DNA from: Candidatus Nanohalobium sp.
Lineage (GTDB): Archaea; Nanohalarchaeota; Nanosalinia; Nanosalinales; Nanosalinaceae
DNA length: 52,003 nt
NCBI GenBank assembly: GCA_042217555.1
Contig: JBDGSL010000001.1
Coordinates: 1-52,003, forward strand
Reading direction: 5' to 3'
Below are positions 1-52,003 of this stretch, one piece after another (positions within the stretch are counted from its first letter, which is position 1; each line of letters starts with the position of its first letter). The notes beneath the pieces are model-generated. The model was not told where the DNA came from. It ran no database searches and saw nothing but the letters and a program-made list of their open reading frames with translations. A program made the translations under genes and the position numbers.

Positions 1-25
1 AGAAGAAATTAGGAGGTCCGAATCT

Positions 26-652
26 CTACTCTTCCTGCATCTCCTTAATCTTCTTCATGCGGAAGGTTTCTTCTCTGGAGCGTTCCATAAGTACCTGTGA
101 TACATGGTTCAGGGAGTCTGTCATCTCGGGGATGACTTTGTGTTCCAGTGCGTTTACTCTTCTCTTGGTTTTTTCTATCTCGTTGAGCAGTTTGAGGATT
201 TTAGTCTGTGTCTCGGCCGCATCCACGATTTTTTCCAGTAGTTCCTCGTACTTGTCGGCTGTGGAGTCCACTCGGGAAGATGTGGAGCTGACTCCGTACT
301 CCCTATTCAGTACTTTTCTCCGGACTTCTCCGGATTCTATCTCGGGTACTACTACCCCCATGATGTTCTGTGCCTCTGTCTCCAGTTCTATATCCTGTTC
401 CTCAGCCAGTGCATTGGCCTTGACTGCGTCTTCACCGTCGTAAATCTTTGCGAGCATCATCTTGAGCTGGGCTTCGGAGTAGAGATCGGCCAGTTCCTGG
501 TTGACTTCCTGTGCATCATCTATAACCTCCATGAACTCATGGATCAAACCGTCGCGTTTCTTCTCAAGGATTTCATGGCCGTTCTCAGCCAGGTCAATCC
601 TCTCCTTCAAGCGGAGTTCTTCACTTCTCGTCGGTTTTACATCCTGCGCCAT
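26..652 (-). CDS. atpD: A/V-type ATP synthase subunit D
   Basis: KPTRSE...LEKKRDGL and EIEKTKRRVNALEH motifs; last gene of the ATPase operon. Confidence 0.96.
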   Translation of the reverse strand: MAQDVKPTRSEELRLKERIDLAENGHEILEKKRDGLIHEFMEVIDDAQEVNQELADLYSEAQLKMMLAKIYDGEDAVKANALAEEQDIELETEAQNIMGVVVPEIESGEVRRKVLNREYGVSSTSSRVDSTADKYEELLEKIVDAAETQTKILKLLNEIEKTKRRVNALEHKVIPEMTDSLNHVSQVLMERSREETFRMKKIKEMQEE

Positions 653-671
653 CGTCTAAAAATCACCTTGA

Positions 672-706
672 GATTTTTTGCGAGGCCGAAAATCTCTGAT
701 TTTCAA
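672..706. repeat. Dispersed repeat, copy 1 (REP-like hairpin in atpB-atpD spacer)
   Basis: GATTTTTTGCGAGGCCGAAAATCTCTGATTTTCAA; near-identical to 2113-2147. Confidence 0.85.
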
Positions 707-715
707 GGTAGATCA

Positions 716-2092
716 CTACTCCTCTGTGTTCAGGTACTTTTCCTGCAGTTCGTTGTCGATCCTAGTCAGTTCTCCTTCCGGTACTACTTCAAGCAGCTCC
801 CAGGCCAGGTCAAGTGATTCCTCTATATCCCGGTTCTCTCTCCATCCCTGATCTATGAACTCGGACTCAAACTTCCGTGCAAAACTGAGGATTTTCTCAT
901 CACGATCGCTTAAAGCGTCTTCTCCAACGATAGACACCAGGTCTCTGAGGTCTTCACCTTCTGCATACATGGCGTACATCTGGTCGGAGAGATCAGGATG
1001 GTCTTCACGTGTAAAACCTTCTCCAATCCCGTTGTCTTCCAGTCTGGAAAGGCTTGGAAGTACGTCTACAGGAGGCTTTTTACCCTGGTTGTCAAGGTCT
1101 CTGTCAACCACGATCTGGCCTTCTGTAATGTATCCTGTAAGGTCTGGGATTGGATGTGTCTTGTCGTCGTTAGGCATTGTCAGGATAGGGATCTGCGTCA
1201 CGCTTCCTTCACGTCCCTGGATGATACCTGCTCTTTCGTAGAGCTGTGCCAGGTCCGTGTACATGTATCCCGGGTATCCTCTTCGCCCCGGTACTTCTTC
1301 ACGAGCTGCGGAAACCTCTCTCAAGGCGTTGCAGTAGTTGGTCATGTCTGTCATGATGACAAGGACTTCATACCCTTTCTCAAATGCAAGGTACTCTGCA
1401 GTTGTCAACGCCATTCTCGGCGTGATAATTCTCTCCGGTGCAGGATCAGAAGCCTTGTTCAGAAAGACGACCGAGCGCTCCAGTGCTCCTGTCTCCCTGA
1501 ACTCTTCCATGAACTCCTGACTTTCCTCTTCCGTGATACCCATTCCCGCGAACACCACCGCGAACTCCTCGTCTTCTCCCTGAATATCTGCCTGGCGGGC
1601 GATCTGCATCGAAAGCTCGTTATGAGGCAGACCCGAACCAGAGAAGATCGGTAGCTTCTGTCCACGGACCAATGTGTTCATCACGTCAATTGATGAGATC
1701 CCTGTCTGGATGAAGTCCTCAGGTAGTTCCCGGGAGTAAGGATTGATCGCTTCCCCGATGATGTCTCTTTCCTCATCCGGGATAATCTCCGGGCCGTCAT
1801 CAATCGGGTTTCCTGTACCGTCAAGTATCCTGCCAAGAAGATCCTCGGTAACAGGCATCTTGACGTTCTGATCCAGGAACCTGACCTTTGCGTCCCTTCC
1901 GACACCCGTAGTTTCCTCGTATAGCTGGACAATCACTACATCCTTGGAGGTTTCCAGTACTTCTCCTCTCTTCACTTCTCCATCTGCTGTCTCTACCTCC
2001 ACGATATCTCCGTAGGCAATATCTTCGGTTTTCTCCACGAATACAAGCGGGTCCTTAACTTCGTTGATCGTCTGATATTCTTGTTGAGTCAT
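716..2092 (-). CDS. atpB: A/V-type ATP synthase subunit B
   Basis: [45 protein letters not shown] motifs. Confidence 0.98.
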
Positions 2093-2112
2093 TAGTTGAA
2101 AACACCTCGGGT

Positions 2113-2147
2113 GATTTTTTGCAAAGCCGAAGATCTCTGATCTTCAA
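2113..2147. repeat. Dispersed repeat, copy 2 (REP-like hairpin in atpA-atpB spacer)
   Basis: GATTTTTTGCAAAGCCGAAGATCTCTGATCTTCAA. Confidence 0.85.
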
Positions 2148-2187
2148 CTGAATCACATTGTGTTGAAATTTTCATTTTCGGCCACCT

Positions 2188-3948
2188 CTACTGCTCCACT
2201 ACCTGTTCGAACTCATCCCTCATCTGTTTCTGGACGTCCTGTTTGACTTCCAGGTAGTCTTCTGAGGTCTGAAGTTCTGATATCCGGTTTTTGGAGTCAA
2301 GGGCGATTATGTCCTGTACTACTGCGCCTTCCTCCAGTGATTCGTAGGCCTGATCAGCCCATTCCAGCACCAGGTCGAGTATGTGGTATGTCTTCTCGGG
2401 ACTTGAGTACTGGTCTACAGGGTGGAAAGCGTTCTGCTGCAGGAAGAACTTCTTGATCATCGTTGCGATCTCCAGGGTCAAACGTTCACGGTCTGGTAGT
2501 GCGTCCTTTCCTACGAGCTGGACTGTTTCCTGAAGATCTCCGTCTTTCTGAAGAAGGTCTCTTACTCTCTGGATCTTTGAGGTCCAGTCCTCATGTACTT
2601 CATCTTCAAAGTAGTCAGAAAGCTTCTCGCTGTAACCTGAGTAGGAATCATCCCAGTTGATCGATGGGAAATGCCTCTTCTCAGCGAGATCAGCGTCCAG
2701 CGCCCAGAAGTTCTTGACAACCCTGAGCGTGTTCTGGGTTACCGGTTCCGAGAAGTCTCCGCCGGGCGGACTTACTGCTCCGATGATAGATACGGAACCA
2801 GGGTCAACGTCTGCTAGAGGATCTACACGTCCTGCCCTCTCATAGAACTCTGCAAGTCTCGAGGAAAGATAAGCCGGGTATCCTCTTTCACCAGGCATCT
2901 CTTCCAGACGGGCAGAAACTTCACGCATGGCCTCAGCCCATCTGGATGTGGAGTCTGCCATCAGTGCAACGTCAAGTCCCATGTCCCTGAAGTACTCTGC
3001 GATCGTTACCCCTGTGTAGATCGATGCTTCACGGGCAGCAACAGGCATGTTGGACGTGTTCGCGATAAGAACTGTACGATTAATGATTTTGTCTCCTGTC
3101 TGTGGATCTTCAAGCTCCGGGAACTCTTCCAGGACTTCTGTCATCTCGTTTCCACGTTCCCCACATCCGATGTAGACGATGATGTCTGCGTCGGAGAACT
3201 TCGCGAGACTTTGTTGTGTAACAGTCTTTCCGGATCCGAAAGGTCCTGGAATTGCTGCTGTCCCTCCTTTTGCGATCGGGAACATCCCGTCGAGAACTCT
3301 CTGTCCTGTGATAAGCGGTACTTCCGGGCGTTTTTCTTCCTCTGACGGTCTTGCATCTCTGATCGGCCATTCCTGTCTCATAGATACTTCTTCGCCGTTG
3401 ACTACAGCAATGGTCCCCTCTACTGTGAAGCTTCCTTCCCTGATTTCCTCTACTTCTCCTTTCTCTGCGTCAGGAGGTAGAAGTACTTTGTGTTCTCCAT
3501 ACTCTACCTCGGTTTTTCCCAGTGTCTGACCGGGTTCAACTTTCTCCCCTTCTTCTACCAGAGGAGTGAACTCGTACTCTTTTTCGTGGTCTATGCCAGG
3601 TGCTTCTTCTCCACGGGATATGAAGTCTCCGCTCTGCTCTTCAAGCTGTGGAAGCGGCCTTTGAAGACCGTCGTAGATACTTCCTAGTAGGCCTGGCCCC
3701 AGTTCCACGGATAGGGGCTGCCCTGTGTTTTCAACCGGTTCACCTGGTTTTACTCCTGTTGTCTCCTCGTAGACCTGGATGTAGGCTTTATCTCCTTCTA
3801 TCTGGATAACTTCTCCCATCAGGCCTTCTTCTCCTACAGATACAACGTCGTACATCTGTGCTTCAAGCCCTGTCGCTATTACGACAGGTCCTGCTACTTT
3901 GTAGATTTCTCCGTCAGTTTCTGTTTCCTGAAGTTCTGTTTGTGTCAT
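2188..3948 (-). CDS. atpA: A/V-type ATP synthase subunit A
   Basis: Walker [31 protein letters not shown]; no intein. Confidence 0.98.
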
Positions 3949-3996
3949 TTATAGACCACCTCGGTAGTCTTCTGCAAGTCGTAGAGTTTGTGTCAT
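3949..3996 (-). CDS. Putative 15-aa upstream mini-ORF MTQTLRLAEDYRGGL abutting atpA
   Basis: Own GGTGA SD-like motif; starts with the same ATGACACAAAC as atpA; its TAA is immediately followed by the atpA ATG. Confidence 0.35.
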   Translation of the reverse strand: MTQTLRLAEDYRGGL

Positions 3997-4092
3997 TTTA
4001 TGTTTCACCTATAGTATGTGTTTTCGAAGTTCGGCTCGACGTGTTTCGTGAGAAGATTCGTTTCCGAATCTTCGAATCTGTCAGTTTTCGTT

Positions 4093-4401
4093 TCATGTTA
4101 TGTCTGCCCCGATAGCTTTCTTGATTTTTTCCTGCAGTCTTTCACTTTCAGCTGTCTCGCTGAGTGAGACGATGACAGGTTCAACCGAGCTTTCTACTTC
4201 TCTACGAATCCTCTTCGGAAGCTGTTTCAGGTCTTCTTCCTCTGCTACAAGTATACCCATGTCGTCTCTTTCCACCAGTTCCTGTATCTTTTCCTGGTAG
4301 TTTTCCGGATTGAACGTTTTCTTCACACCTGCAAGTTCGAATCCCAGTGTGAACTCTTCGCTTCCTATAACTCCGACCTGTTTCTTCTTTTCCTGTTTCA
4401 T
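4093..4401 (-). CDS. atpF: A/V-type ATP synthase subunit F
   Basis: VIGSEEFTLGFELAGV N-terminus, IKKAIGADI C-terminus, operon position. Confidence 0.95.
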   Translation of the reverse strand: MKQEKKKQVGVIGSEEFTLGFELAGVKKTFNPENYQEKIQELVERDDMGILVAEEEDLKQLPKRIRREVESSVEPVIVSLSETAESERLQEKIKKAIGADIT

Positions 4402-4411
4402 TGATAAAACC

Positions 4412-5398
4412 TCAGTTTGGAAGTATAAGCTGTTTTCTGATCGTTTCCTGGTTTTGTATCCCTGTTTCTTTCGCTCTCAGTAGCATCCTGAGGTTTTTGA
4501 CCTCTGTTATCTTCGCGACAACATAGCCCAGTACTGATGAAAGGCCTAAAGGCCTGGTGTGAAGTCTTTTCAAAGCTTTTTCCAGTCTGTGGACTTCGAT
4601 AGCTCTCTCGACATCTTCAAGCCTCTCCCCGACTTCCAGTCCGAACTCGTTCATCACGTGTTGAAGGCCATCTTCGTACTCTTTCCCCAGTAGTTCTTCC
4701 ACCAGTCCGCCGTTCCTGGCAGTTAAAAGTCTTTCTCTGATCTTTTCCCTGCCTACACCGTATTTTTTAAGCCGGAGAACCATCTTAATATTTTCATACC
4801 GCATCTCATCTGTTATAAAGTCCCTGAACTGACTGCTACCGTTGTTTTCTGCCAGTTCCCATAATTCATCGTAGTATGCCTGGTCAAGACCGGTTTCGAC
4901 CTGAGAAACTGTTTCAGCCTGGTTTATGTACTTCTGGTAGTCTACAGGAGAGTTTTCAAAGCTTATGGAGTCTCTAGCTTCTTCGAAACTCATTTCGCAC
5001 AGCCTGTCCAGCTCCTCCTGGTCTACACCGCCTACCGGGTGAAGATAATCCATGGCCTCTTCATCAGCTTTCCTGGCTCTAAGCACTCTTTTCAATGTCA
5101 GTATGTCGTACCTACTGAGATATGTTCTGAGAACTTCCTGGAGTTTGCCATCAGCTTTTTCTACAAGTCCAGAGAGTTCACGGGACAGGTTTCTTGAAAG
5201 TGCAAGTTCTGCCAGTTTTACACCATCATAGTTCGAACCCAGTTCGTCTATATCTTCTTTGTACACACCTTCTCCCATCTTTCTTGAGATCTCATTGGGA
5301 CCCATCTTCAGCATGCTGTCGTAATCCATCTCATCGTACAGCTTGGCCTTCTTCGCGGATACACGGGCGTACATGTATGGATAGTCTCTCTGTATCAT
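4412..5398 (-). CDS. atpC: A/V-type ATP synthase subunit C
   Basis: YPYMYARVSAKKAKL start, EVKNLRMLLRAK end, operon position. Confidence 0.93.
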   Translation of the reverse strand: MIQRDYPYMYARVSAKKAKLYDEMDYDSMLKMGPNEISRKMGEGVYKEDIDELGSNYDGVKLAELALSRNLSRELSGLVEKADGKLQEVLRTYLSRYDILTLKRVLRARKADEEAMDYLHPVGGVDQEELDRLCEMSFEEARDSISFENSPVDYQKYINQAETVSQVETGLDQAYYDELWELAENNGSSQFRDFITDEMRYENIKMVLRLKKYGVGREKIRERLLTARNGGLVEELLGKEYEDGLQHVMNEFGLEVGERLEDVERAIEVHRLEKALKRLHTRPLGLSSVLGYVVAKITEVKNLRMLLRAKETGIQNQETIRKQLILPN

Positions 5399-5946
5399 GA
5401 GCTGTCACCGAACAACCTGTCCGCAACTTCCTTCCTGTACCTGTCCTTCATGTTTTCCGTGATTTTGTCCAGTGAGAAGTCCTTGCTTCTCTCACCGTTC
5501 TCTGATACAAGGATAAAACCATCCATATCCCTTTCCATGAACTCCATCTTTCGCTGATCTACAGCGTCTTCAAACTCTTCAGAACCTTTCACCGTTCCAA
5601 CGTCAAACTCTGCGCTTTCGACCGCTTCCTGCACCAGTTTCTCTCTTTCACCGGCATTCATGCCAACGATACGTTCATTTAAACTGTCGAAGACCTCCTG
5701 AATCTTTTCCTGTTTTGCCTCAAGTTTTTTCTGCCGTGCAGACATCCTTGCATTTGAGAGAACTCTCTTTCTCCTGGATTTCTTCTCCTCTTCTACCTCT
5801 TCCCGGGCCTCATCCTTGATACCTTCAGCTTTTTCCTCCGCCCGGTTTATTATCTCATCTACCTCCTCTTCTGCTTCACTCTCTATCTTATCTGCTTTTT
5901 CTCTTGCTTCCGTGAGGATGTCGTTTTTTACGTCCTGTAGTGCCAT
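5395..5946 (-). CDS. atpE: A/V-type ATP synthase subunit E
   Basis: Charged coiled-coil N-half (MALQDVKNDILTEA), DGFILVSENG C-domain; start moved to ATG 5946. Confidence 0.9.
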   Translation of the reverse strand: MALQDVKNDILTEAREKADKIESEAEEEVDEIINRAEEKAEGIKDEAREEVEEEKKSRRKRVLSNARMSARQKKLEAKQEKIQEVFDSLNERIVGMNAGEREKLVQEAVESAEFDVGTVKGSEEFEDAVDQRKMEFMERDMDGFILVSENGERSKDFSLDKITENMKDRYRKEVADRLFGDSS

Positions 5947-6005
5947 AATATATTTTTCACGTCTTCTAACTCGATTGATCACGTTTTTTGGTTAAAAAGG
6001 CTGGA

Positions 6006-6027
6006 AAAGGGCTGTTGCCAGCCCTTT
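6006..6027 (-). terminator. Hairpin after atpK followed by T-runs on the minus strand (partial terminator or mRNA stabiliser)
   Basis: AAAGGGCTG-ttgc-CAGCCCTTT perfect 9-bp inverted repeat in the atpK-atpE spacer. Confidence 0.5.
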
Positions 6028-6037
6028 CTTCTCTTTT

Positions 6038-6256
6038 TTAGATGAATCCGGCTACGACCAGCGATACGACGAGTCCGAAGATTACGATAGTCTCCGGAAT
6101 AGCTGTCAGGATCAGGACTAAACCGAATAGGCTGTCATCTTCTGCAAGTGCGCCTACTCCTGCTGATCCGATTTTAGCCTGTGCGTATGCTGTCGCGATT
6201 GCTGAAAAAGCGATTGCGACTGCTGCGCCGATAGCTGGGAAACTTCCTATTGCCAT
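6038..6256 (-). CDS. atpK: A/V-type ATP synthase proteolipid subunit K (c), single hairpin
   Basis: 72 aa, two hydrophobic helices, conserved IPET glutamate. Confidence 0.95.
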   Translation of the reverse strand: MAIGSFPAIGAAVAIAFSAIATAYAQAKIGSAGVGALAEDDSLFGLVLILTAIPETIVIFGLVVSLVVAGFI

Positions 6257-6351
6257 AGTGTGAATGTCACCTCAAAATATAGATTTTTTGAAAATTGAAG
6301 CTCCTGCGGTGCTTCTGGGAACAGATTCTACCGAATCTGTGTTCCTTGACT

Positions 6352-8199
6352 TCATTTTGAAGCCTCAGCTCCGAATGGAGCGTATTTTTTTCCGCCTCCT
6401 TCGAAGAACTTTCCGAACATCTCCACGTAGTGAAGACGGATGCCCTGAAGGAAGCCTTCCATGATTTTGATGAACGTGTTGAATACATGGCCGAAGATCA
6501 GGATACCTGTTCCGAGGACGATTCCTGTTATTCCTCCTGCACCGTATGCGGTTTCTGCGATGCTATTTACTACGGCTGCTAGTGCTACTGCCGCAACAGA
6601 TACTCCGAAGATTCGGAGGTAGGACAGGATGTTTGCAAGCAGTGAAGGGATTTCTACCAGTCCTTCTACTCCTTCTCCAAGGTAGAGCAGTGCTATCGAG
6701 AGTGCGAGAACCGGTAGGCCTGCTGTCGGCCCGTAAAAGTACGCGAGAAGTGCTCCTGCCTGTAGCACATACCAGCTTCCTTTCTCCAGAAATGCCTCTC
6801 TAAGACCGTGTTTGATGTACTCGTTGTAGAACCCGATGCCGTAGCCAAGGTTGACGTGTATCAAACCAATCAACGCTGATACCGTGAACACCTGACTGAG
6901 TTCGTGCGCTCTGTGGAAAGGCAGGCCTACAGGCCCCAGTTCAATCATACCGTACTTTATCTGGCTGAAAGCGTGAAGACCCAGTTCATGTGAAAGCACT
7001 GAGTGCTTGCCGTAAAGCACGTAACCGAATGCATCTCCGAACAGAAGCCCGAAGAAGACCGTAGCGACAGATGCGTACATAAGAGACTTGAAGATCTCCC
7101 TGCCTTCAGGGAACATCTTTGAACCTGCGTAGAAAACAGCCAGGGTCGTCAGGCCATACCCCATGTCTCCTATCATGAAACCGAAGAAAAGTGGGAATGT
7201 CAGCATAAGCACTGCTGAAGGATCCAGTTCATTGTATCTTGGAACCGCCACCAGATCTGTAAGTGACTCGAAAGGCTGAACAAGCCTGTTGTTCTCATGC
7301 TTTACAGGAGGTTCCTTATCTGCCTCCTCTTCCTGAATATGTATACTTCCCTCTGCCACCTCTGCCAGTGCCTCTTCAACTTCTCTGTACTTCTCCGCAG
7401 GTATCCATCCTTCTGCAATGAAAGCATGTTCGGTCGTGGCAAAGTTCAGAGGTGCTTCGGCTTTTTCAACTCTCTCCGTCAGGAACCTCTCAACGTGAAG
7501 CAGTCTCCCTCTCCACTCTTCCGCAAGTTCCTCCCTATCCTCTTCAACCTGACGTTTCTCGTACTCCAGGCTTTCCTTCCTGTCATCTATCTCACGGTAA
7601 AGTTCCTCCATGGTCTTCGAACCGTCTACCTGGCTGTCAGGAACCCTGTACTGCTCACTGGAACACTTCTGCAAAGCAGCTTCAACCTCTTCCGCTTCAT
7701 CCCGAGAGTAGATAACTGCAGAGGCAGAAACACCTTCAAAAACCTCATATCTGTCAGTCCCAGCTTTCTCCCCGAACTTTTCCGTGTCCAGTTTTCCTGT
7801 CCAGACCGCAAGCCTCTTCGACTCTGTAAGATCTCTGTACTCAAGGCCTGAACCTTTCAAACGTTTAAAAAACCTGCGTTCATCCTTTACCTGTTCAAGC
7901 TCCCTCTCAAGTTCCTCTTCCCTGGCTCTGAGACTGTCAACTTCATCTGAGATGCTGGAAAACTCTTCCTGAGCTTTTTCAACTGAGAAAACCTGCTGTT
8001 CAGCATCTACTTCTGGGAGCTTGGAGAGCAGAGACCTGACATCTACAAGGAACTCTGAAAGTTCTTCTGCGCTCTCTCCCGGACTGCCTGTTTCAAGATC
8101 TCCGTCGTACTGATCAATATCCATGACTTCAAGCCTGTGAAGCTCTTCAACTACTTCTTCCAGCCGGTTCTTCGGCCCTGTAACGGATATCTTCTTCAT
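6352..8199 (-). CDS. atpI: A/V-type ATP synthase subunit I (a)
   Basis: FFGFMIGDMGYG, ILSYLRI, IRLHYVEMFGKFFEGGG motifs. Confidence 0.97.
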   Translation of the reverse strand: MKKISVTGPKNRLEEVVEELHRLEVMDIDQYDGDLETGSPGESAEELSEFLVDVRSLLSKLPEVDAEQQVFSVEKAQEEFSSISDEVDSLRAREEELERELEQVKDERRFFKRLKGSGLEYRDLTESKRLAVWTGKLDTEKFGEKAGTDRYEVFEGVSASAVIYSRDEAEEVEAALQKCSSEQYRVPDSQVDGSKTMEELYREIDDRKESLEYEKRQVEEDREELAEEWRGRLLHVERFLTERVEKAEAPLNFATTEHAFIAEGWIPAEKYREVEEALAEVAEGSIHIQEEEADKEPPVKHENNRLVQPFESLTDLVAVPRYNELDPSAVLMLTFPLFFGFMIGDMGYGLTTLAVFYAGSKMFPEGREIFKSLMYASVATVFFGLLFGDAFGYVLYGKHSVLSHELGLHAFSQIKYGMIELGPVGLPFHRAHELSQVFTVSALIGLIHVNLGYGIGFYNEYIKHGLREAFLEKGSWYVLQAGALLAYFYGPTAGLPVLALSIALLYLGEGVEGLVEIPSLLANILSYLRIFGVSVAAVALAAVVNSIAETAYGAGGITGIVLGTGILIFGHVFNTFIKIMEGFLQGIRLHYVEMFGKFFEGGGKKYAPFGAEASK

Positions 8200-8217
8200 C
8201 TCTGCAGGTCTGATAAA

Positions 8218-8541
8218 CTATTCACCCAGGTATTCTTCTCCAAACTTTTCCCTCAGATAATCTACGACTTCAGACAGGTTTTCAGAGGCCTGAGAACGGA
8301 TTCTGTCCGCCTCTTCCTCTCCTTCAGATATTATATCCTGTTTCTGTTCCTCAAGGTCGCCTTGAAACTCTTTAAGCTGAGATTCCTTAAGCTCTTCTGC
8401 GTCTTCCTTTGCCTGTTCAACTATGTCCTCTGCTTTCTCCTCTGCTTTCCTCACCTTTTCTTCTTTATCTTCCTCTGCCTCTCTTACTATCTCTTCAGCT
8501 CTTTGCTCTGCTTCCTTTACCTCTTGAACGACCTCAGCCAC
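8218..8541 (-). CDS. atpH: A-type ATP synthase subunit H/G (peripheral stalk)
   Basis: 107-aa E/K/A-rich coiled coil at the head of the operon; GTG start with upstream GGTGAG. Confidence 0.85.
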   Translation of the reverse strand: MAEVVQEVKEAEQRAEEIVREAEEDKEEKVRKAEEKAEDIVEQAKEDAEELKESQLKEFQGDLEEQKQDIISEGEEEADRIRSQASENLSEVVDYLREKFGEEYLGE

Positions 8542-8644
8542 TTGAACTCACCGCATTAAACCCAAACCAGTAAAACGCTTATAAAGCCGATCGAGGACAG
8601 AGAAGAAAAGCTATTTAAAAAAATTTTGCCGATCACTGAACTTT

Positions 8645-9742
8645 ATGGAAAGAGGAGAGGAACGAGAAACAGCCTTTTACTCCAGCAAAAAGGCAGAGAA
8701 AGACACAGAAGTCTTCTTCAACAAAGAGATGAAGACAAACAGAGATCTGTCAGTCCTCGCTGCAAAAGCGTTCAAAGAGGAGATAGATGGAGAGATGAGG
8801 ATCTGCGACGCACTGGCCGCCTCAGGAATAAGAGGGATGAGGTACTCGGGCGAGGGAAAGATCTGGATGAATGACGCCAACCCTACAGCAGTAGAGGCGA
8901 TGAAGAAAGGCCTTGAGGAAAACGATATCGAGGCAGAGGTCTCGGAAAACGATACAAACGTATTCCTCTCAGGAAAGAAGAACTTCTTCCACTTCGTCGA
9001 CGTCGACCCGTACGGAAGCTTCGTCAACTTCCTCGACTCCGCTGCCAGAGCCACCAACCACACAGGATTCGCAGGATTTACAGCAACCGACAACGCAGCA
9101 CCAGCAGGAAGCTACGAGACAGTATGCAGGAGGCGTTACGGATCAAAACCCTTGAAAAACAGCTTCATGCACGAGACCGGCCTCCGGATATACATAAAGG
9201 AAGTCTTCGAAAACTACGCAAGATACGACAAGGCATTCGACCCCAAGGTCTGCTGGCACGAAAGACACTACAGCAGAGTCATGGGACGCGTAACAGAATC
9301 CAAGCAGAGATGCAACAACTCACTGGAAAACATAGGACACCTTTCCCACTGCAATGAATGCGGATGGAGGAAACTGGAAGAAATAGACGAATGCCCAAGA
9401 TGCGACAAAGAGACTCAAAAGGCCGGACCACTCTGGACAGGAAAACTCTCCGACCAACGCTTCACGGAGAAAATGTTGGAAGAGATACCGGAAGAATGGG
9501 AAGACTCCAGAGAACTCCTGGAAAAGATCCATGGAGAGGCCGAGATAATCACGCCCTTCTACGACATCCACGAGCTGTGCTCCAAGCACAAGTCACAGGT
9601 TCCGAAGTTGGAGAAGGCCCTCAACTCAATCGAGGACAAAGGATACCCCGTCTCCCCGACACACTTCTGCCCTACAGGCATAAGGACTGATGCACCACTG
9701 GACGATATCTTAGAGGTCATCAGAGAGTCGAACGAAGACTGA
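8645..9742 (+). CDS. trm1: tRNA (guanine26-N2)-dimethyltransferase
   Basis: VFFNKEMKTNRDLS, DALAASGIRGMRY, DVDPYGS, TATD, C-terminal THF..TGIRTDAP. Confidence 0.95.
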   Translation: MERGEERETAFYSSKKAEKDTEVFFNKEMKTNRDLSVLAAKAFKEEIDGEMRICDALAASGIRGMRYSGEGKIWMNDANPTAVEAMKKGLEENDIEAEVSENDTNVFLSGKKNFFHFVDVDPYGSFVNFLDSAARATNHTGFAGFTATDNAAPAGSYETVCRRRYGSKPLKNSFMHETGLRIYIKEVFENYARYDKAFDPKVCWHERHYSRVMGRVTESKQRCNNSLENIGHLSHCNECGWRKLEEIDECPRCDKETQKAGPLWTGKLSDQRFTEKMLEEIPEEWEDSRELLEKIHGEAEIITPFYDIHELCSKHKSQVPKLEKALNSIEDKGYPVSPTHFCPTGIRTDAPLDDILEVIRESNED

Positions 9743-9925
9743 AAAGCTCCGGATGCCGGAAGTTCGGAAAGCTGAACTACTCTATGTTTATGCTTCCTTT
9801 CGCTGAATATTCTCCGCTCGAGACCCAGAAGTATGTCACACCCTCTACATTCACTTTTCAAACCTTCGGCCCACAACCCGGCGAAACCCAAACAGACTTA
9901 AGTATACAGAATGTATACATCGGGT

Positions 9926-10186
9926 ATGGGTACTGTCAGTGTCAGGATGCCGGATGAGGAAATCGAGAAGCTGGAGAAGATAGCTGAAAGAGAGGGTAAG
10001 AGCCGTTCCGCTGTCTTAAGAGAGTTCGCGGAGGAGAAGATGGAGGATGAAATAGAACCAAATATGGAGGAAATATTTGGAATTATTTCCGAAGAAGAAG
10101 GTGAAGGACTTAAAGAGGGTGTTGAGGAAGTTAAATCTGAAGCAACTGAAAGCTTTGAAAGATCTGTAGAGGAGAAATTCAAATAA
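9926..10186 (+). CDS. Ribbon-helix-helix (CopG-like) antitoxin
   Basis: TVSVRMPDEE...GKSRSAVLRE RHH pattern; stop overlaps start of PIN gene (TAATG). Confidence 0.8.
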   Translation: MGTVSVRMPDEEIEKLEKIAEREGKSRSAVLREFAEEKMEDEIEPNMEEIFGIISEEEGEGLKEGVEEVKSEATESFERSVEEKFK

Positions 10187-10584
10187 TGATTCTAGACACC
10201 TCCTTCATAATAGACTATATTGAAGGCAAAAAATCTGCTAAGAGAAAATATGACAAGTTGAAAGCTGAGGAAGAGAAGATTATCTTGACTCCTGTCAATT
10301 CCTATGAACTCTACAAAGGGGCAGAAAAGTATTACAAGACCGGGAAGGAGCAGGAGAAGATAGAGAAAGCTCTAGAAAAGATACCGGCTGAAAAAGTTCC
10401 AATCAGCTGGGTTCAGGGGAAAGAAACTGCCAATATAGAAAACAGATTGAAGGAAAACGGAAACATGATCGAAACCCTGGATATAATGATAGCAGCACTG
10501 GCTTTCGAAAGAGATGAACTGGTTCTCACCGGTAACCCCGATCATTTTGAGAAAGTAGAAGGAATAGAAGTAGAGAGTTACTGA
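10186..10584 (+). CDS. vapC: VapC PIN-domain toxin
   Basis: MILDTSFIID...DIMIAA...LTGNPDHF PIN motifs. Confidence 0.92.
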   Translation: MILDTSFIIDYIEGKKSAKRKYDKLKAEEEKIILTPVNSYELYKGAEKYYKTGKEQEKIEKALEKIPAEKVPISWVQGKETANIENRLKENGNMIETLDIMIAALAFERDELVLTGNPDHFEKVEGIEVESY

Positions 10585-10590
10585 AAGAAC

Positions 10591-11682
10591 CTAATTGCTT
10601 TTCTCTTCAAGCTCTTCTTCCAGTCCAAGCTTTTCTGCGAGTTCTTTGTAGCGGTTTCTGATTGTTACTTCTGTGACTCCGACTACGTCTGCTACTTCTC
10701 TCTGTGTACGTTTTTCTCCTTCTAGGACTGCTGCGATGTAGAGTGCTGCTGCTGCGATTCCTGTTGGGCCTTTTCCTGAGAGAAGGTCGCGCTCGGATGC
10801 TTCCTTGATGACTTTTCTGGCTCTTGCCTGGACTTCTCCTGAAAGCTGTAGTTTTCCGGCGAATCTTGGTACGTAGTCCTGAGGCTTCGCAGGTAGAATC
10901 CTGAGGCCTAGTTCCCGGGCAACATACCTGTATGCGCGTCCGATTTCACGTTTTTCGATTCCTGATGCGTCGCTGATTTCGTCCAGTGTTCTTGGTGTTC
11001 CCTGTTTTCTTGCTACGATGTAGATGATCGCTGAGATGATGGACTCCATTGAACGTCCTCTTACAAGGCCCTGGTCGACCGCTTTCTCGTATAGTCTGGC
11101 CGTTTCTTCGTGTACGCTTTCAGGCAGGTTGAGGTTGGAGATCATCGAGTTGAGTTCGCTCAGTGCGAAGCCCAGGTTCCTGTCCTTTGACTTAGTCAAC
11201 CTTTTGTGCCATTTCCTCAGGCGGTAGTACTGTGCTCTCTTGTTGCCTGAGACTTTGTAGAGTTCTCCGGATCCTTTGCCGATTTCTGTGGAGACTCCCA
11301 TGTCGTGTTTAGTATAAGTTAGTGGCTGTCCGGCTCTCGCCTTTTTCTCTTTTTCCTCTGCGTTGAATGCTCTCCACTCTGCGGACTCATCAATTCTGTC
11401 CTCGTCGATAACCATTCCACATTCTACACAGATAAGTTCTCCTTTCGCGGAGTCTTCCTCGAAACGTTGAGAACCACACTCCGGACATGTAAGTACTGTA
11501 TCTCCTTCTTCAGCCTCTTCCTGGACGACCTCATAGCCTTCTTCTCCTTCTTCTGGAGCAGGTTCCTCTTCCTCTTCGGGGAATTCGCCGTCGGCTGTTT
11601 CTTCTTCGTCTTCTTCCCATTCGTCCGGTACTTCGTAGTTATCTATCTGTCTTCGGGGGATGTTTTGTGGAGCTTCAGACAT
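10591..11682 (-). CDS. tfb: Transcription initiation factor TFB with long acidic N-terminal extension
   Basis: Zn ribbon CPECG...CVECG, EWRAF B-reader, two cyclin repeats, TQREVADVVGVTEVTIRNRYKE. Confidence 0.97.
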   Translation of the reverse strand: MSEAPQNIPRRQIDNYEVPDEWEEDEEETADGEFPEEEEEPAPEEGEEGYEVVQEEAEEGDTVLTCPECGSQRFEEDSAKGELICVECGMVIDEDRIDESAEWRAFNAEEKEKKARAGQPLTYTKHDMGVSTEIGKGSGELYKVSGNKRAQYYRLRKWHKRLTKSKDRNLGFALSELNSMISNLNLPESVHEETARLYEKAVDQGLVRGRSMESIISAIIYIVARKQGTPRTLDEISDASGIEKREIGRAYRYVARELGLRILPAKPQDYVPRFAGKLQLSGEVQARARKVIKEASERDLLSGKGPTGIAAAALYIAAVLEGEKRTQREVADVVGVTEVTIRNRYKELAEKLGLEEELEEKSN

Positions 11683-11822
11683 AGTATTTTAGAACACCTT
11701 AGTAAAACTTAAAAACAGGGGCAAGTTTTAAATAGGTTTGCACCTATAAGACTACTTTTCAGTGACAAAAGCACTTTCTAGAAGGGAAGATGATTTAACA
11801 GCCAGCATCTCAACAAGAAGTT

Positions 11823-12893
11823 ATGACGGAAAAGGAGGATCTCAGGGCGAAGAGAGAGACTCTTGTTGTTGTAGCATTTCTACTGCTTTCAAGCCTTTTC
11901 ATAATCTATCCTTTCCTTGACGCCATACTTATCGCTGTTGCAGTTTCATATCTTCTTGATTATGTCCACAAAAAGCTTAATCCCTATATAGAGAACGAGT
12001 TTCTCTCTTCGCTGATAATAATATCTTCAGTATTCGCTGTTATATCTTTAAGTATTTATTTCTTCGTTGATAACTTTTTCAATATCCTGGCCCAGTTCAA
12101 CCTTTTCACAGGTTCACTACAGGACCAGATTATCGCTGCGTTAGAGCCGTTGAATCTTCCTCAAAGCTTTATAGAATCGTTGAAGAGTTATTTCCAGACT
12201 ATTTCTGATTCTTTAAGTGATGTTCTTATCGATATATTTGTATCTGTGCCTTCTCTTCTGGTTGATGTAGGTATATTCTTCGTGGCCTCGGTTTTCCTTT
12301 ACAGGGATCGTTCAAGGATTTCTTCCAAGACAGAAGAGGTGCTGGAGAGTTTGCCGGACACCGAGGAGAAGATTATCAGGTCGCTTATAGAGTCTATTGA
12401 CAAGATATTCCAGGGTGTTTTCATGACGCAGTTTGCTGTCGCGGCGGTACTTGGAGCGGTAGCTGCTGTAGGCTTCTACCTGATCGGCCTTGCGACCACA
12501 CCTATTGACCTTCTTCCTCTCTGGATATTCCTGATAGCGTTGGCGTCGCTGCTTCCGTTACTGGCGAATATAATATTTTACATTCCTCTGGGACTTTACT
12601 ACATGGTGCCTGGAGGAGAACCTATCAAAGGCATTTTGATCATTGTTTACGGCGTGATATTCCTTCAGATAATGCCAGAGGTAGTTCTCAGGCCGTGGGT
12701 AGGCTCCAAGAGCCTGGATGAACACCCGTTGATAATCTTCCTGGGATTCCTTGCAGGACCTATAGTACTGGGAGTGAAGGGATTGATCCTGGGGCCGCTG
12801 ATACTGATACTTACAAAGGAGTTTGCCTTCAACTACGCTGATCTCGTTTCCGATCCATCTCCCGGGAGCCACAGCGAGGACACGGAGGAGTAG
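11823..12893 (+). CDS. AI-2E family (UPF0118) transporter
   Basis: Multi-TM; LRPWVG...HPLIIFLGFLAG...GLILGPLIL C-terminal signature. Confidence 0.85.
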   Translation: MTEKEDLRAKRETLVVVAFLLLSSLFIIYPFLDAILIAVAVSYLLDYVHKKLNPYIENEFLSSLIIISSVFAVISLSIYFFVDNFFNILAQFNLFTGSLQDQIIAALEPLNLPQSFIESLKSYFQTISDSLSDVLIDIFVSVPSLLVDVGIFFVASVFLYRDRSRISSKTEEVLESLPDTEEKIIRSLIESIDKIFQGVFMTQFAVAAVLGAVAAVGFYLIGLATTPIDLLPLWIFLIALASLLPLLANIIFYIPLGLYYMVPGGEPIKGILIIVYGVIFLQIMPEVVLRPWVGSKSLDEHPLIIFLGFLAGPIVLGVKGLILGPLILILTKEFAFNYADLVSDPSPGSHSEDTEE

Positions 12894-13302
12894 AAACATC
12901 GGTACCGCAGTTGCTGCACACCTGCCTCCACCTCCTCTTCGTTTCCACTTTCTCAGTGTTAAAACCCTGGAAATCAACACCCATGTGAAGAGCAAGGTTC
13001 TGCAAGGCCCTGTCATCCGTTACAAGTGTGAGACCTCGGTCAATAGCAAGTGCAAGTGCATCTCCGTCTTCTTCACTGGTAGGAGAGTTGATCTCCTCTG
13101 CCTTCTTCCTAACACGCTTCCTTGATTCATCTGATGGCTGCATAACTTCAAGGTTAAGTTTTAAACCTTTCATCTTGGCTATTTCCGACTTTATCTCTGC
13201 TCGGACACTCGGCGGTATAACTGCTTTCCGGAAAGGATACTGCGCTCTCGAGTGTATTATAACGTTGGCGTCGACCACGACCGCTTCCTCCGTGAAATCC
13301 AT
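12829..13302 (-). CDS. nob1: Nob1-family PIN endonuclease with Zn ribbon
   Basis: VVDAN, LVTDDRALQN, W...CSNC...CPRCGS. Confidence 0.85.
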   Translation of the reverse strand: MDFTEEAVVVDANVIIHSRAQYPFRKAVIPPSVRAEIKSEIAKMKGLKLNLEVMQPSDESRKRVRKKAEEINSPTSEEDGDALALAIDRGLTLVTDDRALQNLALHMGVDFQGFNTEKVETKRRWRQVCSNCGTDVSTPPCPRCGSREMDRKRDQRS

Positions 13303-13345
13303 ATTTTAAAGTGTTAACTTGTCAAATCTTAACTGTGTGATTCAA

Positions 13346-13546
13346 ATGAGTCTACCAAACGCACCCGTAGAAAGGATTATCAGAAACGCAGGCGCAGAAA
13401 GAGTATCAAAAGACGCAGTAGAAGAACTGAGGAAAGCACTTGAAGACCTCGGAGAGGAGATCAGCCGAGACGCAATCAAGATGGCAGACCACGCAGACAG
13501 AAACACAGTCAAAAAAGAGGATGTCAAGCTGGCCACCCAGCAGTAA
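13346..13546 (+). CDS. Archaeal histone (HMf-like)
   Basis: MSLPNAPVERIIRNAGAERVS...HADRNTVKKEDV histone fold; start at ATG 13346. Confidence 0.95.
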   Translation: MSLPNAPVERIIRNAGAERVSKDAVEELRKALEDLGEEISRDAIKMADHADRNTVKKEDVKLATQQ

Positions 13547-13584
13547 AGACACCCTCTCTCACTATCTCCAGGTGTAAAAAACAG

Positions 13585-13968
13585 ATGCCACAGCAGATGG
13601 AAGCATCAGAACTATCCTCAGGGACTTACGTCATGATCGACGAAGAACCCTGCGAGGTAAGAAGCACATCCAAATCCAGTCCCGGAAAACACGGAAGCGC
13701 CAAGGTAAAGATCAAGGCCAGAGGAGTTTTCGACGACAAAGACAGGCATGTCACAAAGCCGGGAGACGCAATGATGATGTCTCCAGACGTCGACAAAAAG
13801 ATCGGACAAGTCGTTTCCAGAGACGGAAACATCGCACAGGTCATGGACATGGACACATACGAAACAGAAGAAATGCAGCTTCCAGACGACCTCTCAGCAG
13901 GAGAAGGAGACGAAATAGAGTACTGGGTCATCGACGACAGAAAACTCGTCAAAGGACTCAAAGAATAG
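13585..13968 (+). CDS. eif5a: Translation factor aIF5A
   Basis: Hypusine loop SPGKHGSAK. Confidence 0.96.
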   Translation: MPQQMEASELSSGTYVMIDEEPCEVRSTSKSSPGKHGSAKVKIKARGVFDDKDRHVTKPGDAMMMSPDVDKKIGQVVSRDGNIAQVMDMDTYETEEMQLPDDLSAGEGDEIEYWVIDDRKLVKGLKE

Positions 13969-14076
13969 TTTCCTACCCTAATTTTTCTCTATTCTATGCT
14001 TTTCATAATTGAATTTAATTCAACTCGAAATAAGATAATCTTATTTACATCAGTCTAATCTGTTTTAGTCAATTAA

Positions 14077-14202
14077 AACAAGAACAGAAAATATGTCCTA
14101 TTTAGCAAAAACGGATTTACCAAAGACCTGAGAAAAACAGAAGAAAGAAAAGACATAGAACTATACAACCATGGAAAAATTGAATCAATACTTAGGAATT
14201 AA
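14077..14202 (+). pseudogene. C-terminal remnant resembling an archaeal ATPase/DUF234 protein
   Basis: Startless frame NKNRKYVLFSKNGFTKDLRKTEERKDIELYNHGKIESILRN*; YVLFSKxGF resembles the C-terminus of this family. Confidence 0.45.
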
Positions 14203-14315
14203 CCGGTAATTATTACTAAGGAGGGAAAGGTACCTAGGTTTTTCCCCCACCCATTTTATTGTCATAAGTACAATGAATCAATAGGTTTTTAATGTTGTAA
14301 CTACAATTTTTTGTT

Positions 14316-15593
14316 ATGGATCGTCAGGAATTGATAAGAGAAGTTCAAAGGCAAAATAAGTGGTGGGATGATGGACAGGTGAATCTACCTGAACCACTAG
14401 TAAAAAGAGAAATTGAAGATAAGTTAGAAGAAGAGCTAGATGAGGATATTATAACCGCGATTACAGGTTTGAGGCGTGCGGGTAAAACCACTTTACTGAA
14501 AAAAATGGTAAAAACTCTTCTAGAGGAGAAGAAACCTAAAAATATTCTGTATTTCTCCTTTGACCTAGCTGAGGAAACAGATATACGGTCAGTGATGGAT
14601 ATCTACAGTGAAGAAATACTATCACAAACATTCGAAAACCTCGACCAGAAGGTTTACATCTTTCTAGACGAAGTACAGAAACTAGAAAACTGGTCAAACC
14701 AGATCAAATCGATACAGGATAGAGACTACAATATAAAGTTTGTAGTCACTGGTTCAGCATCAACCAACATAACCAAAGGAGCAGGAGAAAGCCTGGTAGG
14801 CAGAATAATGATACACAGACTCCACACATTCTCATTCAAAAGCTATCTAAAATACAATGGAATCGAAACCTCTGAGATAAGCCTGGAAGATCCTTCTTAC
14901 CCTTCAAATAGCCAAGAACTACGCATACAGTTTAATGAGTACATGGACGACGGCGGATTCCCTGAGCTCTACGACGAACAGTCAAATGAGAATCTACAGC
15001 AAAACCTTGACCTAACACTGTTCAGAGACATAGTCAACCTTTTCACAGTCAAAAGATCAGACACCCTTAAACAACTATTCAGACTAGTGACAGAACACAC
15101 CGGACAAGTAGTCAACTACAACAACCTATCACAAGACCTCGACACACAGTACAGAACAGTTACAGACTACCTCCAGTACCTCGAAGATGGATTCCTCATA
15201 AACACCAGTAAACCAGTATATTCAAACACAAAGAAATCAATGCGGAAAAACCCAAAAATCTACACGGCTGACCACGCATATAACCGGCTCTACCCAGCAA
15301 AAGAAGGCCTAAAAGCCGAGACAATAGCCTACAACCACCTAAAAAGAATAGAAGAACCAGGATTCAAAAAAGACCCAGAAGTAGACATAATACTCCCTGA
15401 ACAAAAGAAAGCATTCGAAATAAAATACCCAGACAAACCTAGCAGAAAAGACGCCAGACAACTGACAAAACTACCCGAAGACCACAAACTCTACCTGGTA
15501 ACCAGGAAAACCTACGACACCTGGCAAATAAAAGGAAGAGAAGTAGAGGTCATACCACTCTGGATGCTCTGCCTTGCAACTTCACAAAAGTGA
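14316..15593 (+). CDS. AAA_14 ATPase with DUF4143 domain
   Basis: QNKWW N-terminus, Walker A GLRRAGKTT, Walker B IFLDEVQ, VTGSAS, KNPKIY, EVD...FEIK. Confidence 0.88.
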   Translation: MDRQELIREVQRQNKWWDDGQVNLPEPLVKREIEDKLEEELDEDIITAITGLRRAGKTTLLKKMVKTLLEEKKPKNILYFSFDLAEETDIRSVMDIYSEEILSQTFENLDQKVYIFLDEVQKLENWSNQIKSIQDRDYNIKFVVTGSASTNITKGAGESLVGRIMIHRLHTFSFKSYLKYNGIETSEISLEDPSYPSNSQELRIQFNEYMDDGGFPELYDEQSNENLQQNLDLTLFRDIVNLFTVKRSDTLKQLFRLVTEHTGQVVNYNNLSQDLDTQYRTVTDYLQYLEDGFLINTSKPVYSNTKKSMRKNPKIYTADHAYNRLYPAKEGLKAETIAYNHLKRIEEPGFKKDPEVDIILPEQKKAFEIKYPDKPSRKDARQLTKLPEDHKLYLVTRKTYDTWQIKGREVEVIPLWMLCLATSQK

Positions 15594-16162
15594 AGTGACC
15601 CCGCTATCTTGATTTCCAAGTGGAAATCGAGGAAGAGGGGCTTCTGTGCGACCTTATCCCTGAAAAGGAGAGTTTTGTTTTCCACGATACTTTTCTCATT
15701 CATACCGTCAACACAGAGACTTTACGCTTCGAGGAAAGTTTGAATTAGCACAGTCTTGTGCATATATTAACCAAGCATCTGCTTGGTTTCCTTATTCACT
15801 TCTGGTAGCTCCACACTACTCACTACACTGTCCGATTTGACTGGAAAGCCAAATCATTCAGCTTACCTTTGTTCCTCTCGAAACAAGTCCACAGACTGTT
15901 CTGTGTCAAACAGGGTTGCTGTTTGTTGATTCTCAAAAATCCAGAGGATTTTCTGCGAACCACAGATTCCTTACAGGAATCTGTTCGAGCATCGTTCTCG
16001 GAGAACGATGTGACACAGAAACTCCAAAGGAGTTTCGAGTAGCAGTAAGCCCTAACCAAACTGCCGTAATACCTTTATTTTAGAGTTTTAGATTTAAAAA
16101 AGCCGATTCATCCCTAACCTTATCCCTCTCGGGAATGAGGACAGGGTCTTCTCAGCAAAAAG
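15590..16162 (-). mobile_element. Non-autonomous IS200/IS605-type mini-element (no tnpA/tnpB), ~570 bp
   Basis: Minus strand: LE-like GCTGAGAAGACCCTGTCCTC...AAGGTTAGGGATGAATCGGC (~16102-16156) preceded by TTTAT; RE-like GAAGCCCCTCTTCCTCG...AAGATAGCGGGGTCACTTCAC ending at 15590; removing it restores CAA AAA TAA at the end of the AAA gene. Confidence 0.75.
15911..16053. repeat. Multibranch cluster of four short palindromes inside the mini-element
   Basis: AAAATCC-aga-GGATTTT, ACAGATTCC-ttaca-GGAATCTGT, CATCGTTCTC-g-GAGAACGATG, GAAACTCC-aaa-GGAGTTTC, enclosed by imperfect AGGGTTGCTG/CAGTAAGCCCT stem. Confidence 0.85.
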
Positions 16163-16168
16163 ATAAAA

Positions 16169-16420
16169 CTACTGAACGTTGACTCTTCCACGGGCCGAAT
16201 AATCTTCTCCGTCTACCTGGAAGTAAGTTATTCCATTGATAAACACTGTCTCAGAGCCTCCCGAGGGTATCGAAATTGTATCATTGCTGCGGTCGAAACT
16301 GATTGAAACACTGGAATCCATCCGGTTCCTGAAACCTACAGCCTTGCCAAGCTCAACTCTTTGTGAAGCAGGAAACCTGCAACTTCCGGAAAGATTTCTG
16401 TATGTGTCTCTACCATCCAA
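16169..16420 (-). pseudogene. Probable C-terminal fragment of a beta-rich protein
   Basis: 83-codon frame with only a TTG start and no evident signals; lies in a decaying island. Confidence 0.3.
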
Positions 16421-16512
16421 ACTACAATTTATCTCTTCGGAAAAATTAAAGGCTCGTGAACACTGCTAGAATCGGAAAAATTTATCAGTAAAGTATGATA
16501 GAGATTCCTATC

Positions 16513-16900
16513 GTGAAAATAGAAGTCTCCGAAAGGGCGATGGAAGACCTCACCAAGCTACCTGACGAAGTAACTGAAACTTATCTAAGTAAGAAAGAGG
16601 CAATGGAGAAAAATCTGAATATCGGCGCCACACCAGGACAGGCTTTCGACAAGTTTCTATCAGGAATGCGAAGATCACAGATCTTCTGTATCCAAGAAAA
16701 TCTCTGATTTTCGGAATATGCATCCAGTGCTTTAAGTCAACCTGGGCAGAGATTACAGAGCCTGGTTTATAGAAGGAGAATACATCGAAAAATTGCAGGA
16801 TGACAAAATCTTTGGCTGGAGAGTTCTAAGCAAAAAAGAGGCTAAAAAACTGACAGGCAAAATCAGAGATCCTCTTTCAATTTTCGAATCCGATCTCTAA
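16513..16900 (+). pseudogene. RelE/ParE-like toxin pseudogene interrupted by a palindrome doublet
   Basis: 5' part VKIEVSERAMEDLTKLP...DKFLSG; after the 16670-16712 insert a shifted frame reads MHPVL*VNLGRDYRAWFIEG...ESDL* (internal TAA 16733-16735). Confidence 0.6.
16670..16712. repeat. REP-like palindrome doublet
   Basis: GAAGATC-aca-GATCTTC, 9-nt spacer, GAAAATC-tct-GATTTTC (second unit identical to 688-704). Confidence 0.85.
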
Positions 16901-17018
16901 TCTTAGAATTATCAGACTTGGTATTGCCTTCAACCATGTCCCTGGCACCTTCCTCAACACCTTCAACATCCTCCATAGGCACAAAACTACCTCCTTCGAA
17001 ACGAGCCCTAACCTTCAT
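16863..17018 (-). CDS. AF2212/DUF104-like antitoxin (51 aa, possibly truncated)
   Basis: Not in ORF track; MKVRARFEGGSFVPMEDVEGVEEG matches the family N-terminal pattern. Confidence 0.55.
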   Translation of the reverse strand: MKVRARFEGGSFVPMEDVEGVEEGARDMVEGNTKSDNSKIRDRIRKLKEDL

Positions 17019-17225
17019 CACAACAACTTACTCCTCAAGTTATTCAAATTAACTAATTTCAACCACTTTGCCTCTATCCAACCTCCCAACAATTTGCCAA
17101 GTTCATCCAGTTTTTCACTTGAGTCCTCAGAAACACCTTGATCTCCATCAGTCTTTGACATAAATCCTATTTAACATCCCGGAAATAAACAATTAACCAC
17201 TAATCATCAGATAATTCTCTTTAAA

Positions 17226-17660
17226 CTATTCAATCCTATACTGAAATTCTAGCCCTGAGTCGAAGTCTTCCAGCACATCGCTTATTTCTTCGACGGTTTC
17301 CTGGTTCAGTAGTTCGTAGTCGCCTGTCCAGAATGTGCATTCGTTTAGGATTGCTGTTGCCAGTATCTGTGAGTCGATTATTCCTAGATTGACTTCGTCC
17401 ACTAGTTTATCTGAAAGCTCTATGATGTCCTCTGATAATTCGACGATTTCATCTACTGTTGCTTCTACTAGTTCTTTTTCTTTCTCTCTGGTTGGTTTGT
17501 GCGGGTTGTCTTCGATTTCAGCTAGAACTATTTCGGAGGTAAAGAACTGGTATTCTCCGTTAGAAACTTCGTCCAATGTATGCCAGACACTTTCTCTTCT
17601 ATCCTCTTCTAGGTCTACAGCTATTCCGAATATGTTGGTGTCTGCGAAAAGTTTGTTCAT
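17226..17660 (-). CDS. PIN-domain protein (VapC-like toxin)
   Basis: LFADTNIF, SEIVLAEI, DSQILATA, FWTGDYEL. Confidence 0.85.
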   Translation of the reverse strand: MNKLFADTNIFGIAVDLEEDRRESVWHTLDEVSNGEYQFFTSEIVLAEIEDNPHKPTREKEKELVEATVDEIVELSEDIIELSDKLVDEVNLGIIDSQILATAILNECTFWTGDYELLNQETVEEISDVLEDFDSGLEFQYRIE

Positions 17661-17669
17661 AAGAAATTT

Positions 17670-17864
17670 TTAACCTGAGACTGGGTATACTGCGTCCGCT
17701 ATTCTTTCAGAAAGGTCTTTTACGGATTCTTCTACAGCTCTTTCTATCTTTTTCTCAAGGTCTCTCCGGTCACGGATTCTCTTGAAAAGTTCCGCCTGAC
17801 CGGATTCGAACTCTTCCTTGTTCTCCTCCCAGTCTTCCTTCCACTCTTCAAAATCTTCAGACAT
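17670..17864 (-). CDS. Small acidic protein, putative antitoxin
   Basis: 64 aa directly upstream of the PIN gene on the same strand. Confidence 0.6.
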   Translation of the reverse strand: MSEDFEEWKEDWEENKEEFESGQAELFKRIRDRRDLEKKIERAVEESVKDLSERIADAVYPVSG

Positions 17865-18385
17865 AAACCTGTACTCAATAGCGAAAACTTAAATCACTAA
17901 CCCTTGAACTCAAGGACTTTCTTTGGCTGAGTTAAGCCAGCCTCCCGCATATCCTACAAGGATATGCTAAAAGAAGCATCCAGCCGTATGTAGTCAAATA
18001 CTCAATCGCAGACTTACCTTTAGAACCATTCAGAAATCCGTGTGTGTGTGTGACACTTCAAAAAGTTGTTCAACACTGGTGAAAACAGGTTTCTGTATAG
18101 ACACATCTGTTAAGTCCTTATCAACGCACACTTTTTAAACCTGTTGGAGGAAAGCTCTCGGACATCCACAAAACAGCAAAAGCTTTTCTCTAAAGATCTA
18201 GCTGCGGCCAGTACTTCCAGACTCTTGTTTTAGACATTCAGTTATCTAACTTATTTCCAAAAACTTGGAGTTTCTCCAGTTTTCTTATAAGGATAACTAG
18301 TTTTTCCAGTTAAAACACAGAAAATCAAAACCTGTATCTCTCCCAGCTCCAAGTTTTTATACAGTATAGGAACCAATTCTTCTTT

Positions 18386-19732
18386 ATGAACTGGTCAAGT
18401 CTAAGGGAGGAAGTACTGGAGGAAGTGTATCCTGAGAGAGAGGAGATTGACGAAGCGCAGAAGCTGTACCAAGAAGTTTCAGATTTTATTTCAGATGAGT
18501 TCGGCCTAGAAACTCATTTTGCGGGTTCGACAGGTCGCGGCACCTGTATGAGAGGTGATAAGGATATTGACGTGTTTGTTTTGTTCCCTGAGGATACTGA
18601 GAGGAAGAAGTTGGAGGAGAAAGGTCTGGAAGTCGGTAGGGAAACGTTCAGAAACTTTGAAGGAGAGTTTGAAGTTGACTACGCAGAGCATCCGTACACC
18701 AAGGGCAAGATCAACGGGCATGAGGTTGAGATTGTGCCTTGTTTTGATGTTGAACCAGAAGATATTCGTTCTGCCGTTGACAGAAGCCCTCATCACTCTC
18801 GATGGGTGCAGGGGAACCTGGATGAAGGAATGAGAAGGGACGTGGTTATACTGAAGAAGTTTCTTAAGGTGCAGGGCCTGTACGGTTCCTCTCTGAAGGT
18901 TGAGGGTTTTTCCGGTTACCTGTGTGAGATACTTGTCAGCGAGTTCGGTGGTTTTCAGGAGCTTGTCGGGTCTGCTCAGGACTGGGGGGAGGAAAAGGTG
19001 ATTGATCCGGAGGGAACTCATGGAGATCTGCCGGAAGAGCTTGAGAACAAGTTTTCGGAGGATTCACTGGTTGTAGTTGATCCTGTGGATGCTGAGAGAA
19101 ATGTTGCTTCGGTGCTTTCAACGGAGAACTATGCCCGTTTCGTGTACAGTTGCTGGCAGTTCTCCAGAGATCCTGGTATGGAGTTTTTCAGGGAGTCGGA
19201 AAGGGAGTGGACCGAGTTCGAGTTGAAGCAGGAGGTTCAGCGGCGCGGAGAGTTCATAGCTGTGAGTTTTGAACGGCCGAACAAGGTGGATGATATTGTC
19301 TATCCTCAGATGAGAAAGTTTATGCGGCTTCTAAGGAAAAAGCTGGAAGGCCATGACTTCAGGATTTTCGAGTCAGGTTTCCACGCCGGTGAGAAAAGAG
19401 TAAGATTCTTTTTCGAGCTGAACCCTGAGCTTCCTGTAGTTGAGGAGCTGAAAGGTCCTAAAGTTTTCCATGGTTCCCGGCACATGGAACAGTTCACGTC
19501 AAAGTACAGTAATACTTTTGTACGTGGTGAGAGGCTCTATGCAAAGACTGAAAGAAGTTATACTCATGCAAAGGAGTTTATAAAGGTGTTTCTGGATGAG
19601 GATGTGCAGAGCTTGAAGGAGAAAGGTGTTCCCAGGAATGTAGCTGATGAGATAGTTGAGTTCTCAATGTTTGATGTGATGGAAGGAAGTGAGGAATGGT
19701 TAAATTACTTGGCTGATGAGCTGAACTTATGA
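18386..19732 (+). CDS. cca: CCA-adding enzyme (archaeal class I)
   Basis: GSTGRGT...DIDVF, YAEHPY, AVDRSPHH, GFSGYLCEIL, DPVDAERNVAS. Confidence 0.96.
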   Translation: MNWSSLREEVLEEVYPEREEIDEAQKLYQEVSDFISDEFGLETHFAGSTGRGTCMRGDKDIDVFVLFPEDTERKKLEEKGLEVGRETFRNFEGEFEVDYAEHPYTKGKINGHEVEIVPCFDVEPEDIRSAVDRSPHHSRWVQGNLDEGMRRDVVILKKFLKVQGLYGSSLKVEGFSGYLCEILVSEFGGFQELVGSAQDWGEEKVIDPEGTHGDLPEELENKFSEDSLVVVDPVDAERNVASVLSTENYARFVYSCWQFSRDPGMEFFRESEREWTEFELKQEVQRRGEFIAVSFERPNKVDDIVYPQMRKFMRLLRKKLEGHDFRIFESGFHAGEKRVRFFFELNPELPVVEELKGPKVFHGSRHMEQFTSKYSNTFVRGERLYAKTERSYTHAKEFIKVFLDEDVQSLKEKGVPRNVADEIVEFSMFDVMEGSEEWLNYLADELNL

Positions 19733-20307
19733 AAGAGAACAGTGTGAATATCTTGGTAGGTCTTTCAGGTGTCGGAAAAGGAACCGTTCTGGAAGAAGCG
19801 ATGAAGCTCTCCAAAGAAGACTACAGAGTTATAAACTACGGCGACAGGATGTTCGAGGTAGCACAGGAGAAAGGCCTTGCAGACCACAGGGACGAGATGA
19901 AAGAGATAGAATCGGACACATATAAAGAACTTCAGGCAGACGCTGCAGAATCCATCTTCAGGGACGCCGAAGAACAGGACATAATAGTTGAGACACACGC
20001 AGCCATCAAGTCACCGTACGGATACATCCCCGGCCTTCCGAAATGGGTTGCCGAGAACCTGGAACCTGAAAAAGTGATCATGCTTGATGCCTCCTCCGAA
20101 GCAATTTACAGGAGAAGCCAGGAAGCTGAAAGAGATAGAGATACAGAGAAAGCCGGTATCGAAGGTATCGAAGAGTACAGGGAAACTGCAAAGCAGATGG
20201 CATCAGCTGTTTCAATCCTGACAGGCGCTTACTTCAAGATTATCCAGAACAAAGACGGTAAAGCCGAAAAGGCAGCTGAAGAACTCGTTAAAACTCTTAA
20301 AAACTAG
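19729..20307 (+). CDS. adkA: Archaeal adenylate kinase
   Basis: GLSGVGKGT P-loop, NYGDRM, RDEMK, ETHAAIKSPYGYIPGLP. Confidence 0.93.
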   Translation: MKENSVNILVGLSGVGKGTVLEEAMKLSKEDYRVINYGDRMFEVAQEKGLADHRDEMKEIESDTYKELQADAAESIFRDAEEQDIIVETHAAIKSPYGYIPGLPKWVAENLEPEKVIMLDASSEAIYRRSQEAERDRDTEKAGIEGIEEYRETAKQMASAVSILTGAYFKIIQNKDGKAEKAAEELVKTLKN

Positions 20308-20462
20308 GAGGATGGCTCTGCCATCTTCCAGAGTTTATTCTGTCTCCAAAAGTTCACCCGGCTGTGTTGTTATCTTAGAGAGACAAAGAATCTTTCTGTG
20401 TTTGTTTGAAAGGCTCTGCGCGTTGCGTTAGGTTAATAAGAGTTAGACCGGGAATCGGATAT

Positions 20463-20744
20463 ATGGCGAGCCTCTGGGACATTGGCAAAAGTAAAAAGGA
20501 GAAGCTCGCCGATGAATGGAAGGAAAATGGAGTTCTAGAAGACAAGGTTCAGAAGCACAGAGACAAGTTCGAGGAGCGATTCCAGCAGAACATGCAGGAA
20601 GAAGTTCCTACACACCCATACAAGATTTACAGGGATATAGTGGAGAACAACGAGCTCAGTGAGGAAGAAAAGATAGCTCTGGAACACATGAAAGACGAGT
20701 TTTCAGAGCAGTGGCAGACACTTAAGCAGACGCATTCAAACTAG
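20463..20744 (+). CDS. Hypothetical helical protein
   Basis: ATG 20463 (MASLWDIGK) with composition typical of this genome; TTAATAA upstream. Confidence 0.7.
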   Translation: MASLWDIGKSKKEKLADEWKENGVLEDKVQKHRDKFEERFQQNMQEEVPTHPYKIYRDIVENNELSEEEKIALEHMKDEFSEQWQTLKQTHSN

Positions 20745-20842
20745 TTCATCGGCGAGGAAGTCCTTGGGGAGGGGGCTCCTAACATTCTTACTTTTCCAAC
20801 CTTTTTCTTTTCCCTCAGGTTAAAACCTTTCCACAGGCAAAA

Positions 20843-21982
20843 ATGTTTTTGATGGAGAGGACAGCAGCTATCGACCGGTTACTTCAGGAGAAAAAATATG
20901 ACGCATTCATGATACATGACGACAGTTCATCCAGCAGAGACCTGTACTACCTCTCAGGTTTCGAGGCATCCGACCCTTTCACGTACCTGAGGACGGATGG
21001 GAAAAGTATACTGGTAGTGTCACAGCTCGAGTTTTCACGGGCCCGGGAGGAGTCAAGAGTCGATGAAGTGTTGAAGACATCCGAACTCAGCGGAGAGGGC
21101 AACGTGTTTGATAACCTGGCTGAGGAGTTTGGGATAGAGGTCCTGGCTGTTCCAGGTGACTTTCCTCTTGGAATGGCCGAAGAGATGGATACCTGTGTTG
21201 AAGCAGTGGAGAGTGACGTTGTGATGGAGGACCGGAAGGTCAAGTCAAGGAAAGAGCAGCAGAAGCTGAGAAAGGCTCAGGAAGCTACTGAAAAAGCCAT
21301 GGAGAAGGCTGAGAAACTTTTAAAAAGAGCTGATGTACGTGACAGGGTTCTTTACCTTGACGGCAGGCCTTTGACCTCGGAAAGGCTCAGGTCACTGATC
21401 AAGATTCATCTAATCGAGAACGGCTGTGAGGTACCGGAAGAGACTATTGTTTCCAGTGGTAGAGAGTCGGCAAAGCCACATGCGACAGGTGAAGGCCTGA
21501 TAAAAAGCGGAGAACCTGTAGTAGTCGATATATTTCCCCGGAAGGATAACTACTTCGGGGACATGACCCGTACGTTCGTGAAAGGTAATGCAGATGAGGA
21601 AGTACAGGATATGAAAGAGGCCGTACTCGAGGCACAGAAAGCAGCTTTCCAGATGCTTGAACGAGAAAAGGAGGTCAAAGCCTGTGATGTACACCGGGAG
21701 GTATGTGAAGTGCTTGAAGAACATGGCTACAGTACGCTGAGGGATGAAGACACTGAGAAAGGGTTTATCCACAGTACAGGCCATGCTGTAGGCCTTGATC
21801 TGCATGAGAAACCTGTGCTTGCAGAAAACGAAGACGTGATCCTGCCAGGGATGGTGTTAACCATAGAACCCGGTCTTTACCTTCCGGAGACCGGAGGAGT
21901 GAGGATAGAGGACATGGTACTGGTAACAGAGGAAGGCTACGAGAACTTCAACTCGATGAGTAAAGACCTGGAACTTGACTGA
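20843..21982 (+). CDS. Xaa-Pro aminopeptidase (M24B)
   Basis: DIFPR..YFGDMTRT, HSTGHAVGLDLHE, TIEPGLY, GGVRIED. Confidence 0.93.
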   Translation: MFLMERTAAIDRLLQEKKYDAFMIHDDSSSSRDLYYLSGFEASDPFTYLRTDGKSILVVSQLEFSRAREESRVDEVLKTSELSGEGNVFDNLAEEFGIEVLAVPGDFPLGMAEEMDTCVEAVESDVVMEDRKVKSRKEQQKLRKAQEATEKAMEKAEKLLKRADVRDRVLYLDGRPLTSERLRSLIKIHLIENGCEVPEETIVSSGRESAKPHATGEGLIKSGEPVVVDIFPRKDNYFGDMTRTFVKGNADEEVQDMKEAVLEAQKAAFQMLEREKEVKACDVHREVCEVLEEHGYSTLRDEDTEKGFIHSTGHAVGLDLHEKPVLAENEDVILPGMVLTIEPGLYLPETGGVRIEDMVLVTEEGYENFNSMSKDLELD

Positions 21983-21983
21983 T

Positions 21984-23618
21984 TCATACTTCCTTGGCCA
22001 TGTACGGCCCTTCTTTCTCGTAGTTGAACTTCCGGTAGTACTCTCTGGTGCCGACGGCTGAGATGACGACTACCTTCTCTTTCCCGAGTTCACGGGCTTT
22101 TTCCTCGGCAGCTTCCATTAAACGTGTTCCATAGCCCTGATGCTGTGTCTCTCCTTCCTCACCGATATCTGTCGCAGAACCCAGGACTTTCAACTGCCTG
22201 ACGATCAGTGTACTGCTGTCTATCTCCGGTCTGAAGCTTTCGGTCGGCGCTCTCAACCTGGTGAATCCCAGTATGATATCGTTTTCAGTGTCTTCGTAGC
22301 TCAGGAAGTATTCATCTCCCTCTGATGCCCTGTAGTCTCTTTCCACAAGTTCGATATTTTCTTCCGAAGGTTCCAGTCCGTGAGTTCTTTCCACGTGGCC
22401 TACCTCCCTGCATCTTATGCATCTACACCTCTCCCCTTCTTCCTGAAGTTCCTGCAAGGCCATCTGCCGCATGTTAGTAAGTTGAGGACCTGCATCAACC
22501 TCTGTACTGGGGATGTCACGCATAACTCGTTTAACCCTGACATGAGGAGGTATTATGTCTTTCTGTGCTTTCTTAAGTCTTTTCTTTGCCTCCTCGTCGG
22601 CGATAGGCTCAAAGTCTCCTTCATCATACCTTCTGTAAAGCTCTGTCCCCTGGATAACTTCACACGGGTAGATCTTGATCTCATCGGGTTGAAGCTCTGG
22701 ATCGGAGAAAGTCTTCCTGAACTTCTCTATGTCTTCCTCATATCCTTCACCGGGAAGTCCAAGCATCAGGTGGTATGCTACCTTGAACCCTGCGTTCTTC
22801 AACCGTTTTGTCGCCTCCTTCACCTTCTCCATGCCGTGACCCCGGTTTGTCCTCTCATGAGTCTCATCGAACACGGTCTGCACACCCATTTCGACCCTGG
22901 TACCTCCCATCTCGAGAATCCTGTCAATATGTTCCTGTTCAGCTATATCCGGCCTTGTCTCAAAAGTCACGCCGACGTTCCGTACCTCAGCTGTTTCGTT
23001 GATCTTCTTGGCCTCCTCCAGCGTGTCTGCTTTTCCTGAAGCAGACGGTTCAGAAGAATCTCCCTGTTCTTCAACATCTGCTTCCTCATCGTCTCCTCTG
23101 TACGTGTTGAATGCGTTGAACGCCTCTTTCAGAAAGTTTTTCTGGTACTCCGGGTCCTGGAACGGGAAAGTACCTCCCATAATGATCAGCTTGGACTTGT
23201 CTATCGAGTGACCGTTTTTCTCGTACTGTTCCAGTCTGTCCTGTGTCTGATCGTAGGGGTCGTACTGATTTCTTATCGCCCGCCTCGTTGCCGGCTCCTT
23301 ACCTGTGTAGCTCTGTGGCGCGTCCTTACCCTTCGGACAGTAGATACAGCCCCCTCCACATGGAGCAGGCCGGGCCATGATTGCGATATTGGCGACGCCG
23401 GAGATTGAACGCGTAGGCTTGGTCTTCAGAACTTCACTTGCTTTTTCCTCTTCCTCCCTGGCAAACCTCAGGATGTCCGAGTTTTTCGGCATCCCGTCAA
23501 ACTCAAGTTCACTGCACAGCTGTTTCTTCCTCTTCTCAACTTCCTCCTTGTCCTCCAGCTCTCCCTCCTGTATTTCACGGATGATCTGCCGGGAAAGATT
23601 TTGAAGCTCTGACATCAT
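21984..23618 (-). CDS. elp3: tRNA uridine(34) acetyltransferase Elp3 (radical SAM + KAT)
   Basis: PCGGGCIYCP, PQSYTGKEPA, MGGTF, ETRPD, CIRCREVG, QHQGYG, GTREYYRK. Confidence 0.96.
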   Translation of the reverse strand: MMSELQNLSRQIIREIQEGELEDKEEVEKRKKQLCSELEFDGMPKNSDILRFAREEEEKASEVLKTKPTRSISGVANIAIMARPAPCGGGCIYCPKGKDAPQSYTGKEPATRRAIRNQYDPYDQTQDRLEQYEKNGHSIDKSKLIIMGGTFPFQDPEYQKNFLKEAFNAFNTYRGDDEEADVEEQGDSSEPSASGKADTLEEAKKINETAEVRNVGVTFETRPDIAEQEHIDRILEMGGTRVEMGVQTVFDETHERTNRGHGMEKVKEATKRLKNAGFKVAYHLMLGLPGEGYEEDIEKFRKTFSDPELQPDEIKIYPCEVIQGTELYRRYDEGDFEPIADEEAKKRLKKAQKDIIPPHVRVKRVMRDIPSTEVDAGPQLTNMRQMALQELQEEGERCRCIRCREVGHVERTHGLEPSEENIELVERDYRASEGDEYFLSYEDTENDIILGFTRLRAPTESFRPEIDSSTLIVRQLKVLGSATDIGEEGETQHQGYGTRLMEAAEEKARELGKEKVVVISAVGTREYYRKFNYEKEGPYMAKEV

Positions 23619-23669
23619 TTGAAGGAATGATAGGTGAGAATTAAAAACCGCGGCCTCGCTGATGTAACT

Positions 23670-24518
23670 ATGAAGAAAACTGTTCTAACAATTTTCATCC
23701 TGATAACAGCAGCTTCTGCAACCAGTTTCAGCTTTGACCAGAAAGGTAAAGCCGCATTAATAGATCTTTCAGGAAGTATAACTCCTTCACAGAGCGTAGG
23801 CCTTGGAGGCTCCGGTATAACACCAGAACAGGTAAGAAAACTGAACAAGCAGGCTGAAAGAGAAGGTGCTGACGCCATAATATACGAGATAAACTCAGGC
23901 GGAGGCGCAGTAGTAGCATCTAAAGAAGTCTACCGGGCTATAGAGGACGTAGAAGTTCCAACAGTTTGCCGGTTGAGAGACGTAGCGGCCTCCGGAGGCT
24001 ATATGATATCACTGGGATGTGACAGGACAGTAGCTGATTCAGCGACTTTAACAGGCAGTATAGGAGTTAAAAGTTCCTATATACAGTACTCAGGTACGCT
24101 AGACCGTTTTGGCGCCCGTTACATCAATATATCAGCAGGAAATATGAAGGAGGTTGGAAACCCGTTCATGAACATCTCCGAGAAGGAAAAAGAGTTCCTG
24201 CAGGAGAAAGCAGGTGCAATACACAGGGACTTCCTGAACATGGTTGAAGAAGAGAGGAACCTTACCAGTACACAGGTAGATAAAATCAGTTCCGGAGCAC
24301 CCTACCTCGGTAAAGAAGCAGAAAACTTGAACCTGGTCGATAAACTGGGAGGCAGGGAAACAGCAGTGAATGCCGCAGAAAACATGACGGGCCAGGAGCT
24401 GGAGACTTTCAAGGCCCAGGACTCCACCGGTTTCAACCTCATGTCGCTTCTGACAGCCGACCTAAACATCGGGAACTTCCTGAAGTTCTCGTCTCCTTTC
24501 AGAGCCGAATGGAGATAA
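23670..24518 (+). CDS. sppA: Signal peptide peptidase SppA (S49)
   Basis: Signal-like N-terminus MKKTVL, INSGGG, AASGGY, TGSIGV. Confidence 0.92.
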   Translation: MKKTVLTIFILITAASATSFSFDQKGKAALIDLSGSITPSQSVGLGGSGITPEQVRKLNKQAEREGADAIIYEINSGGGAVVASKEVYRAIEDVEVPTVCRLRDVAASGGYMISLGCDRTVADSATLTGSIGVKSSYIQYSGTLDRFGARYINISAGNMKEVGNPFMNISEKEKEFLQEKAGAIHRDFLNMVEEERNLTSTQVDKISSGAPYLGKEAENLNLVDKLGGRETAVNAAENMTGQELETFKAQDSTGFNLMSLLTADLNIGNFLKFSSPFRAEWR

Positions 24519-24569
24519 GAAATGAGGGGAAACAGAAAAGAAACCTGTTTTCGAAGTTAGCCTCCCTGA

Positions 24570-25439
24570 CTACTGTTCAGGTGCTTCTCCCGGTTTCTCC
24601 GGTGCTTCATCAGGTTCCTCACTGTGGTTCCAGAGGACATCAAACATAGGGCTGAGCATCGAGTCAGCCATGTGATCGCTCTGTGTCCAGAAGGCCGTGT
24701 CCTGCGTGGAGTGAACGTCGTCGTGCGTCATTGACATGGTAAGTGCGTCATCGTCGACGATGGTAAACCTTCCCTCCGGCACATCCACTTCTTCAAGCTT
24801 CTGATCTGCTCCCTGCAGATCCCTGACCTCTGCGACATCCTTAATCTTGTCAAAGGCCTCCCTGTTTCTGTCTGTGACAGGTGCCAGAACCTTTACATTG
24901 ACTCCTTTGTCCCTTGCTTCCTGAAGCAGATCTGAATGATTATTGAGAAGATCATTGAGTCCGTCCTCGGAAGTCATTATCTTTATACTTTCCTCTGCGT
25001 CCTGCATCATGGTTCCCTGATGCTGATTGATCTGGTGCTCTCCCTGTAGAGAACCTGACATCTCGGCAGGATCAACAAGTTCAACTCCTTGATCGTAGAG
25101 CGATTCCAGTTCTTCAACTGCTTCAGAATCCTTGAAATCTTCCAGTTTGTCAAGTTTCTCCTCCAGGTCCTGCCTGTGCTGCGCTTTGATGTTCTCTATT
25201 GCCTGCTCAGGCGGGATAGCTACGTATTCCATGGGTTTGGAGGATTTGATAACTACAAGGCCTTTCTCGGCCAGTGACTCAAGGACATCGTAGGCCCTGG
25301 AACGGGGAACATTGGTCATTTCCGACAGCTCGCCGGCCGTCGAGACGCTTCTTCCAAGAAGAGCAGAATATATTTTTCTCTCGTACATGTTCAGGCCGAT
25401 GTCCTCGAGCTTATCCAAAGTATCGTTGCTTGCAACCAT
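24570..25439 (-). CDS. TrmB-family transcriptional regulator
   Basis: GLNMYERKIY...VPRSRAYDVLESLAEKGL wHTH plus PLD-like effector domain. Confidence 0.9.
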   Translation of the reverse strand: MVASNDTLDKLEDIGLNMYERKIYSALLGRSVSTAGELSEMTNVPRSRAYDVLESLAEKGLVVIKSSKPMEYVAIPPEQAIENIKAQHRQDLEEKLDKLEDFKDSEAVEELESLYDQGVELVDPAEMSGSLQGEHQINQHQGTMMQDAEESIKIMTSEDGLNDLLNNHSDLLQEARDKGVNVKVLAPVTDRNREAFDKIKDVAEVRDLQGADQKLEEVDVPEGRFTIVDDDALTMSMTHDDVHSTQDTAFWTQSDHMADSMLSPMFDVLWNHSEEPDEAPEKPGEAPEQ

Positions 25440-25556
25440 TTTTTACACTACACCTACTGTTTAGCCTTTACTAACCGGCGGTTATAAACTTTTTTTCCAC
25501 CGACAGCCAAAGACCAGGATTTTATCATCCTGTAGTAATTAATCATGTTCGAATAT

Positions 25557-26198
25557 TTATAAAACCTCTTCCAGCTTCTTCCTGAGCCGGGAGATCACTC
25601 CTCTTTTTTTCTTCCCGAATATCCTTTTCTCTTCCTTGAGGCCTTTCCAGTGCATACTGTCAAAGAAGCTCCCTACCTGGTGTCCGTACTTATCGTAGAA
25701 GGCAACCTGGTTCATTCCGAAACGTGGATCTGAATGGACAGGGTTATCGGTGTAGGCTAATGTTACTGTGGCCATGACTTCCTTGCCGTCAGGAACGTCA
25801 AGCTGTTCGGAGACTGCCTCAGTATCGAAGCCGGTCTTCCAGACAGAGCTTAAACCTTCTTCCTCCGCTACCAATCTCATGTTTTGAACTGCTGCAGCTG
25901 ATTCAGCCGTGCAGAACTCACGTGGAGGCTTTCCCAGTCTTCTCTCCATCCTTTCCAGATCTGAAACCACTGCTATCGTTGCAGGCGCATCCTCGATCCT
26001 GTTGTCTCCAAGTATCTTCGAAACTATCTCCAGCTGTCCACCTGACTCGATGACTATGAACTCAAGAGTCTGGACATTTCCCGGAGAGGGAGTGTTCCTT
26101 CCTGCCTCAAGTACTTTACCCAGTTTCTCCCGTTCCACGGTGTCTTTTCTTGGCTTCTTGAACCCTGTCAGGTTGAGCACTGTTTCAAACGTTGACAT
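25557..26198 (-). CDS. Nitroreductase family protein
   Basis: LEAGRNTPSPGNVQ, AAVQNMRLVAEEEGLSSVW; start uncertain (26198 or 26216). Confidence 0.85.
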   Translation of the reverse strand: MSTFETVLNLTGFKKPRKDTVEREKLGKVLEAGRNTPSPGNVQTLEFIVIESGGQLEIVSKILGDNRIEDAPATIAVVSDLERMERRLGKPPREFCTAESAAAVQNMRLVAEEEGLSSVWKTGFDTEAVSEQLDVPDGKEVMATVTLAYTDNPVHSDPRFGMNQVAFYDKYGHQVGSFFDSMHWKGLKEEKRIFGKKKRGVISRLRKKLEEVL

Positions 26199-26251
26199 GT
26201 TTTGAGTTTTTGACACGGCAGTGTTTAAACCTTCAGGAAGAAAGACTGGAC

Positions 26252-27925
26252 GTGAAATACAAGGAACTGGCAGAAAAGTACCAGGAACTGGAATCCACCA
26301 GGAAGACCCTGGAAAAGACGGATATAATAGCTGAACTGTTCACAGACTCAGGAGAAGACCTTGAAAGACTTGTACTCCTGATCAACGGCAGGATCTACCC
26401 AGAGTGGAAGGAAACAGAGATAGGGATGAGCAGCAGGATGATGAAAGAGACTATCAGTGAAGCAACCGGCCACGACGAGGAAAAAGTAGAAGAACTCTGG
26501 AGAGACAAGGGAGACCTGGGACTGGCAGCTGAAGAACTTGTAGATAAGAAAAAGCAGCAGAGACTTTTCTCAAAAGAACTTACTGTCAGTAAAGTACTGG
26601 AAAAACTGAGAAAAGTCGCAGAGATGGAAAAAGAAGGCATAAGCCAGTCAGTAAGCCAGGACAAGAAAAGAGGAGAGATAGCAGACCTCATAAGCTCTGC
26701 AAAACCTTTAGAAGCTCGTTATCTGGTAAGAACAGTTCTCGGACATCTCAGGATTGGAGTAGCCGAAGGAATAATAAGAGATGCACTTGCAGAAGCATTC
26801 TTCGACGGGAAAAACACTGAAGAGATACAGAAAGCCTATAACTTCACAAACGACTTTACAGAAGTTGCCAGAGCATGCAGGAAAGGTTTAGAAGAAGTTA
26901 AATCTCTGGAACTGGAGCTTTTCCGTCCTGTTAACTCGATGCTGGCGAAGAAGGTCGACACAATTGAGGAAGGGTTCGAAACCGTTGGAAAGCCTGCTCT
27001 CATCGATAAGAAATATGACGGCATGAGAGCTCAGATTCATGTCAGAGAAGGAGAAGTCAAAGTGTTCACCCGTAGACTTGAGGACGTCACGGAACAGTTC
27101 CCGGATGTTGTAAATGCTGTGGAAGAACATATAGACGCTGAGAACTGTATACTGGACACTGAAGTAGTAGGGTACGACCCGGAGGACGGGTCAATGATAG
27201 AGTTTCAGAAGCTTTCCAAGAGGATAAAGCGGAAGTACGACATCCAGAAACTGAAAAACGAGATACCTGTAGAGGTACGGCCTTTCGACATCATATATCT
27301 AAACGAACCGATCCTGGAGAAACCTTACCAGGAGAGACTTGAGAAGCTTGACTCGATAACCCGGAGAGAAGAAAAGAAGTTGAGAACCGTAGACAGGAAG
27401 ATAACCAGCGAAGTTGAAGAAGTGCAGGAGATGCAGCAGCGCTCACTTTCCGAAGGCCACGAAGGCATAATGATGAAGAACCTTGAAGCAGAGTACAAGC
27501 CAGGCTCCAGAGTAGGGTACATGGTGAAACTGAAACCTGTGATGGAGACACTTGACCTTGCGATAATCGCTGCAAAATGGAGTGAAGGAGAACGAGCAGG
27601 ATGGCTTGGAAGACTGTTCCTCGGCTGCTACAACAAGGAAACCGGCGAATACGAGGAAGTCGGGAAGATGGCTACCGGGCTGACAGAAGAACAGTTTGAA
27701 GAAGTAACGGAGAGGCTTAAACCACTTATAGAAAAAGAAGAAGGTAGAAAAGTATGGGTAAAACCCGAGATAATAGTGGAAGTTGAATACGAGGAGATAC
27801 AGGAAAGCCCAACCTACTCATCCGGCTACGCACTGCGCTTCCCACGCCTGAAAACATTCAGAGACGATAAAGACAGTGCAGACTCACTGGAGAAGGTAGA
27901 AAGCATATACAGAAGTCAGAAGTAA
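26252..27925 (+). CDS. lig: ATP-dependent DNA ligase
   Basis: Motif I KKYDGMRAQIH, EGIMMK, VKLK, LRFPR; likely GTG start at 26252. Confidence 0.96.
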   Translation: MKYKELAEKYQELESTRKTLEKTDIIAELFTDSGEDLERLVLLINGRIYPEWKETEIGMSSRMMKETISEATGHDEEKVEELWRDKGDLGLAAEELVDKKKQQRLFSKELTVSKVLEKLRKVAEMEKEGISQSVSQDKKRGEIADLISSAKPLEARYLVRTVLGHLRIGVAEGIIRDALAEAFFDGKNTEEIQKAYNFTNDFTEVARACRKGLEEVKSLELELFRPVNSMLAKKVDTIEEGFETVGKPALIDKKYDGMRAQIHVREGEVKVFTRRLEDVTEQFPDVVNAVEEHIDAENCILDTEVVGYDPEDGSMIEFQKLSKRIKRKYDIQKLKNEIPVEVRPFDIIYLNEPILEKPYQERLEKLDSITRREEKKLRTVDRKITSEVEEVQEMQQRSLSEGHEGIMMKNLEAEYKPGSRVGYMVKLKPVMETLDLAIIAAKWSEGERAGWLGRLFLGCYNKETGEYEEVGKMATGLTEEQFEEVTERLKPLIEKEEGRKVWVKPEIIVEVEYEEIQESPTYSSGYALRFPRLKTFRDDKDSADSLEKVESIYRSQK

Positions 27926-27966
27926 AAAATCCGGACTAAAAAAGAAAAAATGAAAAGATATGGAGT

Positions 27967-28425
27967 TTAATCAACCCTTCTCTCCAGGTAGTTGACGAGA
28001 GTCTTCCTGTTCTTTCCCTGTTTCTCTGCCTCAAGCAGTTCTTTGGTGTCCAGATCATCACTGCTGGAAACCTGTTCTTTCACTTCATCTACCGTTCCGG
28101 ACAGTATATCCTGCGGGTCCGGCCCTCCTCTCTCAACGGCCTGCTTTATCTCTCTCGCTGCGTCACGTTCCTGCTCTGCGGTCCCCTGCGGTCTCTGCTG
28201 AAGTGTCTGCTGACCGGCGACCTCTTCACTTTCCTGACTTCGCTCTTCTCTGTGAACTCTTAGCTCATCGCTTTCAAGCCATACGATGAAAGCCCCGACC
28301 AAGACAAGCAGCGGGCCTATACCCCCCAGTACAAGAGTTATCAACTGGTTTGAGAACTGTAGAGACGTAAAGATTCCAAGCACCATCATAAGTGCTCCGA
28401 CCAGAATTTTGATTACAGGACTCAT
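27967..28425 (-). CDS. Hypothetical membrane protein (2 N-terminal TM helices)
   Basis: MSPVIKILVG hydrophobic N-terminus; C-terminal ELLEAEKQGKNRKTLV motif. Confidence 0.7.
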   Translation of the reverse strand: MSPVIKILVGALMMVLGIFTSLQFSNQLITLVLGGIGPLLVLVGAFIVWLESDELRVHREERSQESEEVAGQQTLQQRPQGTAEQERDAAREIKQAVERGGPDPQDILSGTVDEVKEQVSSSDDLDTKELLEAEKQGKNRKTLVNYLERRVD

Positions 28426-28548
28426 CTTTGTATCACAACTAAACGATAACAAAAAACTCTTATATGGGTTTTCGTGTTCGATCACCGGCAACCGGTTAAG
28501 GGATTTATAATGTTTTTCCGTCCAAGGGTTGTATACGAGCTGGAAGAT

Positions 28549-29124
28549 ATGAGCTACTACAAGTACGCCAGAGAACAGTATGAACAGCCCAAGGAGAACC
28601 TGGACGAAATCTGGAAGCAGAGACTGCAGGAATGGAGGGACGAAGATAAAATCGTGAAGGCAGAGAACCCTACAAGAATACCAAAAGCTCGTCAGCTCGG
28701 ATACAAGGCAAAGAACGGGTTCAACATCATCCGTGTCAAAGTGAACAAGGGAGGAACCAAGAGAGAAAGACCTGAAGCCGGGAGAAAACCCAGGAACACG
28801 GGTCAGAGCCGTTTCTCACCCAAGAAATCCAAGCAGGTTATCGCAGAGGAAAAAGTCTCCCGCAAATACGAGAACCTGGAAGTTCTCAACAGTTACTGGG
28901 TAGCAGAGGACGGAAACAGGAAATGGTTCGAAGTTATCATGGTTGACCCTGACCACCCTGAAATTGAAAACGATGAAGACGTGAACTGGATACAGGACAA
29001 CAGAGACAGAGCAGAAAGAGGTCAAACACCTGCAGCAAAGGAAAGCAGAGGCTTAAACAACAAAGGTAAGGGAGCGGAAAAGATGAGGCCGTCCCAGAAC
29101 GCTAACGACAACAAAGGCAAGTAA
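28549..29124 (+). CDS. rpl15e: 50S ribosomal protein L15e
   Basis: PTRIPKARQLGYKAK, LEVLNSYWV, WFEVIMVDPDHP. Confidence 0.97.
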   Translation: MSYYKYAREQYEQPKENLDEIWKQRLQEWRDEDKIVKAENPTRIPKARQLGYKAKNGFNIIRVKVNKGGTKRERPEAGRKPRNTGQSRFSPKKSKQVIAEEKVSRKYENLEVLNSYWVAEDGNRKWFEVIMVDPDHPEIENDEDVNWIQDNRDRAERGQTPAAKESRGLNNKGKGAEKMRPSQNANDNKGK

Positions 29125-29165
29125 AAAAAGCATTGACAAGTTTTTAACCATCTATTTTTCGTTAA

Positions 29166-29765
29166 ATGACTGACTTCTACGACTTCTTAATCTCCGGTAG
29201 CCTGAAGGAAAAGGCGTCGGAACTCAACTGGAACCCGGAAAAAGTCTCGGTTAAAGTCCTTGAAGCGGACGACCGGGGAGAACTGAAGAAAAAGATTCAG
29301 AGAAGTAGAGAGGATTACGACATACTTGGATTCAGAGGAGGAGACCATGAACTGAACAGGAAGGCTTTTTCCGATGAACGCATGGACGTGGTACTGCATC
29401 CTGGAAAGGGAAGGAAGGACTCCGGTATGAACCATGTAGATGCCAGGAAGGCCTCCCAGAACCACGTGGCAGTAGGGTTCTCACTGAAGCAGTTGCCGGA
29501 AGACCCTAAGAGGCAGAGCCAGGAACTGACAAAGTGGCGGAGAAACCTCAAGCTGTCTGAAAGATACGGCGCCCCTTACCTGCTGACCACTGAAGCAGAC
29601 ATGTTTTCAGACCTGAGAAAGCCTCGAGACCTCGCCGCAGTCATCAACTCACTTGGCTATAACGGCGTTAAAGCAGTCTCAAAAGTACCGAAGAAGATAC
29701 TAGAAGAGAACAGGAAAGCGCAGAGCAGCTCCCGGATAAGACCCGGCCACGAGGTGGTAGAATGA
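29166..29765 (+). CDS. rnp3: RNase P protein Rpp30
   Basis: GGDHELNRKAF, GMNHVDAR, LRKPRDL; conserved rpl15e-rnp3-rnp2 order. Confidence 0.9.
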   Translation: MTDFYDFLISGSLKEKASELNWNPEKVSVKVLEADDRGELKKKIQRSREDYDILGFRGGDHELNRKAFSDERMDVVLHPGKGRKDSGMNHVDARKASQNHVAVGFSLKQLPEDPKRQSQELTKWRRNLKLSERYGAPYLLTTEADMFSDLRKPRDLAAVINSLGYNGVKAVSKVPKKILEENRKAQSSSRIRPGHEVVE

Positions 29766-30079
29766 AGCAGATACCTCCTGCCATACAGAAAGACCACAAA
29801 TACCTCAAATTCAAGATCCGAGGAAAGAAAAAAGAACTGGGAGAAGTCGTAGAAGCAGTATGGAAATCAACCACAGGCTACCTGGGAACCAGAGAGGCCA
29901 GCAAGGCAGACATCTGGATAATTGGAAACAGATTCGATGAAAAAAACCAGACAGGAGTCATAAAAACCAGTAAGGAAAGCGAGGACAATATAAGAGCTGC
30001 ATTAACCGTAAACCCTGGTTTCAAAGACGACACCTTTCTCAGTGTAGAAAAAGTCTCAGGAACAATAGAAAGCCTCTAA
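29762..30079 (+). CDS. rnp2: RNase P protein Pop5
   Basis: KQIPPAIQKDHKYL, VSGTI C-terminus, operon context. Confidence 0.88.
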   Translation: MKQIPPAIQKDHKYLKFKIRGKKKELGEVVEAVWKSTTGYLGTREASKADIWIIGNRFDEKNQTGVIKTSKESEDNIRAALTVNPGFKDDTFLSVEKVSGTIESL

Positions 30080-30315
30080 CCCTCTCCAGACACCAAAGTA
30101 CTGCCAAAATCTTTCCACAGCAGTTTCAATCCTCGAACAGACCTGTTAACCGGTTCAGGCAGGTCAAAGTTCTCGGAATCTACTGTACTGTTATCGTAGC
30201 CCGGGCCATCCAGACTCTGACTATTCTGTGCAACGACTATGAACGCAAGCGCCAGGATTGCCATCACAGCCACGAACAGAAACGTTTGACGACTTTTCTC
30301 ATCCATACAGTACAT
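30076..30315 (-). CDS. Small membrane-anchored hypothetical protein
   Basis: One TM segment followed by a polar tail. Confidence 0.55.
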   Translation of the reverse strand: MYCMDEKSRQTFLFVAVMAILALAFIVVAQNSQSLDGPGYDNSTVDSENFDLPEPVNRSVRGLKLLWKDFGSTLVSGEG

Positions 30316-30449
30316 GTGTTCAAAGGGAACACAGAAAAAGGTTAACTATATTTAAAAGGTTTCTCTTTATAAATCAATTATAAAGTTTATAAACGAGGCT
30401 CTGAAGTTTTCGCCTCGGTGAAAACTTTACTAAGAGGTGTAACTCTAAA

Positions 30450-30998
30450 ATGGTTGATGAAGACGATATCGAAATTCAGAACGTGGTGGCATCCGCGACC
30501 TTCGACCAGAGGCTTCCTCTGGACAGGATCGCGATCTATCTTGAAAACACCGAATACGAGCCAGAGCAGTTCCCGGGACTCGTCTACAGGTTGAAGGAAC
30601 CTAAGGCAGCAGCACTCCTGTTCGGCTCAGGAAAAGTAGTGTGTACCGGTACAAAAAGCCCTGAACAGGCGAAAGAAGCAACACACAAGATAATTGACGA
30701 ACTGGAAGAAGCAGACGTCGAGATCGGAAACAAGCCAGAAGTAACAGTCCAGAACATCGTAGCATCCTCAGAACTAGGTGCAAACCTGAACCTGAACAGG
30801 ATCGCATTCGAACTGGTTGGAACAGAGTACGAACCGGAACAGTTCCCCGGACTCGTCTACAGGCTTGACGAACCGAAAGTAGTCTTCCTGCTCTTCAGCT
30901 CAGGCAACCTGGTCTGTACAGGAGGCAGAACCTATGAAGACGTCCAGGAAGGGATCGCCACACTCGAAGAGAACCTGGAAGAAATCGGAGCACTTTAA
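30450..30998 (+). CDS. tbp: TATA-box binding protein
   Basis: Two repeats of NVVAS...EYEPEQFPGLVYR. Confidence 0.98.
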   Translation: MVDEDDIEIQNVVASATFDQRLPLDRIAIYLENTEYEPEQFPGLVYRLKEPKAAALLFGSGKVVCTGTKSPEQAKEATHKIIDELEEADVEIGNKPEVTVQNIVASSELGANLNLNRIAFELVGTEYEPEQFPGLVYRLDEPKVVFLLFSSGNLVCTGGRTYEDVQEGIATLEENLEEIGAL

Positions 30999-31412
30999 AG
31001 TCTCTTCATTTTTCTCTTACTTTCCTAACTATGTCATCTTTCTACGCAGCCGCGGCGCGATTATTGAAAACAAGGACGGAGAGATACTGATGGTTCAAGA
31101 GGCGAAAGATCATATCCATAAAAAGTGGGACCTACCTGGCGGCGGCTGGGAAGATGGCGAATCAGTCATCGAATGTGTAGAAAAAGAAGTGCTAGAAGAG
31201 ACAGGTTACAGAATAGATGTAACAGGATTTCTAGGCGTCTACAAGGGAGAAAGCATGGATGACGGCACTGAAGTCATCGTTTTCATGTTCGTAGCTAAGC
31301 CAGTAAATAAGGAAACCGAGGACCTTGAAGAAGATATACTTCAGGAGAAGTGGTTCACTCCAGAAGAAATACCGAACCTAGACCTGAGAAAAGATAACAG
31401 GGAAAGAGATGA

Positions 31413-31580
31413 GTAAACTACTCCTACCTTACTCACTTGGTTCGTGAGGACGGAGCTTTCGAGTGTTCTCAGCTTCTAACGTCCTTGCGACATCAGCTTC
31501 ATAGTTCCTCGAATTATCTTTGGGCAGGTTTACAGGGCTACCCGCTAAACTCTTGGTCTCCATATAGGAGCGAGTTACAT
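31413..31580 (-). ncRNA. Putative stand-alone TnpB omegaRNA (reRNA) scaffold
   Basis: Same stem order as the 3' RNA of tnpB at 40.5-41.6 kb: TATAT-loop stem, stem with loop GTAAAC complementary to terminal GTTTAC, then RE hairpin; 5' end approximate. Confidence 0.7.
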
Positions 31581-31688
31581 CAACAAATAAGTATTACAAG
31601 TTTTTTATGTGTTTTTGTTTTGGGCGATTCCTCCCGCTACCTTGATTTCCAAAACGGAAATCGAGGAATGGGACTCCCTCGCCTAAAA
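31413..31688 (-). mobile_element. Non-autonomous 276-bp IS200/IS605 mini-element: LE + promoter-like region + omegaRNA/RE
   Basis: Minus strand LE GGCGAGGGAGTCCCATTCCTCG...AAGGTAGCGGGAGGAATCGCC; RE GAAAGCTCCGTCCTCAC...TAAGGTAGGAGTAGTTTAC, closely matching the RE at 41586-41637. Confidence 0.85.
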
Positions 31689-31743
31689 GTTGAAAGGTAC
31701 CAGAAAGAAGAACCTGGCTCACTGGACCTTCTCTGGAACGACC

Positions 31744-32211
31744 TTAATCTTCTAAACTCTGAATAGCTCTTTTACCAGCATCCCGAATATACTGAGGGAT
31801 GTCGTATTCCTCACTTTCCAGCTCTTTTACTGTGAACCACTTCATACCATCATGTTCGTGGCCATGTGTGGCCTCATTCTCTTCCTGAATCCTGGCGAGG
31901 TAGAGGTGATCGAGGTGCCAGTGACCCTCCTCGATTCTATGCAGGTTGACGTTGAAAGGCCTAGGAATATCGATGAACTCTTCCTCAACCACACCGGAGG
32001 AATGCTGCAGCTCGACTTCTAAACCTGTTTCCTCCAGTGTTTCTCTCTTTGCTGTTTCACCTGGAGTCTCTCTTTCCTCCACGTGGCCACCAGGCGCCAG
32101 CCAGAGATCGTACTTTCCATGATCGATAAGCAGAAGTTTATTATCTCTGACGATGAGGCAGCCAGCGACAAAGTCTCTCCTTGCGTCTTCAGGAACCCTT
32201 AGTTTTGTCAT
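31744..32211 (-). CDS. Nudix hydrolase
   Basis: WLAPGGHVEERETPGETAKRETLEETG; HWHLDHLY. Confidence 0.9.
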   Translation of the reverse strand: MTKLRVPEDARRDFVAGCLIVRDNKLLLIDHGKYDLWLAPGGHVEERETPGETAKRETLEETGLEVELQHSSGVVEEEFIDIPRPFNVNLHRIEEGHWHLDHLYLARIQEENEATHGHEHDGMKWFTVKELESEEYDIPQYIRDAGKRAIQSLED

Positions 32212-32283
32212 GTGAGGTATTTGTCGGGAGAGTTTGAAGATGTTTCCCAAAGTTTAAGTAAACTTTGTACACATTGTATACGT

Positions 32284-32574
32284 ATGACGAGTGTTTCGGC
32301 CCGGATACCGGAATCCCTGGAAGAGGAGCTTGACAGGTTTATCGACGAGGAAAAGCTGGACAGAAGTACCGCTGTTCGCAAACTGCTTTCAGAAGGCATC
32401 GAGGAGTGGAAGAAGGAGAAAGCACTGGATATGCTGGAGTCTGGCGAAGTCAGCTTTTCCAGGGCCGCTGAGATCGCGGACATGGACCTGTGGAAGTTTT
32501 CCGATCTTGTGAAGGATAAGAAGATAACCTGGGTAAAGGACGACAGAGCCAGGGATGATCTAGAGGCTGTCTGA
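32284..32574 (+). CDS. UPF0175-family antitoxin (RHH + HTH)
   Basis: SVSARIP...DRSTAVRKLL...GEVSFSRAAEIADM. Confidence 0.85.
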   Translation: MTSVSARIPESLEEELDRFIDEEKLDRSTAVRKLLSEGIEEWKKEKALDMLESGEVSFSRAAEIADMDLWKFSDLVKDKKITWVKDDRARDDLEAV

Positions 32575-32575
32575 G

Positions 32576-33061
32576 ATGCTGGTCTTCGACGCCACACCTC
32601 TAATCTATCTGGCGAAGGCCGAGAAACTTGAGGAAGTAGATGAAATGGAAGGCAAGAAGTTGGTTCCGGAGAAAGTATATAGAGAAGTCGTTGAAGAGGC
32701 CGAAGGAGAGCCGGACGCAGAGAGGATTGAGAAGGCAGTTGAAGATGATATATTCGAGATAGTTTCTGCAGAGGTTGAGGAAGATACTGACTTCCTCAGC
32801 GACGCCGACCTGCAGGTTCTGAAAGTTGCGGAGCAAAGGGATGCAGTTGCTGTGATGGACGAGGAAAACGGCAGGAACGTCGCGGACATCCGAGGCATCG
32901 AGACGCGTGGGACAGCGTTTATAGTTCTCAGGATGCAGAAGAGAAAAGTAATCTCAGAGGAAGAAGCAAAGGAAACCGTTGACAGCATGATAGATGAGGG
33001 GTGGTACTGTTCCACCGACCTCTACAAGGAGATAATTAATAAAATTGGGGAGTTAAGCTAG
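32576..33061 (+). CDS. DUF3368-family PIN-domain toxin
   Basis: VFDATPLIYLAK, VPEKVYREV, MDEENGR..A...GI...GT. Confidence 0.85.
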   Translation: MLVFDATPLIYLAKAEKLEEVDEMEGKKLVPEKVYREVVEEAEGEPDAERIEKAVEDDIFEIVSAEVEEDTDFLSDADLQVLKVAEQRDAVAVMDEENGRNVADIRGIETRGTAFIVLRMQKRKVISEEEAKETVDSMIDEGWYCSTDLYKEIINKIGELS

Positions 33062-33363
33062 CTCCATTTGATCTCTCCTACTTTCTGTTCGATGTCTTCT
33101 GCCAGTTCGAAGTCTCTCTGGGTTATGGCTTCTGCGTCATGGCTCCAGAGGTCGATCTCGACTGCTCCGTACTCTACCCGAATCTCGGGATGGTGGAAGT
33201 GTGCTTCGGCCAGTGAGAAGACCGTGTTGGCGAAGAAAGCTGCTTCCTTGTAGTTGTTGAACTCTATCCTTGTAACTAGTTTTTCTCCACTGCGGCTCCA
33301 GATCTGTAGATTGTCCAGTTTTTCGTTTACTTCGTCGTCTGAAAGTTTGTCGTCGTTTGCCAT
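33058..33363 (-). CDS. Pterin-4-alpha-carbinolamine dehydratase family protein
   Basis: AEAHFHHPEI...LWSHDAEAITQRDFELA. Confidence 0.9.
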   Translation of the reverse strand: MANDDKLSDDEVNEKLDNLQIWSRSGEKLVTRIEFNNYKEAAFFANTVFSLAEAHFHHPEIRVEYGAVEIDLWSHDAEAITQRDFELAEDIEQKVGEIKWS

Positions 33364-33426
33364 AGTAAAGTTTTTTTCGAGATGGGTTTTCATTATTTTT
33401 TATCATTTGGCGGTGCATCTTTGGAC

Positions 33427-36400
33427 ATGGATTACGGGGAGGCAGTTTCAGACTTTGAAGAGTTTTTCTCCGAGGTATACTTCGAGGAAGTTGTTGAAGC
33501 CGTTAAAGACGGAAAAGACAGTGTCGTGGTAGAGTTCAAACAGTTAGATCGTTTCTCCCCTGAACTCACAGACTACCTGAGAGAAAACCCGGAAAATGCG
33601 GTTGATGCAGCAGAGGAAGGTATACTGAGCCATGAGCAGCTGACAGACGAAGATCTTGCCGTCAGATTTGTCGACATGCCAGAAGAAGACTATGTACTGT
33701 TGAAGAATCTGAGGTCCAAACACATAGGAAAGTTTATACCGGTAGAAGGCATGATAAAGAGGGCTTCCCAGGTCAAACCAGAGGTAGTATCTGCTATATT
33801 CGAATGTACACAGTGTGGAGCCCAGTACGAGAAGGAGCAGGAGTCATCACAGTTAAAGTCACCTTACAAATGTGAAGACTGCGGTGCGAAAACTTTCGAA
33901 CCTGTAGAAAAGATAATGACGGATACACAGATAGTAACGCTTGAGGAAGACCCGGAGTCACGGGAAGGTTCAGAGCAGCCATCCAGTCTTTCTGTAAGAC
34001 TTGAAGGAGACCTGGTAGATCCCGAGTTCCAGAAGAAGATCATACCAGGTAACGTTGTCGAGGTAACCGGCGTCATGAGAGAAAGACCGCTGAAGAAGAA
34101 CTCGAAGAAGTTCGACATCTACATGGAGGCCAACCATGTCGAACCGACAGAACAGGAGTTCGAACAGCTCGAGCTTTCACAGGAAGAGATAGACAGGATA
34201 AAGAAAATGGGAAACCAGGACAACATATTTGAAAAGATAATAAAATCGATTGCTCCAAGTATTCACGGACACGACCGGATAAAAGAAGCTATAGCACTTC
34301 AAATGTTCGGAGGAGTCAAAAAAACACGGGACGACGGAGTAAAAAGCCGTGGAGACATACACATACTGCTTATAGGAGAGCCAGGAACCGGTAAAAGCCA
34401 GTTACTGAAGTTCTCAGGCGAACTATCACCAAAAGGCCGATACGTAGTTGGAAAAAGCTCAACAGGCGCCGGACTAACAGCTTCAGTTGTTAAAGAAGAG
34501 AGCACAGGCGAATTCAGCCTTGAAGCCGGAGCAGTAGTACTTGCAAACAAAGGAATGGCGTCTATCGACGAGATAGACAAGATGGCGGCAGAAGATAGAA
34601 GCTCCCTTCACGAAGCGATGGAGCAGCAGTGTTTTGGACCTGATACCAGCGTTTATCTTCCTGATGGTGCAAAAAAGGATATTTCAGATCTTGTTGACCC
34701 TGCTTTAGAGAGAGGAGAAGTTGTTGAGCAGGAAGATGGCAGGGAAATCGCTGAGGCCGACTTCAGTGTTGTTTCGATGAGTTCGGATGGATTTGGGTTC
34801 GAGGAGTCCGAGATCAGTGTGGTTGGACGTCGTAGGGCACCGGATAAGATGTTTGAACTTGAGTTAGGTACCGGCCGTTCGCTGAATGTTACTCCCGGAC
34901 ATCCTTTCTTTCAAATCCAGGACGGAAAAGTAAATGAGGTCGAGGCAGAGGAACTGAAGGAAGGTGATTTTGTCCTGTCTCCGAGAGAGATGCCTGTTGA
35001 GGGAGAGGAACAGGAACTTGATGATATCAGTGTTGGGGAAGGCCGTAAAGAAGTAGATATCCCGGATCATAACTCTCCTGCACTTGCAAAATTTGTAGGT
35101 TACCAGGTCTCTGACGGTGGCTATGAGCTTAACCAAGGTGAGAAAGCCGGCTTTAACTTCACTAACTCGGATCAGGTTCTACTCGATGACTACACAGACT
35201 GCGTTAACAACCTTTTCGGCGTTGAACCGTATATTAGAGACAGAGATACCAGAAAAGAGGTCCATGTGGCCTCCAGCGAACTGAAGGACTGGCTCCAGGA
35301 ACTCGGGCCTTTACTGGATAAGGGAGAGACCAAGAAGATACCTGAACGGCTTATGAAGTGCCGGAGACAAGAGCTGAAACTGCTTCTGAGATCTTTCTTC
35401 GACGGAGACGGCGAAATCTATGAGACCCAGAGAGGTTACCGTATCAGTGCTGTAGTGGAGAACAGGGAGCTTATAGAACAGGTGCAGGACGTACTGTTGA
35501 GACTGGGGATTCACTCAACCCTGATCGAGGACGAAAACGCGTGGAGGATCGAGATAACCCGGTACGAAGACATCAGGAAGTTCTCGGAACACATCGGATT
35601 CAAACTACCGAAAAAATCACAGAGACTTGAAGAAGCAATCGAAGAGGAGAAGAACTCCAAAGAACCTGTACCCGGCATCAGCTCAAAACTGATGGAGTTG
35701 ACGCAGTCATTGGGCCTCACACAGGACGAGATACCGGCAAACCTTACAGAAGGCCAAACCATCTCAAGAAAGAACGCGCTACACCTGACAAAACACCTGA
35801 AGTCTCAAATAGAGGAAATAGAAGAGACAAAGATATTAAAGGACGTAAAACAGCTCAGGGAAACAAGAGAGAGGTTTGGAGTATCGATGAGGGAAGTGGC
35901 CGAAAGAATAGGAGTGGAGAACTCGCTGGTAGGCTACTGGGAGAAGAACGGCACCGGCAGAACCGATGAGTACAGAGAAGCACTGCAGAAGATACTGGAG
36001 GAGAAGAAGCAGAGAAGGTCAGAGGTCGAAAAACTGGAATCGATGCTGAATAACCTGAGATTTGTCAAGATCAGGGAAATCAAAGAATACAGTCCGGAGC
36101 ACGACTACGTCTACGATCTGACAGTACCGGAGAACAAGAACTTCGTGGCAGAAAACACGGTAGCCCACAACTCCATATCCGTAAACAAGGCCAATATTCA
36201 GGCTACTTTGAATGCTGAGACCTCTATCCTGGCCGCAGGCAATCCAAAGCTTGGACGTTTCGATCCCTACGAGCCGATACCTGAACAGATAAACATCGGA
36301 GATACATTGCTCTCCCGTTTTGACTTCATCTTCCCCGTACTGGACGAGCCGGATGAGGAGAAGGACAAGGAGTTAGCGGATACGATACTTCAGAACCATA

Positions 36401-36960
36401 TCGACCCGGAGGATACTGAGGCAGAGATACCGCAGGAAGAACTGAGGAAGTATATAGCGTATGCACAGAAGAATATCCGTCCCCAGCTGACACAGGAGGC
36501 AAGCGACGAGATACAGGAGTTCTACGTCAACATGCGCTCGAAAGGAGAGGAAGACGGCAGCGTGCCGATAACCGCACGCCAGCTGGAAGCACTGATCAGG
36601 ATAGCCGAAGCCTCAGCACGGGCCCATCTCAGGCAAGAGGTAAAAGTGGAAGACGCGAAGAGAGCAGTCGACCTCCTGACATACACATTGAAACAGGTCG
36701 GAGTAGATCCGGAAACAGGAGACTTCGACATCGACATAATCGAATCAGGCGTATCCAACAGCCAGAGAAACAGGCTGCAGACCATCAAACAGTTAATAGA
36801 CCAGTTAGCAGGAGACGACGACTCAGCAGAGATAGAAGAAGTACTGGAAAATGCAGAAGATGAGGGAATTGAAAAGGAGAAAGCAGAGGAAATAATTGAG
36901 AAACTGAAAAGAGAAGGCGAACTCTTCGAACCTCAGCAGGGCCACATCCAGAAAATATAA
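33427..36960 (+). CDS. mcm: Replicative helicase MCM containing one intein
   Basis: Zn finger, GEPGTGKSQ, GLTASV, IDEIDKM, LLSRFD, TARQLE, C-terminal wH; start MDYGE at 33427. Confidence 0.97.
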   Translation: MDYGEAVSDFEEFFSEVYFEEVVEAVKDGKDSVVVEFKQLDRFSPELTDYLRENPENAVDAAEEGILSHEQLTDEDLAVRFVDMPEEDYVLLKNLRSKHIGKFIPVEGMIKRASQVKPEVVSAIFECTQCGAQYEKEQESSQLKSPYKCEDCGAKTFEPVEKIMTDTQIVTLEEDPESREGSEQPSSLSVRLEGDLVDPEFQKKIIPGNVVEVTGVMRERPLKKNSKKFDIYMEANHVEPTEQEFEQLELSQEEIDRIKKMGNQDNIFEKIIKSIAPSIHGHDRIKEAIALQMFGGVKKTRDDGVKSRGDIHILLIGEPGTGKSQLLKFSGELSPKGRYVVGKSSTGAGLTASVVKEESTGEFSLEAGAVVLANKGMASIDEIDKMAAEDRSSLHEAMEQQCFGPDTSVYLPDGAKKDISDLVDPALERGEVVEQEDGREIAEADFSVVSMSSDGFGFEESEISVVGRRRAPDKMFELELGTGRSLNVTPGHPFFQIQDGKVNEVEAEELKEGDFVLSPREMPVEGEEQELDDISVGEGRKEVDIPDHNSPALAKFVGYQVSDGGYELNQGEKAGFNFTNSDQVLLDDYTDCVNNLFGVEPYIRDRDTRKEVHVASSELKDWLQELGPLLDKGETKKIPERLMKCRRQELKLLLRSFFDGDGEIYETQRGYRISAVVENRELIEQVQDVLLRLGIHSTLIEDENAWRIEITRYEDIRKFSEHIGFKLPKKSQRLEEAIEEEKNSKEPVPGISSKLMELTQSLGLTQDEIPANLTEGQTISRKNALHLTKHLKSQIEEIEETKILKDVKQLRETRERFGVSMREVAERIGVENSLVGYWEKNGTGRTDEYREALQKILEEKKQRRSEVEKLESMLNNLRFVKIREIKEYSPEHDYVYDLTVPENKNFVAENTVAHNSISVNKANIQATLNAETSILAAGNPKLGRFDPYEPIPEQINIGDTLLSRFDFIFPVLDEPDEEKDKELADTILQNHIDPEDTEAEIPQEELRKYIAYAQKNIRPQLTQEASDEIQEFYVNMRSKGEEDGSVPITARQLEALIRIAEASARAHLRQEVKVEDAKRAVDLLTYTLKQVGVDPETGDFDIDIIESGVSNSQRNRLQTIKQLIDQLAGDDDSAEIEEVLENAEDEGIEKEKAEEIIEKLKREGELFEPQQGHIQKI
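34630..36171 (+). mobile_element. Intein (514 aa) with LAGLIDADG homing endonuclease and XRE-like HTH
   Basis: AMEQQ|CFGPDT...VYDLTV...VAHN|SISVNKA; block B TPGHPF; LAGLIDADG-like VGYQVSDG and LRSFFDGDG. Confidence 0.95.
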
Positions 36961-37054
36961 ACCCGTACCACAGAAAAAAACAGTCCGGGGTAAGGCCACG
37001 TGGAGAAACCTTTCACTGAACATATTATTAAGCTTAAACACCTGTATCTCCATT

Positions 37055-37801
37055 ATGCCACAGCAGAAGAGACAGGTCGCAAAACTGACCGACACCAGAG
37101 AACTCAACACCGGAAAATACTTCCAGAGAGAAGGATTCGAACCTAACTTCCTGCTCACACCCAAAGGAAAAAGACTCTCCCGGGGAAGAATAGTTGCGAC
37201 CGTGGTAGACCGGTTTATCAACGACGACGAAACATACGGCTCTCTAACACTCGACGACGGAAAAGACACAGTCCAGATCAAGTTCTTCAACGAACTCGAA
37301 CTCATGGAAGGATTCGAAACCGGCGACATAATCGAAGTAGTCGGAAAAGTCAGAGAATACCAAGGCCAGATCTACCTGGACGGAGAAATCCTCCAGCACA
37401 GGCAACCCGAAGCAGAACTACTCCACCAGCTCAGACTCAAAAAAGAAAGAGAAGAATGGAACCAAATACACGAAACAGTCAAACAGCTGAAAGAATCCGG
37501 CAAAGACCAGGACGAAATAGAAAAAGAGATGGCCGGCAAACTAAACGAAAACGAAGTCGACGCACTGCTACAAAGCTTTGGAGAAAGCTTCGACCAGGCA
37601 GAAACACAGGAAGACCGCGAAAACCTCGAAAGAAAAGTCTTGGAAGCAGTAGAAGACCTGGACGACGGAGAAGGCGCAGACTACGCAGACATAGTCGAAG
37701 ACATCGACGAACCAGAAGACCAACTAGAAGACACAATCAACTCTCTATTATCTGATGGTACCTGCTACGAACCACAACCAGGCAAAATAAAGAAACTGTA
37801 G
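37055..37801 (+). CDS. RPA32-like OB-fold protein with C-terminal winged helix
   Basis: TLDDGKDTV, VVGKVREY OB fold; LLSDGTCYEPQPG wH end. Confidence 0.8.
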   Translation: MPQQKRQVAKLTDTRELNTGKYFQREGFEPNFLLTPKGKRLSRGRIVATVVDRFINDDETYGSLTLDDGKDTVQIKFFNELELMEGFETGDIIEVVGKVREYQGQIYLDGEILQHRQPEAELLHQLRLKKEREEWNQIHETVKQLKESGKDQDEIEKEMAGKLNENEVDALLQSFGESFDQAETQEDRENLERKVLEAVEDLDDGEGADYADIVEDIDEPEDQLEDTINSLLSDGTCYEPQPGKIKKL

Positions 37802-37952
37802 GAAGTCAAAGATGTCGAAAAACTGCAACAGCAACAAAAAAAGTATCCACAGACAGGAAGAGAAGAGTAAAGCCGTGTGAAGGAGAATTAAGTTAACAAC
37901 CCTCTCATCTTCACAATATCAGATTAAAGAATCTTCCCACTAATTCTCATCT

Positions 37953-38351
37953 ATGAACAATTACGACGAACTACTGGAAAAGGGTAAGGAGGAGACTCCT
38001 GATGACTTGGAGAAGGAAGAGCGTTTTGAGATCCCTGAGTTGAAGACTAGGAAGGATGGTTCCAGAACCATTGTTGAGGATTTTTCCTCGGTGGCGGAGA
38101 AGCTTGGACGTGATGAGAAGGTTTTGTCAAACTTTATCCAGAATGAGTTGGGTACTGCCGGGCATATCGAGGGCGGTGAACTGGTTTTGAACGGTGAGTT
38201 CCGTAGAGGTAATGTTCAGGGCCGTCTGGAAAATTACGTGGAGAAACGTGTTTACTGTCCTGAATGTGGAAGTCCTGATACGAAGATCAAGAAAGAGAAG
38301 GAAGTGGAGATTCTGAAGTGTCAGGCCTGTGGAGCCAGAACTCCGCTTTGA
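37953..38351 (+). CDS. eif2b: Translation initiation factor aIF2 beta
   Basis: ERFEIP, ELGTAG, CPECGSPDT...CQACGA. Confidence 0.96.
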   Translation: MNNYDELLEKGKEETPDDLEKEERFEIPELKTRKDGSRTIVEDFSSVAEKLGRDEKVLSNFIQNELGTAGHIEGGELVLNGEFRRGNVQGRLENYVEKRVYCPECGSPDTKIKKEKEVEILKCQACGARTPL

Positions 38352-38484
38352 CAGGGCTTTAGCCATTGTTTTCTTTTCTTTCCGACCTGTCTTTCGCTGG
38401 TTTAAAAAGGTTGGATGTTGTTTGGTTTTTCAGGAGGCTTCGAGCTAGTTGTTTGAGGTTTCCCTTTTCAGAGGTGAATACTTT

Positions 38485-38712
38485 ATGCCAGAACAACCAC
38501 AGGAGATGAACGCTCAGCAGGCAATGCAGATGATGCAGCAGAAACTCGGAAACGTAGAGCTTACAGTACACGCACTTCTTTCCGTACTAGATGAGAAGGA
38601 TGTTATTGACCAGGAAGAAGTCAATGAAGAAGCTCAGGCAATCGTTGAAGAGATGCAGGAGCAGCAGGCCGAAGGCGGCGTTCCGGAAGACCTGGAAGAA
38701 GAACTGGAGTAA
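38485..38712 (+). CDS. Small acidic hypothetical protein
   Basis: GAGGTGA SD upstream of ATG 38485. Confidence 0.7.
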   Translation: MPEQPQEMNAQQAMQMMQQKLGNVELTVHALLSVLDEKDVIDQEEVNEEAQAIVEEMQEQQAEGGVPEDLEEELE

Positions 38713-38754
38713 CTTTCCAGTATAATTTTTTCTCTATTATTTTCTAACCTATTT

Positions 38755-39606
38755 TTAAGTTCTCAGTATCAGCCAGATAAACCCGTAAATGACGTATGTT
38801 ATCAGGCCTATGTATACTGTTTTCTGAAGTATTTCTCTTTTTTCTCTGTACGCCGGTGCAAGCAAGCCAAGGAAGAGTATTATCAGGAAGGTCCTTGATT
38901 CAACGCTCCATTTTTCAAATATCAGTGCTGAGATTGTAAACGCCTGTATAACGGCCAGAGTCTTTTTCCATCCCAGGAATGTTCCAGTCGTTGTTATACC
39001 TGCTTTTCTGTCAGGTTCAAGGTCGAGAAGACTTCCTATGGCGTGGCCTCCGCCTGCAAATACAAGTGAGAACCAGAAGGCTCCTCCGATAACTGAGTCA
39101 AAGGTACCTCCTGCGAGTCCGACACCTAGGGAGAAAGCCAGGTAGGCCATGACTACGTTAGATAGAGAGTCAAGTACAGGGGCGGACTTCAGTCTGGTTG
39201 GTGGAAGAGAGTACATCAGGGCAAGTACTGTAATACCTATGAGGGATGCAGCTGCTGTAACTCCCAGGGTCAGAGAAACTGCGGTTGAGATTATGACCGA
39301 GGCCATAGTAGCGTATTTTGCTATCTCTGATCTTCTGCCTGTGGCTGTTGTTCCCTGCCAGCCTCCTTTCCGAGGGTTCTGTTTATCGGTTTCTCTGTCG
39401 ATGTAGTCATTGGCTCCGAAACCTACGTAACTTATTATGGCAGAGATAAAGACTGTTTTCAATACAAGGACCGGAGTTATACCTGATTCGGATGCGGCTC
39501 CTGCCAGTATCACGAGAGACATCAATGGTATGCCTATCGGCCTGCCTAGTTTCAGTAGAAAGAGAAGGTCATTCCTCGTTATCTTTGAGCGGCGCACATT
39601 CCTCAC
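38755..39606 (-). CDS. UbiA-family prenyltransferase
   Basis: NDYIDRETDKQNPRK, YSLPPTRLK, DLEPDRKAGITT; start uncertain. Confidence 0.88.
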   Translation of the reverse strand: MRNVRRSKITRNDLLFLLKLGRPIGIPLMSLVILAGAASESGITPVLVLKTVFISAIISYVGFGANDYIDRETDKQNPRKGGWQGTTATGRRSEIAKYATMASVIISTAVSLTLGVTAAASLIGITVLALMYSLPPTRLKSAPVLDSLSNVVMAYLAFSLGVGLAGGTFDSVIGGAFWFSLVFAGGGHAIGSLLDLEPDRKAGITTTGTFLGWKKTLAVIQAFTISALIFEKWSVESRTFLIILFLGLLAPAYREKREILQKTVYIGLITYVIYGFIWLILRT

Positions 39607-40273
39607 CTAAAGGACCTTCCTCGCATTTTGGATTTTGTGCCTTGCAGTGTTTTCTGCCGTGTTCGATGAGAAGGCGGTGGAACTCGTATTTTATGTCGTC
39701 GGGAACTTTTTCTTCCAGTATCCTGTGTGTCTTCTTCCTTGATGCGTTTTCCGGTACAAGTCCAAGTCTTTTCGTTACTCTGTGGACGTGAGTATCTACA
39801 GGGAAAGTAGGTTTGTTGAAGTGGAAGCAGAGAATTACTGACGCTGTTTTAGGGCCGATACCAGGGATAGATGTCAGCCAGTTCTTTGCCTCTTCCAGTT
39901 CCATGGACTCCAGGAATTCAATGCTGTAACTGTCTTCCTGTGTTTCGTGATCACTGGATTCCCTGTTGTGTTCTCTTGTTTTTTCCAGTGCTCTCTGAAT
40001 CCTCTCCGCTTTTGTAGGGCCGAGCCCTGCTACACGTATCACGTCTGCAAGGTGTTCGGTACTGTCTTCCTCCAGCTTCTTCCAGTTGTCGCCGTACTCT
40101 TCCTTCAGGTTCCTGAAGGCTTTGTCCCTGTTGATGTCGTTAGTGTTCTGGGAGAGTACGGTTTCTATCAGGTACTCTACTCCTGACATCTCCTCCGGTT
40201 TATCAGGTTCTCCGTAGTACTCCTTAAGCTTTCTGTTTATCCTTCTTATCTTCTCTTCTTCCGTTTCTCCCAT
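39569..40273 (-). CDS. nth: Endonuclease III (HhH-GPD glycosylase)
   Basis: LSQNTND, IPGIGPKTA, FPVDTHVHRV, C-terminal Cys cluster; start MGETE at 40273. Confidence 0.92.
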   Translation of the reverse strand: MGETEEEKIRRINRKLKEYYGEPDKPEEMSGVEYLIETVLSQNTNDINRDKAFRNLKEEYGDNWKKLEEDSTEHLADVIRVAGLGPTKAERIQRALEKTREHNRESSDHETQEDSYSIEFLESMELEEAKNWLTSIPGIGPKTASVILCFHFNKPTFPVDTHVHRVTKRLGLVPENASRKKTHRILEEKVPDDIKYEFHRLLIEHGRKHCKAQNPKCEEGPLGEECAPLKDNEE

Positions 40274-40306
40274 ACAACTTGGATAGTTCACTTTGAGTAA
40301 TTTAAC

Positions 40307-41637
40307 TTCTTTGGCGAGAACGCTCCTTCCTCGCTCGATAAACTGCTTCACAGTTTAACTCGATCCTTGTAGATTCCAAATGGAATCCTGCAAGAGGAAA
40401 CTCCTGTGAGGAGTTTCCGAAGTGAAATCTATGATTTCATCGAGTAAGTGAAACGAACAAGGTAGCGGTGATGAATCGCCGGAACTCATAAAAAAAGTGT
40501 TCAGGCCAGTTATGTGTATGCTGGTCGGTAGAACGGTGAAAGCCCGTATCTTGAATCCTACTTCTCGCAAGAAACAGCTATTGGAAAAAGAATACAGTAA
40601 CGCTCAGAAATATGTGTCTGGCGAATCCGAAAACCTATATTCTGCCACCAAACAAGCTATGGACAAATACGCAGGGAAAGATAACGGAGAGGAAAAACCT
40701 CTGTTCCTACGGAACGACACATTTCAGGTAGAGAAGGCAGAAAACACTGAAGAATTTGATTACTGGGCGAAAATACCTGTTCACGATGAATGGGGCGGTA
40801 TTCAAGTTCCAATAGTTCCACACCGAGAAATCAAAGAAGAACGGAGTGTCAAGGACTCCAAAGTCGTGAAGAAAGATGATTACTTTGAGTTACATATTTC
40901 AGTCCGGTTTGAGGTAGAACCTCAGCAGGACTTTTCAGGTGTTTTAGCCGTAGATTTAGGCGAGTCTACCTATGCGACAGCCGTGCTGTCAAGTGATGGA
41001 AGACCACGGTTCTACGGTGAAGACATCCGAGGCATCCGCAGACACTACAGCTATCTACGCAGAAAACTTCAGGAAAAAGGGCTACAGGAAGAAGTGAAAC
41101 GCATCGGACAGAAAGAAAGCAGGACTGTTCGCCATCGCCTCCACGAAATCTCCCGTGAACTGGTGGACTTTGCCGACCAGCAAAACGCCGTCATAGTATT
41201 GGGAGATGTGAAAGAGGTCGGTGGCGACACAGAGAAAGGCAGACGAATGAACCGTATCGCCAACACTTGGGCGGTAGGCAAACTCCGAAACTTCATCCAG
41301 TATAGGGCTCAGGAGAAAGGAATACCTGTTTTCCTTGTAGACGAAGCCTACACCAGTCAAACCTGCCACCGATGCAAGGAGAGAAAAGATACGAACCGCA
41401 TGACGCAGGGAAGGTTCAAGTGCGGTAACTGCGGATTAGACCACTATAACGCAGATGTAAACGCTGCGAAAAACATTCTTGACAGGTTCTCAGCGTATAT
41501 CGTTGAGAACGGGGCTGCTGTGAACCAGCCCGAAACCCAAGCAAGTAACGAACCCGAAGTAAGTAATTTCGACTTTGATGACTTGGGAAGCTCCTTCCTC
41601 ACCGAAGCTTTAGCGAGCTAAGGTAGGAGTAGTTCAC
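40307..41637 (+). mobile_element. IS200/IS605-family (IS1341-like, tnpB only) element
   Basis: LE GGCGAGAACGCTCCTTCCTCG...AAGGTAGCGGTGATGAATCGCC (40313-40480) after TTAAC; tnpB; RE GGAAGCTCCTTCCTC...AAGGTAGGAGTAGTTCAC ending 41637; left boundary approximate. Confidence 0.88.
40518..41621 (+). CDS. tnpB: TnpB RNA-guided nuclease (rearranged RuvC-II type)
   Basis: AVDLG, VLGDV, VDEAYTSQTCHRC, CGNCG, NADVNAAKNI. Confidence 0.92.
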   Translation: MLVGRTVKARILNPTSRKKQLLEKEYSNAQKYVSGESENLYSATKQAMDKYAGKDNGEEKPLFLRNDTFQVEKAENTEEFDYWAKIPVHDEWGGIQVPIVPHREIKEERSVKDSKVVKKDDYFELHISVRFEVEPQQDFSGVLAVDLGESTYATAVLSSDGRPRFYGEDIRGIRRHYSYLRRKLQEKGLQEEVKRIGQKESRTVRHRLHEISRELVDFADQQNAVIVLGDVKEVGGDTEKGRRMNRIANTWAVGKLRNFIQYRAQEKGIPVFLVDEAYTSQTCHRCKERKDTNRMTQGRFKCGNCGLDHYNADVNAAKNILDRFSAYIVENGAAVNQPETQASNEPEVSNFDFDDLGSSFLTEALAS

Positions 41638-41657
41638 AACAGGGTTCAGTTTCTCAT
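41480..41657 (+). ncRNA. Putative omegaRNA overlapping tnpB 3' end; guide ~AACAGGGTTCAGTTTCTCAT
   Basis: GTTCTCAGCG-tatat-CGTTGAGAAC stem; GGGCTG-ctgtgaac-CAGCCC with loop GTGAAC (41520-41525) complementary to terminal GTTCAC; CCCAAG/CTTGGG stem; RE hairpin. Confidence 0.75.
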
Positions 41658-42527
41658 CCTGAAGCCGTAAAGACCGTTTACAGTTCCACGGTTGTCATCG
41701 AAACCGCCCATGTAACGGCCGGAGAGTTTCTCACACAGTGGTTTCTCCCCTACCAACAGCGTGTCCTCTCCTATTTTTTCACTGACCTGTTCCAGGTGTT
41801 CATCTATCTGTTCATCTCTTTTTCTCTCAAACCTTCCCTGAGAGAAACCTCCCTTCTTCTGCTTTTTCTCCACCCTGGTATCCACAACTTCTTTCTCCAG
41901 CACCTCTCCAGACTTCTCCTTAATAATAACCGATCTACCGGCCGAGACCACCGCCCAACTCTTCTCCTTCTCTATGAACTTTTTCAGTTCTCCGGTGCTG
42001 AACCCTTGCCCGAGACTCCAGTCAGGAGAGTAGAAAGGCCGAGTGTACAGCTTCAGCCGTATAAAATCAGGGCCTAAAAACCCGACATAACCTGTATCCT
42101 CCTCTATAAAACTGAACCCCTGCCTGTCAAGCGAGTTCTTCAAACCTTTCATATCCGGAAGCCGTGATGTTTCCTCCGGAGAGTAAACAGTTACAAGATC
42201 TTTCTCAGGAGATCTGACGGACTCCAGTTTCTCCACCAGTTTCCAGGCCTGTGAAAAAGAAAGATTCCTGGAACTTCTGCTCCGGGTTTTTTCCTCTTCC
42301 TCCACTTCTCTTTCCTCTAATCCTTCAAGCTTCTGTTTCAGTCTTTTCAGTTCCTCCTGTGCACCCTGTTTCTCCCTCGAAAGACTTGATCTTCTCTCTT
42401 TCTCTGCCTCAAACCTTTTCCTGTACCTCTCCTTCTCCTCCCTCAAATCCTCCAGTTCATCTTTCAGGTCTTCTACTCTCTGCTCCAGTTCCCTTTTCTC
42501 ACCGTCCTCCTGCCACGGCAGCCTCAT
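41646..42527 (-). CDS. Vms1/ANKZF1-like (aVLRF1) release-factor family protein with N-terminal coiled coil
   Basis: KQKKGGFSQGRFERKRDEQIDEH catalytic-loop motif; start MRLPWQ at 42527. Confidence 0.85.
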   Translation of the reverse strand: MRLPWQEDGEKRELEQRVEDLKDELEDLREEKERYRKRFEAEKERRSSLSREKQGAQEELKRLKQKLEGLEEREVEEEEKTRSRSSRNLSFSQAWKLVEKLESVRSPEKDLVTVYSPEETSRLPDMKGLKNSLDRQGFSFIEEDTGYVGFLGPDFIRLKLYTRPFYSPDWSLGQGFSTGELKKFIEKEKSWAVVSAGRSVIIKEKSGEVLEKEVVDTRVEKKQKKGGFSQGRFERKRDEQIDEHLEQVSEKIGEDTLLVGEKPLCEKLSGRYMGGFDDNRGTVNGLYGFRMRN

Positions 42528-42624
42528 AACCACTGTTTTGAAACCCTTCCTATTATGAGGTTTGCGGCAGAGATGCAGAAGACTTTTAAGGGTAAGCAGT
42601 ATTACCTGTTTGTAGTGGTATAAG

Positions 42625-42921
42625 ATGCCTGAAATGACAGTTGAGGAACTTTCACCGGAATCAGATGAAGTTGAAATCACAGGAACGATCAAAAAACTCC
42701 CAACACCACGCGCCGTGTCAACTCGGTACGGCCAGAAAAGAATAGTAACAGCCGTCTTCGAGGACGAAACAGGAGAAATCGACCTGACGCTCTGGGAGGA
42801 AGAAATCGACGCGATCGAGGAAGGAGCAGAAGTCCACATCACAGGAGCATACGTCAGAGAATGGGCCGACGACATCCAACTAAACATCGGCCGAGACGGA
42901 AACATCGAACAGGTAGAATAA
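42625..42921 (+). CDS. Single OB-fold ssDNA-binding protein (SSB/RPA-like)
   Basis: EDETGEIDLTLWEE...GAYVREW...LNIGRDG. Confidence 0.88.
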   Translation: MPEMTVEELSPESDEVEITGTIKKLPTPRAVSTRYGQKRIVTAVFEDETGEIDLTLWEEEIDAIEEGAEVHITGAYVREWADDIQLNIGRDGNIEQVE

Positions 42922-43142
42922 ACACTGCCTGACAACTTTTCCACTTCTCTCTAATTTTCATTTCTAATTTAAAATTCCAGAATTCTTGTTCTCATAGACA
43001 TGGAATTCGAGGTTTACAGAGGTTGCTGGGATATAAGCGATGAGGAAGTTGAGAAGACTCGGGAAGCCAGAAAGTCTCTATGGCGTACTGTGAACGTGTG
43101 ATTGCCAAGTACTTATATTTCTGAGAGATAATTAATTTTTGT

Positions 43143-43505
43143 GTGAAACAGGAGTCTCGTGAGTGGCTGGAGAAGGGTGAGGAAGATCTGGAGGCCGCCA
43201 GGATACTGGCTGAGAACGGCAGTCCCGAGACCTGTATGTTCCATCTTCAGCAGGCAGTGGAAAAGGCTTTCAAAGGATTGTTGATCGAAAGGGAAGAAGA
43301 CTACTCGTTTACTCACAGCCTTCAGAAACTGGATAACGAGGCAGGAAGCCCGGAAAAGTTCAGAAAAATGCTTCAGGATCTCGACACCGCATATACCGCG
43401 GCAAGGTATCCGGATGCTGGCGAGACCGATGTCGAAGAAGTAGATGAAAGAGTTGAAGAAACGGAGGAGTTGTTCAAATGGATAAAAACACAGTTGAAGA
43501 GGTAA
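43143..43505 (+). CDS. HEPN-domain protein
   Basis: FHLQQAVEKAFKG, THSL, YTAARYPD. Confidence 0.9.
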   Translation: MKQESREWLEKGEEDLEAARILAENGSPETCMFHLQQAVEKAFKGLLIEREEDYSFTHSLQKLDNEAGSPEKFRKMLQDLDTAYTAARYPDAGETDVEEVDERVEETEELFKWIKTQLKR

Positions 43506-43807
43506 GGGAACGGCTAATGGAGAAAGCAGAGGAGGAAAACATCGAGCTAGATGAACTGATAGTCTTTGGATCAAGGGCGCGCGAAGATTACAGAGAATCA
43601 AGCGATGTAGATGTTCTCCTGGTATCTCCAGATTTTGAAGACACAAACTACTACAAGAGGCCGAGACCGTTCTACGACGCCTGGAACTACGACAAGCTTC
43701 CTGAACCGGAGTTTATCTGCCTGACACCTGAAGAGTTCAGAGAAAAACGGGAGAAAAAGCCGAATATAGTGAGGACAGCAGTTGAAGAAGGAGTAAGACT
43801 GGCGTAA
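43478..43807 (+). CDS. Minimal nucleotidyltransferase (MNT), HEPN partner
   Basis: VFGSRARED...SDVDVLLV. Confidence 0.9.
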   Translation: MDKNTVEEVRERLMEKAEEENIELDELIVFGSRAREDYRESSDVDVLLVSPDFEDTNYYKRPRPFYDAWNYDKLPEPEFICLTPEEFREKREKKPNIVRTAVEEGVRLA

Positions 43808-43862
43808 CCTGAGAGATGAAAAACGTCTTTTTTCTAAATAGTTGGGAATAAGTTGATGATAG

Positions 43863-44948
43863 ATGGGAATCGATGACCGTATCCAGGAACTGGAGGAGAA
43901 GCTTGAGAAGACTCCTGTGAACAAGGCGACGGAGACCGAGCGCGGGAGATTAAAGAGTCAGATCGCCGAGCTGAAGGAGGAGAAGCAGAAGAAGCAGAAA
44001 GGAACGGGTGAAACCAGTGGTTACGCTGTCGAGAAGAAGGGCGATGCGACCGTTGCTCTAGTCGGATTTCCTTCCGTCGGTAAGTCGACTTTGCTGAACC
44101 ATATGACGAACGCCGAGTCGGATACCGGTGCTTACGAGTTCACCACGCTGGACGTCAACCCTGGAATGCTGGAGCACAAGGGTGCGAAGATCCAGATGCT
44201 GGACGTCCCCGGATTGATCGGCGGTGCCGCGGACGGCAGAGGCGGTGGAACACAGGTTCTCTCCGTCGTACGTAACGCTGAGTTCGTTGTCATCATGCTG
44301 GACCCGGAGGAGATGCGTGAAGAGGAAATAAAGTCGGAGCTCTACGACGCCGGTATCAGGATAAACCAGCAGCCTCCGAACATGAAGGTGGAGAAGAAGG
44401 GGCGAGGAGGAATAAACATTTCTACTACTGTCGACCTTGATATCGAAGACGAGACCATCAAGCAGATGATGCAGCAGCGCGGCTACACAAACGCAGAAGT
44501 CATAATAAGAGAGGAGATGGATCTGGACAGGTTCGTCGACGGACTGATGCGGAACAGGAAGTACGTCCCGGCGATAACAGTCATAAACAAGGCCGACATG
44601 CTCTCCGACGAGAAAAAGGAGGAGTACAGGGAGAAATATGACCTTTTGATTTCTGCTGAAAACGAGATAAATCTTGACGAGTTGAAGGACGAGATATTCG
44701 AAGGACTGGACTTAATCCGTATCTACATGAAGGAGAAAGGGGAAGAACCAGATAGGGACGAGCCATTGATTCTAACTTCAGGTTCAACAGTGGAGGACGC
44801 CCTGGAGGCTCTGCCAGGTGACATGAAGGACCGTTTCAAGAAGGCCAAGGTGACGGGAGAGTCATCGAAGTTCCCGGAGCAGAAGGTAGGAATGGAACAT
44901 GAACTGATGGATGAGGACGTTCTGGAACTGAACCTGAGACATTTCTGA
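43863..44948 (+). CDS. DRG/OBG-family ribosome-associated GTPase with TGS domain
   Basis: TPVNKATE, GFPSVGKST, YEFTT, DVPG, NKAD. Confidence 0.95.
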   Translation: MGIDDRIQELEEKLEKTPVNKATETERGRLKSQIAELKEEKQKKQKGTGETSGYAVEKKGDATVALVGFPSVGKSTLLNHMTNAESDTGAYEFTTLDVNPGMLEHKGAKIQMLDVPGLIGGAADGRGGGTQVLSVVRNAEFVVIMLDPEEMREEEIKSELYDAGIRINQQPPNMKVEKKGRGGINISTTVDLDIEDETIKQMMQQRGYTNAEVIIREEMDLDRFVDGLMRNRKYVPAITVINKADMLSDEKKEEYREKYDLLISAENEINLDELKDEIFEGLDLIRIYMKEKGEEPDRDEPLILTSGSTVEDALEALPGDMKDRFKKAKVTGESSKFPEQKVGMEHELMDEDVLELNLRHF

Positions 44949-45180
44949 AGTCCTCTCCGCCCAAGGACGGAGGTTCGCATCAATAATGCTACTACTCCAA
45001 CAAGACGGATTCGGGAACATCCCGAAAGGATTGAGGTTGAGGCTTTCCCTACCACAGAACTTGCGTTGCAGAGGTTCTGCTTCCAACAGGAATCCTGTAA
45101 TGCCCCCTCAGCAGGACACCGATACTGACAGCCACCAAAGGTATTCAATCTCTGGCTTATATGACTGCTTTCTCCATCTA
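44926..45180 (-). ncRNA. Putative divergently transcribed omegaRNA (~235 nt scaffold + guide GAAATGTCTCAGGTTCAG...)
   Basis: Multi-stem region: GGTGTCCT/GGGGCATT stem, GCAGAAC/GTTCTGT, TCGGGA/TCCCGA, terminal RE hairpin; TATA-like TTTATAAG ~25 nt upstream on the minus strand; ends approximate. Confidence 0.6.
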
Positions 45181-45197
45181 ACAAAGAACTGTCACGC

Positions 45198-45217
45198 AAA
45201 ACTTATAAATTTAATTT
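45198..45217. promoter_or_regulatory. Putative bidirectional TATA box
   Basis: AAAACTTATAAATTTAATTT reads TTATAAAT on + (~26 nt before ATG 45232) and TTTATAAG on -. Confidence 0.55.
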
Positions 45218-45231
45218 CATCTATGGGTGTT

Positions 45232-46317
45232 ATGGTTGACACGCAAACCCGACAGTTCAAGCTGAAAATGCGAGAACCCAACACAGAAAAAGAAAAGCAG
45301 TTACAGAAATCGCTTCAACGCTTCAAAGACTGTGTAAACGCTTGGATACAGAAGATAGACGAAATGGATGAATACCCGAAAAGAGGGAACACACACGACT
45401 ACGGATACCACGAAGTCAAGGAAGAGTTTCCGAAGATGTATTCTAATGTTATACAGGAAGCTATGAACCGAGCCATAGAAATAATGCGTAACAGAAACGG
45501 TTCGCTTCCAGAATATGAAGCCGATTCTATGAGCTTCAAACAGGTCGATGTCAAATACGATAGAGAGAATATCGGCATACCTGTAGTCGGAAAGAAAAAG
45601 GTCTGGATGCCGTTGATTGTTCCCTCTTACTTCGGAAAATACAAAGAACTTGACAAAGGAAGGCTACAAGTAGTCAGGAAAGAAGACGGCTGGTATGCTT
45701 ATGTATCGGTAGAATACCCTGTCAAAGACGAGATTGACGCTGACGGAGTTTTCGGAGTAGACCTCGGAATCAGACAGGTAGCAGTAGTTTCGGATTCTGA
45801 AGGGAAGGTCAACGAGTTCTATGGTTCAAACGTTTTGTCAAGAAGGAAAGTGCTTGACCAGAGATGGAAAGCACTTCAAGAACAAAAAGGCGGAGATAAT
45901 AACAAGTATCAAGCCTTGAAGCAGGTATCGGGCAAAGAAACACGGTTTATGGAAGACATCAACCACAAGATAGCAAAAAGCATCGTAGAGAAAGCGAAAC
46001 ACTACAACTACGCCATCGCAGTAGAGAACCTGAAAGGGCTTCGGGAAGGAGAAGCATCACAAACTTTGAAGGAGATGCTTCATCGCTGGCGATATAGAGA
46101 CCTATGCGATAAGATAGAGTACAAGGCAGAAGCAGAAGGAATACCTATAAACTACATAGACCCACGGAATACAAGCAAAATCTGTTCAAAATGCGGAAGC
46201 AAAAACGATGTAGGAGCATCCAAGCAATACAAATGCAGTAGTTGCGGTGTAGAGTTGAATCGAGACCTTAACGCTGCACGGAATATTGCTGAAAAGGGTG
46301 CTTCCTCCCCTGCCTAA
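45232..46317 (+). CDS. tnpB: TnpB RNA-guided nuclease, canonical D-E-D triad
   Basis: GVDLGI, AVENLKGL, NTSKICSKCG, CSSCG, NRDLNAARNI; start 45232 or 45223. Confidence 0.92.
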   Translation: MVDTQTRQFKLKMREPNTEKEKQLQKSLQRFKDCVNAWIQKIDEMDEYPKRGNTHDYGYHEVKEEFPKMYSNVIQEAMNRAIEIMRNRNGSLPEYEADSMSFKQVDVKYDRENIGIPVVGKKKVWMPLIVPSYFGKYKELDKGRLQVVRKEDGWYAYVSVEYPVKDEIDADGVFGVDLGIRQVAVVSDSEGKVNEFYGSNVLSRRKVLDQRWKALQEQKGGDNNKYQALKQVSGKETRFMEDINHKIAKSIVEKAKHYNYAIAVENLKGLREGEASQTLKEMLHRWRYRDLCDKIEYKAEAEGIPINYIDPRNTSKICSKCGSKNDVGASKQYKCSSCGVELNRDLNAARNIAEKGASSPA

Positions 46318-46455
46318 AGGCAAGGGGCTTCCGCACCACTAATCAACTATTGTGACACAGAAACTGGAAGCTCTTAGAACCGGTTATAAACCGTTTTAAA
46401 CGATCTAAGCAGATTTCCCATAACATGTTTATAAGTTTTACTGTTTAATCTGTGG

Positions 46456-46569
46456 ATGATGACAGCGGCTTTTGTGGACGACACGGGAAGGCATATACCT
46501 GTTGATTTCGAGGAGAAAAGCCTTCCACGGAGACTTTTCCACACGTTGAAGAGCACAGTTATCAGATAG
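46456..46569 (+). CDS. Possible 37-aa small protein MMTAAFVDDTGRHIPVDFEEKSLPRRLFHTLKSTVIR
   Basis: TTTATAAG TATA-like box ~25 nt upstream; fills the gap before convergent rps8e. Confidence 0.4.
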   Translation: MMTAAFVDDTGRHIPVDFEEKSLPRRLFHTLKSTVIR

Positions 46570-46649
46570 AAGCGATTCCACAGACTTTCTCTTTTCCCTA
46601 CGTATCTCTTTTTATCGTGGAGAAAGACCAAAAAAAGTATAAGAGAGGT

Positions 46650-47024
46650 TTATTCGATAAGTTCTCCGTTGACTACTCCGTCCTGTCCTAGCCGGGAAGT
46701 GATTCTGGCCTTTCCCTCAGATGTCTCTACTACTGTTCCTTCTGTCAGAAGGCTTCTCCTGACATAGTTGGAGTTAGCAGGGTTCTCCTCAACTGATTTT
46801 ATCTCTGCCTTCTTGACGTCTCCATCTACAGCGACGTTGATTGTTTCACTTCTCTTGGCTACTGTTTTCTGGTTTCCACCACGCGTTCTTTTCTCTATAG
46901 TCTTTCTCTCACCAAGTTCAGGCTCTGAAAACTCCGAGCCGAGATCGTACTTCCTGCTTTTCCGGTAGCTACGGGTTTTACCCCCTGTCTTCTTTGTCCT
47001 GGAACGATCTTGCCATACTGCCAT
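46650..47024 (-). CDS. rps8e: 30S ribosomal protein S8e
   Basis: RSRTKKTGGK, RTRGGN, NPANSNYVRR, SRLGQDGVVNG. Confidence 0.96.
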   Translation of the reverse strand: MAVWQDRSRTKKTGGKTRSYRKSRKYDLGSEFSEPELGERKTIEKRTRGGNQKTVAKRSETINVAVDGDVKKAEIKSVEENPANSNYVRRSLLTEGTVVETSEGKARITSRLGQDGVVNGELIE

Positions 47025-47154
47025 AATATATACTTGAGAGACCTTCTAATTTTATAAAAACAGAGCCAGGAAGGAAACGCGCGTGAAAGAGGCTTAGGCC
47101 GGAAGGGTTTATTAAAGTTCATCAACTATTTCCGGGTATAGGTGTCTAATTTTT

Positions 47155-47397
47155 ATGGGAGATGGAAACAACAGAAGGCCTTTCGACGTACTAAACGAGT
47201 CAAAAGACGGTAGAGTACTGGTAAAACTGAAGGGATACGGAGATGAAGAAAAACAGGTTTCAGGAGAACTCCAGGCCTTCGATAAACACCTTAACATCTG
47301 GCTTGAAGACGCCAGGGTAACGGGGGAGGAAGGACAGACAGACTACGGAAAACTCTTCGTAAGAGGGGACAACGTCCTTTTCGTCAGCCCGGAATAA
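47155..47397 (+). CDS. Sm-like archaeal protein (Lsm)
   Basis: RPFDVL...GELQAFDKHLNIWL...FVRGDNVLFVSP; conserved lsm-rpl37e linkage. Confidence 0.93.
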   Translation: MGDGNNRRPFDVLNESKDGRVLVKLKGYGDEEKQVSGELQAFDKHLNIWLEDARVTGEEGQTDYGKLFVRGDNVLFVSPE

Positions 47398-47402
47398 ACG
47401 AT

Positions 47403-47446
47403 GAAAATCACAGATTTTCGGAGTAGCAGAAAGCCAACAGGTTTTC
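47403..47446. repeat. REP-like palindrome doublet between lsm and rpl37e
   Basis: GAAAATC-aca-GATTTTC, 9-nt spacer, GAAAGCC-aaca-GGTTTTC. Confidence 0.8.
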
Positions 47447-47463
47447 AACTAAGGTGAACACAT

Positions 47464-47625
47464 ATGGGACTGAACAAGGGAAAACGAAACAAGAAAGTAC
47501 ACGGCAAATGCCGCAGATGTGGAGAGAAAAGCTTCCACCTGTCAAAGAAGGTCTGCGCAAGCTGTGGATTCGGAAAGACAAAAAAGAGAAACGATTTCAA
47601 CAAGGCCAAGCCAAGGAAAGAATAA
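47464..47625 (+). CDS. rpl37e: 50S ribosomal protein L37e
   Basis: Missed by ORF track: [38 protein letters not shown]...; AGGTGA SD. Confidence 0.95.
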
Positions 47626-47628
47626 GCA

Positions 47629-47853
47629 ATGGAAGAGAAAGATTTCTCCGTTATCATCCTTTCAGAATCAGCTGACTACCTGGTGGAGATAGAGGACCAG
47701 ATAGAGAGGAAGGAGAAAGGAGTTGAACTCATCGACCCGTACATATTCAACGAGAACGAACAGGCACAACTGGTCAGAGCGGAGAAAATCTTCATCCCGT
47801 ACAACTCGATAGAGACAATACAGTACGGAGACTTCAAACAGGAAACAGTTTGA
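47629..47853 (+). CDS. Small acidic hypothetical protein (possible Sm/SH3-like beta fold)
   Basis: 74 aa, 3 nt after rpl37e; KIFIPYNSIETI pattern. Confidence 0.65.
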   Translation: MEEKDFSVIILSESADYLVEIEDQIERKEKGVELIDPYIFNENEQAQLVRAEKIFIPYNSIETIQYGDFKQETV

Positions 47854-47962
47854 AAGCTGTTGAGGCACCAGCCGAACGCAGCTTGTGATGATCAAAACAC
47901 CGCAACTCTTTGAGTTGCTGTTTACAGAAGACTCACAGAGTCTTCGAATTCAGAAGTTTGTT

Positions 47963-48192
47963 GGGCTCGTAGCTCAGCCTGGCAGAGCGCCGGCCTTTTA
48001 CTCACTTTGGTTCATCCCAGAAGATTTCGGGACTCGAGGCGTCAGCCGAGAGTGGAACCATAGTGATCGTGACTCGAAACTCCTTGGAGTTTCTGGGTCA
48101 TAAGAAAATCCTTTCGAGGATTTTCGAGAGTCCGAAGGGATTCGGACTAAGAAGTTAGCCGGTCGTCGCGGGTTCAAATCCCGCCGAGCCCG
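47963..48192 (+). tRNA. tRNA-Lys(UUU) with 156-nt intron (48001-48156) at position 37/38
   Basis: Exon1 GGGCTCGTAGCTCAGCCTGGCAGAGCGCCGGCCTTTTA; exon2 AGCCGGTCGTCGCGGGTTCAAATCCCGCCGAGCCCG; BHB central helix CTTT/GAAG; no encoded CCA. Confidence 0.93.
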
Positions 48193-48243
48193 TTAAAACC
48201 ATTACTAAAAGTTAAATCTGTTCTCTTTTGAATCCTGTTTTTT

Positions 48244-48720
48244 ATGGAACCGATCAGTGTTATAGTGGCTTTGCTGCTTCTGGCCGGTGTTGCTGGAAGC
48301 TTGCTGCCTGTGATGCCTGGCGCACTTTTCTCAGTTTCTGGGATAGTAATCTACTGCTTTTACAGCGCTGAACCTGGCCCGATCTTGACGGTTTTCGGTT
48401 TGTTTACAGGTTTTCTGGCTCTGGCAGCGGACTGGTTTGCTGGTGCTGTAGCCGCTGACTACGGAGGTGCATCCAGGAAGACAAGTATGGCTGCGGCTGT
48501 TACCGGTCTGCTGGGCTTTATCTTTCTGGGTGGGCCTTTGGGCCTGGCTGTAGCTGTTTCACTGACAGTTTTCGTGAGAGAATACCTGATTCACGGAGAG
48601 AGGGAAGATAGTTTCCGGGCCGCGTTCTATGCAACGGCCGGAGTCTTGGGCTCGGCAGTTATACAGGTGGTCCTGACCGGGTCAATACTTGTAGCTTATC
48701 TGCTAACAGTTGTAATATAA
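48244..48720 (+). CDS. DUF456-family membrane protein
   Basis: GSLLPVMPG, YGGASRK, Gly-rich TM helices. Confidence 0.85.
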   Translation: MEPISVIVALLLLAGVAGSLLPVMPGALFSVSGIVIYCFYSAEPGPILTVFGLFTGFLALAADWFAGAVAADYGGASRKTSMAAAVTGLLGFIFLGGPLGLAVAVSLTVFVREYLIHGEREDSFRAAFYATAGVLGSAVIQVVLTGSILVAYLLTVVI

Positions 48721-48722
48721 GG

Positions 48723-49100
48723 ATGAATCTTGAAGGAGAACTGACTTCCGGGCTTGGGAAAGGAAAATACTACATGTCGAAAGAGGTCTACCAGAAGGTT
48801 TTCAACCGGAAACTAGGTTTCAGGCCGTTCCCCGGTACCTTGAACCTGAAGGTTGATGAAGAGGAAAGGAAAAAATTTGAGGAAGATTCGGAAACTATCG
48901 AGATCCGGGATGTCTACGAGGACGGCGAAAGACTGAGTAACGTGGATGTCACACCCTGTAAGATTGGTGATGTGGAATGCGGTTTGATGAACCTGGAAAT
49001 AACTGATCATGAGTTCTGTACAGCGGAAGTTATAGCACCGGTAGAACTGAGGGAAAAATTTAACCTGGAGGACGGAGATAAAGTCATACTGGTACGATGA
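48723..49100 (+). CDS. ribK: CTP-dependent riboflavin kinase
   Basis: SGLGKGKYY, LGFRPFPGTLN, EVIAPVELREKFNLEDGD. Confidence 0.92.
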   Translation: MNLEGELTSGLGKGKYYMSKEVYQKVFNRKLGFRPFPGTLNLKVDEEERKKFEEDSETIEIRDVYEDGERLSNVDVTPCKIGDVECGLMNLEITDHEFCTAEVIAPVELREKFNLEDGDKVILVR

Positions 49101-49818
49101 AAAAATCTTCCATAGCTGTGATACTGGCCGTATCCGTGTTATCTTTTTCACTCGGCCTATGGTACTCCAGCCCCGATAACAGGATGAAAAGCATGGAGGG
49201 TAGCGGCTCTGCTACAGCTAAGATCGTAGCCGCATCGAAGAACTCTGATACGGGAGCGATCGGAGAAGTAAATGTCCAGATAATCCCTGGTGACGGCAAT
49301 ATCCTGGTGGAGACAGATCCGTTCATACAGACCGACACCCAGTTATCAGCTACGAAAGCCAAGAAAGTCGCTGAAGAAGTAGTTGGAAAGTCCCTGGAAA
49401 ACCACGATGTCCTCTACGCCATCAAGATGGATTCAAAGGTTGTTGGAGGGCCTTCAGCCGGTGCAGCCATGACACTGGCAACTATCGCCGCAATGACCGA
49501 CAGAGAAGTCAGGAAAGACGCTATAGTCACAGGGACCATCACAGAGTCAGGTAGAATCGGCAAAGTCGGTGAGATACCTGTCAAGGCCTATACCGCTGGG
49601 AAGGCTGGGATAGAGGACTTCTACGTTCCGGAAGGTCAATCCATAAAGTGAACTACAGGAAAGTGGTAGAGCGGGAGACCGACGGCTTCTTCGTCTACCA
49701 AGATGTCGAATACAGGCCACAGACATTTAACATCTCGGCGTACACCCAGAGAACCTTCGACATGAAGACACAGGAAGTCAGGAACATCTACCAGGCCACG
49801 GAGAAAATGCTGAAATAG
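49097..49818 (+). pseudogene. Secreted S16 (Lon C-terminal-like) protease with a -1 frameshift near 49646
   Basis: GGPSAGAA, TGTI...IGKVG...KA Ser-Lys dyad; frame stops at ATA AAG TGA (49651) but the -1 frame continues VNYRKVVERE...EKMLK* to 49818. Confidence 0.7.
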
Positions 49819-49848
49819 TTTTCCCTCCTGAAAAGTATACAACAATAT

Positions 49849-50343
49849 ATGGACTTGAACCAAGAAAGTTTCCGGGAAGAAGCTACCGAAGCCACTTTAT
49901 GCTTCATAATACAGAAAGGAGAAACACTTCTTATAGAAAAGAAGCGCGGAGTAGGTGAAGGACTGTACAACGGTCCCGGCGGAAAACTGGAAGAAGACGA
50001 AACACCTAAAGAAGCAGCCATACGAGAAACAGAAGAAGAAACCAAAGTCACTCCTGAAAAAGCAGAGAAAATCGGCGAACTGGAGTTCATCTTCGGACAA
50101 AATCCCTTCATGTTCGTCCACGTCTTCAAAGCAAAAAGCTTCTCAGGAGAACCAGAAGAAACAGAAGAAGCAAGACCGGAATGGTTCAACACAGACAAAC
50201 TACCCTACGAACAGATGTGGCCCGACGACAAGTACTGGGTTCCAAAGATGCTTGACGGAGAAAGTTTCCTGGCAAGATTCCACTTCGACGAAGAAGGCGA
50301 ACAAATCCAGGAATGGAAAATCGAAGAGAAAAAATTCAGTTAA
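49849..50343 (+). CDS. Nudix hydrolase, MTH1/8-oxo-dGTPase-like
   Basis: KKRGVGEGLYNGPGGKLEEDET..EAAIRETEEET; ETEEARPEWF; MWPDD. Confidence 0.88.
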   Translation: MDLNQESFREEATEATLCFIIQKGETLLIEKKRGVGEGLYNGPGGKLEEDETPKEAAIRETEEETKVTPEKAEKIGELEFIFGQNPFMFVHVFKAKSFSGEPEETEEARPEWFNTDKLPYEQMWPDDKYWVPKMLDGESFLARFHFDEEGEQIQEWKIEEKKFS

Positions 50344-52003
50344 ACAAGTTCCTCCGGAAACCCTACTACCCTGGTTTCATATTCTCCGCCTTCACCCGCT
50401 GCATTAAACCTGTACTCCTCAGCCAGTTCAAGGAACTCCCCAATATTCTCTTCATCAAGGACAACGTTTTCCCAGGCCTCATCAAGGCCTCTCGCCGCTA
50501 CAGAAGTAATTTCTACTTCAAAGCCTTCACGTATCAGCCACTTCATGTACCGCGGTTGATTTTCCTGCCACAGCGGAGCGAAAACCTTGAGGCCTACCTG
50601 TTCCGCCACCTTATCAACCCTATCCCTCTGATAGGTAGACGCTAGCGCTCCTGCTACGACACCTTCAACGTTGAACTTTTCTCTTGCTGTTTCAAGGCCT
50701 TTTCTCAGGTCTTCAAGCTCTTCCTCTTTTTCACCGTCCGTTTCCCGAACTATGAGAGGTATATCCAGTTTTGAGGCCTGTTCCTCGATAGTGGTTTTCT
50801 CTTTTTTCGAGTCGAACATGTAACTGTCCTTGTTTTTTGACCGCAGCGTTAGAAGACAGGAGATCTCATTGTTTCTTCGCTGTACTCTGTAAAGCGCTGC
50901 GTTAGAGTCTTTACCGCCCGAAGTAAGAGCCACTAATTTTTTGTTAGACTTTTCTCTAAGAGAGTTCAGGTACTGTTGTTTGTGGTTGAAGCCGTTATCT
51001 TTTGTCAGCCTGTTGATTGCTTTGTCAAAGTTGCTGCCGTACTGTGCTGCTGTCTTTCCTCTCCAGGCGACTTTTTCAGGCACTCCAAGTTTTTCAGCAG
51101 CTTTTCTGAGGACATACTTCCTGTATTCATCTTTCACCTTGTATTCCTCAGGTATTGTTAACGCGTGCTCGATTAAGTCATGGTCGAGGAACGGAAGACG
51201 GATTTCACGGCCGTTTGTGAAGCTTATAACGTTGTCTCTGTACAGATCGTTTTCGAAAAGAGAGCGAAGGCCTGAGAGACACTCTTTATTCAGATAACCT
51301 TGCTGTCTGTGGTACCCTGCGTAAAGCTGTTCGCTTCCCAGACCTGAGAACACGACCTGCCCTTCATCTTCGTGATCTTTCAAAGCGTAGTGGAAAGGCA
51401 GTGCTACCCCGTTTTTCACTACGGAAGTACTTGATATCCAGTCAACGATCATAGGAAGATCCTCTTCAACTTCCTCAAGCTCTGCTTCGTAGGCCTCCAG
51501 CTCTATACCCATTTCTTCGGCGATTTCCTGAGCCCAGTCCGTATCTCTCGGCGCATTAACATTCCCATGCTGTATGCCAGAAGTATAAGCTGTAAACTCT
51601 TTTCCTAGTTCCTGTAGCGTCGCCGCTATAAGAGTAGAGTCAACTCCGCCAGAGAACAGAAGGCCTACATCGCCCTCAGGAACTCTCTTTTCCACTGCTT
51701 TCAGGAACTTTTCCTTTATTTCCTCAGCTGCTTGTTCTAACTCTTTTTCTTCATCCGAAAACTCTTCTTGAGTTTTCTGGCTTTCAGAAGAACTCTCTGA
51801 GTTCTTCGGGACATCGATCTTGAAGAATTCTCGCTGCTCAAAGCTTCTTTCTCCTGTTTCAAGATCAACTTTGAGTATTCTTCTTGGATGTAGTTCGCGG
51901 CATTCCAGGCCTTCTTTTTCCAGTGCCTGTTTCTCTGAGGCGAAGGCAAACTCTTCGTCCTCTTCTGTAAACCATAACGGGTTTACTCCCAGTATATCTC
52001 TTG
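50340..52003 (-). CDS. Asparagine synthetase-like / diphthine-ammonia ligase (Dph6) fusion, 5' end outside window
   Basis: Open frame from window edge: RDILGVNPL, FAFASEKQAL (GATase-II), FSGGVDS, SGLGSEQLYAGY, RLPFLD, then SGGKDS, DSYMF, GALASTYQRDR, GEGGEYET. Confidence 0.9.
   Translation of the reverse strand, partial: RDILGVNPLWFTEEDEEFAFASEKQALEKEGLECRELHPRRILKVDLETGERSFEQREFFKIDVPKNSESSSESQKTQEEFSDEEKELEQAAEEIKEKFLKAVEKRVPEGDVGLLFSGGVDSTLIAATLQELGKEFTAYTSGIQHGNVNAPRDTDWAQEIAEEMGIELEAYEAELEEVEEDLPMIVDWISSTSVVKNGVALPFHYALKDHEDEGQVVFSGLGSEQLYAGYHRQQGYLNKECLSGLRSLFENDLYRDNVISFTNGREIRLPFLDHDLIEHALTIPEEYKVKDEYRKYVLRKAAEKLGVPEKVAWRGKTAAQYGSNFDKAINRLTKDNGFNHKQQYLNSLREKSNKKLVALTSGGKDSNAALYRVQRRNNEISCLLTLRSKNKDSYMFDSKKEKTTIEEQASKLDIPLIVRETDGEKEEELEDLRKGLETAREKFNVEGVVAGALASTYQRDRVDKVAEQVGLKVFAPLWQENQPRYMKWLIREGFEVEITSVAARGLDEAWENVVLDEENIGEFLELAEEYRFNAAGEGGEYETRVVGFPEELV
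51757..51807. repeat. REP-like palindrome doublet in frame inside the AsnB-Dph6 gene
   Basis: GAAAACTC-ttctt-GAGTTTTC, 9-nt spacer, GAAGAACTC-tct-GAGTTCTTC. Confidence 0.8.

Follow-up and report, generated by a model that had tools for sequence, protein, structure and literature searches.

An archaeal IS200/IS605 clade with inverted tnpB and a predicted HgcC-type guide RNA on the opposite strand

In described IS200/IS605 systems, the omegaRNA is placed downstream of TnpB (PMC10691335), and a four-base DNA guide at the hairpin foot pairs with the cleavage motif (PMC10055086). Homing-type maintenance has been described for canonical TnpB (PMC13565253, PMC10055086). Among archaeal RNAs, HgcC of P. 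furiosus is northern-verified and antisense to a transposase gene, and HgcC RNAs without a transposase are expressed in T. kodakarensis (PMC4247193). Here, we analyzed a locus in a 52,003-nt stretch of Candidatus Nanohalobium sp. DNA (hereafter the window; GCA_042217555.1, JBDGSL010000001.1, contig C1 of a 1.3-Mb genome whose DNA occurs in salt-lake metagenomes). A first-pass annotation had proposed that its plus-strand tnpB, with an intact D-E-D triad, is inverted relative to the transposon ends, and that a guide-type RNA forms a separate, divergent unit upstream. The inversion was borne out by the end motifs and the homologue empty sites, and the separate upstream unit by the layout of the relatives; divergent transcription is predicted from the promoter position.

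Ends, target motif and tnpB of the element

The tnpB gene (45232–46317, plus strand; alternative start 45223) encodes 361 aa, faces the left end of its element and matches PF07282, PF01385 and NF040570. The catalytic residues D177, E265 and D345 (plus-strand codons 45760–45762, 46024–46026 and 46264–46266) are present together with four zinc-finger cysteines, and all are invariant in 25 homologues. The predicted structure (pLDDT 83.7) displays a full TnpB/Cas12f-type fold. Against solved structures, Cas12f was the top match by both sequence and fold (TM 0.74–0.78, with ISDra2 TnpB at 0.68), and the protein scored 148.5 on the Cas12f2 model, for which the cut-off is 450. Sequence and model together indicate a protein of TnpB fold with a RuvC D-E-D triad and a zinc finger. 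As the initial reading had it, the stop codon falls inside a minus-strand left-end hairpin (46297–46337), 10 codons past NAARN, which leaves no room for a scaffold there; scaffold room 3′ of tnpB is likewise absent in every clade member. The gene is flanked by a DRG-type GTPase gene on one side and rps8e on the other. Elsewhere, the window carries a HEPN and nucleotidyltransferase gene pair (43143–43807), a probable toxin–antitoxin module, and a tRNA with a 157-nt insert in its anticodon loop (47963–48192).

End motifs and the guide rule delimit a non-autonomous, tnpB-only IS200/IS605-family element of 1,407 bp (44945–46351), which reads on the minus strand from a left end at 46351 to a right end at 44945. 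The left end (46297–46351, minus strand) comprises an outer stem (46333–46337 with 46297–46301), a hairpin and the DNA guide GAAG (46328–46331), and overlaps the last tnpB codons. The right end (44945–44976, minus strand) contains the DNA guide GAAC (44973–44976), a hairpin (44955–44972) lying 280 nt upstream of tnpB and the terminal motif TCAG (44945–44948). This hairpin had been recognized at first pass, but the end extends one base further than claimed, to 44945, where a related copy from a public sequencing run also begins. The element is inserted in the last codon of the host DRG-type GTPase gene (43863–44948, plus strand), whose stop codon (44946–44948) is supplied by the plus strand of the right end, with the last residue alone altered. 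Outside the element, the predicted guide segment is the minus-strand right flank (44925–44944), which is antisense to the GTPase gene at its 3′ end. Flank sequences of clade loci diverge immediately after TCAG or TCAA.

The position rule that relates guide to cleavage motif derives from IS608. Across the clade, a right-end guide was located in 24 loci and correctly predicted the terminal motif in 21 of them (GAAC giving TCAG, GAAT giving TCAA); one of the three misses (L100) was a script mis-pick, and eight further loci had no located guide. The left-end rule (GAAG giving TCAC, GAAA giving TCAT, AAAG giving TTAC) was correct in 19 of 25 left ends and failed in 6, with four near-duplicates dropped and seven loci lacking a located guide; with labels shuffled, the mean was 9.5, and none of 2000 shuffles reached 19. 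At both ends, the sequences carry subterminal hairpins with DNA guides that match the target and terminal motifs. Seven copies (L013, L016, L099, L102, L103, L104 and L108) target TCAT, which is ATGA on the tnpB strand, and in each the left-end tip is Shine–Dalgarno-like just before the ATGA; these copies may sit before host start codons and supply a ribosome-binding site.

For the window copy, the guide rule and the homologue empty sites predict TCAC (46352–46355, minus strand) as the insertion target and TAM. TTGAT, the target originally named, is present at 46342–46346, but guide GAAG predicts TCAC and the homologue empty site has TCAC; among the clade left ends compared, TTGAT was found in the window copy only, and it probably lies inside the element. 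The empty site of homologue L007 is present in five relatives, where it is joined exactly at the predicted ends, with TCAC as target, an exact case of insertion 3′ of a 4–5-nt motif without target duplication. These empty sites lack the RNA region and tnpB together, as expected of a single insertion. The outcome at the window itself is less sharp: the element is absent after the GTPase gene in 3/3 congeners of the window genome, and because these are 72–75% identical at the site, with the TCAC junction ~10 nt longer than theirs, the site is consistent with insertion at TCAC, not an exact match. Excision at TCAC would end the GTPase at the codon of its orthologues; with a boundary at TTGAT, the reading frame would continue past that codon. 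No same-species empty site was found for the window copy, and contigs from public sequencing runs contained no empty allele of its strain.

No tnpA adjoined any inverted locus searched. One TnpA was found in the window's genome (G000), on contig C11 (15301–16810), and the tnpB that comes after it there contains an assembly gap; this only TnpA found in the genome is a candidate mobiliser.

The inverted layout across the clade

Database searches gave 45 proteins at 41–89% identity to the window TnpB. The 40 that were aligned end a few residues after NAARN, mostly within an apparent translated end hairpin. A single-protein scan of genome contigs gave no match, but alignment-based scans did find loci, which belong to genomes of Thermococci, Methanophagales, Archaeoglobaceae and Micrarchaeota or to metagenomes. 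An upstream, opposite-strand right end was located by motif in 34 of 40 clade loci, with unrelated flanks beyond it, and in two more (L014 and L089) the upstream RNA was detected by covariance model R1. The inverted layout was therefore present in 36/36 clade loci with upstream DNA, four of the 40 lacking such DNA; three duplicate records are part of this count, as are the window and G001. Full inverted elements were identified at three additional loci (L280, L287 and L289). Elements of the clade have been mobile, inserting repeatedly at new sites.

In a quick tree of 71 proteins, thinned from 158 at 85% identity and built without L280, L287 and L289, all 14 inverted rows fell on one side of a branch with an SH-aLRT of 99. 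In the outgroup, 21 of 23 loci were clearly canonical, with a left end of the same type upstream of tnpB; they were classified by eye since the right-end regular expression was too noisy, and the exceptions were one degenerate (L140) and one cut-off locus (L033). Model R1 gave no upstream minus-strand match in outgroup loci L020–L085, and Rfam gave no omegaRNA match in 14 outgroup loci. No close clade member was found in the viral contigs, plasmids or phages searched, or among 401 sampled genomes of the class to which G074 belongs, a set without a positive control. By sequence comparison, the tnpB inversion is confirmed as real and clade-wide, with the inverted loci forming one branch, and the clade departs from the canonical arrangement, in which the omegaRNA shares the strand of tnpB and overlaps or follows its 3′ end.

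The upstream RNA, its promoter region and mini-elements

The predicted omegaRNA scaffold, of a long HgcC-related type, spans 44945–45182 on the minus strand, its 5′ end placed from the AT box. Its loop CTGAGG (45106–45111) can form a pseudoknot of 6 bp, one of them G–U, with the last six scaffold bases (44945–44950), in keeping with the pairing of upstream loop and RNA terminus suggested at the outset. The multi-stem fold suggested alongside it is carried by the relatives: the window RNA folded no better than shuffles (z = −0.80 and −1.05), whereas related RNAs reached z = −2.0 to −6.1 in 9/9 tested. The window RNA had no Rfam match, and so fell short of the gathering score of HgcC (RF00062, 50 bits). 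On R1 it scored 11.4 bits, and the canonical tnpB RNA at 41476–41637 scored 16.3. That RNA belongs to a second, canonical tnpB of the window (40497–41621), with RNA and right end at its 3′ end, to 41637, an internal control. Two related RNAs, C66 of the window's own genome and L017, scored 34.6 and 30 bits on HgcC and 29.1 and 44.5 bits on R1. As the window RNA alone was at chance and had no Rfam match, its relatives had to decide; it is linked to the family by its identity to the G001 copy (82%) and to C66 (68%).

An alignment of 27 relatives (A3, without the window RNA) supported five stems and the pseudoknot: 97.4% of its cells were paired, and both partners had changed in 22 of 39 pairs. 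Only 0–1 of 500 shuffles scored as high, and slid controls were 39–49% paired. Covariation among the relatives' sequences is strong, a figure not to be read as a probability because the structure was derived from the same alignment and its rows are related. The pseudoknot helix was 99.4% paired, and in the long type it has compensatory variants in G001, C66, L017, L282, L306 and C12. Four stems and the pseudoknot, covarying or conserved, lie far beyond the end hairpin. The minus strand is favoured by one-side G–U changes and by weaker folding of the opposite strand. On the homologue comparison proposed at first pass, the upstream RNA and the end orientation are conserved, and the RNA covaries.

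HgcC matched on the minus strand upstream in 13 of 14 loci submitted to Rfam, 7 of them above the gathering score, and L280, L287 and L289 gave 111–129 bits. Canonical tnpB genes, too, have 3′ RNAs that R1 recognizes, that at 41476–41637 among them, so the clade RNA would be an archaeal omegaRNA of ordinary kind at an atypical location. Taken together, these sequences point to a structured RNA that has a 3′ pseudoknot, stops at the right end and is followed by a variable flank, less strongly for the window copy.

Between tnpB and the RNA lies a shared AT-rich, TATA-like box (45202–45211), 29 nt before the tnpB start. The box itself had been recognized at first pass, and its two-way promoter role is predicted from position. 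Of 28 loci measured, 19 have a corresponding box 28–31 nt ahead of the tnpB start and 8 have one 37–40 nt ahead of it, the remaining one being a mis-pick; on the opposite strand, the same box stands just before the RNA. A sigma-70 promoter scan, a model unsuited to archaea, gave nothing above chance. The promoter position suggests that tnpB and the RNA are transcribed divergently.

Mini-elements without tnpB, consisting of a left end, an AT-rich spacer, the RNA and a right end, were found at L277, L278, L279, L282, L290, L295, L306 and the genome's own C66, and they retain the AT box. One full and one mini copy each are present in G075 and in the window's genome, which also contains several stand-alone RNAs. 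Two of its tnpB-less units carry the long-type RNA: one in C66 (2230–2560, L258), with both ends present, and one in C12 (34840–35160, L264), with terminal TCAC and a matching pseudoknot loop. The long-type mini-element of L306 (~1258–1672) is stacked onto a further IS605-type RNA, whose right end (TCAA-C) it immediately follows. In the window, a protein-free mini-element on the minus strand (31410–31690) has a left end, an AT-rich stretch and an RNA-like region, and its right end is similar to the one belonging to the canonical tnpB (40497–41621). A GGCGA/TCGCC left end, as cited in the first-pass annotation for comparison, was found at 31623–31683.

Proposed mechanism, alternatives and relation to known systems

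The explanation we favour, and consider likely, is an inverted non-autonomous IS200/IS605 element whose HgcC-type omegaRNA guides TnpB from its own transcript. An ancestor of the clade would have turned tnpB round between the transposon ends. A Y1 TnpA acting in trans would insert the element 3′ of TCAC. From the central TATA box, tnpB would be transcribed in the direction of the left end, and an HgcC-type omegaRNA from the opposite strand, through the right end and on into flanking sequence that would become the guide. TnpB loaded with this RNA would cut the empty allele (TCAC plus flank) and spare the occupied one (TCAG plus flank), and the cut would lead, through homing, to restoration or spread of the element, by analogy with canonical TnpB. 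Biogenesis would depart from the canonical route, as the guide, being its own transcript, need not be cut from tnpB mRNA. Deletion of tnpB would leave promoter-bearing mini-elements, such as those observed. A bolder extension, possible though we would not bet on it, is that the bidirectional promoter has freed the guide from tnpB mRNA and that mini-elements are mobile, self-expressing guides that retarget TnpB in trans to several genomic sites, a multi-guide, CRISPR-free system. Were this so, it would provide a natural TnpB system near Cas12f in fold and a function for the long-known HgcC RNA.

Several other readings compete with this one. Within the same layout, the window copy may be decaying, with an RNA that no longer folds or loads while its relatives function. 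The poor fold score, the missing Rfam match, the single copy of the element in its genome and the broken tnpB of the G001 copy would fit; against this stand the intact ORF and triad, the preservation of both ends and of the 6-bp pseudoknot, and the occurrence in other samples of proteins 80–89% identical to the window TnpB. Decay seems unlikely. That the upstream RNA serves TnpA end recognition or is a passenger, with TnpB using another guide or none, appears decidedly improbable: the genome does offer four other tnpB genes and several stand-alone RNAs, but the conserved or covarying helices far from the end hairpin, the lack of 3′ scaffold room in any clade member and the invariant triad weigh against it.

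The upstream region could instead encode an N-terminal extension, a 443-aa ORF from 44986. Its frame is open in the window, databases call forms of 416–451 aa, and 11 of 34 loci lack an in-frame stop between right end and tnpB. Stops in the other 23 of 34, three different frames across lineages, 1–2-nt indels in related copies, the TATA-like box just before the short start and base-pair covariation on the other strand render this very improbable; a conserved protein across the RNA region was rejected on the differing frames and the stops. Independent, side-by-side insertion of an RNA mini-element and tnpB is scarcely credible, even though the same RNA does occur in mini-elements that lack tnpB: the same junction recurs at dozens of unrelated sites, one left and one right end enclose both parts, and the L007 empty sites largely refute it.

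In literature searches and in passages of PMC10691335, PMC12558985, PMC4615843, PMC4247193, PMC3124441, PMC13565253, PMC10097598, PMC10055086, PMC10278001 and PMC3119063, we found no description of tnpB facing the left end. Searches and models that expect a 3′ guide RNA would give this clade the wrong RNA or none. The layout removes the overlap of protein C-terminus and RNA, and implies that guide biogenesis from tnpB mRNA is not obligatory. The clade supplies nucleases of 360–370 aa, many thermophile-derived, with natural scaffolds that may be short (about 125–180 nt) and with TAMs (TCAC, TCAT, TTAC) that the left end allows one to predict.

ISDra2 TnpB and the IS1341 group (PMC10097598) share with the clade the RuvC triad, zinc finger and hairpin ends with DNA guides. 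As in ISDra2, the RNA terminates at the right end, has a 3′ pseudoknot formed by an upstream loop and the last bases, and would take its guide from the flank; the ISDra2 TAM is TTGAT, versus the predicted TCAC here. In canonical TnpB the RNA lies on the tnpB strand, overlapping the 3′ end of the gene, and the protein can cut it from its own mRNA (PMC10278001), whereas the clade RNA lies upstream on the other strand as a predicted separate transcript. IscB likewise has its RNA at a transposon end, ahead of the gene for the nuclease, but on the same strand, with a 5′ guide and a need for outside transcription (PMC10055086).

Clade RNAs match HgcC, described with the archaeal sotRNAs (PMC4615843, PMC4247193), at up to 129 bits, although the window RNA is longer, diverged and without an Rfam match. 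The available text of these two papers links HgcC neither to an inverted element nor to a guide role; HgcC RNAs would gain a testable one. PATEs and stand-alone omegaRNA elements (PMC10055086, PMC3119063) resemble the mini-elements in being protein-free with both ends and in being able to encode omegaRNAs acted on in trans. They differ in that the full element of the clade already holds the promoter-plus-RNA unit, which tnpB loss leaves whole.

Cas12f shares a guide scaffold gene separate from the nuclease mRNA, besides being the top sequence and fold match. It has a CRISPR array and a split tracrRNA/crRNA, unlike the one-piece RNA and intact mobile ends of the window element. No CRISPR-like repeats were found in 43 clade loci within 1–6 kb around each. 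The element thus falls outside type V-F CRISPR and, on present evidence, is not a CRISPR precursor; the suggested step toward tracr-like systems is not supported, as the RNA is one piece that ends at the transposon edge, with its predicted guide in the flank. By comparison of sequences, the inverted layout of this IS200/IS605 TnpB clade is real and well supported.
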